Shown here: positions 1 through 64,000 of the stretch, piece by piece
Layout: every line of letters starts with the position of its first letter
Position numbering within the stretch: the first letter of the stretch is position 1
Assembly: GCA_951406725.2 (NCBI GenBank)
Contig: OX597828.1
Coordinates: 76,074,001-76,138,000 of the forward strand
From: Octopus vulgaris
Taxonomy: Eukaryota
Direction of reading: 5' to 3'
DNA length: 64,000 nucleotides
The notes under the pieces: generated by a model
Databases searched by the model: none
What the model was told of the DNA's origin: nothing
What the model saw: the letters and a program-made list of their open reading frames with translations, nothing else
Program-made: the position numbers and the translations under genes

Positions 1-342
1 AGAATCTCCTTATTTACCTATAACTCTATCCCCCCTTTTTTTTATATATATATTTTTTATATATATATTTTATATATATATTTTTTTATATATATTTTTT
101 ATATTTTTTATTTTTTTATTTTTTTATTTTATTTTATTTTTTTATTTTTTTATTTTTTTATTTTTTTATTTTTTATTTTTTAATTTTTTTATTTATCTAT
201 TCTTTCATCTAACTTACCACTGACTCCTTGACCACTCCCCCAAGTATGATATTTTGCGCTATGCCTACCCCCAAAAAGTCCCCCACCACCACTCCTTTAA
301 ACCTGCCTAAATGTATAAATGCTAATACAATTCTTGTTAAAT

Positions 343-393
343 AGCTTCCTGAAGATTTCTCTTGAATGAAACAGTACTAGTCCTGTAGAAGCT
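343..393 (+). ncRNA. Type I hammerhead ribozyme motif in a Penelope-like element 3' terminus
   Basis: AGCTTC-CTGAAGA-TTTC tctt GAAT-GAAA-CAG tactagtc CTG-TA-GAAGCT: 6-bp stem I, CUGANGA and GAAA cores, stem III, GUA cleavage triplet. Stem II is short, with a U.U first pair. Confidence 0.75.
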
Positions 394-475
394 CCTTCTA
401 TATATAAATTAATTTTACTCTGCCATGTATTGAGTACCTTACTTACTGTGGTTAACCCCGAATCAACCCGGGACC

Positions 476-543
<68 letters not shown>

Positions 544-860
544 GTACGTAAATACATACATGTATACATATATATTATGTATATATATGTATATATACAT
601 AATATATATATATATACATATATGTATATATACATATAAACATATATATATGTATAAATATACATGTATATATATATATATGTGTATATACCAACTCTTA
701 TGCGGACATAAAACACACACACACACATATATATCTATATATGCATACATAAGTGCACACGTAGATAGTAGATTCACACACACGCACGCACACACATACA
801 CACACACTCACACACACACGCACACACACAACCACGCGCGTGCACGCACAGACACACACA
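476..860. repeat. Compound (TA)n/(TG)n/(CA)n microsatellite
   Basis: Directly visible; explains the YI/CV/HT-rich ORFs. Confidence 0.95.
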
Positions 861-2055
861 TATGCTCAAAAACGCAGACAACGCAAAATTATTAATTCTA
901 CTTAATATATCATAAATGATGGGAAAACATTTACAAGGAACATTCGATCGGTTTTTCGCTATTTTAAGACAAACGACTGAACACATTGTAATCGGCGATA
1001 ATATTTGCTAATAAAACTGAAAATGGCAGGTGTAACCTGATGAGTGAACAGCCCCGCAGCTAGACAGAATGCGACTTGATGCTTTCTTCTATGACTCTAC
1101 AATGTTAACTGCATACCTCACTGCACATTATATCAATGTTCGCATTCGCTTTTGTCATATCGAAGATAGAGAGTTTTTCGGTTGAGCTCAGAAAGTTATC
1201 TGCACACTAAATCTGGTTAGAGGCACTGCAAAAATATTTAATATCTTTTGATTAATAGAGAATTGAAGAAGCAGATATATTAATATTTTATTGGTATGAA
1301 AGCGAACTACAAGTGTATTATGGCAGCTTTTGTATGTCTTGATAAGATATATCTGTGTTTATATACATAAAAATGTATGTATATGTATGTCTGCATGTAA
1401 ATCCATACGCACAAATAAACGCACATGTGTATTCCTGTTTTTGAGATTTGTTTATTTCCTCTTCGATTTGAAGAATTCAACAAATTCTTTTCTCTTTTCT
1501 TTTCGTTTTCAGAATCTTTAATGTATAGCAACAATGGTTGTTCTACTGTTTTGTAAATAATTTCAACATCTGAACAACCACATATTAAAAGAATTACAAT
1601 AACCAACGAAGAATATATTTTTTCATATTTTTCAAAGAAAAAAACCAAAGAGATTTTGAAATATTTAAAGTGAAGCGACTCTAAGAGAGATGCTAAATCT
1701 TTGTATCATACTGCAGATGACAGATAAAGCGGCATAGCAGACGATAAACTAATGTCACGCAGTGTATTGGAATAAAACAGATACACATGATCGTTCAAGA
1801 AAAGTACTAATGCTGGTCTGCATTGAAAAGAATCAATTTCGTAAAAAGCAAGAATACAGCAATGAAGAGATTTTAGTCGATGATAAAACTTTCTTGTGAC
1901 GGAGAGGGGAATATAACCGAGTTTGTATTTTGTCGGTTTCTATTGTCAACAAGTACAGCAAGTAGAATTCATAGACGCAAGCAACCCTACTGACAGAGCT
2001 GCAAAAAAAAAAAGATGATAACCTGTAGTCTGATGGAATTCTTTTATCTTTTCAC

Positions 2056-2461
<406 letters not shown>

Positions 2462-3100
2462 ATCATAGACGTCGCACAGTATACAGTATCGAGAGGCTGT
2501 TGATTGAAGATATTGTGTCCACCGGGGGATTGTACTGTTTGTCAAGTCACGACAAGGACCTCAGACAGACAGTACTTTACGCAATATCCGTACACTTACA
2601 AGTAATGCCGACTTTTGCAATACATCTAGATTGAAGGGTATTTCTAAAGTTTTCAGATGTTTTTTCTTTAAATTCAGTGGTATTGAATCCAATGCTCCGA
2701 TGACAGTAGGGATAACCTTTATGTTTGACTATCGTAGCTGCCATATTTTGGCGATCTCGATTCTCAGGTCTCCATATTTATCAACCTTTTCTCTTTCTTT
2801 CATGATAATATGTTGATCGCCTGACACTGACACATCAAATATTAGGCATCCTTGTTTGTCCCTCATAAAGGTTACTAAATCCGAGCTTCGGTGCTCTAAT
2901 ACCTTATCTGTCTGGAAGTCAAAGTCACAGAGTATTTTTGCCTTCCCATTTTCATCCACTACATTTTCCGGTGTATGCTAGTACCAAGCGCACGTAACCT
3001 CATATTCATACTTACGGCATAGAAGCCAGTGGAGGTCTGGGGCTGCTTTGTCGTGTCTACGCTTGTACTCTTTCACAAGCACTAACAATGTGAGGCACGC
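2462..3100 (-). mobile_element. Dong/R4-clade non-LTR retrotransposon, 3' fragment (restriction-like endonuclease plus 3' UTR), degenerate
   Basis: EYKRRHD..HWLLCRKY, KILCDFDFQTDK..HRSSDL, IFDVSV, EKVDKYGDL, VIPTVIGAL..LRKVLSV*; internal stops; (TAA)n on both sides. Confidence 0.88.
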
Positions 3101-3173
3101 TTTATTATTATTATTTTTATTATTATTATTATTATTATTGATACTACTGCTACCTTTTTCATTATTATTATTA

Positions 3174-3246
<73 letters not shown>

Positions 3247-3260
3247 CATTATTATTATTA

Positions 3261-3298
<38 letters not shown>

Positions 3299-3300
<2 letters not shown>

Positions 3301-3745
3301 TGGTTACACTGAATGATAAAATCCCATAGGATCTTTGCATTTCTATTTTCGATGATGTCTTCAGGTTTGTGGTCGAACCAATTTTTTGCTCTGTCAAGTC
3401 CATACTTGATGCAGAGTGTCCAATGGACAAGCCTGGCTATATTGTCGTGGCGTCTCTTATATTCCTTCTGGGTTAGTGGCGTACATTGGCTGTAATCTGC
3501 CATACAGTTTCACCGTTTTGTCCACAGATTCTGCACTTATCACTTTCTGCTGTGTTGTCTATTCTGTATTTGATGTAATTGGTTCTTAGTGCTTGCTCTT
3601 GGGCAGCACAGATTAGAGCCTCCGTTTCCCGTTTTAAATCACTTTTAGTCATCCACAGCCATCTTTTTTCTCTGTCTGTCTTATCTTCAACATCCCTATG
3701 AAATTGACCATACATTCTTTTCTTTACCCACCTATTTTCAGTTTC
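3299..3745 (-). mobile_element. Dong/R4-clade LINE internal fragment (CCHC knuckle region)
   Basis: MYGQFHR..LKRETEALICAAQEQALRTNY..CRICGQNGETVW, frameshift, then CTPLTQKEYKRRHDNIARLVHW..KILWDF; truncated at both ends inside (TAA)n. Confidence 0.88.
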
Positions 3746-4225
<480 letters not shown>

Positions 4226-4529
4226 CAATCCTATAAATATTAACCAAAAAAGAAGTAGATTGATTCGTTTATTTTTGAACCTGTGGAAGACACACGAGAT
4301 GTCGAAATATTATTATTGCTGTTGTTATTGTTTCCCCTCAGTTTCGGTCTTCTTCCTGTTAACATTTATGTGGGTCGCTTATTATTACCTGTAACCTTAG
4401 GTTTCAAGTGCTTGAAGCACACCTGATAATATTTTGTTCTTATTTGTTTCTATTTTCTGTTGCACTCCATGTAAAATGCCGTAACTGGATTCCATCCTGT
4501 ATAATAATATGTTCATGTCTTCGACCGTC

Positions 4530-4690
4530 GGTAGTTCTGAGTTCAAATTCCGACGACGTCGACTTTGCCTTTCATCCCTTCGGGGTTGATAAAATAAGTA
4601 TCCTTTGAAGACTGGGGTCGATGTCATCGGCTCATTCCCTCCCCCAAAATTGCTGTCTTTGTGGTAAAATTTGAAATCATTATCATTATT
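4530..4690 (+). mobile_element. tRNA-derived SINE with Nin-like central domain (partial)
   Basis: gttctgagttcaaattcc B-box followed by gactttgcctttcatccyttcggggtygataaa; recurs many times in the window. Confidence 0.8.
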
Positions 4691-4861
4691 ATTATTAGGT
4701 TTTTCTTTAAATTTTGGTTCCATTTCTTACCGAGTGTCTTCCCGAACGCTGTGACAAAGAAATCCAATGTAATCATTGACAGGCCTTTCAATTAATAACA
4801 CCAGATTCTTCGTTTTCAAAATGAAATGAAAAAAAATGTGAAAAGAACATAGATAAATAAA

Positions 4862-5046
4862 AGGGCGCAGGAGTGGCTGTAGGTTAAGAAACTTGCTTCC
4901 CAACCACATGGCTCCGGGTTCAGTCCCGCTGCGTGGCATCTTGGTCAAGTGTCTCCTACTATAGACTCATGCCGATCAAAGCCTTGTGAGAGGACTTGGT
5001 ACACGGAAACTGAAAGAAGCCCGTCCTACATATATGTATACACACT

Positions 5047-5120
<74 letters not shown>

Positions 5121-5340
5121 TATGTATTTGTGTGTCTGTATTAGTTCTCTCACCATCGCTTGACAACCGTTGTTAACGTCCTCGAATCTTTGCGGTTGGG
5201 CAAAAAGAGAACGATAGAATAAGTAGTAGGTTTACAAAGATTAAGTCCTGGGATCGATTAGTTCGACTGAAGGCGGTGCTCCAGCATGGCCGCAGTCAAA
5301 TAACCGAAACAAGTAAAAGAGGAGAAAAGTAAAAGAGTGA
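4862..5340 (+). mobile_element. tRNA-derived SINE (family with internal TA/CA microsatellite and CR1-like 3' tail)
   Basis: ggcgcaggagtggctg..gggttcagtccc A/B-box head; tail ggcggtgctccagcatggccgcagtc..gaaacaagtaaaaga; homolog at 25962-27095. Confidence 0.82.
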
Positions 5341-5661
5341 AAACGAGTAAAAACGTAAATGAAATAAAATAAATTAAAATTAAAATTCATGGGAAATATT
5401 GTGCTTACGTCGACAATGGTTTTTCTCAATACCTGCGACATCCCAGTTAAACACAAACTTTTGCCCTTCTTGCATGTAGGATAAGCCAGGGATGATTTTC
5501 AAATAATTTTCTGTTCCTTTTTTGATCATTCCTAATTCTACAGTCGCAGATATCCGCTTTGAAATGTCACATTTTTATCGGGTCCAATGAGCTAATTTTT
5601 ATATTTTCTGAGATTGTCAATTCTTTTGCCGAGATATTGTGATTTCAAGGACAACAGCAAT

Positions 5662-5729
<68 letters not shown>

Positions 5730-5791
5730 GACTCATGCTCTCCCCCAAAATTTCTGCCCATGTGACAAAATTTGAAGACATTATTATTATT

Positions 5792-6003
5792 AAGGCGGCG
5801 ATGTGTCAGAATCGCCAGCCGAAATACTTAGCAATCTTTCGTCTGTCTTCATGCTCTGGTTTCATATTCCGCCGAGGTCGACTTTGCCTCTCATCCTTTC
5901 GGAATCGATAAATTGAGTACCAGAGAAAAACCAAGACCGATATAATCGGCTCATCTCCTTCTCCAAAGTTGCTGTCCTTGTGGCAAAATTTGAAGCCATT
6001 ATT
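5792..6003 (+). mobile_element. Nin-domain SINE
   Basis: aaggcggcga..cagaatcg head; ccgccgaggtcgactttgcctctcatcctttcgg core; ATT tail. Confidence 0.82.
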
Positions 6004-6349
6004 AAAACTTGTAGTAGTAGTAGTCGTAGCATCACCACCATCACCACCACCAACAACAACACTAAAACTGTAATGGATCGCATACCATTTAGACACGACA
6101 AATTCTTTAATGACTCCATAAATAATAAATGATGAAGAATGAATAAAGCAATGTGGATGCCGTGTCTTATTTGTTGTCATATTTTTCGTGCTTCAATTCT
6201 ACGCAATTACTTCAGATAAACAACACAAATTTGTTCACAGAACATACTTCGAAGATCAACCCGAGATCGGTTAACACATGACATACATACATAAACACAC
6301 ACATATATGCCTACATAGATACACAAACGCTAATATGCGTGTATATATG

Positions 6350-6411
<62 letters not shown>

Positions 6412-6759
6412 AAAGAATGGAGCTGAACGAAGATTTAACAAAGTTCCTTTATTTTATTTTCGACATATGTTTCGAAGTCTGCAAAATCCCTAATTCCGAA
6501 TGAATAAGGAGTCCAATAAGGCGTTATTAATAGTAATAAGGATAAGAGCACTGGCCTGGTCATTAACGGAGGGGGTCTCAGCAATAATAGTAGCAGCGTT
6601 TTTAACAACAGTAGCTTTACGGACAATAACAATCACAGCATTCCCAGAAACAGGGAATGTGCAGGTGATATTGCCTTAAATAGTAATGAAAATAGGTTGA
6701 ATAGTATCGAGTCCAGCAGTAATTTTTACAACCATCATAGAAATAAGAACGCTGTATAA

Positions 6760-7182
6760 GTATCGGAAACTAATCCCAATAGATTAAGGTTCCTATCATA
6801 TAACTCCAAAATTAGAAACACCACTTACCAGTGCAAAATTTCTGCTGGATCCGATGTCTACCTCTATATAGGGGCAACCTCCTCGAAATTAGCCACAAGG
6901 ATATCAAATCATTTTTCCACGTTTCGTGATAACAGTAAACAGCACGCCACAGGGCTAAGCAAATTAGTCTGGCGTTTGAAGAACGCAAATTCAACTTTTA
7001 AGCTGGAATGGTCAATATTATCAGTGTCCTTACCGTTTGATAAGGGCAGAAAAATCTGTGCCCTCTGTAATTCCGAACTCTTTCATATTCTGTTTGCCCG
7101 AGGCCAAGTAATAAACTCGATTGTCGAACGATCTTTCAGATGCCTTCACTGGAAAAAGCATACCTTTCACTCATACCAATGA
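6760..7182 (+). pseudogene. GIY-YIG endonuclease C-terminus of a Penelope-like element
   Basis: Read upstream of the listed ORF in the same frame: NTTYQCKISAGSDVYLYIGATSSKLATRISNHFSTFR..TGLSKLVWRLK..EWSIL..CALCNSE..RCLH; stop at 6757. Confidence 0.85.
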
Positions 7183-7737
7183 AGTCTAATATAGAAAACC
7201 CCTGGACTTCCTATTAAATTAATTTGTGATTTCTCATCCCTTTAGTCTATAAGACTTTCTCATAATTGCTAAGAACACTACCAATTCCAGCAGTAACCTT
7301 CTCTCTTGTCATTATTATTGTGGCTCTTTCTACCCTCTCCTTCTTAAGTTGACACATTTGAACACACAGACACAGTCTTTTCACCTCTTGACCGTTAATT
7401 CTTTTTCTCTGCCTTCTACACATACATTCACTCAGTCACAGACACACACACACACATTAAGGCAAATTTACACACTCATACATACGAGCACTCATTCATA
7501 AAATAAATCAAATATAAACACCAGTCATACAGAATACATTCCCTCACTTTAGTTTTCCTTTACCTTTCTTCACCAACCCTGATTGAACCCTATTTTAACT
7601 GACATTTTCTCCTACTTTCAACCAATCTGGCGTCACCCCCTATACATAGACACTATTTATCATTATCTCTATGGCCTCCTAGTGAGCAGTCATCGAAAAA
7701 CTTGTTGTGCATTTTGTTGGAGAATTAAGTTCCTGGT

Positions 7738-7821
7738 TTTTCCTGAAGAGAAAGCTGCATAATGGACTCCTTATTCATTCGGAATTAGGGATTTTGCAGA
7801 CTTCGAAACATATGTCGAAAA
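7738..7821 (+). ncRNA. Type I hammerhead motif with 55-nt extended stem II
   Basis: TTTTC-CTGAAGA-[GAAAGCTGCA...TGCAGACTTC]-GAAA-CATATG-TC-GAAAA; GUC triplet, palindromic stem III. Confidence 0.78.
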
Positions 7822-8035
7822 TAAAATAAAGGAACTTTGTTAAATCTTCGTTCAGCTCCATCCTTTCCTATACTTAATATATTAAATTAAACTTCAAATT
7901 TCCGCACTAAGGCACGGATTTTATGCCCTATGGTCGTAACTTCAACCGTGCTTTGTCTGTTGTGAGTTTGCTACCCAGGTATCGGTTATCTTTCGAATTA
8001 TCCGTAATAAGATAATTCATTTGTCTACTTAAATA

Positions 8036-8106
<71 letters not shown>

Positions 8107-8698
8107 ATAGAGATATCATTCAGTGAAATGGACAGAGAGCAAAAGATTTAAGAAATTGTGCCATAACGCATTCTAAAAGGCAACTACGGACAAAAATAAT
8201 ATAAACCATGTATAGTGGGACCTCTTCTAAACGTTCATTAAGATGCGTACGAACCGGTGAGGTGTAGGGGGCGGTATGTTCAGTAGCTAAAATAAGATTA
8301 ACTGTGATTGGTTTAAAGTATCGGCAGGAAGTCAGCAATTTTGGGTGAGGCGGGAAAGTCGCTTTCATCGCCCGAAGGGAAGAGCTACAACTTATTTTTA
8401 TCAACCCGCAAAGGACGAATTGCAAAGCAGAACTCGGAAAGTAAAGCCAAACGAAATGTCGCCAAGTAGTTTGACTGGCGTGCTAACGATTCTGCCAACT
8501 TTTGTTGCCTTAAGATTAGCTGGTATTAAAACAAGTGAAGTATTTTGGTCAGCTTGTCCATCACCTGGGAACCCTAAATTGTCAGCAACTGGCAAGGAAA
8601 GATTTCATTTCTGTTAAGCATACTAAATAGATTTAGTGAGAAAATAATCAGCTTTAAACACGTCTTTCTAGTCACTTGGTGACCACGGACTACTGTTC

Positions 8699-8760
<62 letters not shown>

Positions 8761-8795
8761 CGTGCGTGTATATATATATATGTGTGTGTGTGTGC

Positions 8796-8867
<72 letters not shown>

Positions 8868-8904
8868 ATGTGTGGGTGTGTGTGTGTGTGTGTGTGTGTA
8901 TGTG

Positions 8905-9030
8905 TCTTTACGTCCGTCTTAACGTTCTGAGTTCAAATTCCGCCGAGGTTGACTTTGCCTTTAATTATTTCGAAATCGACTTATATTCTCCAAATAAATT
9001 GCTGACTGAGAGACAGAATTTGAAACTAAT
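8905..9030 (+). mobile_element. Nin-domain SINE fragment
   Basis: cgttctgagttcaaattccgccgaggttgactttgcct. Confidence 0.7.
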
Positions 9031-11477
9031 ATCACAACTTTATACTTTGAGAACTAGTTTATCACTTGACGACGCTTAAACTGTTATTTCTAGCAGATAG
9101 AGAATTAGTATTTCAGTTATCGAACGTTTCATAAGTGTTGAAATCCAAACTTCCAGCGTTTCACTGGGTGAGGGCCATGGTAGAAATTAAGTATGGCGAC
9201 ATTAACAAAAATAGTGTCTTGATTAAGATGAATAGATGTCATATTTGCACAGAAATTAATTTTAATGTCTACAAATCATTATGCGATACAACTAGGGAAG
9301 CTGGCTCCTCGGGCTTCGACCTAGAAGAAACAGCAGAGTCACATGTTCAGGATCACATGATAGAAGTATGATCGTATTGGAGACGTTTCTAACCAGACCC
9401 TACTGCGCTCTGTTTTATGAAACATCCGGCATTTTTGTTCAATGTCCATGTATCGTTTCCTTGTATTTTTACATCAAGTGTAGGATAAAAATCTGAAGTA
9501 ATCGAGTGAATTGCTTGCTCCGCGTAAACTTTTAGAAGGTTTGTTGTAAATAACGAAATTGTGGGTCGTTAAACAGAACTTCACTAAGTAAGCAATTGTA
9601 GGCTGGATACAAGCACCAAGAAAAGGGAATCGCTGTCTGTATTTCAGGGGAATCGGTGGTTGCATGGATGAGGGAAGATGCGTGCTACACCATGTGCTTG
9701 CACCTAGTTGTAAGATCCGCTCTCGTTCTATTTTCACATTTATAATTATCTGTTGATATGTCTTTTTTTTTTATCATTCACCCTTTACACTCCATTTCAT
9801 TCCCAACTGTTTCTTCTTTATTGTTTTTATTTATGTTTCTTCTTTCTATTGTTCCAAAGGCCCTGAAGTCCTTGTGGCCTGTAAAACAAATCGTTATTAT
9901 ATTTATATTAAATAGGGCAGTGTGCTGACGAAATCGCTAGATCATCTAGAAAAATGCCCTGCAGGAGGTACTCTGGCTCTCTACTTTCTGAGTTTATAAC
10001 CCGCTGCGGTCAACTTTATAATTTATTTTCTCCGGAGTCCATAAAAGAATGAAGTACTGCTGTCAATGGTATTGACTAAACCATTCGTTCAAAATGTCTG
10101 GCTCTGTAACTAAATTAGAAAGCGCTAATAGTTATGATTATTTTTCTATCAGTAGTAGTAGTAATATTTGTAGTAGTATATTGCAGGTATAGCGAAACAG
10201 GTTCGTGAGCACCCATCGTTAATATCCATAAACACTTTAAGTACAATAAATTTAGAGTAGTTACATAATTACAAACAGACGTTGTTCGCCCAAAGCAGTG
10301 TTTCACTAAACGGAGAGTGAAGGAAGAGGAGAATAAAATGAGTCTCAGCAATAATTATTGTACCATGGGAAGTCACATTAATCATTAGAAGCAGCAGCTA
10401 ACAACGTTTAACTCGCCTGCAAATTCGGTTAACTTGTGCTGCTAAGTATAAAACCGCTCAATATATAGAAATGGAAATATAGGTGAACTGAAATAGGCTA
10501 AACAGCCTGGAAATAGTACACGGCGTCTATAGAATGCAAAATTCTAGACAATGAAAATAATCACTTCATATGGAAATATGCAGTTTGTTAGTTATTGAAA
10601 GCATGGCGTATCTAGAGAAAATATATGCATCGTTTCTAAACACTCTGTGATCTGATGCGTGCCCTAGATCTGAAGTCTTACGTCTGACTTATGCCACATT
10701 GCAGCAATAATACAGGTGGAATTAAATAAAACAAAGAATTGTATCCACATTTCGCAAATTCCTGTCAGTCGAATATAATTTATATAAAAATATTCTTTTG
10801 CCTTTTTTTTATTGACCTACACCGCTGGTCACAACATGTTTCCATTCTGTCGTTCAATCTACGCTACTCACCTGTTTCTGAACCCGAATTAATTGACGTC
10901 TTCTGAGTGACCTCTTCAGAGCACTTGGACAACTGCGCAGTCCCACCATCTCCATGCAACATCTCCATTCCATTGTAACAAGCACCAAGGAGGAACTTCT
11001 TTCATTGTATCTTTCTTATTTAATGGTTCTCTGATGAGATGGCCAGTAGAGAGTTCCTTTCATGACCCAGTCTAGGGTGGAGGAGGATACCCAAACCTGG
11101 AAAAGTTTCCTGTAAACTGATTCAGGACGCATATCAGCGTGACCGGGATATGGCAGATATTTGCCTGTTCGAAAACTTCAAGACCGGAGATCAACTCACT
11201 CCAGTATATGTTAGAATTGTGCGGTGATAATACCGGCACAAAAGACTCAGGAAACAGAAAGACACCTGTGGTCAAGAACTGTTAGAAAGATGGTCAATAC
11301 AACGTAAATGAGTACGCTGCTGATTGTACTTTTCCCAGCTATTTGCTATTGTTTGTAGTTGATGTTGTTGTATGAGATTTTGTTACTTAACGTGTTTCCC
11401 GTTATGCAAGTCGAATATTTCAGACCGAGATTTGCAGCTAAAATTGGTGGGTCAACAATATTTACAGTACATCACGC

Positions 11478-11663
11478 AGGGCGAAATGATTAGCGGTATT
11501 TCGTCAGTCGTTACGTTCTGAGTTCAAATTCCGCCGAAGTCGACTTTGCATTTCATCCTTTCGGGGTCGATAAATGAAGTACCAGTTGCGTATTGCGCTC
11601 GATCTAATGGACTGGTCTCCTCCAAAAACAAATTTCGGGCCTTGTGCATAGAGTAGAAAAGAA
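11478..11663 (+). mobile_element. Nin-domain SINE
   Basis: Close match to the other copies, through aatttcgggccttgtgcatagagtagaaaagaat. Confidence 0.85.
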
Positions 11664-12506
11664 TGTTTACAGTACATGATTATACAATATATTATGGCGG
11701 AAAATAGGGAAATAAGAATGTGGCTTTCATTTAGGGGAACAGATGGAATGCCTCCAGCACTGTCTCGCCGATGGTGCTGGTATGAGGATGTTAACACAGG
11801 GCACGTAGACACACGCACTCAGGCTAACAGGCACTGGCAAACCACCCCATCCCACAATCATGCAAGGACAATCACAAACACATACGCTCACGCATACCCA
11901 CATATACATATACAGAGTCACACCCATATACATACATACACCGCATTCACACATACATTGTTAAACGTAAACGTAGAGCTGTGCGACACATGGAATAACA
12001 ACGAAGTGAACCATCAACTCTTAATAAACATAAACTAGACATGGTATTGAGATCTCACTTCTATCGTTTAGATGTGTGTGTGTTTTCGTTCCTGTGTGTG
12101 TCCCTGTGTGCGTGTGAAACGACAAAGCGAACTCTAATATCACGAGTTTTGTACAGTCATTTATTACGAGTTTCATAAAGATTGATACGCGATATTCTCA
12201 GCCCTTCAACCACTTATGTAATCTCTCGGTGAATAAAATGAACATAGAGATGCTCCTCTCATTGAGTTCTGTTACTTCCTATTGTAATGCACTACAATCA
12301 CATATACACATATACACACACACACGCACGTACACACACACACACACATGCGAATACACACATGCACACACGGTCTCACACACACACGGCGGACACGCAC
12401 GCACACAAATGTTTATTTGTACACATACATATGTATATATATATATATGCAAATACATAACACATACGCAAATACATACGTAAATACATATATATATACA
12501 CACACT

Positions 12507-12569
<63 letters not shown>

Positions 12570-12570
12570 G

Positions 12571-12666
<96 letters not shown>

Positions 12667-13244
12667 ATAAGGAAATGGATAAGTAAATGAATAAACAAAT
12701 GGAGGGAAAGAACAGATAAATAGGAAATAGAGTAATGGAAAGTTACAGCACAAATGTACAGCATGACCAACAAATATTTAAAAGAAACAACAAAAAGAAC
12801 AACTACAAAAAAATAACAAAAGCAACAACAAAAACTACAAGACTGCTAACATCAGTAATAACAATAATAAAAAAAAGACAAAAAATATGAGAAAAAAAGC
12901 AAGGATAGAAGTAATTATTGAGAGAGTTTGTAAAATTACTGAAAAAAAAATGGTGGAACCAAAATGTCTGCGGCTGGAATACGCTGGGTATTGCTTATCA
13001 AATAGGAGGAGATTGTGCGTGAGTGAGTGAGTGAGTGAGAAAGAGAGAGAGAGAGAGAGAAGTAGAGACGGAGACGGACGGAGACTGACGGAGCTGTGGG
13101 GAGTGAATGTGTAGTATGAATGAAAATGTGGGTGAAAAAAAAATAGGCAGACAATGGAAAGAGAGTGTGTTCAATCTCCAATCAGACGCAGATGGTGATA
13201 AACGAGGCAAAAACGAATTTAATAAAACGTCCATAGAATTAGGT

Positions 13245-13318
<74 letters not shown>

Positions 13319-14006
13319 ATATATATATACATATATACACACACATATATATATATACATATATATATATACACATATATATGTATACATATACACACAT
13401 ATATATATATATGCGTATGTCTATCTGTATGCATGTATGTGGGTCTATGTGTTTGTACGTACACATATATGTACATATGTATTAGCGTATGTGAGTGTGT
13501 TTATTTATGCATTTAAGTGTGTACTCATGCATATACGTTTGTATACACGTGCGTTTGCATGCGCATATACATATATGCATGCATTTAGTTATACTAGCTT
13601 GCATGAATCTTTGCATATATGTGTATGTACACGAACATACATGCACATTTCTATACACATACTGCCACGCACAAACACACACACACATGTACACACACAT
13701 TCAACAGCTATGATTTTATACGAGAACAAAGCATGAATGAAGAAAAGCTAATTCCATCGTTTTCCATTGAAGATTCTGGAGAACAATTTGGATAGAAGAG
13801 ACATTTCCTTCTACTTTTTTCTTCTTTTTCTTTATCGTTGTTTTTGTTTTCATACAAACAAAAACGGTAGTTGTTAAATTAAATGATACTAGCATTGCGC
13901 ACGTTCAAAGCCTGTAATAGGTACTGGAGTAAGTTAGAGAAACCGTTATCACGTAATTACGTTCGCTGCAGCCAGAATTTCACAAATAATAATAATAATA
14001 ATAATA

Positions 14007-14066
<60 letters not shown>

Positions 14067-14883
14067 GTAGTAGTAGTAGTATTAGTAGTAAAAAGTGGGG
14101 GGAAACTACAGCATTTAGTTAACCTTCGTCTAAATTGCGTTGCAAATGAAACGTAGAGAAAGCTTTGTGTCGATTCTGCTCAGAGAAAATATAATTTCTT
14201 TCTTTTTGTTTTTCAGTAAATTCTTATTTGTTGCCGGTTTTGATGTTTTCTACTCGTTTAGTGCTGATCAAACAGATGTATGATCAAAGACAACCGTGGC
14301 CAACACTACTTCTGACTTACATTTTTTTCTACATGGAATATTACTGGTACATTAATCCTAGTATTTCTGTTTTTGTGACGGAGTATAATAACTGTGAGGC
14401 TTCTTTATATAATGCGTTCCTTCCTATTTTGGGTTTGTTTTTATGGCATAAAGAGAAATCAAGACAATTTTGGCTGCTACCTCTAGCAACTCAGACTGCT
14501 AGCTAGCAGTTTTCGTAGCGAAAGCCAAAGTGATTTACTATGGAAATTCGATAAAACATATTTGTAAATTTTTCTGCGACATCATGAGAAATATTAAAAT
14601 AATGCAGATGAAAAAATATATAAGTAATATAAAATAAGAAATAGATTCTATGAAGTAAAATTATCTCCATTTGCAAAGAATAGCACTCGAGTATTCTTCA
14701 AATCATGTGGTTTCAGGTTTGATCAAGCCGGGCAGCACCATGGGCAAGTGGTTGTACTTTAGCCCCTGGAAAGCCAATGACTTTTCAGTGGATTTTGTAA
14801 ATGGAAACGGTCTGGGAGCCCGTTGTGTGCACGCGCGCGCGTGTATTTGTGTGTGTGTGTGTGCGTATGTATGTATATATATA

Positions 14884-14955
<72 letters not shown>

Positions 14956-14957
<2 letters not shown>

Positions 14958-15230
14958 TGAGTGTAGTTTTCCCTTGTTAACAATTAACACGGAAAAAATA
15001 GATTAAATAGTTACCAGGGTAGCAAAAAATCACACAAGCAAAGAGGTTGTAACTGCTTGTTTTTAAAGGTAGTAACTTCGGGTTTACGTGGAATTGTTTG
15101 TATAATATATAAATAGATAAATGGAGTTTAACGCAAATATAATTGAAATACTTTTACATCCGACACATGTTTCGAAGTTTTCACTGATATTATTCCAAAG
15201 GAATTATACCTGCGTTAAACTCCATTTATA
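14956..15230 (-). mobile_element. Penelope-like 3' terminus with 3' half of a hammerhead and 18-bp inverted repeat
   Basis: Minus strand CTTC-GAAA-CATGTG-TC-GGATG; taaatggagtttaacgca (15118) / tgcgttaaactccattta (15211); TTTGCTACCC tail motif; (TA)n flanks. Confidence 0.6.
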
Positions 15231-15494
15231 TATATATATTTAGACCTATACATATAAAATTAGTGTACATTTAAACTCAAAAAGGGGCAACTTTTAACAG
15301 ACTGCCTTACATGTTAGAAGGAGCAGTCAAAACGTCCAAAACGACATTTAAAAGCAATTTCGAAGGGAATGAAAAATAAAAATTTTTACCATGTTTTTTT
15401 ACACCCAGACCTAGGCTTCGAACTTTAATTAGCAAATAAAATAATTTGCTAGGCGAAGTTATAGACCTATACACAGACGCACACACACACAGAT

Positions 15495-15526
<32 letters not shown>

Positions 15527-15548
15527 ACATACACACACACACATACAC

Positions 15549-15579
<31 letters not shown>

Positions 15580-15865
15580 AGCCGGATTGCATGTTCGTTT
15601 CTCTTTTTGCCATCTGTGATTTTAGTTTTGATCTTCTGTATAAATGAAAATATTTCCTCCCTCTGACTGCTTTTCTCTCTACAAATCGGAACAGTTATTT
15701 TAACGAGTTTTTTTATTTATCATCCGACGAGATACATCTGACGCCACCGGATGCCCCTGAACCAGTTGTTGAGTGTCCAAGCCATGAGGAATCGATGGTA
15801 GATGTGTTAAAACGACATGATTAACAATAAATCCTCGTATATTCCATCTTCTTCATTTGCTTATA

Positions 15866-15912
<47 letters not shown>

Positions 15913-15979
15913 ATAATAAATATTAGAATAAACTATATTTATATATATATATATATATATATTACATACATACATACAT

Positions 15980-16032
<53 letters not shown>

Positions 16033-16102
16033 CACATATGCATGTGTGTTTTTGAGTGTGTATGCATGTGTGTATGAGTGTGTGTGGGTATGTGTGTGTG
16101 CG

Positions 16103-16271
16103 TGTTAAGAAAAATACGATAGACAGGTTGACAGGATTTGGGTAAAAACTATTTATTCAGCGATTTTATCCTTTCAATGGATTCGTCATGAATGGCTGTT
16201 TTATGGTAAATTCATACCTTCTATATAAGTGCGCCTGTCTGTCTGCCTGTCTCCTTTTCTCTGTCGCTCTC

Positions 16272-16324
<53 letters not shown>

Positions 16325-17135
16325 CAGTGACTTCCGGCGTTGGGCATGCAATGAATTTCAGAAAAGAGACAGGTTTTAAAAAAAGGGACCTTGTTTAGAA
16401 GGGGGATTTATATACAGTGATGTGATATGTAAAAATATAAAAGTTGGTTATGCGTGCCTATTAAGACGTGTTTTGTATTTTTCAATGAAAAAAGTTTCTT
16501 TATTTAAGCGTTCTTGTTGAGAAATTGCGTCTTTGCACTGGTAGAAAGGGAAGACTGTGAAATTTGGTTTGATGTTACCTGCACATTTTTCTATGTGTTC
16601 ACCGAGAGGAATTTGTCTGTATTGCGGGAAACGGATTTGCTCCTTATGCAGAGTGATTCTCTTCCTCAAAGTTAAACTCGTTTGTCCAATGTAAAAATGA
16701 CTGCAACCCGAGCAGGTTATTACATAAATTAGGTTCTCAGAGGCACAGGTAAAATTGGTTTTAATTGTGAACATCTGTCCTTGTTTGAAAAGGAAATCCG
16801 AGCCGTCAAGCAGGTTGGGGCAGGTGCTACTGTTCGGGCGTCCACATTTTTCAACCGTTGGTTTCGTGGTTGTTTTGTAAAGCTTCGCATTTGTTTGTAG
16901 TCTCTTTAACGATTTGTCTTGTTTCTTGCATTTGATGAGTTTGCGTGTTTTCAGGATGTCGTTCATTTTTGGATCTCTAGTTAGTAAAGGGAGAGTTTGC
17001 ACAATAGTGTTGAATGCCTCACTGTTTCTGGGGTTGTATGTTGATATAAAAAGTAATGTTTTGGTTTGAGGTGTGGTGCTATGTTTTTTTGTTCTTAGTG
17101 TTTTTGTGTCTAATTGTTTGGCACGTTTAATTCCC
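16103..17135 (-). mobile_element. Penelope-like element (Neptune-like, Cys-rich linker), 5'-truncated
   Basis: GIY-YIG ORF 16448-17002 and a decayed hammerhead at 16155-16193 followed by AATAAA. Confidence 0.85.
16448..17002 (-). pseudogene. Penelope-like GIY-YIG endonuclease domain
   Basis: CGRPNSSTCP..FTCASENLIYVITCSGCSHFYIGQTSLTLRKRITLH..RLNKETFFIEKYKTRLN. Confidence 0.9.
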
Positions 17136-18586
17136 TATAGATTTAAATCAGGCTATAAATAATAGAACGTAAATCCTGGTTTGAAAATCTCTGGATAGAA
17201 AAACCAAAGCTTACCCGTGAGAACCCATATCGCATTTTATATCTATGTTATGTGTGTATATGTATATGTATATACGTATATATGATGCATATATAGGTAT
17301 ATGTAACATATGTATATATCTATAAGCTTGTGTGTATGCGTATGTGTGCATGTGTGTGTGTGTATGTTTGTATCTATATGCATCTGCACCCTGGCACAGA
17401 ATCCTAGTGACAATACCACAGTCTACTGAATCGCTATTTCACTTTCTCACACTCAGAGGAAGAGTAAGTCCCGAAACGTTAGCTTCTTTATTCTTCGCGC
17501 CAATTCCAATCATTCTACTTTCCTTTCGATCTCTTTTATTGGATAATTATTGCCGATAATTCCCCAAACCATTTTCCTTACATTTGAAAATTTTTAATTA
17601 ATTGATTTTCACAAGCCTTATATTTTATTATTCAGCTGTTTATTCAATTAATATATTATATAATGCTTTAATTATTTTATATTTAATTAGGTAATTGATT
17701 TTTAATTACTTAATTAATTGAGGTCTTTGTTATTCTACAATGCTGATTTAAATGTTTTGTTCGTGGTTTGCTGTTTGAAACACCACGCTGGATTCCTTTT
17801 AAATCTCTTTTCATCTAACAAAAGCCAAAAACTGCCCGGATCAGTAAGTTTTCAAATTCATTGATAAACGTCAAATACTGTTTTAAACCAGTGTCTATTT
17901 GAACACACGAAACGTAATTATAGCTGGCAGTGTTTGAGTAAAATGTATCCATTACTCACTGTGGAGTGCTTTTAACCTAGGACCCTAAAAAACGATCGAA
18001 GAATGTAGTAATAGCTGTGAGCAATAGAATGAAAGGGAAAAAGATATAGACTAGGATGAGGTTAGCGGATCGATAAACCATTGACAATATAAGGCAATAA
18101 TTCATTTGTACGTACATCAGCAGTGAAGTTTGAAGGGATAGCATGACATATTCAGTCACGATGTGTGGGTTCGAATCATTCTTTATTATCATTCCGCTGA
18201 AGTGTTTCAAAAAGCAACGCACACAGCAACAAAGAACGACTAATGGAGCTATCTTTCAGATGCTTCCCCGCTTCCGAGATTTGCCCTTTGAACGACACAT
18301 CAGCGCTGCCTATTAAATTATATACAATCTGAAGCCCCGTGAATAGAACTATCGATTGAAGGCCAGGAGTTAATGCCTTGAGGCCTTTCGTTACATCCCT
18401 CTCCATTTTTAGTTCAAATCCCACGACGAAACTTTAATTTTCTTAACCCGGTGTTGAATACAATGAATATCAGAAAGACAATGAGACGCTAATGAATCGA
18501 CTGCGAAACCCGATGCAAGCTTTATTGCAATGTGTAGCGTAGTGTCAATGTGACATATTCAATTACTTTTAATCTGCCTATTTATC

Positions 18587-18623
<37 letters not shown>

Positions 18624-18628
<5 letters not shown>

Positions 18629-19085
18629 GAGAGAGGGGGGCGGTGAATAAATTGTCGTCTAAATTACGCAAAAATGAAAATAACACTGGCATTTCATTTT
18701 AACAGATATATTTACCAAAATTACATGAAATATCTTGAAATTCTAAAGAGTAAAATTTAATCAGTAAAATTGCCTTTGGCTTTAACCATAACCTCCAGTC
18801 GAGTTCGGAATCTCTGGCAACTCTTCTGGACGCTATTCTTGTTTATGTTGGGGAATGATCTCATAATCTTTGCTTTCAGTTTTGACGGTCTCTCGCTCAA
18901 CTGTGCCCCACACATAATAATCAAGGGGGTTGCAGTCTGGGCAGTTAAGTGGCCAGATATTAGGGGTGATGTGGTCCGACAGCCACGAGTAGGTTCTCCT
19001 GCTTCTGTGTCATGGTGCATTTGATAATTATAAAACATATTCGAGAGCCGGAGAAATTATGTCGCATGTTATTTAACATGCCATT
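18624..19085 (-). mobile_element. Tc1/mariner (maT/DD37D-like) transposon remnant with internal deletion
   Basis: WPLNCPDCNPLDYYVWG (WPPNSPDLNP motif) and C-terminal SCQRFRTRLEVMVKAKGNF; terminus TA|CAG at 18622-18626. Confidence 0.8.
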
Positions 19086-20029
19086 ACAAACACGCCACCT
19101 TCCACACACACACATTCACTAGCATCTCCCCATGCACAGCCTCTTGTTTTCCCTCTTCACACGTACCGGCACCTGCATCTCAACCTCCACCCTTACACGC
19201 GCAACAGCAAGTACACAATCACACCACCGCTGCTCAACTCTTACCACTTTTGCCACTTCTATTCCACCAAACACCGGTATCCATGAGGGGAAACCGAACT
19301 TCGTCCAACAAATCACACGCACACACACATACATACAAGGTTACATGCACACACAAATACGCATATACACACGCACAAATACTGAATATATGCATGCCCA
19401 CATGAGCTTCATGTACACACACATACTTCGTTCTTCGTACACATGCACTAGCTGGCCAAAGGGGCACACACTGGGTCACACGCATAAAGAAGCAATATAC
19501 ACGCACACAACAGTGTATTCACACACATTCACACACACACATACTCACACACACACATGCTCACACACACACACACTCACACACATGTCTCATAGTATCT
19601 GGCACAAACATATAATCACGAAATAATAACACACATACGCACACATGCTCAACGCACAGAGTAACCAAACATATAATAACTTCATACACACACGCTCGTA
19701 GAAACACACACACAAACATACACACACACGCGCGCGAACACGTCTCATAGCCTCAAACACACGCATAAGTCACATAGCCTCACACACTCGTACACGCGTA
19801 CACCTATTCACAAACTCACACGCGCAAATATTGTTTTTTATGCATATACATACACGCACACACATGCACACGCACTCATTAGCTTCACACACACACACAC
19901 GTACACGCACACCTCTTTGCACACACACGTACACACATGCCGGGCCACAGCTGTCCCCCCTTGCGACCCCCTCCTCAAGCCAATGTCTTTGTCCTCCAGT
20001 CATATCAGCCTGCGTTGACCGTTTAATTC

Positions 20030-20190
20030 AGACTCGGGGTTTTTTTCTCTATTCTTTTTTTCTCCATAACTATTCTTTCTGTAGAAGAGCCTAGACTCGA
20101 AACATTAATGAACCCTTTCATTTTCTATGAGCGTCAAACTAATACACCTTGCTTGTTGCTCTATCACTTTGTTGTTGTTCTTTTTAACCA
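20030..20190 (+). mobile_element. Penelope-like terminus with variant hammerhead-like core; homolog of 40529-40713
   Basis: ctttctgtagaagagc..ctcgaaac..ctatgagcgtcaaactaataca aligns with the reverse complement of 40590-40660. Confidence 0.55.
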
Positions 20191-20974
20191 TGTATGTATG
20201 TATGTATGTATGTATGTATGTATGTATGTATGTATGTGCGTATGCATGTATGTATGTATGTATGTATGTATGTATATTTCAATATTTCTTGGCAATGAAG
20301 AACGGGTTTCTAACTTAGACCCAAGGATCTATCATTGGAATTTCAACATCAACAGGGTACTTCTGTATGTATGTATGTATGTATGTATGTATGTATGTAT
20401 GTATGTATGTATGTATGTATGTATGTATGTATGTATGTATGTATGTATATATGTATGTATGTAGGTATGTTTGTAGGTATGTATGTATCTATGTATGTAT
20501 GTATATATGTATGTGCAGATTTATGTTTCGCGCATATATGTATGTATACATACATGCATGTCTGCATGTATATGTATGTACGTATGCAAGGGTGTATGAA
20601 TGCATGTATGTGTAATATTTAGGTTTTCATTTTCACCACGAATGTTAGCTTTTCGTCCCATACACAAACATTCATAGATATTCTTTTAATACTGTGAGGG
20701 GGTAATAATTCATCTTTAACATTTTCGGTTTATATATCCCAAAGGAAGCAAAATATTTAATTCTTTGAGATCACCAGTGTGTAAGAGTTGCAATGCTTAA
20801 ATCGGCTGTTAAGAGGATTGTCTCCAAGACAAACAACTGTTTGTACACTCACTTGAAAATATGCAGTTCTTATTCTTGCCATTTTAAAAATGTTATGACA
20901 GTGATTTTCAATTTCTTTGACTTTTGGCACGCATGAAATGAAATAAAACAATTTTTCGCACACTGAAGATGAAA

Positions 20975-21125
20975 AGCTAAGAGTTACTGGTACACTGCGC
21001 ACAGGAAATTAAAAGTTCATGTGACTCTGTGCATAGGAAGTTAAGAATTACTGGACACTATGCATGGGTAGTTGAAGATTGATGGTACACTGCCTGCCGC
21101 AAGTTAATTGATAAATGACACAATA
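20975..21125. repeat. Degenerate 31-32 bp minisatellite, about 5 units
   Basis: aagctaagagttactggtacactgcgcacagg / aaattaaaagttcatgtgactctgtgcatagg / aagttaagaattactggacactatgcatggg / tagttgaagattgatggtacactgcctgccgc. Confidence 0.7.
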
Positions 21126-21289
21126 TTTTCAATTGAAAATCACCGAGACAAGTGGATAAGTTTAAGCATCACATATCCGTAGCCATGAACGGTAGAAGGC
21201 AGAAGGTTGGATTGAATTCTAGAACTATATGTGCTAGCACATAAATGCACCATCCCCTGCATCTGATCCTGAGAAGAGGAAAGATTTGA

Positions 21290-21765
21290 TCAAAAAGAAA
21301 AGGGCTAACTCGTTATTTAAATTAGGCTTTTTGTGCGTATCATAACCTATGTTCACCTATGGCCAAGATAGTTTGGTAATACAAATGGCCTATATGGGGT
21401 TATTCAGAAGGGCCTCGGGAGTAACACTACTACGCAGAGGAAGTAAAAGGGAGATTAGGGAGTCAGTCCAGGTCGAGCCGCTTCTTTTCTGCATTGAGAA
21501 ATCACAGCTCCGATACTACGGACATACAATGGGAATGTTGCCGGAAATAATCGCAACACGGATTCTTCAAGACCAAGCAACTCGCAGGAGACTTACATAT
21601 ACACCAGTAACGAGATGGTTGGAGAATCGCCATAGTCTCGATTCGTCACGCTTGAGAAACCTGCCGGAAAGGCTAATGACTGTTGCTTCTTATGCAAGAG
21701 GGGCTGAGAGCTCTATTCCTAAAATGCTCCCAGGAATTATGGGAGAAGAAGATGGTTGGAATCCA
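21290..21765 (+). mobile_element. RTE-clade LINE 3' fragment, old
   Basis: MGLFRRASGVTL..EIRESVQVEPLLFCIEKSQLRYYGH..TRWLE matches the RTE C-terminal pattern (LRRIxG..IRE..EPL..QLRWFGH..RW). Confidence 0.82.
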
Positions 21766-22522
21766 TAAAATGTCTTTGATCATAAGTATGTTCAATATGA
21801 CCTAAATTGGAGCTAAAGAATACACAACAACAATGAAACCCACGGAGATGTAAACCTGCAGAAATATATTTTGATTTCCTTGCATCCCCCTCTACTCTAT
21901 TTCGAAAGCCCTTATTATTTCTTGGTCGACTTCTCGGTATTACTATTGTTGCGGTTTAGCCCCAGGCCATCCCTGATCGAGCAGACGGATGATTACTGAT
22001 ATTCCACCAAACGACTATTTACTATGAAATTATGTAATATGTGTGCTATAGGTCCGGTTGAGGTTTATAGCAATCCGAGTGACAACACAGAGGCTCCTTC
22101 CTTGGTTGAAGGCAATAACTGTGTCAAACATGGCGACATACTGATTCTACCATTCTTTGATTCAGGCAGGTCTCGTGATGGCGTCGTGGCATATTACATC
22201 GAGGAGACATTCGCCGAAGCGGGTCATGGTGTTAAACAAGATGACACATCAAGTCAGCTTCTCTCTCTTTCTTGTAATTGTTGTTGTTTTAAGTCGACTA
22301 ACGTATTAATCCTGCTGTTCTGCGGCTCGTCATTAATAAATTTCTCTCCCGAAGAAGGACGCCATATTGAATGTTGGGTATGGATCCAGTGACAGTTGGC
22401 CTTTAAGAAATCAGATATCGAGGATTAACAAACACTCAGATTAACACGCTGATTATTAATTAACTTATAAATCAGTAAAGAAAGATTTAAATCTAAATCA
22501 CAAGCGCAATAAAAGTGAATGG

Positions 22523-22698
22523 TTCTTCTTCTTCTTCTTCTTCTTCTTCTTCTTCTTCTTCTTCTTCTTCTTCTTCTTCTTCTTCGTCTTCTTCTTCTTC
22601 TTCTTCTTCTTCTTCTTCTTCTTCTTCTTCTTCTTCTTCTTCTTCTTCTTCTTCTTCTTCTTCTTCTTCTTCTTCTTCTTCTTCTTCTTCTTCTTCTT
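22523..22698. repeat. (CTT)n microsatellite
   Basis: Directly visible; source of the poly-E/K/S/L ORFs. Confidence 0.97.
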
Positions 22699-22999
22699 TT
22701 CCTTCGAAGTCTCCTCCTCCTCCCCTCCCCTCCCTACTCCTTGTTTTTCCTCTTTTTTTATGTGCATATGATTTTATTTTTGTTTCAGTTTTATAAGATC
22801 TTGAAGGCACTTGACGAATGAAATACACCCTCGCCATTATCCTCATCGTCATCACAATCATATCATGATCGTCATCGTCACCATCATCCTCATCATCAGG
22901 AGCAGCAGCAGTAAATATGTGCCACTATCGTTTTCTTCGAAATTGTCACTATCGAGATTCTTACATCGTCTACACTACCACCACCATTGTCGAGTTACT

Positions 23000-23060
<61 letters not shown>

Positions 23061-24337
23061 CTATCATCATCACCATCGACATCGCTATCATCATATTTTA
23101 ATGTTTCTTTTAATTTAACTTTAATAATTTTCAGTAGTTTATTATTATTATTTATTTATTTCTCTTTTGTCGTTGTTTTTAATTAAACTCAAGAAAGAAA
23201 GAAAGAAAGAAAGAAAGAATCTTTTGTTTTTGTGAGTGACACAAGCTATAAAAGATAACGGAAATGGTTAACCAAAATTCTATAGTGAAATAGAAACAGG
23301 CGTAAAAATAAACACATATACATTAATATGAGAGAAAAACGAAGAGAAAAGCATGTTGGAGAATGAAGTATGGAAGGAAAGGGAAAAAGGGGAAACAACA
23401 ACGATCCATAGAAACTTTGGAAATAACTAAATAAATATGAACAAATTTATTAAGATGTCAATTTTTCAGAATATTTTATTGAAATCTTCAGGAGGACGAT
23501 AATCTCAAGGCAGTTATTTAATTTAGAATTGATTTAAAAATCTGGACAGATCTGGCTGTGTTGGTTTTTGCTGTTGTTGTTGTAGACAATATATTAAATA
23601 TAACCTTAAGTGTCTGGTTTATTATTTTTATGTTGTTGTTGTTGTTGTTGTTGTTACTATTACAACAACAAGAACAAAAACAACTGCTACTACAATTATT
23701 ATTAATATCTATATAATTAATTATTATTTCTGTTTTCATTATGTATTGAGTAGAATTATTGCTATCAACATCACCATCATCATCATCGTCATCATCCCCA
23801 TCCTTCACCTCCTTCTCCTCCTCATCATTCTCATCATTACAATTATTAATATTATTATCATTGATAGTCTTCTTATTGTTATTGATATTATTATCATTAT
23901 TATTGATATTATTATTATTATTGTTATTATTGTTGTTGTTGTTATAGATTTATTATTATTATTTTTATATTTCTCCGTTTGATGAACACATTATAGATAT
24001 TAGATTATTAATAAGTAACAGGTAACATTCTAATGGTTATCTACAAATAAGTAAATTGATAAATATATATGTATCAATATATATATATAGGATTGTGGAA
24101 AATACCGGGTACTTAAATGGTGTGCACCAAGTTGGGTTCATTTAACCTGTAAGCACCATTCTCAGTCCGATCCATTTGCTTCGTAAATCCATTTGCTTCG
24201 TATTTAGGTTGTGCACACAGAAAAAAATCCACCGGTAGGAGTATTTAACGCCCAGAGGCTGGCCGAAATCTCATGTTGTGTACATCACACGGCGTTTGGT
24301 ACACTCTAGATAGTCCGACGGGTAGCAAATCCCTTTG

Positions 24338-24405
<68 letters not shown>

Positions 24406-24519
24406 GTATGTATATATGTATATGATGCATCTAAGCTAATGCCGAATAGAAAGAAGAAAGGCCATAGAATTGAAAGAAGAGAACTTCATGAAAATGACAT
24501 AATAACAATTCTTTTAACT

Positions 24520-25112
24520 ACAGGCGGGAATGGAATGTCGATTATATCAACACCAATGCTCAACTCGAACTTATTTTATCAATACCGAAAGAATGAAAGG
24601 CGAGGACGGCCTCGGTAGCATTTGAACTCAAAACGTAGACAGACAAAATGCCGTTAAGTATTTCATCTGGCGAGTTAACGGTTCTCATTTTTCGACTTCT
24701 GGCAAAAAGCCTGATATTAGGGGCGGAGGGTAAAATCAATTACATCGACCCTAGTACGTTAATGTTACATCTTGTTCTCGACCCCGAAAAAGATGAAAGG
24801 TGAAGTTGAATATGGCAATATCTGAATTCAAGATCCTTTTGTCCGCTAACGATTCTGCAAGCTCGCCGCCTTGATTACGACAACAATAGCAGCAACAACA
24901 ACCACAATGTCAACAATAATAATCTTTACTGCTACCTGCACAACACCTGAAATGTTAATTACACCGACTCAAGTTCTTATCTGGAACCTACGTCAGTAAA
25001 ACCCGAAACGATGAAAGACAAAATCGACTTCGACGGCATTTGAACTCAGACAGATGAAATGCTGCTAAGCATTTTGTCCGCCGTGCTAACGATTCTGCCA
25101 GCTCGTCGCCTT
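24520..25112 (-). mobile_element. Cluster of about three degenerate Nin-domain SINEs
   Basis: Repeated atttgaactca, gatgaaagg and gctaacgattctgc.agctcg.cgcctt (reverse complement of the SINE head and core). Confidence 0.7.
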
Positions 25113-26163
25113 AATAATAATAACATCATCATCAACAACAACAACAACATCAACAATAATAATGATTATCGTGTAAATAAGTTGAAGACGACGACGACGA
25201 CGATGTTAATGATGACGCCGATGATGACGAAGATGCTAATAACGACGTTGTTGAACGAAAAGATTCCATGTAATAAATCAACAGAACCTATAATTTGCTA
25301 ATGGATGACATATTTCTGGGGCAATTATGTCTAACGATCGCTGGACCCAATTTCAAGGCATCGCCGCTTAAAGTTTCAAGAAATATGGCCACATGAATTA
25401 TTTTACGTTAAAGCACAAACAAGTCTGAAATTTTAGGAATGAAACAATTATGAAGATGACAATGGGATAATAAAATTTCATAATAATAGAAATTAGTTTA
25501 AAGATAATAGAAATAAAAATAATAAAAAAACATAACAAATAATAACGATGATAATGATGATGTTGATAATTATGCTGACGATAATGGTAATAATGATGAT
25601 GATAATGATGACAACAAAAACAACAACAACAATAATAATAAAAATAATAGTAATAATAATAATAATAACAATTTCTGTTCTTTGTAAGAATCTTGAGAAG
25701 AACAATAGTTGAAGTGGGGTAAGATCATTTTAGTCAATTTGTCATATTTTATATTTTCATAAGTGAATGACATAATTGGCGGGAAGCATATTAGCTTCTC
25801 CTTGACATGAACGTTTCTCAAATCTGATTGGCTGACAGCTGTAGATGTCGTTAATTGTTTTCTGTGTAGATGGCTCAATGTAACAAATGGGTAATCGATC
25901 GGTACCACAACGTTCTCCGCTCAACTTTACAACTGAATTCCTATATTTATTCTTTGGATAAAGGCGCAGGCGTGTCTGTGCGGTAAGAAGCTTGCTTCCC
26001 AACCGCCTGGATCCAGTTTAAGTCTCACTGCATCTCTACTTGAGTAAGTGTCTTCTGCTATGACCCCGGGCCGTCTAAAGCCTTGTTAGTGGATTCGGTT
26101 GATGGAAACTGAAGCAAACCCGTCATATGCATATGTATATATATATATATATGTATGTATGTA

Positions 26164-26208
<45 letters not shown>

Positions 26209-26210
<2 letters not shown>

Positions 26211-26507
26211 TTAAATCCTTAAAAATGTTTTAGCCCGAAGGCCACGGCCATGCTGGGGCACCACCGCTGAATGAGCTACACTAATTTGTGAATCCACCTC
26301 TGATACGTGGCAGTTGATCAACAAGGGAGTTCGATGCTGCTGCCCGCATCCGCGTCTCCTGTCGTGAGGTAGGTTCATCTGGGACTCCCAACAAGAAGAG
26401 ATCCAGTTTAGTTTTAAAAAACCCACATCCACACCATGTAAGTCTCTCAGGCATTTAGGGAGGATGTTAAAGAGCTGTGGTCCTCTGAAACCCAAGCTGT
26501 TGCAGAT
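26209..26507 (-). mobile_element. CR1-group LINE 3' end
   Basis: CNSLGFRGPQLFNILPKCLRDL, frameshift, KLDLFLLGVPDEP..AASNSLVDQ; 3' tail ggtggtgccccagcatggcc. Confidence 0.8.
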
Positions 26508-26561
26508 GATGCCTTCTAGTATCTCGAAATTTAATATACAATTATTCATAATTGTAGTGTT

Positions 26562-26650
26562 CTACGCTGATGAGAAAAGAAGTTGGGTAAGACATGATTA
26601 TCTAATTCTTATGCTTTCCTAAAACTTAATTTCGAAACGTACGTCCGTAG
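26562..26650 (+). ncRNA. Type I hammerhead motif with 60-nt extended stem II (canonical core)
   Basis: CTACG-CTGATGA-[GAAA.AAGTT...AACTT.TTTC]-GAAA-CGTACG-TC-CGTAG; perfect 5-bp stem I, GUC triplet, palindromic stem III. Confidence 0.82.
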
Positions 26651-27788
26651 GTGACTTAAAATTGTATGATAGATTGCCGTCATTTCATTCTCTCTTACCT
26701 GTCTGTGTTTGCCTTTCAAGTGCTGTGTTTTTACTGAGATCTCCCTTTTAGTAGAAAGAAAAGCTATAACTCTTTGACTGCTATTTCTAAATTCGGTGTG
26801 TGGTGAGGCAATTCGTTGCTAAACCCTTAATTACTTAGTATATATGCATATATATATATATATACATACATATATATATATATATACACATATATATATG
26901 TGTGTGTATGTGTGTCTTTGTGTCTGTTTGGCCCCTACCACCACTTGACAACCAATGTTGGTGTGTTTCACGTCCCCGTAACTTAGCCGATCGGCAAAAG
27001 GAGAGCGATAGCATAAGCACTTGACTTTAAAAAAGTAGCCTTCAGGGTAGCACCCCAGCATGGCCGAGGTCCAATAACTGAGACAAATAAAAGATAAAAT
27101 TGAAAAGACATTTTTAGTCAAAGTGATCCTTTGTCTCAGGTCTCGAAACTTTCCCATTTGTTGAGGGAACGAGCCTTTTGTTTCTATCCCCAACAGAACT
27201 GTTTACACCCGGCAATGGCCCTGCAAATATCTGAAGCCCTGACTGTTCACATCGTACAAAAGTACATCCTATGATATCTAAGCCTTCCGTACCTTCGCTT
27301 GCGTCTGATCCGATGATGGACGCACCCTACTGAGTTTCCACTTGCTATTATCTCAGCAGCCATACCAGCACACAGCGGAAGAACCTTAGATAACGTAATC
27401 TGGTATGTGACGGGATGGTCACGGCTGAATTGTCACATCATTTATCATATGCATCTTCAATCAGCGAACTATTACATCTTACAGCTGAGTTAAGTGTAAT
27501 TCATGATGACAGCAGCATCAGCCACCCTTTTTCTACCCGCCTCACTTCCTCCAATTCAGAAGAGCACGGGAGTCGTTTTAGCATTTTAAATTTGAAATAT
27601 GCAGTAAATATGAAGGGGAAATGTGCATTCCGTTTTTATGCCTTCCAATCGATATTAGACGATTGTTGCTAGGGAGATGATTAGACATAAATATCACTGA
27701 CTAATTATACTTTTGTCACCAGAGATGCGTGTGAGTAAAAGTGTGTGTATACATATGTTTGTGCTTGTGTGTGTGTGTGTGTGGGTGG

Positions 27789-27836
<48 letters not shown>

Positions 27837-30800
27837 AAGAGAAAGAAAGTGTGAGAGAGAGCAGGAGAAAGAGCGGTAGAGAGGGTGATAGTGAGGGAGA
27901 AAACTGAGAGAGAAAGAGAAAGAGCGAGAGAAATGTAGAGAGAGGTAAAGAAGGAATGAGAGAGAGAGGGGGGATGAGGGACAGAGAGAAGGAGAAAGAA
28001 ATAGATAGAGATAGAGATAGAGATAGAGATAGAGATAGAGAGAGTGAGAGAGAATGATTGTTAAAGTCACTCTTGAAGGAAGTAGTGATTTGAAATCATT
28101 CTTCCAGATTTAAGAAGATTTATTGAATGAAAATGTTGGACTCATGCTCACAGACTGTGTCCTACCCGAAAATGTGTGGCCTTGAGACTTTCTGAGACAC
28201 CTCTGTAGGAAGAATCGCAGACAGAATCAGTTGATAGAATATTAATGAAGTAATTTCGAATGGTCGGAAATAGGAATTTCCGATTCGCGAGTGTCACATT
28301 TCGTAAATTGTGAAAACTGAAGTATGAAAGGGTGCTGGGAAATATCTCCTCCGCCACCCCAGCTTTCAACACGACTACCACCACGACCACCATGACCATC
28401 ACGACCAGCATCATCACCATCGCCACCATAGCCACGACAGAGAACGATATAATAATTAAAGTTGGTGAATTATCTCGAGTCTTCAAGCTGAAGCTTCCCA
28501 TTCACCTTACCAGGAGAAGAAAGAATGTAGCAGAGGTAGAGTTCTACATATTTTAGAAAGGGGTGTTTGACCTCAGTACATGACTGGTATCGACCAATGC
28601 CAAATGGAAAACAAGATCCTTCTCAGCTGTATTTGAAAACAAAGAAAAGACACGCAGCTCCGCTGTTACATGTCATGTCGTCTGCCGCTCTGCTGATTGT
28701 CTTAGTGACCAGAAGCAGGAACAAAAGACAGAGAGACAGAAAGAAGCTGGTAATATGATGATTTGTAAAGAGTTGAGGCTATAAAAGGAAAAAAGAAAAC
28801 AAGATGAAAGTCCCTGAACCTGAAATGGTGAATTTGAGCAGCAAAGTAACTTTAATCCATCAATCGAAGTTATAAAATGGCGTTCAGTTAAAAAGCAATT
28901 TCAAAATTGTTAAAATCTAATGAAAACACGATATTCTAAGAATTAAAAATCTAATTTGAAATAAAATTGCAGCCTCTCTCAGAGAGAAGAAGATTGATGA
29001 CCCAATAATGGTTCCTTGTTGATCATAATTATTATGTCGAGTAACCGGAGAAGGACATTTTGGTTGATGTGAACGGATTAAAATGCATCGTAAACTTCTT
29101 TAGACGAGAGAAAATGGCTGCTAGTGTTCATGTCAACCATTTGCTATCACTCACAGCACTGAAATGTTTAAAGAAATATCTAAATGTCGGAATGTTCTGC
29201 TATGATGCCAAAGAAATTGCGTTATTCATAAATGTTTTATACAGGAAAATTATTCATGTGTTTCTGACACCCCAAACGTTACAGCAAAGGGAGAAAAAAA
29301 AGAGAACAGGAGAGTTTATGTAAGAAAATCGATAGCTTTAATATCGAAACATCGGCCTTAAAATATCGTTATTAATGCAACTTATATTGAAGTATCTATC
29401 TGAAAAACTAGCCACACAGGCAATGTCTACGTGTTCAAATCGCACGCTAGAAATAGCGTCCAAATCTTCCTCAAATTACTCTCTTCTGCCTTCAGAAAAA
29501 TATACTTCCTCGATAATATATCTTTTTCTTATGTGGTTATTTGTGATTTAGTTTGTTACAGCCAAAGCTGTTACGGTCATGTTGTAGCTATGTAATCTCA
29601 GTTCAGGTTTCTATGAACTGTTTGAAGTCACGACTGTATGGTTAGGATTCCAAAGGTTTTGCTCGACATCTTAGTACAAATTACACCAAATGTCGTTAGA
29701 TCAACAAATTGATGGATTCCCGCCGCGCTTTTACAAATGATGCTTACAAAAAGAAACAACAAAAAAACTATTGAATAACAAATAATAGAAGTAAGTTAAA
29801 AGTAAAATGAAGTACGTCTACTTTACCCTGACATGACAGCACTCAACAGGTGTTGATCAAATCGGAAGTGTGCAATCCAGGCATGCTGTATCATCAAACA
29901 ACAAGCTTATTCCAAAAATTCATTCGTCACTTATTCACCCAGAGCAACATGTCAAATAGGCCATTTCTTTAATTGCAAACAGATATGGATCCGAAATTCA
30001 CAGTCTAAGTATTCCCTTTCTTTATAACTGAAAAGGGAAGGTATCATGTAATTCAATTAGTTTTTTTTCCAGGTTCCTTTAACAGAACAATAGTTGGATG
30101 TACAACGCAAATAACGATGTTACACTAAATCTCTACAACTGTCATTTAGTGCTGTTACGGTAAATGTCAGCAACAACGGGCTTCCCTCATCGTTCGCTTG
30201 ATTTCTAATCAAAGAATTCTGCTCAAAACACCGTGTAATGTATAAGCTCTTGAATGTTAGGCCAATAATATTTGCACAAATATCTCTGTCTAAACTGATG
30301 TCACCAGTCTTTTTAGGCGCTCGGTTTGGATGGAGTTAATGTGACTAGACTGAGTATTCACCTTTCGTTGGAAAATTGGTGAAAAAATGATATTAGGCGC
30401 CACCATTGTATGTTTGCCAGATCAAATGTTGTCGATATCGCTATCTCTGCTTTATTGGCATTAAAGAGAGAAAAAGGCAACATGATTAATAAATATATCA
30501 TCTTGATTGGCAATTCGCTTTCTCAACCAGTGCCTAGAGACAATCGGCGTTAGCAGATTCCCAAATATTAACTATATTTCTGAACTTAAAATAACCGAGC
30601 CAACCAGTGAGGCACACGAGGTTTGGCATTGTATTAATATAAGACATCAATATTTAGACTATATCCTTAAATATACAAAAGACTTGTATTAGAAATGATA
30701 AATGATGGTTATTTGAGAGACTATTTTCACATCTGTAAATAATTTCATAATTTGTTTTTGACTTAAGTTCACATCTGATCGAGATAAGAACTAAAACAAT

Positions 30801-30840
30801 CTAATTGTGTCTTTCCTATCTTAATGTCAAGAATTCTACC

Positions 30841-30972
30841 TTTGGTACCATATTAGGAGCAATAATGCGTTTGATACCTTATTATCAGGGATAATATATC
30901 TGCTACCATATTATCAAGAATGGCACATCTGGTGCCGTATTAAGAGCGATGGCACATCTAGTAACATATCGT
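30841..30972. repeat. Degenerate ~29-bp minisatellite, 4-5 units
   Basis: tttggtaccatatta.. / tttgataccttattatc.. / tctgctaccatattatc.. / tctggtgccgtatta.. / tctagtaacatatc. Confidence 0.7.
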
Positions 30973-31074
30973 CGAATGTTTTCTGCCTATTTCAAGAGAG
31001 AATGATTTAGCAGCTATCATTAGCAGATAAAGGCGGGTGGGGCGCATATAGAGGCAACGTTGATGGTTGTCAAT

Positions 31075-31380
31075 GGAGTGAAGGCGAATGGCTTAGTGAC
31101 TCAAGGTGGTGAGCTTGATACCTGGCGGCACGTTGTGCCCTTGAGCAAGACACGTTATTTCACGTTGCTCCGGTTCACTCAACTGGCAAAAGTTAGTTGT
31201 ACCTGTAATACATAGGGACCAGTCTCGTCATATTCTTTGTCACGCTGACACTTTCTGTGAACTCCATTAAGCGCACGCGTGTCTGTGGAAGCCTCAGCCA
31301 CTTGCACGATAATTTCACGAGCAGGCTGTTCCATTGATCGTATCAAATGGATCCCTCATCCTCGTAACCGACGGAGTGGC
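31075..31380 (+). mobile_element. tRNA-derived SINE with CORE-like central segment
   Basis: gttgtgcccttgagcaagacac.ttatttcacgttgctcc; related diverged copy at about 43610-43745. Confidence 0.65.
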
Positions 31381-32077
31381 TGTTTGTCAGTGGAGAGAAC
31401 AATGTGACATCAACACACGGCTGTGGAATTCACTGCCTTTTAAGACAGTAGCTGTTATTCTAAAAGAGTTCGTCTTATTGTTGGGAATAGACACCAGATT
31501 TTCTGTGCAAAGATCAATAGGTTCCCTCGTCCAATGATATCTCCGTTCACAAAAGATCAAACAATTGTCAATATTTATCGTTTTTGTGACGTAAAATCAA
31601 TAAATATCTCTCTCGTTATTCATTTTTATTTCTTTTTGTCTGTTCAGTCAAAGTTAATATCCGCTGGAGTCGATTTAGCAGTTCATCGCTTGGAATTCTA
31701 TAAAACAATTCTGTATTTCAGCAATATACTGTAATAATTCCATTGGTTGTTGCTCTTCATTACATAAATTTGCATTGAGAATATGTGAGATGTCGATAAT
31801 ATTGCGATATGTTTCATTATATTTAGTTCTAATAACTTTGAAGAAAGAAACCGACCACTGCGTGTTACATTCTTCTGCTGGAGCTTGGTAGAATGTTAAT
31901 GGAAGTGGTCTCGCATTCATTTAGAACAGGGTTCGACTCCATTGCACGATGCATCGTTCATTTGTTCTTCATAACAGCCTCAAGTCAATCAAAGTCTTAC
32001 GTGTAAATCTTGCTCAACAGAAATTGTTTGACAGGCTCTGAATTGGTGATGGATTTAATCTTTCGTTTGTTTACCAC

Positions 32078-32130
<53 letters not shown>

Positions 32131-32415
32131 TCTCTCTCCCTCGTAAGTCATTAGCCGAACCCATTCATTTGCTGCGAGCATTAATATCAGACGAACAGTT
32201 ATCAAGAATATCAACCCTTTATCTTGCAAGTTTCAGACTCCAAACCAAAATATAAATGCTGTCCGTTCTATACAAATTCTTTTGAGAATGGAAATCGTTT
32301 CGACGTGAAAACGAGATTTGGAAATAAAAAGACATTTTACAGGAGAAACCAAGAACTTTTTAAACGATTAAACGAGCTGCATCTGGGCTATTACATATAT
32401 ATCGTGAAATCTTCC

Positions 32416-32483
<68 letters not shown>

Positions 32484-32640
32484 GGTGGTGGTGGTAGTGC
32501 TGCTGCTGGTGGTAATAATTGCAACAACAGTATCAGCATTAATAGTAGCGGTAATACAATTATTTTTCCCAATCCATAGTATTAACGGTCGACTTGATAA
32601 AATTGTCGTGGGATCTTCCAGCGTACTAGTAGTAGCAGAG

Positions 32641-32707
<67 letters not shown>

Positions 32708-33578
32708 CAGGCGTAATGTCGGTAGTAGCTGTAGTTGATTTCTTAATCGAGGCGGTTTATCGCTCGACTCGATTCAATTAGCAACAGAAACCTCCCTCTA
32801 ATTTTCCTTTACTCTCCATGACATCTGTACCCGCTCAACTGACGCTCTACCTGCCATAAATATCCTCGACCACAGCTGACTTGGGGTTATATAACATAAC
32901 AACTAGAAAGTTATCTGTGATGATCCAGCTACGCATTAAATATTACAGAAATGCGTTAAAAGTACGAAAGAAAACAATTCGGAAATGTGTGAAAATTACG
33001 AAATACGACATTTAATATGATTTCAGATTTACGGAAGAAGAAACTGTAATATTTTCTCAAATACATTATCCACGTAAATGAATGATTTGGCTGACACTGG
33101 TAACGGAAAGTCGCGTAGTAAAGGCTTACTCTTATGACCACTGCACAATGTTTGATTACGATAAATCTTGGTCATTGGTAAGGAAAATAGGTAAATAAGA
33201 AAATCGGTCCTCATTGAAAGTCAGTAAGTCGGAGATAATTTACAAGGAAATGAATGCCAAATGTTGAAGGTGTGATCTGGCAGTTCATTAAATGAGAACT
33301 GCAGGACTGTGAAAAATACGCTTTTCCATCTTGTTGGGTTAGGGTTAGGGTTAGGGCTAGTTGAGTTCGACAATCATGTAGAAGCCAAACAGTGATCTTT
33401 CCAGTAATGATTGGCTAACACGTTTAGTTTTTGGCAAAATTCCTGATCAATTGGAGACCTACTGAAACATTGCAAACTATTGAAAACATTGGAATCATCC
33501 AATTTTCTCTGAAATGGACAATAACCGCAGTCACACGCGCGAACGCTCTCATTTATGTATATGTATTTATGTGTGTGT

Positions 33579-33655
<77 letters not shown>

Positions 33656-33848
33656 TGTGTGTTTATGAAAAATGGGATAGTCATTGCTGGAACGCTGTTA
33701 GATAGTGGAGATATAACTCAAAGAACAAGAGCAAACACATTTAGAAAGATTCCTGAGTGTGTGTGTGTGGGGGGGCACCATCTGTCGTTTCAAATAATGT
33801 TGAGTACGGAGAGAGAAGAAATCGATTTCTCCACGCCACTAGAATCGA

Positions 33849-33920
<72 letters not shown>

Positions 33921-33922
<2 letters not shown>

Positions 33923-34622
33923 CAAAAACGTGCAATGAAAAGAAATATAACAAGTAACTGCAGAATATGAGGAGATGGACAAGAAACAATAAATCATATT
34001 ATCTCTGGCTGCCCAGTCCTGGCTAAGAAGGAATATATTCACAGACATGACAGAGTTGGAACCTACATACATTGGAAACTATGCCAACATTATGAAATAA
34101 CAACAGAAAAAAGATGGTATGGGCACACACCAGAAAAGGTCACAGAAAACGAGAAAGCAACCATACTCTGAGATATGCCAATACACACAGATAGAGAAAT
34201 TAAGGCCAACAGACCAGATATAGTTGTCAGAGATCATGAAGAAAAAAAATGCTTTCTAATTGATGTATCAATACCAGCAGATGACAACATGTCACTAAAA
34301 GAAATGGAGAAACTTTCAAAATACAAAGACCTGGAAATAGAGGTAACTGGAATGTGGAATCAAAAAACAGAAACAATTCCTATCATAGTAGGTGCATTAG
34401 GCATGATAAAAAAATATTCAGACAAATACATAACAAAAACACCAGGACTTACAAACGCATATAACATACAGAAAATTGCACTACTAGGCACTGCACACAT
34501 CCTACGCAGAACACTTTCGATACAGTAACCATCAGAGCATCACAACAAATCACAGCACATACCCAAGGCACATAGAGCTGCGCTCGGTAGTGAAATGAAA
34601 ATACGTTATAAAAATAAAACTA

Positions 34623-34628
<6 letters not shown>
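33921..34628 (+). mobile_element. Dong/R4-clade LINE 3' fragment
   Basis: CRI*GDGQETINHIISGC..EYIHRHD; ORF 34175-34528 ANRPDIVV..LIDVSIP..EKLSKYKDL..PIIVGALG..LLGTAHILRR; (TAA)n on both sides. Confidence 0.92.
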
Positions 34629-34717
<89 letters not shown>

Positions 34718-34718
<1 letters not shown>

Positions 34719-34935
34719 CCATTATACTATAGGCACAAGGCCTGACATTTTGGGGAGGGGTCTAATCGATTACATAGACTCCAGTATTTCACTGGTACTT
34801 AATTTATCGACCCCGAAAAGATAAAACTAAAATTCGACATCCACGGAATTTCAACTCCAAATTTATACATGGAGGGGATGCTGTTTAGTATTTTGCCCAA
34901 CATGCCAACCATTTTCCCAGTTTATCGCCCTAAGA
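34718..34935 (-). mobile_element. Nin-domain SINE
   Basis: taggcacaaggcctga..actggtacttaatttatcgaccccgaaa (reverse complement of the SINE body). Confidence 0.75.
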
Positions 34936-35004
34936 ATAATTATTATAGAGGCTGTAACTGTAACTGAGTGAGAAAATGTAACGGTCAGAATGTATAGAAC
35001 GGAG

Positions 35005-35530
35005 CATGAAAGCTAATGAATCAGTTATTGTTGTGAAAGACTGAAACAATAAAGTCTGTTTATTGATTGATATGAGCATACCTTGTGATCATAATATCTC
35101 GGCAAAGGAATTTGATAAGCTTAGAAAATTTAAAGATTTGTTAACTAAAATTGAAAAGATGTGGCACCTCAAGACGGTGGCAATGCCAATGATTACAGGA
35201 TCACTTGGATTAATCAAAAAAGCAACTGAGAATTATTGGAAAATGATCCCTGGTTTACCATCCATGCGAGAAATGCACACAATTGTTTTAACTGGTTCGT
35301 CACACGCATTGGGAAGAGTATTATCGATGTGAATTGTCTTTCCTTCTTCCATTTTATTTTCTTTGTTTTTATCCTTATTTTCCTTCTTTCCTTTTTCTTT
35401 CTTCCCTCTTTTTTCTATAACATAACTTGACTTCCGTAAAGGAACAATCTGGTGTGTTCACTGTATTAGCTTAGCAATGTATACAGTGAATTTCTTTGCT
35501 CTAGGTGTCGGTTAGGCACTTAGCAAGAAA
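35005..35530 (+). mobile_element. Dong/R4-clade LINE 3' fragment, older family
   Basis: IDMSIPCD..KEFDKLRKFKDL..IEKMWHLKT..GSLGLI..VLTGSSHALGRVLSM*. Confidence 0.85.
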
Positions 35531-35569
35531 TAAAGAAAATTGAATGAAGAATAACACAATAATTTCAAA

Positions 35570-35780
35570 TTTTTTTCGCAAGACCAGTAATTCTGGGGAA
35601 GAGGTAAGTCGACTACATGGATCCCAGAGCTCAACTGGTACCTATTTTATCGACCCCGAAACGATGATAGGCAAAGGCAACTTCGGGCGGAATTCGAACT
35701 CAGAAAAGTTAAGCCGGACGAATTACCGTTGGAAATTTCCTCCGGTGTGCTTACGCTTCTAATACCAGCTCGCCGCTTTA
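35570..35780 (-). mobile_element. Nin-domain SINE
   Basis: actggtacctattttatcgaccccgaaacgatg..cggaattcgaactcagaa..ccagctcgccgc. Confidence 0.75.
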
Positions 35781-36323
35781 ATAATTGTTTCGTCAGAACA
35801 ATAGAAATATCAAGATGTATGCTTAGTAAATGCCATCAACACAAACCACTAGCAGATATTTCCTTTAACCTGTGAGAATTACTGCAAGGTAATTTGTTCG
35901 TCGCACCCACAATTTAACGAGCTCACTACTCGCCATAAAACATATTTCAGATGTAGTATATCAATCTCAATATATTCCTGATACACATGCTTCCTCTGAT
36001 GTTAGATTCGTGTTCGACGTAAAACGGGAAACAAAATAAATTGAAGAGAATTCTTTAAGACTTACACTGATCCTAAAAACATAAAAAAAACATAGTTATC
36101 TGACTAAAAGTTTAGAAGGAAAGCAAAGCTTGTTTTATCATCCACCCTCAATGAATGACTGGTATCATATTATAAGAACACCATAGAAACTAAATAGAAA
36201 TCGCAGACATTATATACACTGGAAAGATAAAACGTCAAGTCTAAACGGTATTGTTACACATCACCAACTCTTAATATGAACAATAGATATTATGTATTGC
36301 ATAAACACGAAGCCAAAACTACT

Positions 36324-36400
<77 letters not shown>

Positions 36401-36548
36401 ATATCTATGTGTATGTGCCTATGCGTCTGGGTGTGTGTATATAAATATATATATATATATATACTTATATTTATATATATATACACAAACATGCATACAC
36501 ATATACATACATACATACATACCAATATATATATATATATATATATAG

Positions 36549-36582
<34 letters not shown>

Positions 36583-36964
36583 ATGTATACATATGAATGT
36601 ATATACGCACTTACATATTCATTAAAACATAGACATACTCGGTCTTACACACACACACACACATACACACACACGCGTGTAAATATATCAATTCTTTATA
36701 CATATATCAATGGCACTGCTCCAGCTTGCCCACAGCATCTGGCTAAAACAAGAAAGCACGAAGGTAGAAATGTAAGTAGATATTAATATAAAATATATCG
36801 TGTTTTAGAAATACAAACTTATATACATATAAGTATCCAGCGGGGTAGCAGCGTCTGAAAGCTGAAACAATGCAAAACGCATTGTAATCGGTGATGTATA
36901 ATAACAGTAATCGTGAGCATGTGATATATATATATATGTGTGTGTGTGTGTATGTGTATATATA

Positions 36965-37500
36965 GAAATTAGGGGTTTATTTCCCTTGTGATCTAAACGT
37001 CTAGGTACGCTGGGTAAGTGGTATCGTTGATAGTCCGTTAGGTTCCAAGTTCCCAGCTGAGGCTGGATCTAAGGTTTCATATTAGGGTTCCGTTATAGCA
37101 GGTTTATATTATGATAGAGGTAAAAACAAAACCAAGGCAGAATGAGTATCTCAAGTCATCTAGAATAATTTAATTAGGGTAAGGTGAATTTGAAGTCTTG
37201 CAGTTGGTTCTGGGATAGCGCAAGCGTTAGGCTAGTATCTGCAGCACTGGGTATTCCATCATCAGAGACAAGCTATGGATATTTTAGACATGGAAAATTT
37301 ACAATTTACAAGAATAAAATAGATTCACAGTTTATAGGGAATAAAATATATTAAAGGATAAATACAAAAATAAAGAGTAAAGGTTGGTAGAAGAATACAG
37401 GCGGATTTAATGAATGTTGGTCGGTAGTTCCAGGAAGGTAGGGGTCCTTAGTTAAAATCCCAGGAAAATCCAGGCGGCATTTTAGCCGTATTTTGAATGA
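36965..37500 (-). mobile_element. Penelope-like 3' terminus with decayed long-stem-II hammerhead (37195-37269)
   Basis: Minus strand GTCT-CTGATGA-TGGAATA...TATCCCA-GAAC-CAACTG-CA-AGAC; abuts (TA)n. Confidence 0.55.
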
Positions 37501-37996
37501 TGTCTTTATATTGAAGCTATAGAGAGAATGAATACATCATTCAAAATACTGACAAAATACCGCCTTTTCATGTTTGCCTTCGATAGCTGCAAAGTTCTTT
37601 CTTTTGTTTGTGTGGTATATGTATTATTACTACTTTTTCTTCCACTGTATATAGATGTAAGGCTTCGTGTTGTTATATATGCATAGTTCTCTGGGTGTTG
37701 TGTTTCCATAATGCCTTGTTTGTTTCCCTCTAAGTATACATTCGCTATCTTTTTCTCGGTACATTAATAACAGCACTGTCGACTCTAAAATTGAGTTGTC
37801 TCAATGGTAATGGTGCGAAACCACTATGATATTTTGGGTCATTGACTGACGAGGAAAACTCAGTTGCGCATATTCCGTGTATCATGTATTTGTCTAAATT
37901 CTCCGTCCGTTAGGTTTTTGTCTCGTTTCCCCTTTAAACTGCTTTCGTCTAAATTTTTCTCCTTGTCTCATATATATATATATATATATATATATT

Positions 37997-39030
37997 GGGA
38001 AAAATAATTTCCAAATCAATTAGGTGAAACCCTTCAGCGTTATATGCATCTATATATCGTACTTTGGTGTCTTATTTATCGTATATTTATATATCTATCT
38101 ACAACTATTATAGGATTGGTCTCTACCTATAATACTCCAATTAAGTGTGTACTCTCTTTTTCTAGATTTTAATTCCCATATATATTTACTAAATCCTGTA
38201 GACTTATTTAAATAGCTGTTGATCCAATATAAGCCTTATATATAATTTTATTATTATTGTTCTTAGAGTTAACTATACATTTATAAATTACGTTATTTAT
38301 ATTGCATTTAGTCTTATCACGACACGAACATTTTTCTGCACGTTGATTAAGTCTTCTGTCACTATCGGCCATATTATGGCTAGAGCTATTACTTATTATG
38401 CTATTGTAATAATTATTTAATTTCTTATTTATAGAGGAAATCATATTGCCTGCATTTCTCGGTGTTGAGTATCTCACTCTTATGGTTTTATTGGAAAATA
38501 TATTGTCCTTTTTAAAAACAATTTTTACTATCTTAAGTATCTCCTTAATAATATTAGTCATAACTTGATCCCCATACGGAATAATTAACCATATAATATC
38601 CTTTTTTTATGTTTTTATAATATCCTTATTAGTAGACATCATCGGTATTAAATTGTTATTCTTAGTTATATTACATCTCTTTATGTATACTTTACTATGT
38701 TTCTTACTATTGCTCATATTCTCATTATAATGATTACTATTATTATTGTAAACATTATTAACAAGTATATTGTTTTTATCTTTATTTAGTTTGTTATATT
38801 GTCTTTAATTATTATTATTAATCATATTTTTACTGTTAGAATTATTATTAGTTTTATTAGGAATACTTATAGTATTACTATTACTATTACTATTATTATT
38901 ATTATTATTATTATCGTGTTCATAATAATTAAAAAAATATATATTACAGTTGTATTCTACTTCTTTTAAAGCTTTTTTATAATATGGGGCATGTTTATAA
39001 AAAGTGTCATAATCTGATATACACTACCGT
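37997..39030 (-). mobile_element. Penelope-like element fragment (RT thumb, Asn-rich linker, GIY-YIG), degenerate
   Basis: TFYKHAPYYKKALKEVEYN; KKDIIWLIIPY..TNI; KTIRVRYS; CSCRDKTKC..NVIYKCIV..AYIGST. Confidence 0.82.
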
Positions 39031-39401
39031 CAGAAATTAATTAGCACCTTTGATTTGCTCTTCACTCAAGGTATGTGCTGTCACCTAGTGGCCATATCTC
39101 GAACTATTGCTTTGTTGCGAGTTCACTGTTGCGCAGAACGATGACGTAACTTTGTTTGCAGAGCAGTTTGAGAGTCTACAGCCTTATGATGTTGACATAG
39201 CAGTGCAACAACAACTTGGAGTGCGGATGCAGACAAATCTTCCTTTGTTTAATAGATATAGGTAGCGCCTCGCAAGGACCGAAATCACACCATACTAAGT
39301 TTTCTCATCGTGTAAGACGTTTTGAACAGCTCATAGGTTAATTGATTTAACCTATTTAATGTAGAAATTTGAGAAGTGCTAATTAATTTCTGACGCAAGT
39401 G

Positions 39402-39471
<70 letters not shown>

Positions 39472-40128
39472 CATATATATATGTATTTATATATGTATAT
39501 ATATATAGGTATATATTTATGTATATGTATATATATTGTAATCTTGCAATACTGAAACAAGTGTAGTTCCTTCATATTTAATAAATATAAGTATTAACTA
39601 AAGTATGATATTATTAATGAAGTATATTATATACCAAGCTGGTAGTTTTGGTTATATCTTTTAAGTATTATTTCGTGATGTGCAAACTGATGCCATGAGT
39701 TTACTGTCAGATATATTCATTAGGTTATTTTTGTATTATCCGAAATAGAATACCCGTTTAGCGATTATTCCTCCAAAATTGAATATATATATATATATAT
39801 ATACATAAATATATATATATACACATATATGTATGTATGTGTATATATATATATATATATACATACATACACACGCACATTTTGGCCAGTATTCAAAGTA
39901 TAGTCGATTCAGTCGTAAGAAATTCCCCTTTCGAGAGAAGGGAAAATATAGCAGTGAAATATGTCGAGAAGTGGCGATTGTTTTATAACATCATAATGTA
40001 CTTTAGTGGTGCAGATCTGGAGAATAACAATTGAGTGAAACATAACGTAGGCCAAAAAGTAATAACATATTAATTGACTGCACTACGATTAAAATGTGAT
40101 TATTGTATGTATATTTTCTGTTTTCTTT

Positions 40129-40175
<47 letters not shown>

Positions 40176-40177
40176 AA

Positions 40178-40368
40178 TAAGGACTGAACACGAAAAGTGG
40201 ACAGTCAACATGCTAGATATAGACGTCAAATCGCCATTCTCCACAAAAGATTATGTTCTCAAACCAAACTCTGCACAAAAGATTTGAGAACATAATCTTT
40301 TGTGGAGAATGGTGATTTGACGTCTATATCTAGCATGTTGACTGTCCACTTTTCGCGTTCAGTCCTTA
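40178..40368. repeat. Fold-back inverted repeat, 86-bp arms, 19-nt loop
   Basis: 40178-40263 is the reverse complement of 40283-40368, with 2 transition mismatches. Confidence 0.93.
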
Positions 40369-40478
40369 ATTGGTATATATAAATATTTTAATCTTCGGAT
40401 TCTTTTTTAATATGCTAGACTACTGGTTTTAATTGATAAATATCAATTTCTACCCTTAATTAATTTTATATTTTATAT

Positions 40479-40528
<50 letters not shown>

Positions 40529-40530
<2 letters not shown>

Positions 40531-40713
40531 GGAGAGTTTACGAAAAAAACAACAAAAGACGAAGACAGGTGGTGTACAAAACAAACAGATGTATTAGTAT
40601 AACGCTCATGAATAGAAAAAAGTCTTTTACGTTTCGAGCCTCCGCTCTTCTACAGAAAGGGACACAGAAAACAAGGAGAAAAAAATTTGTGTAGTGGCTA
40701 ACGATCTATCATG
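40529..40713 (-). mobile_element. Penelope-like terminus with variant hammerhead-like motif (40624-40659)
   Basis: CTTT-CTGTAGAA-GAGC ggag GCTC-GAAA-CG-TA-AAAG; microsatellite flanks. Confidence 0.6.
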
Positions 40714-40775
40714 TGTGTGTATGTATGTATATATATATTTGTATATATATAAATATGTATTTATAGTTATGTACA

Positions 40776-40813
<38 letters not shown>

Positions 40814-40899
40814 TATTAGAGACAAAACCACTATTTTGCAAAACAAACAAGGAAAGACTTAATCAATACATAAAATTTTAATAAATAGTCAAAAAACCG

Positions 40900-40942
40900 C
40901 CACTACAATTGTTTCGTGTCTTGATCGACAATCTTCAGGTGG
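40900..40942 (-). ncRNA. Minimal type I hammerhead motif (inverted-arm copy)
   Basis: CCAC-CTGAAGA-TTGTC gatcaa GACAC-GAAA-CAATTG-TA-GTGG; first pair of stem II mismatched. Confidence 0.65.
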
Positions 40943-40978
40943 ACTTCCAATAAGTCATGAAACTGACTTATTGGAAGT

Positions 40979-41021
40979 CCACCTGAAGATTGTCGATCAA
41001 GACAAGAAACAATTGTAGTGG
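40979..41021 (+). ncRNA. Minimal type I hammerhead motif
   Basis: CCAC-CTGAAGA-TTGTC gatcaa GACAA-GAAA-CAATTG-TA-GTGG; palindromic stem III typical of PLE hammerheads. Confidence 0.82.
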
Positions 41022-41195
41022 CGGTTTTTTTGACTATTTATTAAAATTTTATGTATTGATTAAGTCTTTCCTTGTTTGTTTTGCAAAATAGTGGTTTTGT
41101 CTCTAATAATATTTTATAATATTTTACTATAAAATTGGATTTAATCCTAAATCTGATTTTTTCCCTGTAAATTTGGATTTATTCCCTAATATTTA

Positions 41196-41226
<31 letters not shown>

Positions 41227-42531
41227 CGTATATATATGTAAGTATACATAAACACAAGCCCACGCGTGCCCCTCTGTACCAAACAGATGTAATTATACCA
41301 CCAATTATATCCATACGTATGCTCATTAGGCCCGTTTCCAGGATTCTGTGGCGTATATAGTCTTCTGCCCCCGCCCCCGATCAGCGTTAGGATCACTGGT
41401 TTTCACTAACTGAGTGGACCGAAGGAATATTAAATATAGTGGTTTGCTCAGGAACAATATATATCGGTAGGTGCAGGATTCGAAACCACAAACTTAAGAA
41501 CATAACAGAACCCCTCAAAATCCAACCATTTGTCAACATACACCCACATGCGTACATATGCAAACAGACATGCACGCAGACTCACTTAGATGCATCGTTG
41601 CTAATATGCAAAAGTGCCGTATGTCCAAGTCTTTTTTTTTTTTTCGCAAAAAGAAACAATAGTTTAATCATTCCAAAGCAAAACTGTTGTACTACATGTT
41701 GACAATATTTGATGTCTTGGCATCTGAAGAAAATGGAGATAAGATAGTTTGACCAAAAGAATTGGCTATTGCAATCAAAAATAATTCTGGAAAAAAATGC
41801 ATTTAGCCAAATTTGGACTTACGACAGTTTAACATAACATAATAGGAACAATATTTATTACAAATGTTATAAATGAGAAATTCACGATAGTGGTGTGCCC
41901 CAGCATGGTCACTGCCTTCAGGCAGAAACGCATAAAGGAAATACAAGAAATACTAACACATCTACACACACATGCACGCGCGCACACACAGTCACATACT
42001 GCAACACTCACGGGCACATATATGTGTATATTTAAATGGATACATTAATTTGTGTGTCTGTGTGTCCTAATTACATAATGTCCTGTGTCGCAGAATATCA
42101 GAAAACGGAAGAACGAGACACAGAGAGACAAAAATAAGCAATAATTTATTAGACTTGTGCGTGTGTTCGCATATATACGCACACACATATGGGTATATGT
42201 CTGCGAAATATGCGTGTGCTTGCGAGTGTGTGCGTCTCTGTGTATGCCTGTGTACATCTACACACATATATGCACATTTTTATATGTGTGTCTGCATACA
42301 CACACATATATAGGCATGTGTGTGTATTCAAATTGTGGTTCCATCTTTGATGTGTAATATCGGTAAATTACAAAGAGACTGATGAGGAATTTATTACAAA
42401 CCAAGATTAACTCTCGATTGTTTCCATTTTACATATGAGATGTATATGTACATACATACATGCATAAACACATACATACGTACATATATATATATGTATA
42501 CATATATATACGTTTGTGTGTGTATAAATGG

Positions 42532-42586
<55 letters not shown>

Positions 42587-42772
42587 CGTATGTATGCATG
42601 CATATATATATAGACATATCTATATATACTTATAGATATAGAGATATATACTTTTATATTGTTACTTTTACCATCAAATAATTAATTTCCGTAGACAATA
42701 GAATTTTGGACTTTCAATTCTAAGATAGACAACTTATATGTATATTTATATATATACATAATTAATTATACG

Positions 42773-42807
<35 letters not shown>

Positions 42808-43923
42808 ATATACATATATATATATATACACATATACATTCAAATATATATACTTATATATATATTTATACTTTCACACACAAGCCTATACACACAAATA
42901 CACACATACATATACAGGCACATATGTACATATGAACTTGCATCACAGCGAGAAGCTGCAACGAGCGCATGATTATAAAACTCTTCCATTCACGAAAAGC
43001 TAACCCCAAACGTGTAACCATTGAAAAGTTGACGATGGTGGCATGCTGCAGAATTGTCGCAGCCTTCGGGTCGAAACCCATGAAGAAGTACAAGAAATGC
43101 ACACCTAAACGTTTCTACAATCACACAGACACACATGCATGCACACGCACACACACACACACACATATGCTTGGGTGTGTTTCGTGTATTGGATGGATAT
43201 TCGTACGCATTTAACGATTTCTCTGCAAATACTCAATGCCTGGATAGATTTCAAATGAAAATGATAATTTTATGATATACAAGTTATTTCTTCTCCATGT
43301 TGATTAGTTTCTCTCCAGTCGTCTATTGGAAACTGAAAGCAAGCAATGTGGCAATTTCTCAAAAGTTTTCGAAAATATTTCCTGTAACTTCTATTCCAAT
43401 CTTCATCAGAAATTGAAATTACTTTGAAAATTGCCCGTCAGACCCAGAAAATTAATTAATCAAATACGTTTTTCTTTCCATTTTTTCCTACACTGTTTCT
43501 CTAATTCTTATGTTGGCTTGATACATAATGTATTATTTGTTATATGCTATACTAGGTTTGAAATTACGTATATTATTATAATATTGTGTTATATTATGCT
43601 CTAAGTGAAGGAGCGACGCGTAGTGGTCTAGGTGTTCTCTCACTTACGATCGCAAGGTCGTGGTTTCGATTCCAGTACCGAGCAATACATTGTGTTCTAC
43701 AGCAAAAACACTTCCATCTAAGTTGCTCCAGTATATTCAGCGGTAAACGAGTTACCTTCCGAGTAAATCGCGTCCCGGTCTGTGATGGTCACGTGCCCTC
43801 GGTCATCTATATGCCGGCGGGATCCTTTGGAAGCTGTAAGAATGCGAGGAAACACATTAAGAGCAAAGGTATGTAGCATCTGATAAGTAACGCTCGATAT
43901 GCTATTAAATGTATATATATATA

Positions 43924-44183
43924 CAGTAATCACCGATCAAATATTCCCGGCTAGTATATGCATGTAAATTTATATCGCGGACACGTCAGTATATCGCGGG
44001 TTTTTGCGGCTAATTGGTATTTAGATTTTTTTTAGATTTTAATTATTTTTGTGATAAAATAAGCATTTTCACGCCTAAAAATATAAAAATAAGACGAAAA
44101 AATTTACAGTACAGTATTGCTTCCACTTCGCGGATTTTCACCTATTTTGGAACGTAACACCCGTGACAGTTGAGGGATTACTG
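43924..44183. mobile_element. pogo/Tigger-type MITE
   Basis: TA|CAGTAATCACC ... GAGGGATTACTG|TA terminal inverted repeats with TA target duplication; subterminal atatcgcgg/ttcgcgg repeats. Confidence 0.75.
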
Positions 44184-44567
44184 TACATAAATTTATACAC
44201 ACACACACACACACACACATATCTTACACATGCTTCAGTCACTGGAGCGCGGCCGTTATAGGGCACTGCATTCAAGTTGAAGAAATCGACACCAGCATTT
44301 TTTTACGTATAGTACTTTCCCTACCTCTTTCACCGAGCTGCTATACAGGAGGACGTATATATGTGTGTGTGTATAAGAACGATAATATTTCGAAAAATAA
44401 TATCGTTGGTGGCCGTGAGCGTACAGCCATAGAGTAAAATTCATAAAATAAAATATTCACTAAGAATTCTTTCCTATCATGCCTGTATTAATCCTGTGAT
44501 TCTTCTGTGGCTTAGAAGTATTTTGACTTCTATTTTTAGCGAAGCAGATGCTTTTGTAGTACCCTAG

Positions 44568-44604
<37 letters not shown>

Positions 44605-44606
44605 AT

Positions 44607-45068
44607 GTATAAGGATGAAAAGGGACACACGAGTTGATATATATGAAAAAACAAGTCAAGACAGAAAATGCTAAAATAATTTTATAAAGAACATTTCAGT
44701 ACCGGTTTCGGTCATTTGAGACCTTTTCAACTGTAACAATGAAAAAATTCAATTTAGAAAAATTAAAAGAAAAGTTATTTGAAAAGAATATTTGTATAGT
44801 GTTCAAATATAAGTGGCATTTTCCTTGTTTCTGCCTTTCTCTGTCTCTCTTGTTTACTCTTGTGGGTTTAAGGTTCATGTGAATTCTTGGTAGGGAAGAG
44901 GAAGGAGGAGGAGGGGGGAAGGGGAGGAAGAATTTGGGATTGCCTTGATTGTCGTTGGTCTGTGGTGGCTAGCAGTTCCTGCTGTTCAATTCATGAAAAT
45001 ATTTCTATTGAAAGGTTTGTTTATATAATTTGCATAGGTGTTATACTAAAAAGTATTAGTGATAAAGT
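44607..45068 (-). mobile_element. Penelope-like 3' terminus downstream of the MYPT1 copy
   Basis: Contains the hammerhead at 44697-44733, followed by an AT-rich tail ending in a microsatellite. Confidence 0.6.
44697..44733 (-). ncRNA. Minimal type I hammerhead motif, U3-A8 core variant
   Basis: CAG-TTGAAAA-GGTC tcaaat GACC-GAAA-CCGG-TA-CTG. Confidence 0.68.
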
Positions 45069-45129
45069 TAGGAAGAGGAGGGGGGAGAAGAAGAAGAAGA
45101 AGAAGAAGAAGAAGAAGAAGAAGAAGAAA

Positions 45130-45172
<43 letters not shown>

Positions 45173-46081
45173 TAAATAAAACATATGCATATATTTATCT
45201 CTAAGCTTAGCTTGTTTCTTTTTGAGTTCTTCAAGTAAAGAAAGAAGTTCAGTATCAGCAACATCAAAAGCAGTTTGCCCTGCATTGTTTTTTGAGTCCA
45301 TATCACAGAAATGTTCAGCTAATATTTTGCAAGCTCTTTCCTGGCCCCAGTGAGCTGCTGCATGAAGAGGAGTCCAACTATCTGAGTCTTTGATATTTAC
45401 ATTAGCTTTTGCTTGGTTTAATAAATGCATAACTTTCATATAGCCCATTGCTGCTGCTACATGATGAGCAACAGCACCTGTTTTTGCATGAGGCCGCTCT
45501 GTCACACAATCGGAATTTAACCATTGGTTAGCATCAGAAAGCATCATTTCTTCCTCTTCTAGTCGTGCTGCTTCAGCATCCACACCTTGGCGATTCATTT
45601 CTTCTTGAAGCAACTTTTCCATTTTGGCTTCTTCACATATATCAAGAGGAAGATCGCCATCATTGTTAACAGCAGCTATATTGGCACAGGTGCTGATAAG
45701 ATATTGTGCAATGTCATTAAAGCCACATGAAGCTGTAGCATGAAGAGGTGTCCAACCTTCATTATCACAGACATCAACATCAGCACCATTAGCAACAAGA
45801 AACTTCACCATGTCAATTTTGTCATCAATACATGCCTGGTGTAGAGCGGTAAGCCCATCCACATTGGCGGTGTTAATATCTGCTCCTCGAGCCAACAGTT
45901 TTATCACTTCGTCTTTATCTCCACTAGAACACGTTGCTAAAAAGACACAACCATCCTGAAAATTAACTCTTTTAGGTCGGTCTCGAACGCCAATCGATTC
46001 CCTATTTGTATCAGAGTCCGCCCAACGTTTCAATTGTTGGTTCCTTCTTGCACAGGCAGTTGCCTTATTATCATCCGCCAT
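45068..46081 (-). CDS. PPP1R12A: Myosin phosphatase targeting subunit (MYPT1/PPP1R12/Mbs) N-terminal domain; intronless, C-terminally truncated, probable processed retrocopy
   Basis: MyPhoNE motif RNQQLKRW, PP1-docking RVxF (KRVNF), ankyrin repeats (GADINTANVDGLTALHQAC, NEGWTPLHA, WTPLHAAAHWG, GQTAFDVAD), LEELKKKQ. Homology covers 296 codons (46081-45194), then the frame reads through microsatellite to the stop. Confidence 0.9.
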
Positions 46082-46211
46082 GGCAGCAAACTCAAAATAA
46101 TGTTAAGTCTCTTGCGAAATCTCGCCAGTTCACGTCGGAAGCTGTCCAGGGAACGTGTAAGAGAGAGAGAGGGGGAACAGCTAGATACATACATGTATAT
46201 ATACACACATA

Positions 46212-46630
46212 TATGAGTACAGGACACCAAAAAAACGTCGAACACAATGAGAAACGAAAACATAGATACAAACCCAAGGAACTGGGCATTTTTCTTAAAC
46301 AACAAAAAAAAAAAATAGAGTACAGGACAAATAACACAAGGAAAAAACCCCTTCTTCAGGCGCCATGGTTTCATCTACTCTACGTTTCGAAGGTGAAGGC
46401 GAGACGTATCTTCGATAGAAACTTTCCTTCCTGCGAAAAGCAAATCAAATAAAATTTGAGATCTTTTCGCAGAGGGGTAAAAATGGTAACAAAAACAGGA
46501 CAGTAACGACAGTACAAAATAAGCAGTAAAAGACAGGACAAGGCAAATAACAAGACAAGAAGGGCTGTTAAGCCGAACGAAAAAAAGTATTACGAACGCT
46601 ATTTCTGTGGACGGCGAAGGGAGCAAAGAA
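46212..46630 (-). mobile_element. Repeat terminus of probable Penelope-like type upstream of the MYPT1 copy
   Basis: Minus strand has GAAGG..CCTTC-GAAA-CG-TA and a tgcgaaaag/cttttcgca hairpin, with a T-rich tail ending in (TA)n; no intact CUGANGA in register. Confidence 0.4.
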
Positions 46631-47499
46631 AATTGCCGTCAGAGGTGACTCCAGGTCAGCAACGTCACTCGAGCTTATGACAGATTTTGCATACCAGCTC
46701 GAAGAATTTCACGTCTTACCTCAATATCTGTAGCCCCAAACGGCTCCATGTTCATATCTAGCACTATATCTTTCTCCATTTCTAACTTAAGAGTGAAAAT
46801 AAAGCAACCCTGGAAAACGCAACAGATCTTTACACACAGACGCACAGAATAATCGCAATCAAATAACAACAGCGGAGTACATAACAGCGATCTGACTGTT
46901 GCCTGTACTCTTGAGAAGAGAGGCCAGTTAGCCTTTTAAACCTACCAAGCTCGTTCGTATTAGACCGGGTTGCTGGATAATTTTTCGTTTCTTTAAGAAT
47001 ATTATGGACGGAAACATTTTATAGATTGGAATTTACATCCTAATCTCTATGGAAATTAATTGTTTCAAGAAAACATTAAATTTTGCTTACTTTTAATTGT
47101 TACGATTATAATTAACAACTCGGGCTGTAAGTTCTGAGCCTGAGTCTGGCGCGTGTGAACGATGTCGAGAGAACATCTGCTACGAATGATATATTTTGAC
47201 ACAGGGCACCTCTAAGACGACCGCCAGACAATGAACGAAAATAGATAAACTGCATCCGCGCTGAGTAAAAGAAGCACAAGTTATTGGCTACAATTACACA
47301 CTTGAAGTCAGTGTTGGCAGAAATTAAATCAGCTTGAATATACATGTTCCAGTTACTAAAGTTTGTACCTGGAGTCGCCACTGATATATATATATTCAGT
47401 GGTGTCTGCTCGTCGGAGGTCAGGTGTGAGCAGAGATGAAAGGAAGACTTCGAACTTCTGTGTACACACTCATGCCGTAATATTTATGATTTAGTGGCT

Positions 47500-48460
<961 letters not shown>

Positions 48461-48464
48461 CACA

Positions 48465-48673
48465 AAGGTGACGAGCAGGCAGAATCGTTAGCACGCCGGA
48501 CAAAATAATTAGCGGTATTTCATTCCTCTGCGTGATCTGAGTTCAAATTCCGCCGAGGTTGTCTTTGCCTCTCATTCTTACGGGGTTGATAAAGTACCAG
48601 TTGAGTACTGAGGTCGATTTAATCGACTATCCTCCTCCTTCAAATTTAAGGCCTTGTGCATATAGCAGAAAGG

Positions 48674-48676
<3 letters not shown>
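48465..48676 (+). mobile_element. Nin-domain SINE, near full length
   Basis: aaggtgacgagcaggcagaatcgttagcacgccgg head, through ggccttgtgcatatagcagaaagg, then (ATT)n. Confidence 0.85.
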
Positions 48677-48765
<89 letters not shown>

Positions 48766-49465
48766 TTCCAAGAAAAAAGGTTTAAGCTAAAGTCAAAATA
48801 TATTGAGAGTTGAAATCGTAGAATTAAGCCGAAGAAGATAATCTGGATTTGAAAAGAAAGCGTAAGAAAGACTAAGGAAACAAAACAAAACAAAAATTAA
48901 TATACAAACAAAAAACGCTAACTCCGAGTAGATGTATGTAAATGGATGAATATTTGACAAGGGATAGATGGATTAATGATAGAGATTAAGGGAAATATTC
49001 CTTGAATGTCATGGAATCGGTGAACAAAAGACAGGTATATAGGCACAATTAAGAACAGAGATGCTAGATGGATGGGGGGAGGAGAGAGAGAGAGAGAAAG
49101 AAAGAGGCAGAGAGAAAGAGAGGGCGAGAGAGGCGGCAGAAAGTGATAAATAGATATTCCGTTGTGTATATACGTGTGTGTGTATGTCTGCGTGTTCCTC
49201 TGCATGTATGTGTACGGAGACAACTATCGGGCTTAATATAATATACATATACATACATGTATGTGTGTGTGTGTATGTGCGTGCGTATGGGTGCGTAGGT
49301 GTGCATCGAAATATGTGTGTGTTTGTGTAGGTATGAGTCCGTGTGTGTATGTGCGTGATGAATTGATGGATAGAGAGATAGATGGATATATATACATAGA
49401 CAGACAGCAGATATATACATATACATAAATACATACATACATAACATACATACATACATATATAT

Positions 49466-49525
<60 letters not shown>

Positions 49526-50768
49526 CATACATACATACATACATACATACATACATACATACATACATACATTCATATATACCTAGGCAGATAGACAGAC
49601 TGATTAACAGATAGATAGATTGGTAGAGGAACAGACAGGGATAAATAGATTATATTCAGAACAGGATGAATGGTATAATTTAAGGATAGAGGTATGACTT
49701 AACAATAAAGGTATATGTAACTATGTGTACAGATATTTATATACGTGTGTGTGGGATGTACACGTGTTATGAAAGAGAGAGTGTGAGTGAGAGAGGGTTA
49801 GGTAGACAACAATTATTGGTACACGTAAATGCATATATACACGCACATATAAAGTCATACATAGTACTTACATACATACAAACATACATACATACTTACT
49901 AATATTCCTACATACACACACAGCTCTCGTGTGGTGATACTTTGGAAAAGAAACTAAAAAGAAGGGGAAATATTTGGCAAAGACAGAATGATGTATAAAA
50001 AAAGGAAAAATCAAAAGAAACAGACAATAAAGGAATGGAAAGATAAAGAAAAAATATGTTAAAGGAAAGTAAATAAAATGAAAAATAAAATGAAAAAATT
50101 GTGAGTTAATCTAATGACGAGATAAGTTATCAAGGTTTTGGAAGGAAGCTGTATTTCCTAACAATGTTCTTTTGTATTAAATCTTCATCTATGTGTGTAT
50201 GTCTGTATGTGTGTGTATATATATATATCAACACACATATGTATATATATATATATATGTATATATATACGCACAAACACACACGCATACACACATTCAA
50301 GCACTCACACACTCACTCACACACACTTACACACACATATCAATCTCTGTCACTTCCTTTCTATCTCACCGTTCCTCTTTACTTCCATACTTACTGCGAT
50401 AATGATGGTACATACTTGATCTGATTCAATTTTTTGTCTCGATGAATATCAGAATTATCTTTCTCTCCCCTTCTTTTCCTGCCTTTAAGTCCTATGTCCA
50501 ATGATGTTGCGATAATACCTATCGTATATAAGACAGTCTCAGGTATTATATTCCAAGGATCAGCACAATTTGAAGTTGGAATAAGACGAGAGGAAATGTA
50601 ATGACGGTAGAGATGAGGGCACGACGTGGTTGTTAGTTATTTTCGCTCCAATCCCCCAACAAACCCCCCAAAATCCCAGCACAGTTCGGTTGTGTATGAT
50701 AATCGCCTAAGCAACTAGATCTTATCGTTTATTCACAGATTTCACTGATCCCGTGTATGCCAGAATTG

Positions 50769-50822
<54 letters not shown>

Positions 50823-51074
50823 GTTTATATATTTATATATATACATACATATATATGCATATATGTATGTATGTATATATATACACACACACATATATAC
50901 ACATGTAAACACACGTACACACACATGCACACACGCGCATATATACTTATACATATCGCTGTCTCTGTTTATGAATAAATATGCAAATACATAGATACAG
51001 GCACACATATACATACAAACTTACATGAATACAGACAGACATATAAACAAACGTTCAAGAGTGTATTTATCTAA

Positions 51075-51350
51075 ACTGCTTTGCTCTACGTCAATGATCT
51101 TCTATCAACTTTATTCAATCATATAAACTTCGGTTTATTCACCGATTCCTTGGTCAACGGTCATCAAGCACAACGAGATCCGATTAACACAACATACAAC
51201 GCACAACTTTAAACCGCATTCATCACAAAAACATATCCATGTATCAAAATACAGCACATCTAATAGAATTATCGCTGTATATTGAATCTTCCCCGTTCGT
51301 AGATACACAAATATTCTCTATCCTATACAGGCTGTCAATGAAATTCGAGA
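51075..51350 (+). mobile_element. Fossil CR1/Jockey-type RT fragment
   Basis: LLYVNDLLSTLFNHINFGLFTDS resembles the LLYINDLP..LFADD RT motif; otherwise heavily decayed. Confidence 0.4.
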
Positions 51351-52041
51351 AGACGTAAGTAAATAAGCGAGCTCCCATGCTAGACAGCACTGCTCAATCT
51401 CTATTGTATTAAGTCTTACAAAGGAAGCTACCAATTAAGCGTAAGGGATACTGTGCTGAACAATATTGCTGAGGAAACGCTGTTTGCAAATGGGTTTTTT
51501 TACGGAGTACATTACTGGAAATAAATTTGATATATCCAGAAAGAGGAAATATGAAGTGGACCACTTCTGAACTTACATAACTTTACATTTGTTATTGTGT
51601 AACCCTAGGGTAAACCATATTTAGACGAACTACGATATAACCGGTTCCAGCTATGATCAGCTATGATCATTTACCAAAGTCACCATCATCACTACCACTA
51701 CCACCACCACAACCACCACCACCATCATCATCATCATTATCATCATTATAATAATAATCATTATTATTTGATAAGCTAGCAAACTCGTTGGAGCGTCCAC
51801 AAAATTGTTTGCTGTGTTTTTTGTTTCTTCCGGCGCTTTCCGTCCTCGGTTCATATGTCGCTGAGGTCATCTTTCACTTCCATCCTTGTGAAGTCGATAA
51901 AATAACTCACCTGGCAAGTATAGAGGTCGTTGTAGTTGATTTGTCCATCCTCCCGGGAAGTGCTGGCCCTGCATTAAAATTATTGCTGTTGTTGCCACTG
52001 CTGCTGCTGCTGCCACTGCTGCTGCTGCTATTGTTGTTGTT

Positions 52042-52262
52042 AAGGTGGCGAGCCGAGAGGTTTGTTAGCACGCGAGGCAAAAATGCTAAGCGGCGTTTCC
52101 TCCTTCTTTGCTTTGTGAGTTCAAATTCTGCCGAGGTCGACTTTACCTTTCATCCTTTCGGGATAGATAAATTAAATTCCAGTGGGACACTAGTGTTTTA
52201 CGTAATCGACTAGGTTTATCCCCATAAATTTCAAGTTTTGTCTCGCTACTAGAATGGATTAT
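52042..52262 (+). mobile_element. Nin-domain SINE
   Basis: gagttcaaattctgccgaggtcgactttacctttcatcctttcggg. Confidence 0.8.
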
Positions 52263-53037
52263 TAGTTTTGTTTTAAATATTAGTGAGTTCAGAATATCAC
52301 CATCTCAAGTTGGATGTGCTATCAAAATTCGACTTTTCTAGATACTTCACAATGTTATTAAGCAAGAGATTTCAGTACACTGGCGGCAGAATCAGTAATA
52401 TGCCAGGGAGAAAGTCCTACATTTTTATTCCGGTTTTCTGCACATTGACATCAAATCCGCCTCTGTATAACACTGCATTTAATCTTTCCTTGTTCCATAA
52501 ATAATATAAAAGTAGCGAACTTGAATCGATCCCTTTTCTCTCACATACACGGCCCATACCACAATCAGCTGAGCCGTGGGGAGGGTCATGGGAAGAATAC
52601 TAAGAAAATTTCATCTTCAATAAATGGGCGTTACTTGCAAGATGAGATAGCAACTTCTTTATAAACATCAAACGGTTATTTTGAAGGGATTCTTCATGAA
52701 GATATCGAATCCCAAATGCAAAGCGGGGAACAAAAAGGAAGAGCAACTGAAAAGAAAATTTTGACGGCTGATTATGCGTACGTTTAGATTTCTCGAAATT
52801 TCCCTGTCCACCATATTCTCTTCATGTCTACCTTTCTGAAGAAGAGTGAATGTTCGAAATATTCCGGTAATTTTCTTCTTTCTTTTTTTATCCTTTTTCT
52901 GATCGTGAAACTAATATTGATTTTATGTTTGTTTTTTAGCGTGTCGTTGCATTGGAATTTTCTTAAACTTTCCACTATGTATACATATGCATGTGTGTAT
53001 ATATTTATATATGTATGCATGTATTTGTGTGTGTATA

Positions 53038-53111
<74 letters not shown>

Positions 53112-53295
53112 TGTGTATATATATATATATGCGTGTGTGTGAGTGTGTGTGTGTGTGTGTGTGTGCGTGCGTGTATGTGTAAGTGACATAGTCGCTGTGA
53201 ACTACTTCAAAGAAATGTATGATGGAATATATTTTGATACCTGTTATCTTTTCAACCAATTGTTTATGTACAGATGCACTGTCTCCATTTAGATA

Positions 53296-53340
<45 letters not shown>

Positions 53341-53598
53341 GAGACAGAGAGACAGAGAGATAGATAGATAGATAGACAGACAGATAGATAGATAAATAGA
53401 TAGATAGATAGATACATACATACATACATATATATATGTATATATGTATATAGAGAGAGATTGGTATACATACATGTATATATATATGTATGTGTGTGTG
53501 TGTGCTTTTGTGTGTGTACATGGGTGAGATGTATATTTAATGACTTGTTTCAGTACCCACAGTCTCAGCATACACATACTCTCGTGCATACACAATCA

Positions 53599-53668
<70 letters not shown>

Positions 53669-53976
53669 TTCTGCTACCCTCACTTTCTGTCTCTGTCTGT
53701 CTGTCTGTCCGTCTGCCTGTTTTCCCATCTCTATCTCCCTTTCTCCACTTCCTGAGTTTCCATTTAGCGTTGCTTAAGCATTTTTTAAAGTATCTGTGAT
53801 AAATTGTTAGATAAGGAGACAAGACCCACACACACACACACACACACTAAAAGGCACGTCTATACGAACGTTCCCTCATTCTCAGACACGTACTAAAAAA
53901 CACACGTTGACACACGTGTTTATACAATACTAGCTAGATACACATTTCTGTATACGTACATATATATATGTAAATA

Positions 53977-54041
<65 letters not shown>

Positions 54042-54160
54042 CTCTCTCTCTATATATATATATATACGCGTATTTACGCGCACATGTATATATGCAATTA
54101 TACATATGTATATACATGCATTTTCCATTCGTATATATACGTAATAATTAATTGAATATA

Positions 54161-54197
<37 letters not shown>

Positions 54198-54202
54198 CAT
54201 GT

Positions 54203-54269
<67 letters not shown>

Positions 54270-54785
54270 ACATTTATATCTATGTATATATATATATATT
54301 TATATATATATATATATGTATGTATATATGTGGCCGCATGCATATGCTCTTGTATACGTATGCAGGTGTCTGAATGCAAAGACATTCATATGCACGCAGT
54401 TATGTTGTCACATAATTGCATATATAATGCATACACACACACATCGTGTAATACATGAGTGCTGCTAGAAGGTTACACATACCAGCAAACATGAATATAC
54501 ACACACGCACGCACACAATTATACATACATACATATATATAAATATATATATATATATATATTTATATAAACACATTGTGCATACACCTGTATGCATATC
54601 AGGCCGTCAACTCGTGTGTACTTAATGTCTCTCGTAGAATCTGCCATCATCATCAAAAAGCCATAAGAATGCAGACCATTCTGATTAGCTCCATTGTTCC
54701 ACCCTCGCCGCCATTGAAATATTTGCTGTTTGTTCGCCAGGCACTAACATAATTTCTGGTTAAGGTTACACTAAAGTAACCTCTA

Positions 54786-54847
<62 letters not shown>

Positions 54848-55598
54848 GTGCTATTATTATTATGATTATTATTATGATTGTTATTATTATTATTACTGTT
54901 ATTTGTGGTGGTGGTAGTATTAGCAGTAGTAATAATGATGTAATTTATACATAGAGTCGAGTCTCCTTCTCCGTTTCTCCGCTAACAGACTGCTTTTAAT
55001 TATTTGTTCGAGTCATTTTCTCTAATTGCTCGGTTTTTGTGGCTACTTTTCGTGTTTCAGCAGAAAAAATGTCTTCCAAAACACTTTCCTCTTTGGTGAT
55101 TCTATTGTATCGCTCTTATTTCTTTCCATCAACTTAAGTACCCTTCCTTCTCTGTAACTCTTTTACTCTCTCTCTCTCTCTCTCACACACACACAGACAC
55201 ACATTCACCTCTTTCCCTAATTCAGTATTTCTTTCTATCACTCTCTAGCCCCGCTCTCTCTCTTTCTCTTCCACTTTTCTTTTCACTATCTTTCTAAAGA
55301 TAGCCCCTCTCTCCGTTTGTCTCTATATCTTCTCACTCTCTCTTTTTCGATCTATCTGTCCCACTTCTTTGCATTTGTCTTTCCGTAGGCAACCCTCGCT
55401 TAATTATATCACCACTTCTACCGAAAAAAATCCCCACTCTCTTCACGTCTGTTTGTCTATCTACATTCATTTTAATCTCTGTTCTTTTTATCCCTTCCAG
55501 TAAACTACTTCTTTCTCCCTCACACACACACTCACACACACACACTCACACACAGTGATTAAAACGAAAGGTGGAGTGCAACTAGAAGCATTTATTAG

Positions 55599-55686
55599 CA
55601 CAACAATCGTTTCAGCTTTATTCTGCACCGCTCCTTAGTGGTTGTGAGACAATGTAACGCCCAGTGCAAAAGAGCCTCATCACGTG
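55599..55686 (-). ncRNA. Hammerhead-like motif with 63-nt extended stem II (C3>G, probably decayed)
   Basis: CAC-GTGATGA-[GGCT.TTTTGCACT...GGTGCAGAA.AGCT]-GAAA-CGATTG-TT-GTG, followed by AATAAA. Confidence 0.6.
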
Positions 55687-56489
55687 ACAAAAGAAGCTTG
55701 AAAATTTACCAAATTCACATTTCGCTTCAAGTTATACGCTGATGGTGAGATGCCAGCAGTTCAGACATACGACAAACACAAAAGTTAAATATAGACACAT
55801 AAATTTTGTTTCTCTCGTATGAACTTAACAAACTTTCATGCACTATCTCGGAGAAATTCAGTCGCTGGCAGATCCTAGACTACCATATCTGTATGGTTTA
55901 GCTCGAGAAAGCGCAACCATCTACCACTGTAAAGTAGTAAAGCTTGAGCTCAGATATTCTTTTTGCTTTCAGGCATTGTTCATGTAGGCCCACGGTATCC
56001 AGTAGAATTCGTCTCGTTTTTGAAGCAGACTATGTGTGATGTGCGGGAGATTCCTTTGATATTTCTAAATAGCATATGGTATGCCAAGTTCAAAGTGACT
56101 CAGCAGACCCGGCTTGTATATGTGTGTGTGTGTGAGTAAAATTATCGAGGTGGAAGGAAATTTCTTGTGGCTTTCTTCTTCTTAGCGATCGCTAAATGCG
56201 GGTACGCTCCTTCTTCACCCTTTACAGCCGGCGTATCCTCGATATACTGCCATCGCCACCTCGTCCGCTCCCACGTGATCGCTCTCGCCCTCGCTGTCGT
56301 CGCCGCACTCCAGCAGTCACCTAGTTAAGGTGGTGGTCCAGCATGGCCGCAGTCAGATGACTGAAACGAGTAAAAGATTAAAAGAATATACGAGTTTAGG
56401 TGTGACGAGGTGGAAAGCAGAAAACTCGGAAACAGAGGAAAATGATTAATTTCTGACTGGAGGAAATAGAACTTTAGCAAGGAACTCAT

Positions 56490-56520
<31 letters not shown>

Positions 56521-56523
<3 letters not shown>

Positions 56524-57077
56524 GCCCTGATGCAGTACCAGGCAGTGGCTCTCGTGGCTTCTGATCTTAACTGATTGGAAGTGTTATCATGTACATTGTT
56601 TTGTCTTGGTATAAAAGATGGGCTACAGCAAATATTCTGTTCAATATCACAGATTTGCTTGTCAGTTGTTTGACCTTAACCAGTTGAGCATGTCCCTTAG
56701 TAGCTGACGATATGTACATCTCTGATCACGAGCAGAAGTAGTAGGGGAGCATCATAGCCATGTGTTGAGAGGGAATCTTTGGGGTTTGAATAGTTCACCT
56801 CTGGAAACATGGGTGGTTCTTTCAACATCCTTAAACAACCCTTATTCAGGGACCGTTTGAGCGGATGGGCTACTCAACCAGAAGAAAATTCTAACTGGGC
56901 CCCACCTGCAAGGTCATGTGCTGTTTATCTTGATATGAGATCACCATGTCGCGCACATATGGTTGTGATGCATGTGCCTGGTGTACCTTTATCAGACGGG
57001 TAGTCATGATGGGTATATTGGGCTTCGTATATTTTACCCCAGTGTCACTTTGATGGCATGAACTGCTCTCTCACTCA
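56521..57077 (+). mobile_element. Non-autonomous ~555-bp (TAA)n-inserting retroelement, apparently full length
   Basis: (TAA)n on both sides; homologous copies at 57236-57573 (-) and 47500-47848 (-); no credible ORF. Confidence 0.82.
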
Positions 57078-57573
<496 letters not shown>

Positions 57574-57587
57574 TATTATTATTATCA

Positions 57588-57618
<31 letters not shown>

Positions 57619-57635
57619 CATTATTATTATTATTC

Positions 57636-60576
57636 TATGTTTGACTTTTGCTTTATATTTGTACAAGTTGGCTCCAAGTCTCACCCAGAGACCTCAAGAG
57701 ACAACAGGGTTGGAAGTTCATGTTGTTGTTATGCCTAGTGTGCCATATATTTGGGGGGTGGGGATGTTGTACTAATGAATGTCTAAAAAGAAAAAAAAAA
57801 AGGTTTTTTTTTTTTTTTTTTTTTTAAACCGAAAATTATGTTTGTTTTAAACCTTGAGATTACATAGAGAGTATTTTGCGTAGGATATGAGCAGTTCCCA
57901 TGAGCACTATCTTTTGAACTTCTGCCATTTTTGGGTTTCCTGGTATCTGAGTTAGGTAGCTATCAGCCCCTTTTGCTATCATTCCCAGGGCACCTATGAC
58001 AACAGGTATTGTTTTAGTCTTCAGCTTCCACATTTTGCTGATTTCTATTTCAAGATCTTTATATTTGCTCAGTTTTTGGTAGGTCTTGACAGATACGTTT
58101 ATATCGATTGGGACAGTCATATCAATGAGGAGGCATGTTCTTTGTTTGAAGTTTTTCAATATGATGTCTGGCCTATTTGCATCTATCTTCCTGTCAGTTT
58201 GAATGGTGAAGTTCCAGAGGAGTGAGATGTGGTCATTTTCAAGCACTGGGGGTGGTTTGTGTTCCCACCAGTTTTTTTCATGGGGCAAATCCAGGTTTTT
58301 ACAGATTACCCAGTGAATATATTGTGCAGCTCTATCGTGCCTGTTGAGATACTCTGTAGGCGCTAGAAGACTGCACTTGGAGACCACATGGTCAATGGTT
58401 TCATTTTGTTGCTTGCATACACGACACGTTGGACTGCTTCTGATCTTTAATATGTTGGCCTGGTAGTTTCTTGTTGGTAGGCATTGATCTTGAGCTGCTA
58501 TGATAAACCCCTCTGTTTCAGATTTTAAGCCAGAGGCCATTAGCCATTGATGGGTCAGGGCTTTGTCGATATCTGCATTATTCGCTCTCTTTGGGTATTT
58601 GCCATAGAGAGGTTTTTCTTGCCATTTATTATTCAGAATATCTAAGGCCGCAGTTTTGGCACGGGTTTTCATGCGCCTAGCTTTTTCTGTGCTTGTTTCT
58701 TGTATATCTATCTCTAATTCCGAAATTGGTTGTATTCGGAATTCACTTAGATATTCCTTTGCCTGTTTTGTGACTGAGTATGATGCTTTCTTGTTTTCAT
58801 GTTTTGAGACAAGTTTTAGCATCCAGTCCTCAGAGTTTTTCAGGTAGGTGTCTAGGCCAATTGTAGCAATCTTCATTGTTATTGCCAGTTGCAAAAGACC
58901 ACGGCCTCCCTCTTTTCTTGGCAGATAGAGTCGTTCTGTATCTGCCTTAGGGTGGTGCATTCTATGCATTGTCAACAGTTTCCTTATTTTTCTGTCGAGC
59001 TGACATATTTCAGTAATTGACCAGTTAACAATATTGAAACTGTAAGTCACGACTGGTATAGCTAATGCATTGATTGCTTCGATCCTGTTTCTTGCATTCA
59101 GCTCTGTCTTGAGTATTGCTCTCACTCTTCGATAGCATTCTCTCCTGATCCTTTCCTTCATCTCTGAATGCCTTATTCCGTTCCCTTCAATTATCCCTAG
59201 GTACTTGTAGCTCTCCGCTGGGTCTAGTTCTTTTATGACATTCTGTTGGTCAAGGTTAACGTTAGATGTTTCTGTCATTTTTCCTTTGATAAAGGTAGCC
59301 TTTGCACATTTATCGAGGCCGAATTGCATTCTGATGTCGTCACTGAATTGTTTGACTATCGCTAGTAAGCCCTTGAGTTGTTGATCATTTTTTGCAAAAG
59401 CTTTAAATCATCCATGTAAACGAGATGATTTATATTTTTATCAAACATTTTATACCCGTACTGCGCGTCATTGAGCAGCTTTGAGAGAGGTATTAAGGAT
59501 AAACAAAAGAGGAGTGGTGACAGTGAGTCACCCTGGAAAATGCCACACGAAATTTTTACATCACCAGCATTTAGGAATTCACTGTCACTGTTCAGAGTTA
59601 GTGTGGTTCTCCATGATCTCATACTTACAGTCAAGAAGTTTCGCAGAGTTGGTGCTATCTTATACATTTCAAGGCATTTTCTAATCCAGCTATGTGGTAG
59701 GCTATCAAAAGCCTTTTTATAGTCTATCCAGGCTATTGATAAGTTTTTGTGTCGTTTGTGACAATCTTCTAAGATCATCTTATTGATGAGTAGTTGGTCT
59801 TTACAGCCGTAGGATCCACGTTTACATCATTTCTGTTCATTAGGGAATATGCTGCTGTCTGTTAAAAAACTATAGGTATATTCCGTCAGGACAGATGTTA
59901 GTGTTTTGTACATAGTTGTTAAGCAAGTTATGGGTCTATAGTTTTTTGGTTCATTTGTTTCTTCACTTTTTGGAAGCAGGAATGTTAACCCATTAACTAG
60001 CCAAGGAGGCATCCTACTAGGGTGTTGCAAAACATCATTGTACAGTTCTGTTAGCAGTTCATGGCTCTCTGGGAAGGCATTCAGCCAGAAGTTAGGAATT
60101 TTATCCTTTCCTGGAGACTTCCATTTGCTTGACCTCCTGAGAGCAGATCTTATATCTTCTACCTTGACACCCTCCCACTTTTGCTCTTCTAAGGGGTCCA
60201 GTTCTGTAGATATTCTGTCAATCCAGGGGGCCTTTTCGTTGTGTGTTTTTTCTTCTGCCCAGATTTTATTCCAAAATCTCTGCACTTCTTCTTTTGATGG
60301 TACAGACCCTGCAGTAAACGCTGTTTTTCCTATCTTCCTGTAAAAATTCTTGGTGTTATTTTTGAACATGTTGTTGTCCTTGAAAAATCTAACACGCTTT
60401 TCATACCTCGCTATGCGGGCAGCTTTGGCAGATACCTTTTGTTTGATGGTTTCTATGGTGGCATCAATATCAAGTATAGTTTTCATATTGTATTTTTTCA
60501 GTAATTTTTGGGTTTTTGTAGGTTTGGTAATCTTGTGAGCCTTAAGGTTTTTCAAATATTCAATGTAAGATCTAAA

Positions 60577-60577
<1 letters not shown>
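57636..60577 (-). mobile_element. Dong/R4-clade non-LTR retrotransposon, 5'-truncated, 2.9 kb
   Basis: RT, CCHC knuckle, RLE and 3' UTR; (TAA)n at both junctions. Confidence 0.95.
57860..60577 (-). pseudogene. Reverse transcriptase / restriction-like endonuclease ORF, disrupted
   Basis: [84 protein letters not shown]. One nonsense codon (59827) and one frameshift (about 59395) join the three listed ORFs. Confidence 0.95.
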
Positions 60578-60635
<58 letters not shown>

Positions 60636-60643
<8 letters not shown>

Positions 60644-61006
60644 TCTTCATTAGCGAAGGCGAGAGTATTGTTTGTTTGTTTGTCCGTGGTGAACAAGATA
60701 TCTCAAGAACTGCCGGATGGATTTGGATGAAATTTTTATGGATGTTTGACCTCGTAAATCTCATGAACTGAGTAGAATTTAGGTTCGATCTGGTACCGGA
60801 CCAGGGCTCTGGAATATTTTTCCGTTCTTCAAAAATTTTATTTATTTTTATATTTTTGCTTAATTTTTGAGATCGGTCGGGTTTATTTTTAGTATTCTCG
60901 TTTATGAGAGCAGTCGAGTTTATTTCAGATATTCTCATTTAAAAAAATCATCTCTGGCTAATCGTTGAGAGGATGTTGGTACTGCCTTGGCAGAAGTTAG
61001 CGCTCT
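60636..61006 (+). mobile_element. Non-autonomous Helentron (HINE/DINE-1-like) or Crypton-like element
   Basis: Starts ttattacctc, has a (gttt)n-gtcc tract and gatatctcaagaac..ggatggatttggatgaaattt, ends ccttggcagaagttagcgctct. Confidence 0.55.
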
Positions 61007-61030
61007 TGTCCTCCTCCTCCTCCTCCTCCA

Positions 61031-61065
<35 letters not shown>

Positions 61066-61085
61066 CTGTCGTTGCTGTTGTTGTT

Positions 61086-61121
<36 letters not shown>

Positions 61122-62803
61122 ATTATTATTATTATTATTATTATTATCATTATTATTATTATCACGATTGCCGTTGTAAAACGACTGGGGCTATACGAGA
61201 TGTATAAAGAGAGACGAATCTCGTAGCATCAAGCAAAACATACACACACATACACACACACAAGGCATAAGGGCTGTTGTAGTTTACATGTATAAACATT
61301 GAAACGGCCCACGCTGCTACACAGTTGGTAGGGAGCCTTTTCTGAAAGTAAATGCTCGTCTTAGTGTGTAGGTAACCACTTCATTGATTTCTCACTTCAT
61401 TAAACGTCCATCAAGAACGAGACACTGCTCTAATAGATTTGATCAATTCCAATATATGAATGGTACTTACTGTATCGATCTCAGGATCTATGGAATAATG
61501 GAAAGAAATGCCTTTCAGACTTTAGTATAAAATCCTTTTACCTTTTAAGTTTAATCTTGTTGATGTTGACTTTAGCTTTCATCTTTGTGAAATCGATAGA
61601 ATAATTACAAGACAAACACTGCTGTTGTTGTGATATGTAGCCTCCCATCTTTGTTACATATCGTTCGTATTGTGATCGCTCTGCAGTGACACACACACAC
61701 TCTAAGAATCAAGTGGAATGTCCTACAGTAATTAGTGAGGTTTCTTTGTATCTTGAATTAAAATCCCGTCGATATCCAATTTTGGTTTGTGCTTTGTGAA
61801 GAATCCTTACAGCAACGAGCAGTCACGTTGTGTTTAGATTCAAGTCAATAATACTCATGGTGCGCTCATGTTGAACTTGTGGTTTTCTGCCAAAATTTGG
61901 GAAAGGAATTAATACTTGTTTTAATAAGGGATTATTATGATTTGAACTGAACAATGTGAAGAACCCTTCGTGTGTGTATAGTAGTATAATAGCGTTGGCC
62001 CACAGATATAGTTGGTATACATACATTCTATCGATATTGCGATGTTGATAGCATGTATACAACCTCTTAGTAGAAATCAGTCGGTAAGCACACCGAAAAT
62101 ATATGCAAAGATATTACCGTAGCAGCTTCTCCGTTCTTTCCGAGCGTCAAGCAAAAATACCTGCTTGTGTTGGGAGGCACTGAAGTTGAGGAAACAGACT
62201 TAACCACTACAGAAGTTTTGATTTCTTTCATCTCTCAATTTCCTAGTTGCTTGCTTACACAGACACACATAGACATAACCCCCCCTAACACACACACGAA
62301 TCACAGACAGACAGACACATACACACAGAATATTTTAGCGTAATAAAATGGTTAAGAAGTACTGAAACGTGAAAAATGAAGTGGTTTTGTCACGTAGCCC
62401 AACATATCAGTAATTCTCGTGAATATTGTCAGAGAAACCATTTACGGAGGAGCAATAGCAAAACTAGAGATAAAGGTGGAGATAAATAAGATGAGGGAAG
62501 TTGGGGAAAATACATAACGATGGTTGAAGGATGGGAGAGCGCGGGAAGGTATCCTTTGTTCTTGTAAAAAATTTGCCAACAACCGTGCGTGTGTTTTGTT
62601 GGCCCTATGACCCTTCTAAGATAGAAATGTTACAACACATAATGTCACAACATGGAAAAAAAAAAGAAAATTATGTGTGCGTTTATTTCTGTGTATGGAT
62701 ATGTGCGTGATTTAGTTATTTTTGTGTGTTTAAGAATACAGCATTTTTTAAGTTCCTTCTTTTTGCAGGGATTCGGTTGACAACTTAGTTAGAGAGAGAG
62801 AGA

Positions 62804-62855
<52 letters not shown>

Positions 62856-63518
62856 ATCAATGAGGTGCATCAATTTGCTAGAGATAGCAGTGAAATCACT
62901 CCCTGATCACGTTTTACCACCTTAAATAAAGAAATAATAGGTGAAATAATGTAGTCGTAGACTCTAAAATTACAGGGTGGTCATGACTGGAATGCTTTTC
63001 CTCATAATTTTGACCTGGAAATAAACAACAAGAGCACTACAGCCAATAATATTATGCATTATCTCGTCTTGTGTAGTAATAAAGTAAATGTCCGCCGTCT
63101 TTGTTATATTCTTTCCACCAGCAATCGCACAACTTTCTTATGGTTAAGTATTCTAAACGTAACAGCTAAATGACAATCCACCCTATTGAAAAGGGAGGGT
63201 CACATTGGGTTATGCATTTCAAGAGGTGTAATGCACAAGAATGGTGGAATTGTCACAACTGAAATACATTTGTCTATTGGTCTGTTCAGTGAGAACTGGA
63301 CTGGTGCTACAACAACCACCACAGCAAAAAACATGTTAAAGCGCAATAACTAGAAAGGTAAGACATGCTAATCCACCCACCCCATAATTAAGCCAATTCA
63401 ACAATCCCCAACCTCTCTATAAACTACTTTCTTCTACTCGACGCACTCTCTATGATTCCGGAATTCACCATTATTTCGACTTTCCTTAAGTTGATCTATA
63501 ACACCCAGAACCACCTCG

Positions 63519-63568
<50 letters not shown>

Positions 63569-64000
63569 TGTTGTGGTTCCGTAGAGAAAATCCAGTCACT
63601 GTATGTTGGTTCTATGATATAATATAATGTATTGGATACAGAATGTTGTTGTATATTATAACTGTTACCTGCTCCCTTCCTTCCTTATTTTATTAATCCA
63701 ATTCCATAATAGCTGGTTGGGCTGTTGGAAGTTGGTACACGTGTTGCGAATATGGCGACGGCTTTTCTTTGATAACGTTCTCAGTAATTCAAATGATGTT
63801 CCCAGAGTGTTTTCTATGCTTTCGAAATAATCATTTCCTTATTCTCATTCTATAGATATCCATATACGTTTACGTACATACTCCCATCTAAATACTCACG
63901 CACCCACATCCTCACACCCACACACACATACATACGTATACACACGCAAATATATGCATATATGTATATATATATATTTATTTATATACATATTCATGTT

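Follow-up and report, generated by a model that had tools for sequence, protein, structure and literature searches.

A spliced, 3'-truncated MYPT1 mRNA copy inside a Penelope-like repeat terminus of Octopus vulgaris and its possible origin by template switching

The window, as we call the whole 64,000-nt stretch that was analysed, comes from Octopus vulgaris (GenBank assembly GCA_951406725.2, contig OX597828.1, positions 76,074,001 to 76,138,000 of the forward strand). It contains, on the minus strand at 45194..46189, a processed copy of the PPP1R12A/MYPT1 mRNA, which comprises a 108-nt 5' UTR, exons 1-6 and the first 12 nt of exon 7 (codons 1-296). Alignment to the parent places the start codon ATG at 46081 and the exon joins at 45836/5, 45705/4, 45586/5, 45426/5, 45281/0 and 45206/5. 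The exons of the parent gene PPP1R12A are spread over ~210 kb at G000:C2:39.05-39.26 Mb; all six joins in the copy are precise and the introns have been removed, as in processed pseudogenes. The frame 46081-45068 (-) encodes ankyrin repeats, and PPP1R12A-named proteins of O. vulgaris and O. sinensis are 95% identical to it over residues 1-295. Its open reading includes KRVNF, which we take to be an RVxF-like motif. Residues 7-294 align with 1s70_B (299 aa), the solved N-terminal fragment of MYPT1, and with the break at codon 296 the copy encodes nearly exactly the PP1-binding N-terminal module of MYPT1.

The retrocopy differs from its parent by 20 substitutions in 996 nt (2.0%) and zero indels. 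Fourteen changes are replacements, three are silent and three lie in the UTR, as expected without selection; L206H and G235S hit conserved ankyrin residues, and the frame is still open. Judged by these changes, the retrocopy is likely a neutrally decaying pseudogene. At two sites the window shares its letter with an older sister copy and with O. bimaculoides, so that ~18 changes are private to the retrocopy, which is likely older than those two changes in the parent. The substitutions are rich in transversions (13 vs 7 transitions, compared with 19 vs 30 in the sister copy on C18), the numbers being small. Contigs with window-specific letters across exon joins were found in run X1 and in run X2, the latter from a second organism; an assembly artefact is therefore excluded. 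None of these contigs spanned the junctions of the copy.

The retrocopy is held inside a repeat of its own orientation, family B, whose copies define the flanks on both sides. Its body, at 46216..46640 (-), is a 5'-truncated copy of a non-coding, PLE-like (Penelope-like element) tandem repeat with a unit of ~840 nt. Among 3,444 genomic candidates, the best 40 were scored and showed 94-97% identity. In 29/29 nearest copies, B is followed by a conserved TA-rich segment of ~80 nt with point variants. In the window the first 26 nt of this segment, ending in TGTA (46190..46215, -), precede the mRNA and its last 26 nt, the normal 3' end of B (45168..45193, -), follow it, whereas the middle is missing; the distance between these two parts in B termini is most often 28 nt (28/49 measurable termini, range 15-34). 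Both halves carry letters of the same subfamily, a concordance seen in 57/59 intact termini of a sample enriched for this subfamily, and 47/59 termini end at the same junction with (TA)n as the right part in the window. The two TA-rich flanks are thus halves of one B end, and it is the normal 3' end of B, not the mRNA, that forms the junction with (TA)n. The true (TA)n tract begins only at about 45167 (45130..45167); it is likely the insertion target of B, the 3' ends of which run into TA in most copies, and also forms the 5' flank of a second element, family A. The first-pass annotation had recognised the upstream PLE-like terminus, which is the co-oriented terminus of B, and had placed the capture in a (TA)n tract, where the flanks are in fact B terminal segment (46215-46190 and 45193-45168).

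Copies of B form partial head-to-tail tandems and lack both poly(A) and a long frame; their 3' end is constant and lies in TA, and their 5' ends are scattered, 12/30 lying directly after TA runs under a strict rule. This layout suggests that B inserts in the manner of non-autonomous PLEs. The latter, and animal non-LTR retrozymes, as described in PMC8557442 and bioRxiv 10.64898/2026.07.22.740005, are likewise non-coding, arranged in partial head-to-tail tandems and inserted in (TA)n. Unlike the non-LTR retrozymes of these accounts, B has no recognisable hammerhead, with neither an Rfam nor a descriptor match and only a degenerate core-like stretch, and hence was not filed among them. As to an autonomous partner, no GIY-YIG frame was found within 1.5 kb of B loci among the matches listed. 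The supplements of PMC8557442 list Octopus PLE families, and A or B may be among these.

At the 3' junction, at 45194/45193, the copy reads AGAGATAAA|TATATG, where the parent goes on with ACACCC in mid-exon. The copy stops 12 nt into exon 7 without poly(A), and no target-site duplication of at least 4 nt was found at the junction, ~28 nt of B being lost instead; in both respects it departs from a classical LINE retrocopy. The initial description of about 100 nt of 5' UTR and an ATG, without 3' end, poly(A) or target duplication, is borne out by the parent alignment and the junction check. At the 5' junction, TGTA ends the left B part and the same four letters open the mRNA copy, so that TGTA stands twice. 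Both mRNA breaks are in A+C-rich stretches, each in the top 11% of 25-nt windows, which resembles the start site of the Penelope-like element PAc in a post hoc and weak comparison. An ordinary full-length, poly(A)-tailed LINE retrocopy that later lost its 3' part would agree with the complete 5' end and with the position of the 3' break in a run of four A. Nevertheless, the deletion must then have taken out several kb and have reached no more than ~28 nt past the original end; moreover, B has lost sequence instead of showing a duplication, and the C18 copy is 3'-truncated too, so that this origin is very improbable. Exon trapping by a PLE splice acceptor was also considered and rejected: the parent offers no GT donor (ACACCC, mid-exon), and TA, not AG, stands before the resumed B.

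A short parent isoform polyadenylated at the break, which would have accounted for the 3' end and had been named beforehand as a refutation of the capture, was searched for and not found. All 20 listed Octopus isoforms measure 864-1083 aa in a search limited to 591-2000 aa, and of 43 matches of 185-590 aa none is from Octopus. A single presumed-RNA contig, from 1/4 presumed RNA runs, carries the parent letters at 17/17 listed sites and runs 1,320 nt past the break. Its own start lies ~8 nt inside the 5' end of the copy, in agreement with a copy that is 5'-complete, although a contig gives no proof of a transcript start. Within this one contig from 1/4 presumed RNA runs, no RNA of the retrocopy itself was seen.

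The stop at 45068 is not that of the gene, the frame reading through B, (TA)n and (TTC)n into element A. From its repeat copies, A (44607..45128, -) is the 5'-truncated 3' UTR of an endonuclease-bearing PLE, including the internal (TTC)n and a 30-nt optional tail, and it ends at a (TA)n(TG)n tract (44568..44606). Family A has 3,048 genomic candidates, and its 3' ends fall into two classes 30 nt apart, at 449 in 10/29 loci and at 478-479 in 16/29. A GIY-YIG-type frame of the same orientation lies upstream in at least 14/29 sister loci (1.5 kb upstream viewed) and is absent from the truncated copy in the window; Pfam GIY-YIG matched one of two A frames tested with E 5e-4, below the cut-off, which is weak support. 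A further trait of PLEs in A, beside the optional 30-40-nt tail, is a minimal type I hammerhead motif with a U3-A8 core and palindromic helix III (ACCGGT) at 44697..44733 (-). Its cut is predicted between 44700 and 44699. Against Rfam HH9 the motif scored 19.6 bits (E 0.015), below the gathering score of 52; an Rfam scan of the whole window was dominated by microsatellite matches. With a hammerhead descriptor, 400 kb of background gave 10 motifs of this kind and shuffled sequence gave 0. As noted at first pass, it lies on the same strand, 335 nt past the read-through stop; the mRNA-derived sequence ends 461 nt before it. Other elements in the window include PLE endonuclease fragments at 16448-17134 (-), 6760-7182 (+) and 38208-38606 (-), the first of which passes Pfam GIY-YIG and is ~50% identical to the family A frame. 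A little-decayed non-LTR retrotransposon at 57860-60702 (-) has three long frames in succession, of 291, 154 and 515 aa, and a weak zf-RVT match, and an (ATT)204 tract of 96% purity lies at 47848-48460.

It is conceivable that A, B and the mRNA form one cassette, derived from one multi-template run, or that the A hammerhead trims the read-through transcript of the copy. All three are co-oriented. In a background sample of 400 kb from 40 fixed places, with ~350 (TA)6+ tracts (706 when strand-counted), a co-oriented hammerhead lies ≤500 nt downstream at 6/706 tracts and one of opposite orientation at 15/706; the low co-oriented count means that the neighbourhood in the window is uncommon. The private changes of A and B, 11/475 vs 5/420, show no difference in age (p 0.31). 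By all changes from the majority, on the other hand, A is older than B (20/475 vs 6/420 sites, p 0.016), and it has TA flanks of its own. Moreover, B-then-A neighbours without a retrocopy exist elsewhere (L017, L062), no second copy of the whole cassette was found (8/8 candidates scored), and single minimal hammerheads did not cleave in vitro according to PMC4209133, a source in which the variant with U3-A8 core and palindromic helix III is known from PLEs. A common origin or a joint transcript of these parts is therefore improbable, and the suggestion that the ribozyme defines the 3' end of the transcript finds no support at a separate, 5'-truncated PLE. The alternative that had been raised alongside it, a shared (TA)n hotspot, fits element A: from its sequence and flanks, A probably inserted earlier than B and independently of it, at one and the same TA hotspot.

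Such pile-ups of A and B occur both ways in the genome. B lies within 1.5 kb of 4/29 A loci (3 co-oriented, 1 opposite), where 0.4 would be expected from the two-copy background, and A lies ≤700 nt downstream of 2/63 B ends (1 each way); all of these neighbour loci are without a retrocopy. Neighbours of opposite orientation are L074 and L044, and co-oriented A-then-B neighbours are found at L027:714-1924, L042:1501-2230 and L112:1436-2057. At L027 no TA spacer separates A from B; such a direct fusion could record a jump from one PLE-type RNA to a different one, and it counts in favour of template switching at the retrocopy. A retrozyme-like arrangement is seen at L189, where a different family contributes three near-identical hammerhead motifs with U3-A8 core to a stretch of 10 kb: two form a tandem with a spacing of 362 nt, and the third is inverted.

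A second, independent MYPT1 retrocopy is located at L002:1501-2890 (G000:C18:55.687 Mb); it is 6.9% from the parent and hence older. Its sequence runs from the last part of exon 1 into a later exon, in the middle of which it breaks off without poly(A). It starts right after ~26 TA units, and these follow a terminus of a third family, C, which bears a hammerhead and has the same orientation as the copy. A layout of this kind was seen at 10/706 strand-counted tracts of the background. This copy was not selected for its flanks and so supports a link of retrocopies to PLE-type sites. Its C terminus looks younger than the copy itself (7/209 changes, 3.3%, vs 49/708, 6.9%; p 0.07), which argues for a later arrival of C and against co-insertion at C18. 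Exons that some annotated isoforms contain are skipped in the C18 copy, and a SINE-like insert of ~190 nt interrupts it.

Young processed pseudogenes were sought more widely, with limited sensitivity, and none were found from TCTP, RPL3, chaperonins, Ras or kinases. The Ras survey scored the best 150 of 229 candidates, with 9 intronless loci checked for TA runs alone; the kinase survey scored the best 135 of 749 candidates, of which 30 loci were read. A chaperonin candidate (L142) proved to be a real exon. No A, B or C sequence was present in 100 kb of the 3' region of the parent. That region holds an 80-nt piece (L234, query 1846-1925) which is 99% identical to many genomic copies (862 candidates) and ends in TAT repeats; its sequence suggests the 3' part of a young LINE, inserted in sense orientation downstream of the stop of the parent. 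This repeat swamped the search for classical 3'-end retrocopies of the parent, in which the best 40 of 862 candidates were scored.

From the anatomy of the locus, the ~28-nt loss, the orientation and the similar divergence of B and the copy, we infer the enzyme and the order of events. Taken over its two variants jointly, the involvement of Penelope-type machinery is plausible and somewhat more probable than any origin without it. The variant that we favour, tentatively and at rather less than an even chance, is a single event in which a reverse transcriptase of PLE type left B RNA for MYPT1 mRNA and then returned. The enzyme would cut the (TA)n target and start on B RNA at the usual B 3' end, jump after ~26 nt of B into the mRNA at an internal site of exon 7, and then copy to the mRNA 5' end. 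It would return to B RNA, probably via the shared TGTA, and stop 450 nt later. A single run of this kind, with two changes of template, would account for the absence of poly(A) and of a target duplication as well as for the complete 5' end, and no coincidence of place and age would be needed. The ages do agree: the B copy in the window differs from the majority of the 29 nearest copies at 6/420 sites (5 private) and the retrocopy carries ~18/996 private changes (Fisher p 0.82), with a wide error. This equality counts for co-insertion, since an older host B would be expected had the mRNA come later. The retrocopy and B are co-oriented, and B has 2 copies in the 400 kb of background as against ~350 (TA)6+ tracts, so that a random TA-targeted insertion into a B end should be rare. 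The internal priming by a microsatellite-targeting Penelope-like reverse transcriptase that the first-pass annotation had envisaged survives in part: PLE machinery is plausible, given that B inserts in PLE fashion and the C18 copy adjoins a PLE-like end, whereas direct priming in the microsatellite is set aside.

Several observations weigh against the template switch. TGTA is doubled at the 5' junction, where a clean microhomology jump would leave one. Inspection by eye of 30/33 and 15/15 broken-terminus pattern matches, with 130-700 nt of flank, gave no further mRNA capture in B ends. B ends also take later insertions, SINEs being present at 2/30 pattern-selected loci and a 70-nt foreign patch at one (L082, L104, L091); at L091 the patch replaces a few letters of the terminal segment. 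PLE-like elements cluster anyway, B has no recognisable hammerhead, and no autonomous partner was found for it. In a corrected form of the first-pass model there would be two steps: B was already in place, a PLE endonuclease cut both strands of its TA-rich end, and the PLE reverse transcriptase, acting in trans, began at an internal site of the host mRNA, ~28 nt of the target being lost. PAc is described as cutting AT-rich DNA on both strands, including its own terminal repeat, and as starting internally (PMC11167929); the clustering of PLE-like ends, and the C18 copy, which needs no co-insertion, also agree with such a course. We nevertheless consider it rather unlikely, because B is not older than the retrocopy and the age match would have to be chance; in addition, the enzyme needed its own RNA-binding region in vitro according to PMC11167929, and the 3' region of the parent holds none of A, B or C.

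Instead, a B copy already in place might have suffered a double-strand break in its TA-rich, fragile end, and cDNA or RNA made by a reverse transcriptase of any kind, such as that of a LINE, might have served to close it. The absence of duplication and poly(A), the small loss and the short microhomology are marks of class 2 templated insertions and of endonuclease-independent L1 insertions as reported in PMC5110952 and PMC1920257; the same marks fit the template switch. LINE frames in the window and the patch at L091 would likewise suit a repair. This account does not predict that 2/2 MYPT1 copies abut co-oriented PLE-like ends (background ~1.4% per tract, one copy having been selected for it), nor the age match, nor that the copy reaches the 5' end. 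Experimental patches measure 73-414 bp in PMC5110952, as against 996 nt here, and unlike the class 2 cases of these reports the insert is co-oriented within a retroelement end of the same apparent age. A repair patch is accordingly an unlikely origin.

Template switching has precedents among LINEs, where chimeras such as U6/L1 join two RNAs in the same orientation with poly(A) and target duplications, usually through one switch. The present locus would need two switches with a return to the same repeat. The mobilisation of host genes by PLEs in Adineta vaga is described with introns kept, whole terminal repeats and an 8-bp target duplication (Arkhipova et al., 2013, PMC3846280). As in that account, host sequence in the window is framed by Penelope-type terminal-repeat sequence and would have been moved in trans; unlike there, the cargo is spliced and 3'-truncated, lies inside one terminal segment and comes with ~28 nt lost and no duplication. 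PAc is reported to use an AT-rich target and, in vitro, to start internally on RNA without target homology (PMC11167929); an AT-rich target is found in the present case too, an internal start is what we propose for it, and the optional 30-40-nt tail is seen in family A. The internal start described for PAc concerns the RNA of the element itself, whereas our proposal extends it to host mRNA and adds template jumping. Mobilisation of host genes by PLEs and tailless repair patches are known, and for a spliced mRNA inside a PLE-like terminus no report appeared in the literature searched; the mechanism is the part that we infer.

The present basis is one pseudogene and one weaker sister case. At this locus the passages from element end to mRNA and on to element end are fixed to the base and could be reconstructed in the in vitro assay that has been published. 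The locus bears on how PLEs finish insertion and on whether the PLE enzyme acts on host mRNAs. As a tentative generalisation, possible though doubtful, Penelope-type reverse transcriptases may capture spliced host mRNAs by an internal jump-in and then jump back onto their own non-autonomous RNAs. If this is true, PLE-rich genomes would gain tailless, 5'-complete gene copies that are missed by surveys based on poly(A) or duplications, and a single N-terminal module could be cut out, here the whole PP1-binding ankyrin part of MYPT1. If it is general, retrocopy counts in PLE-rich animals would be underestimated and biased, and 5'-complete fragments would be raw material for truncated regulators.
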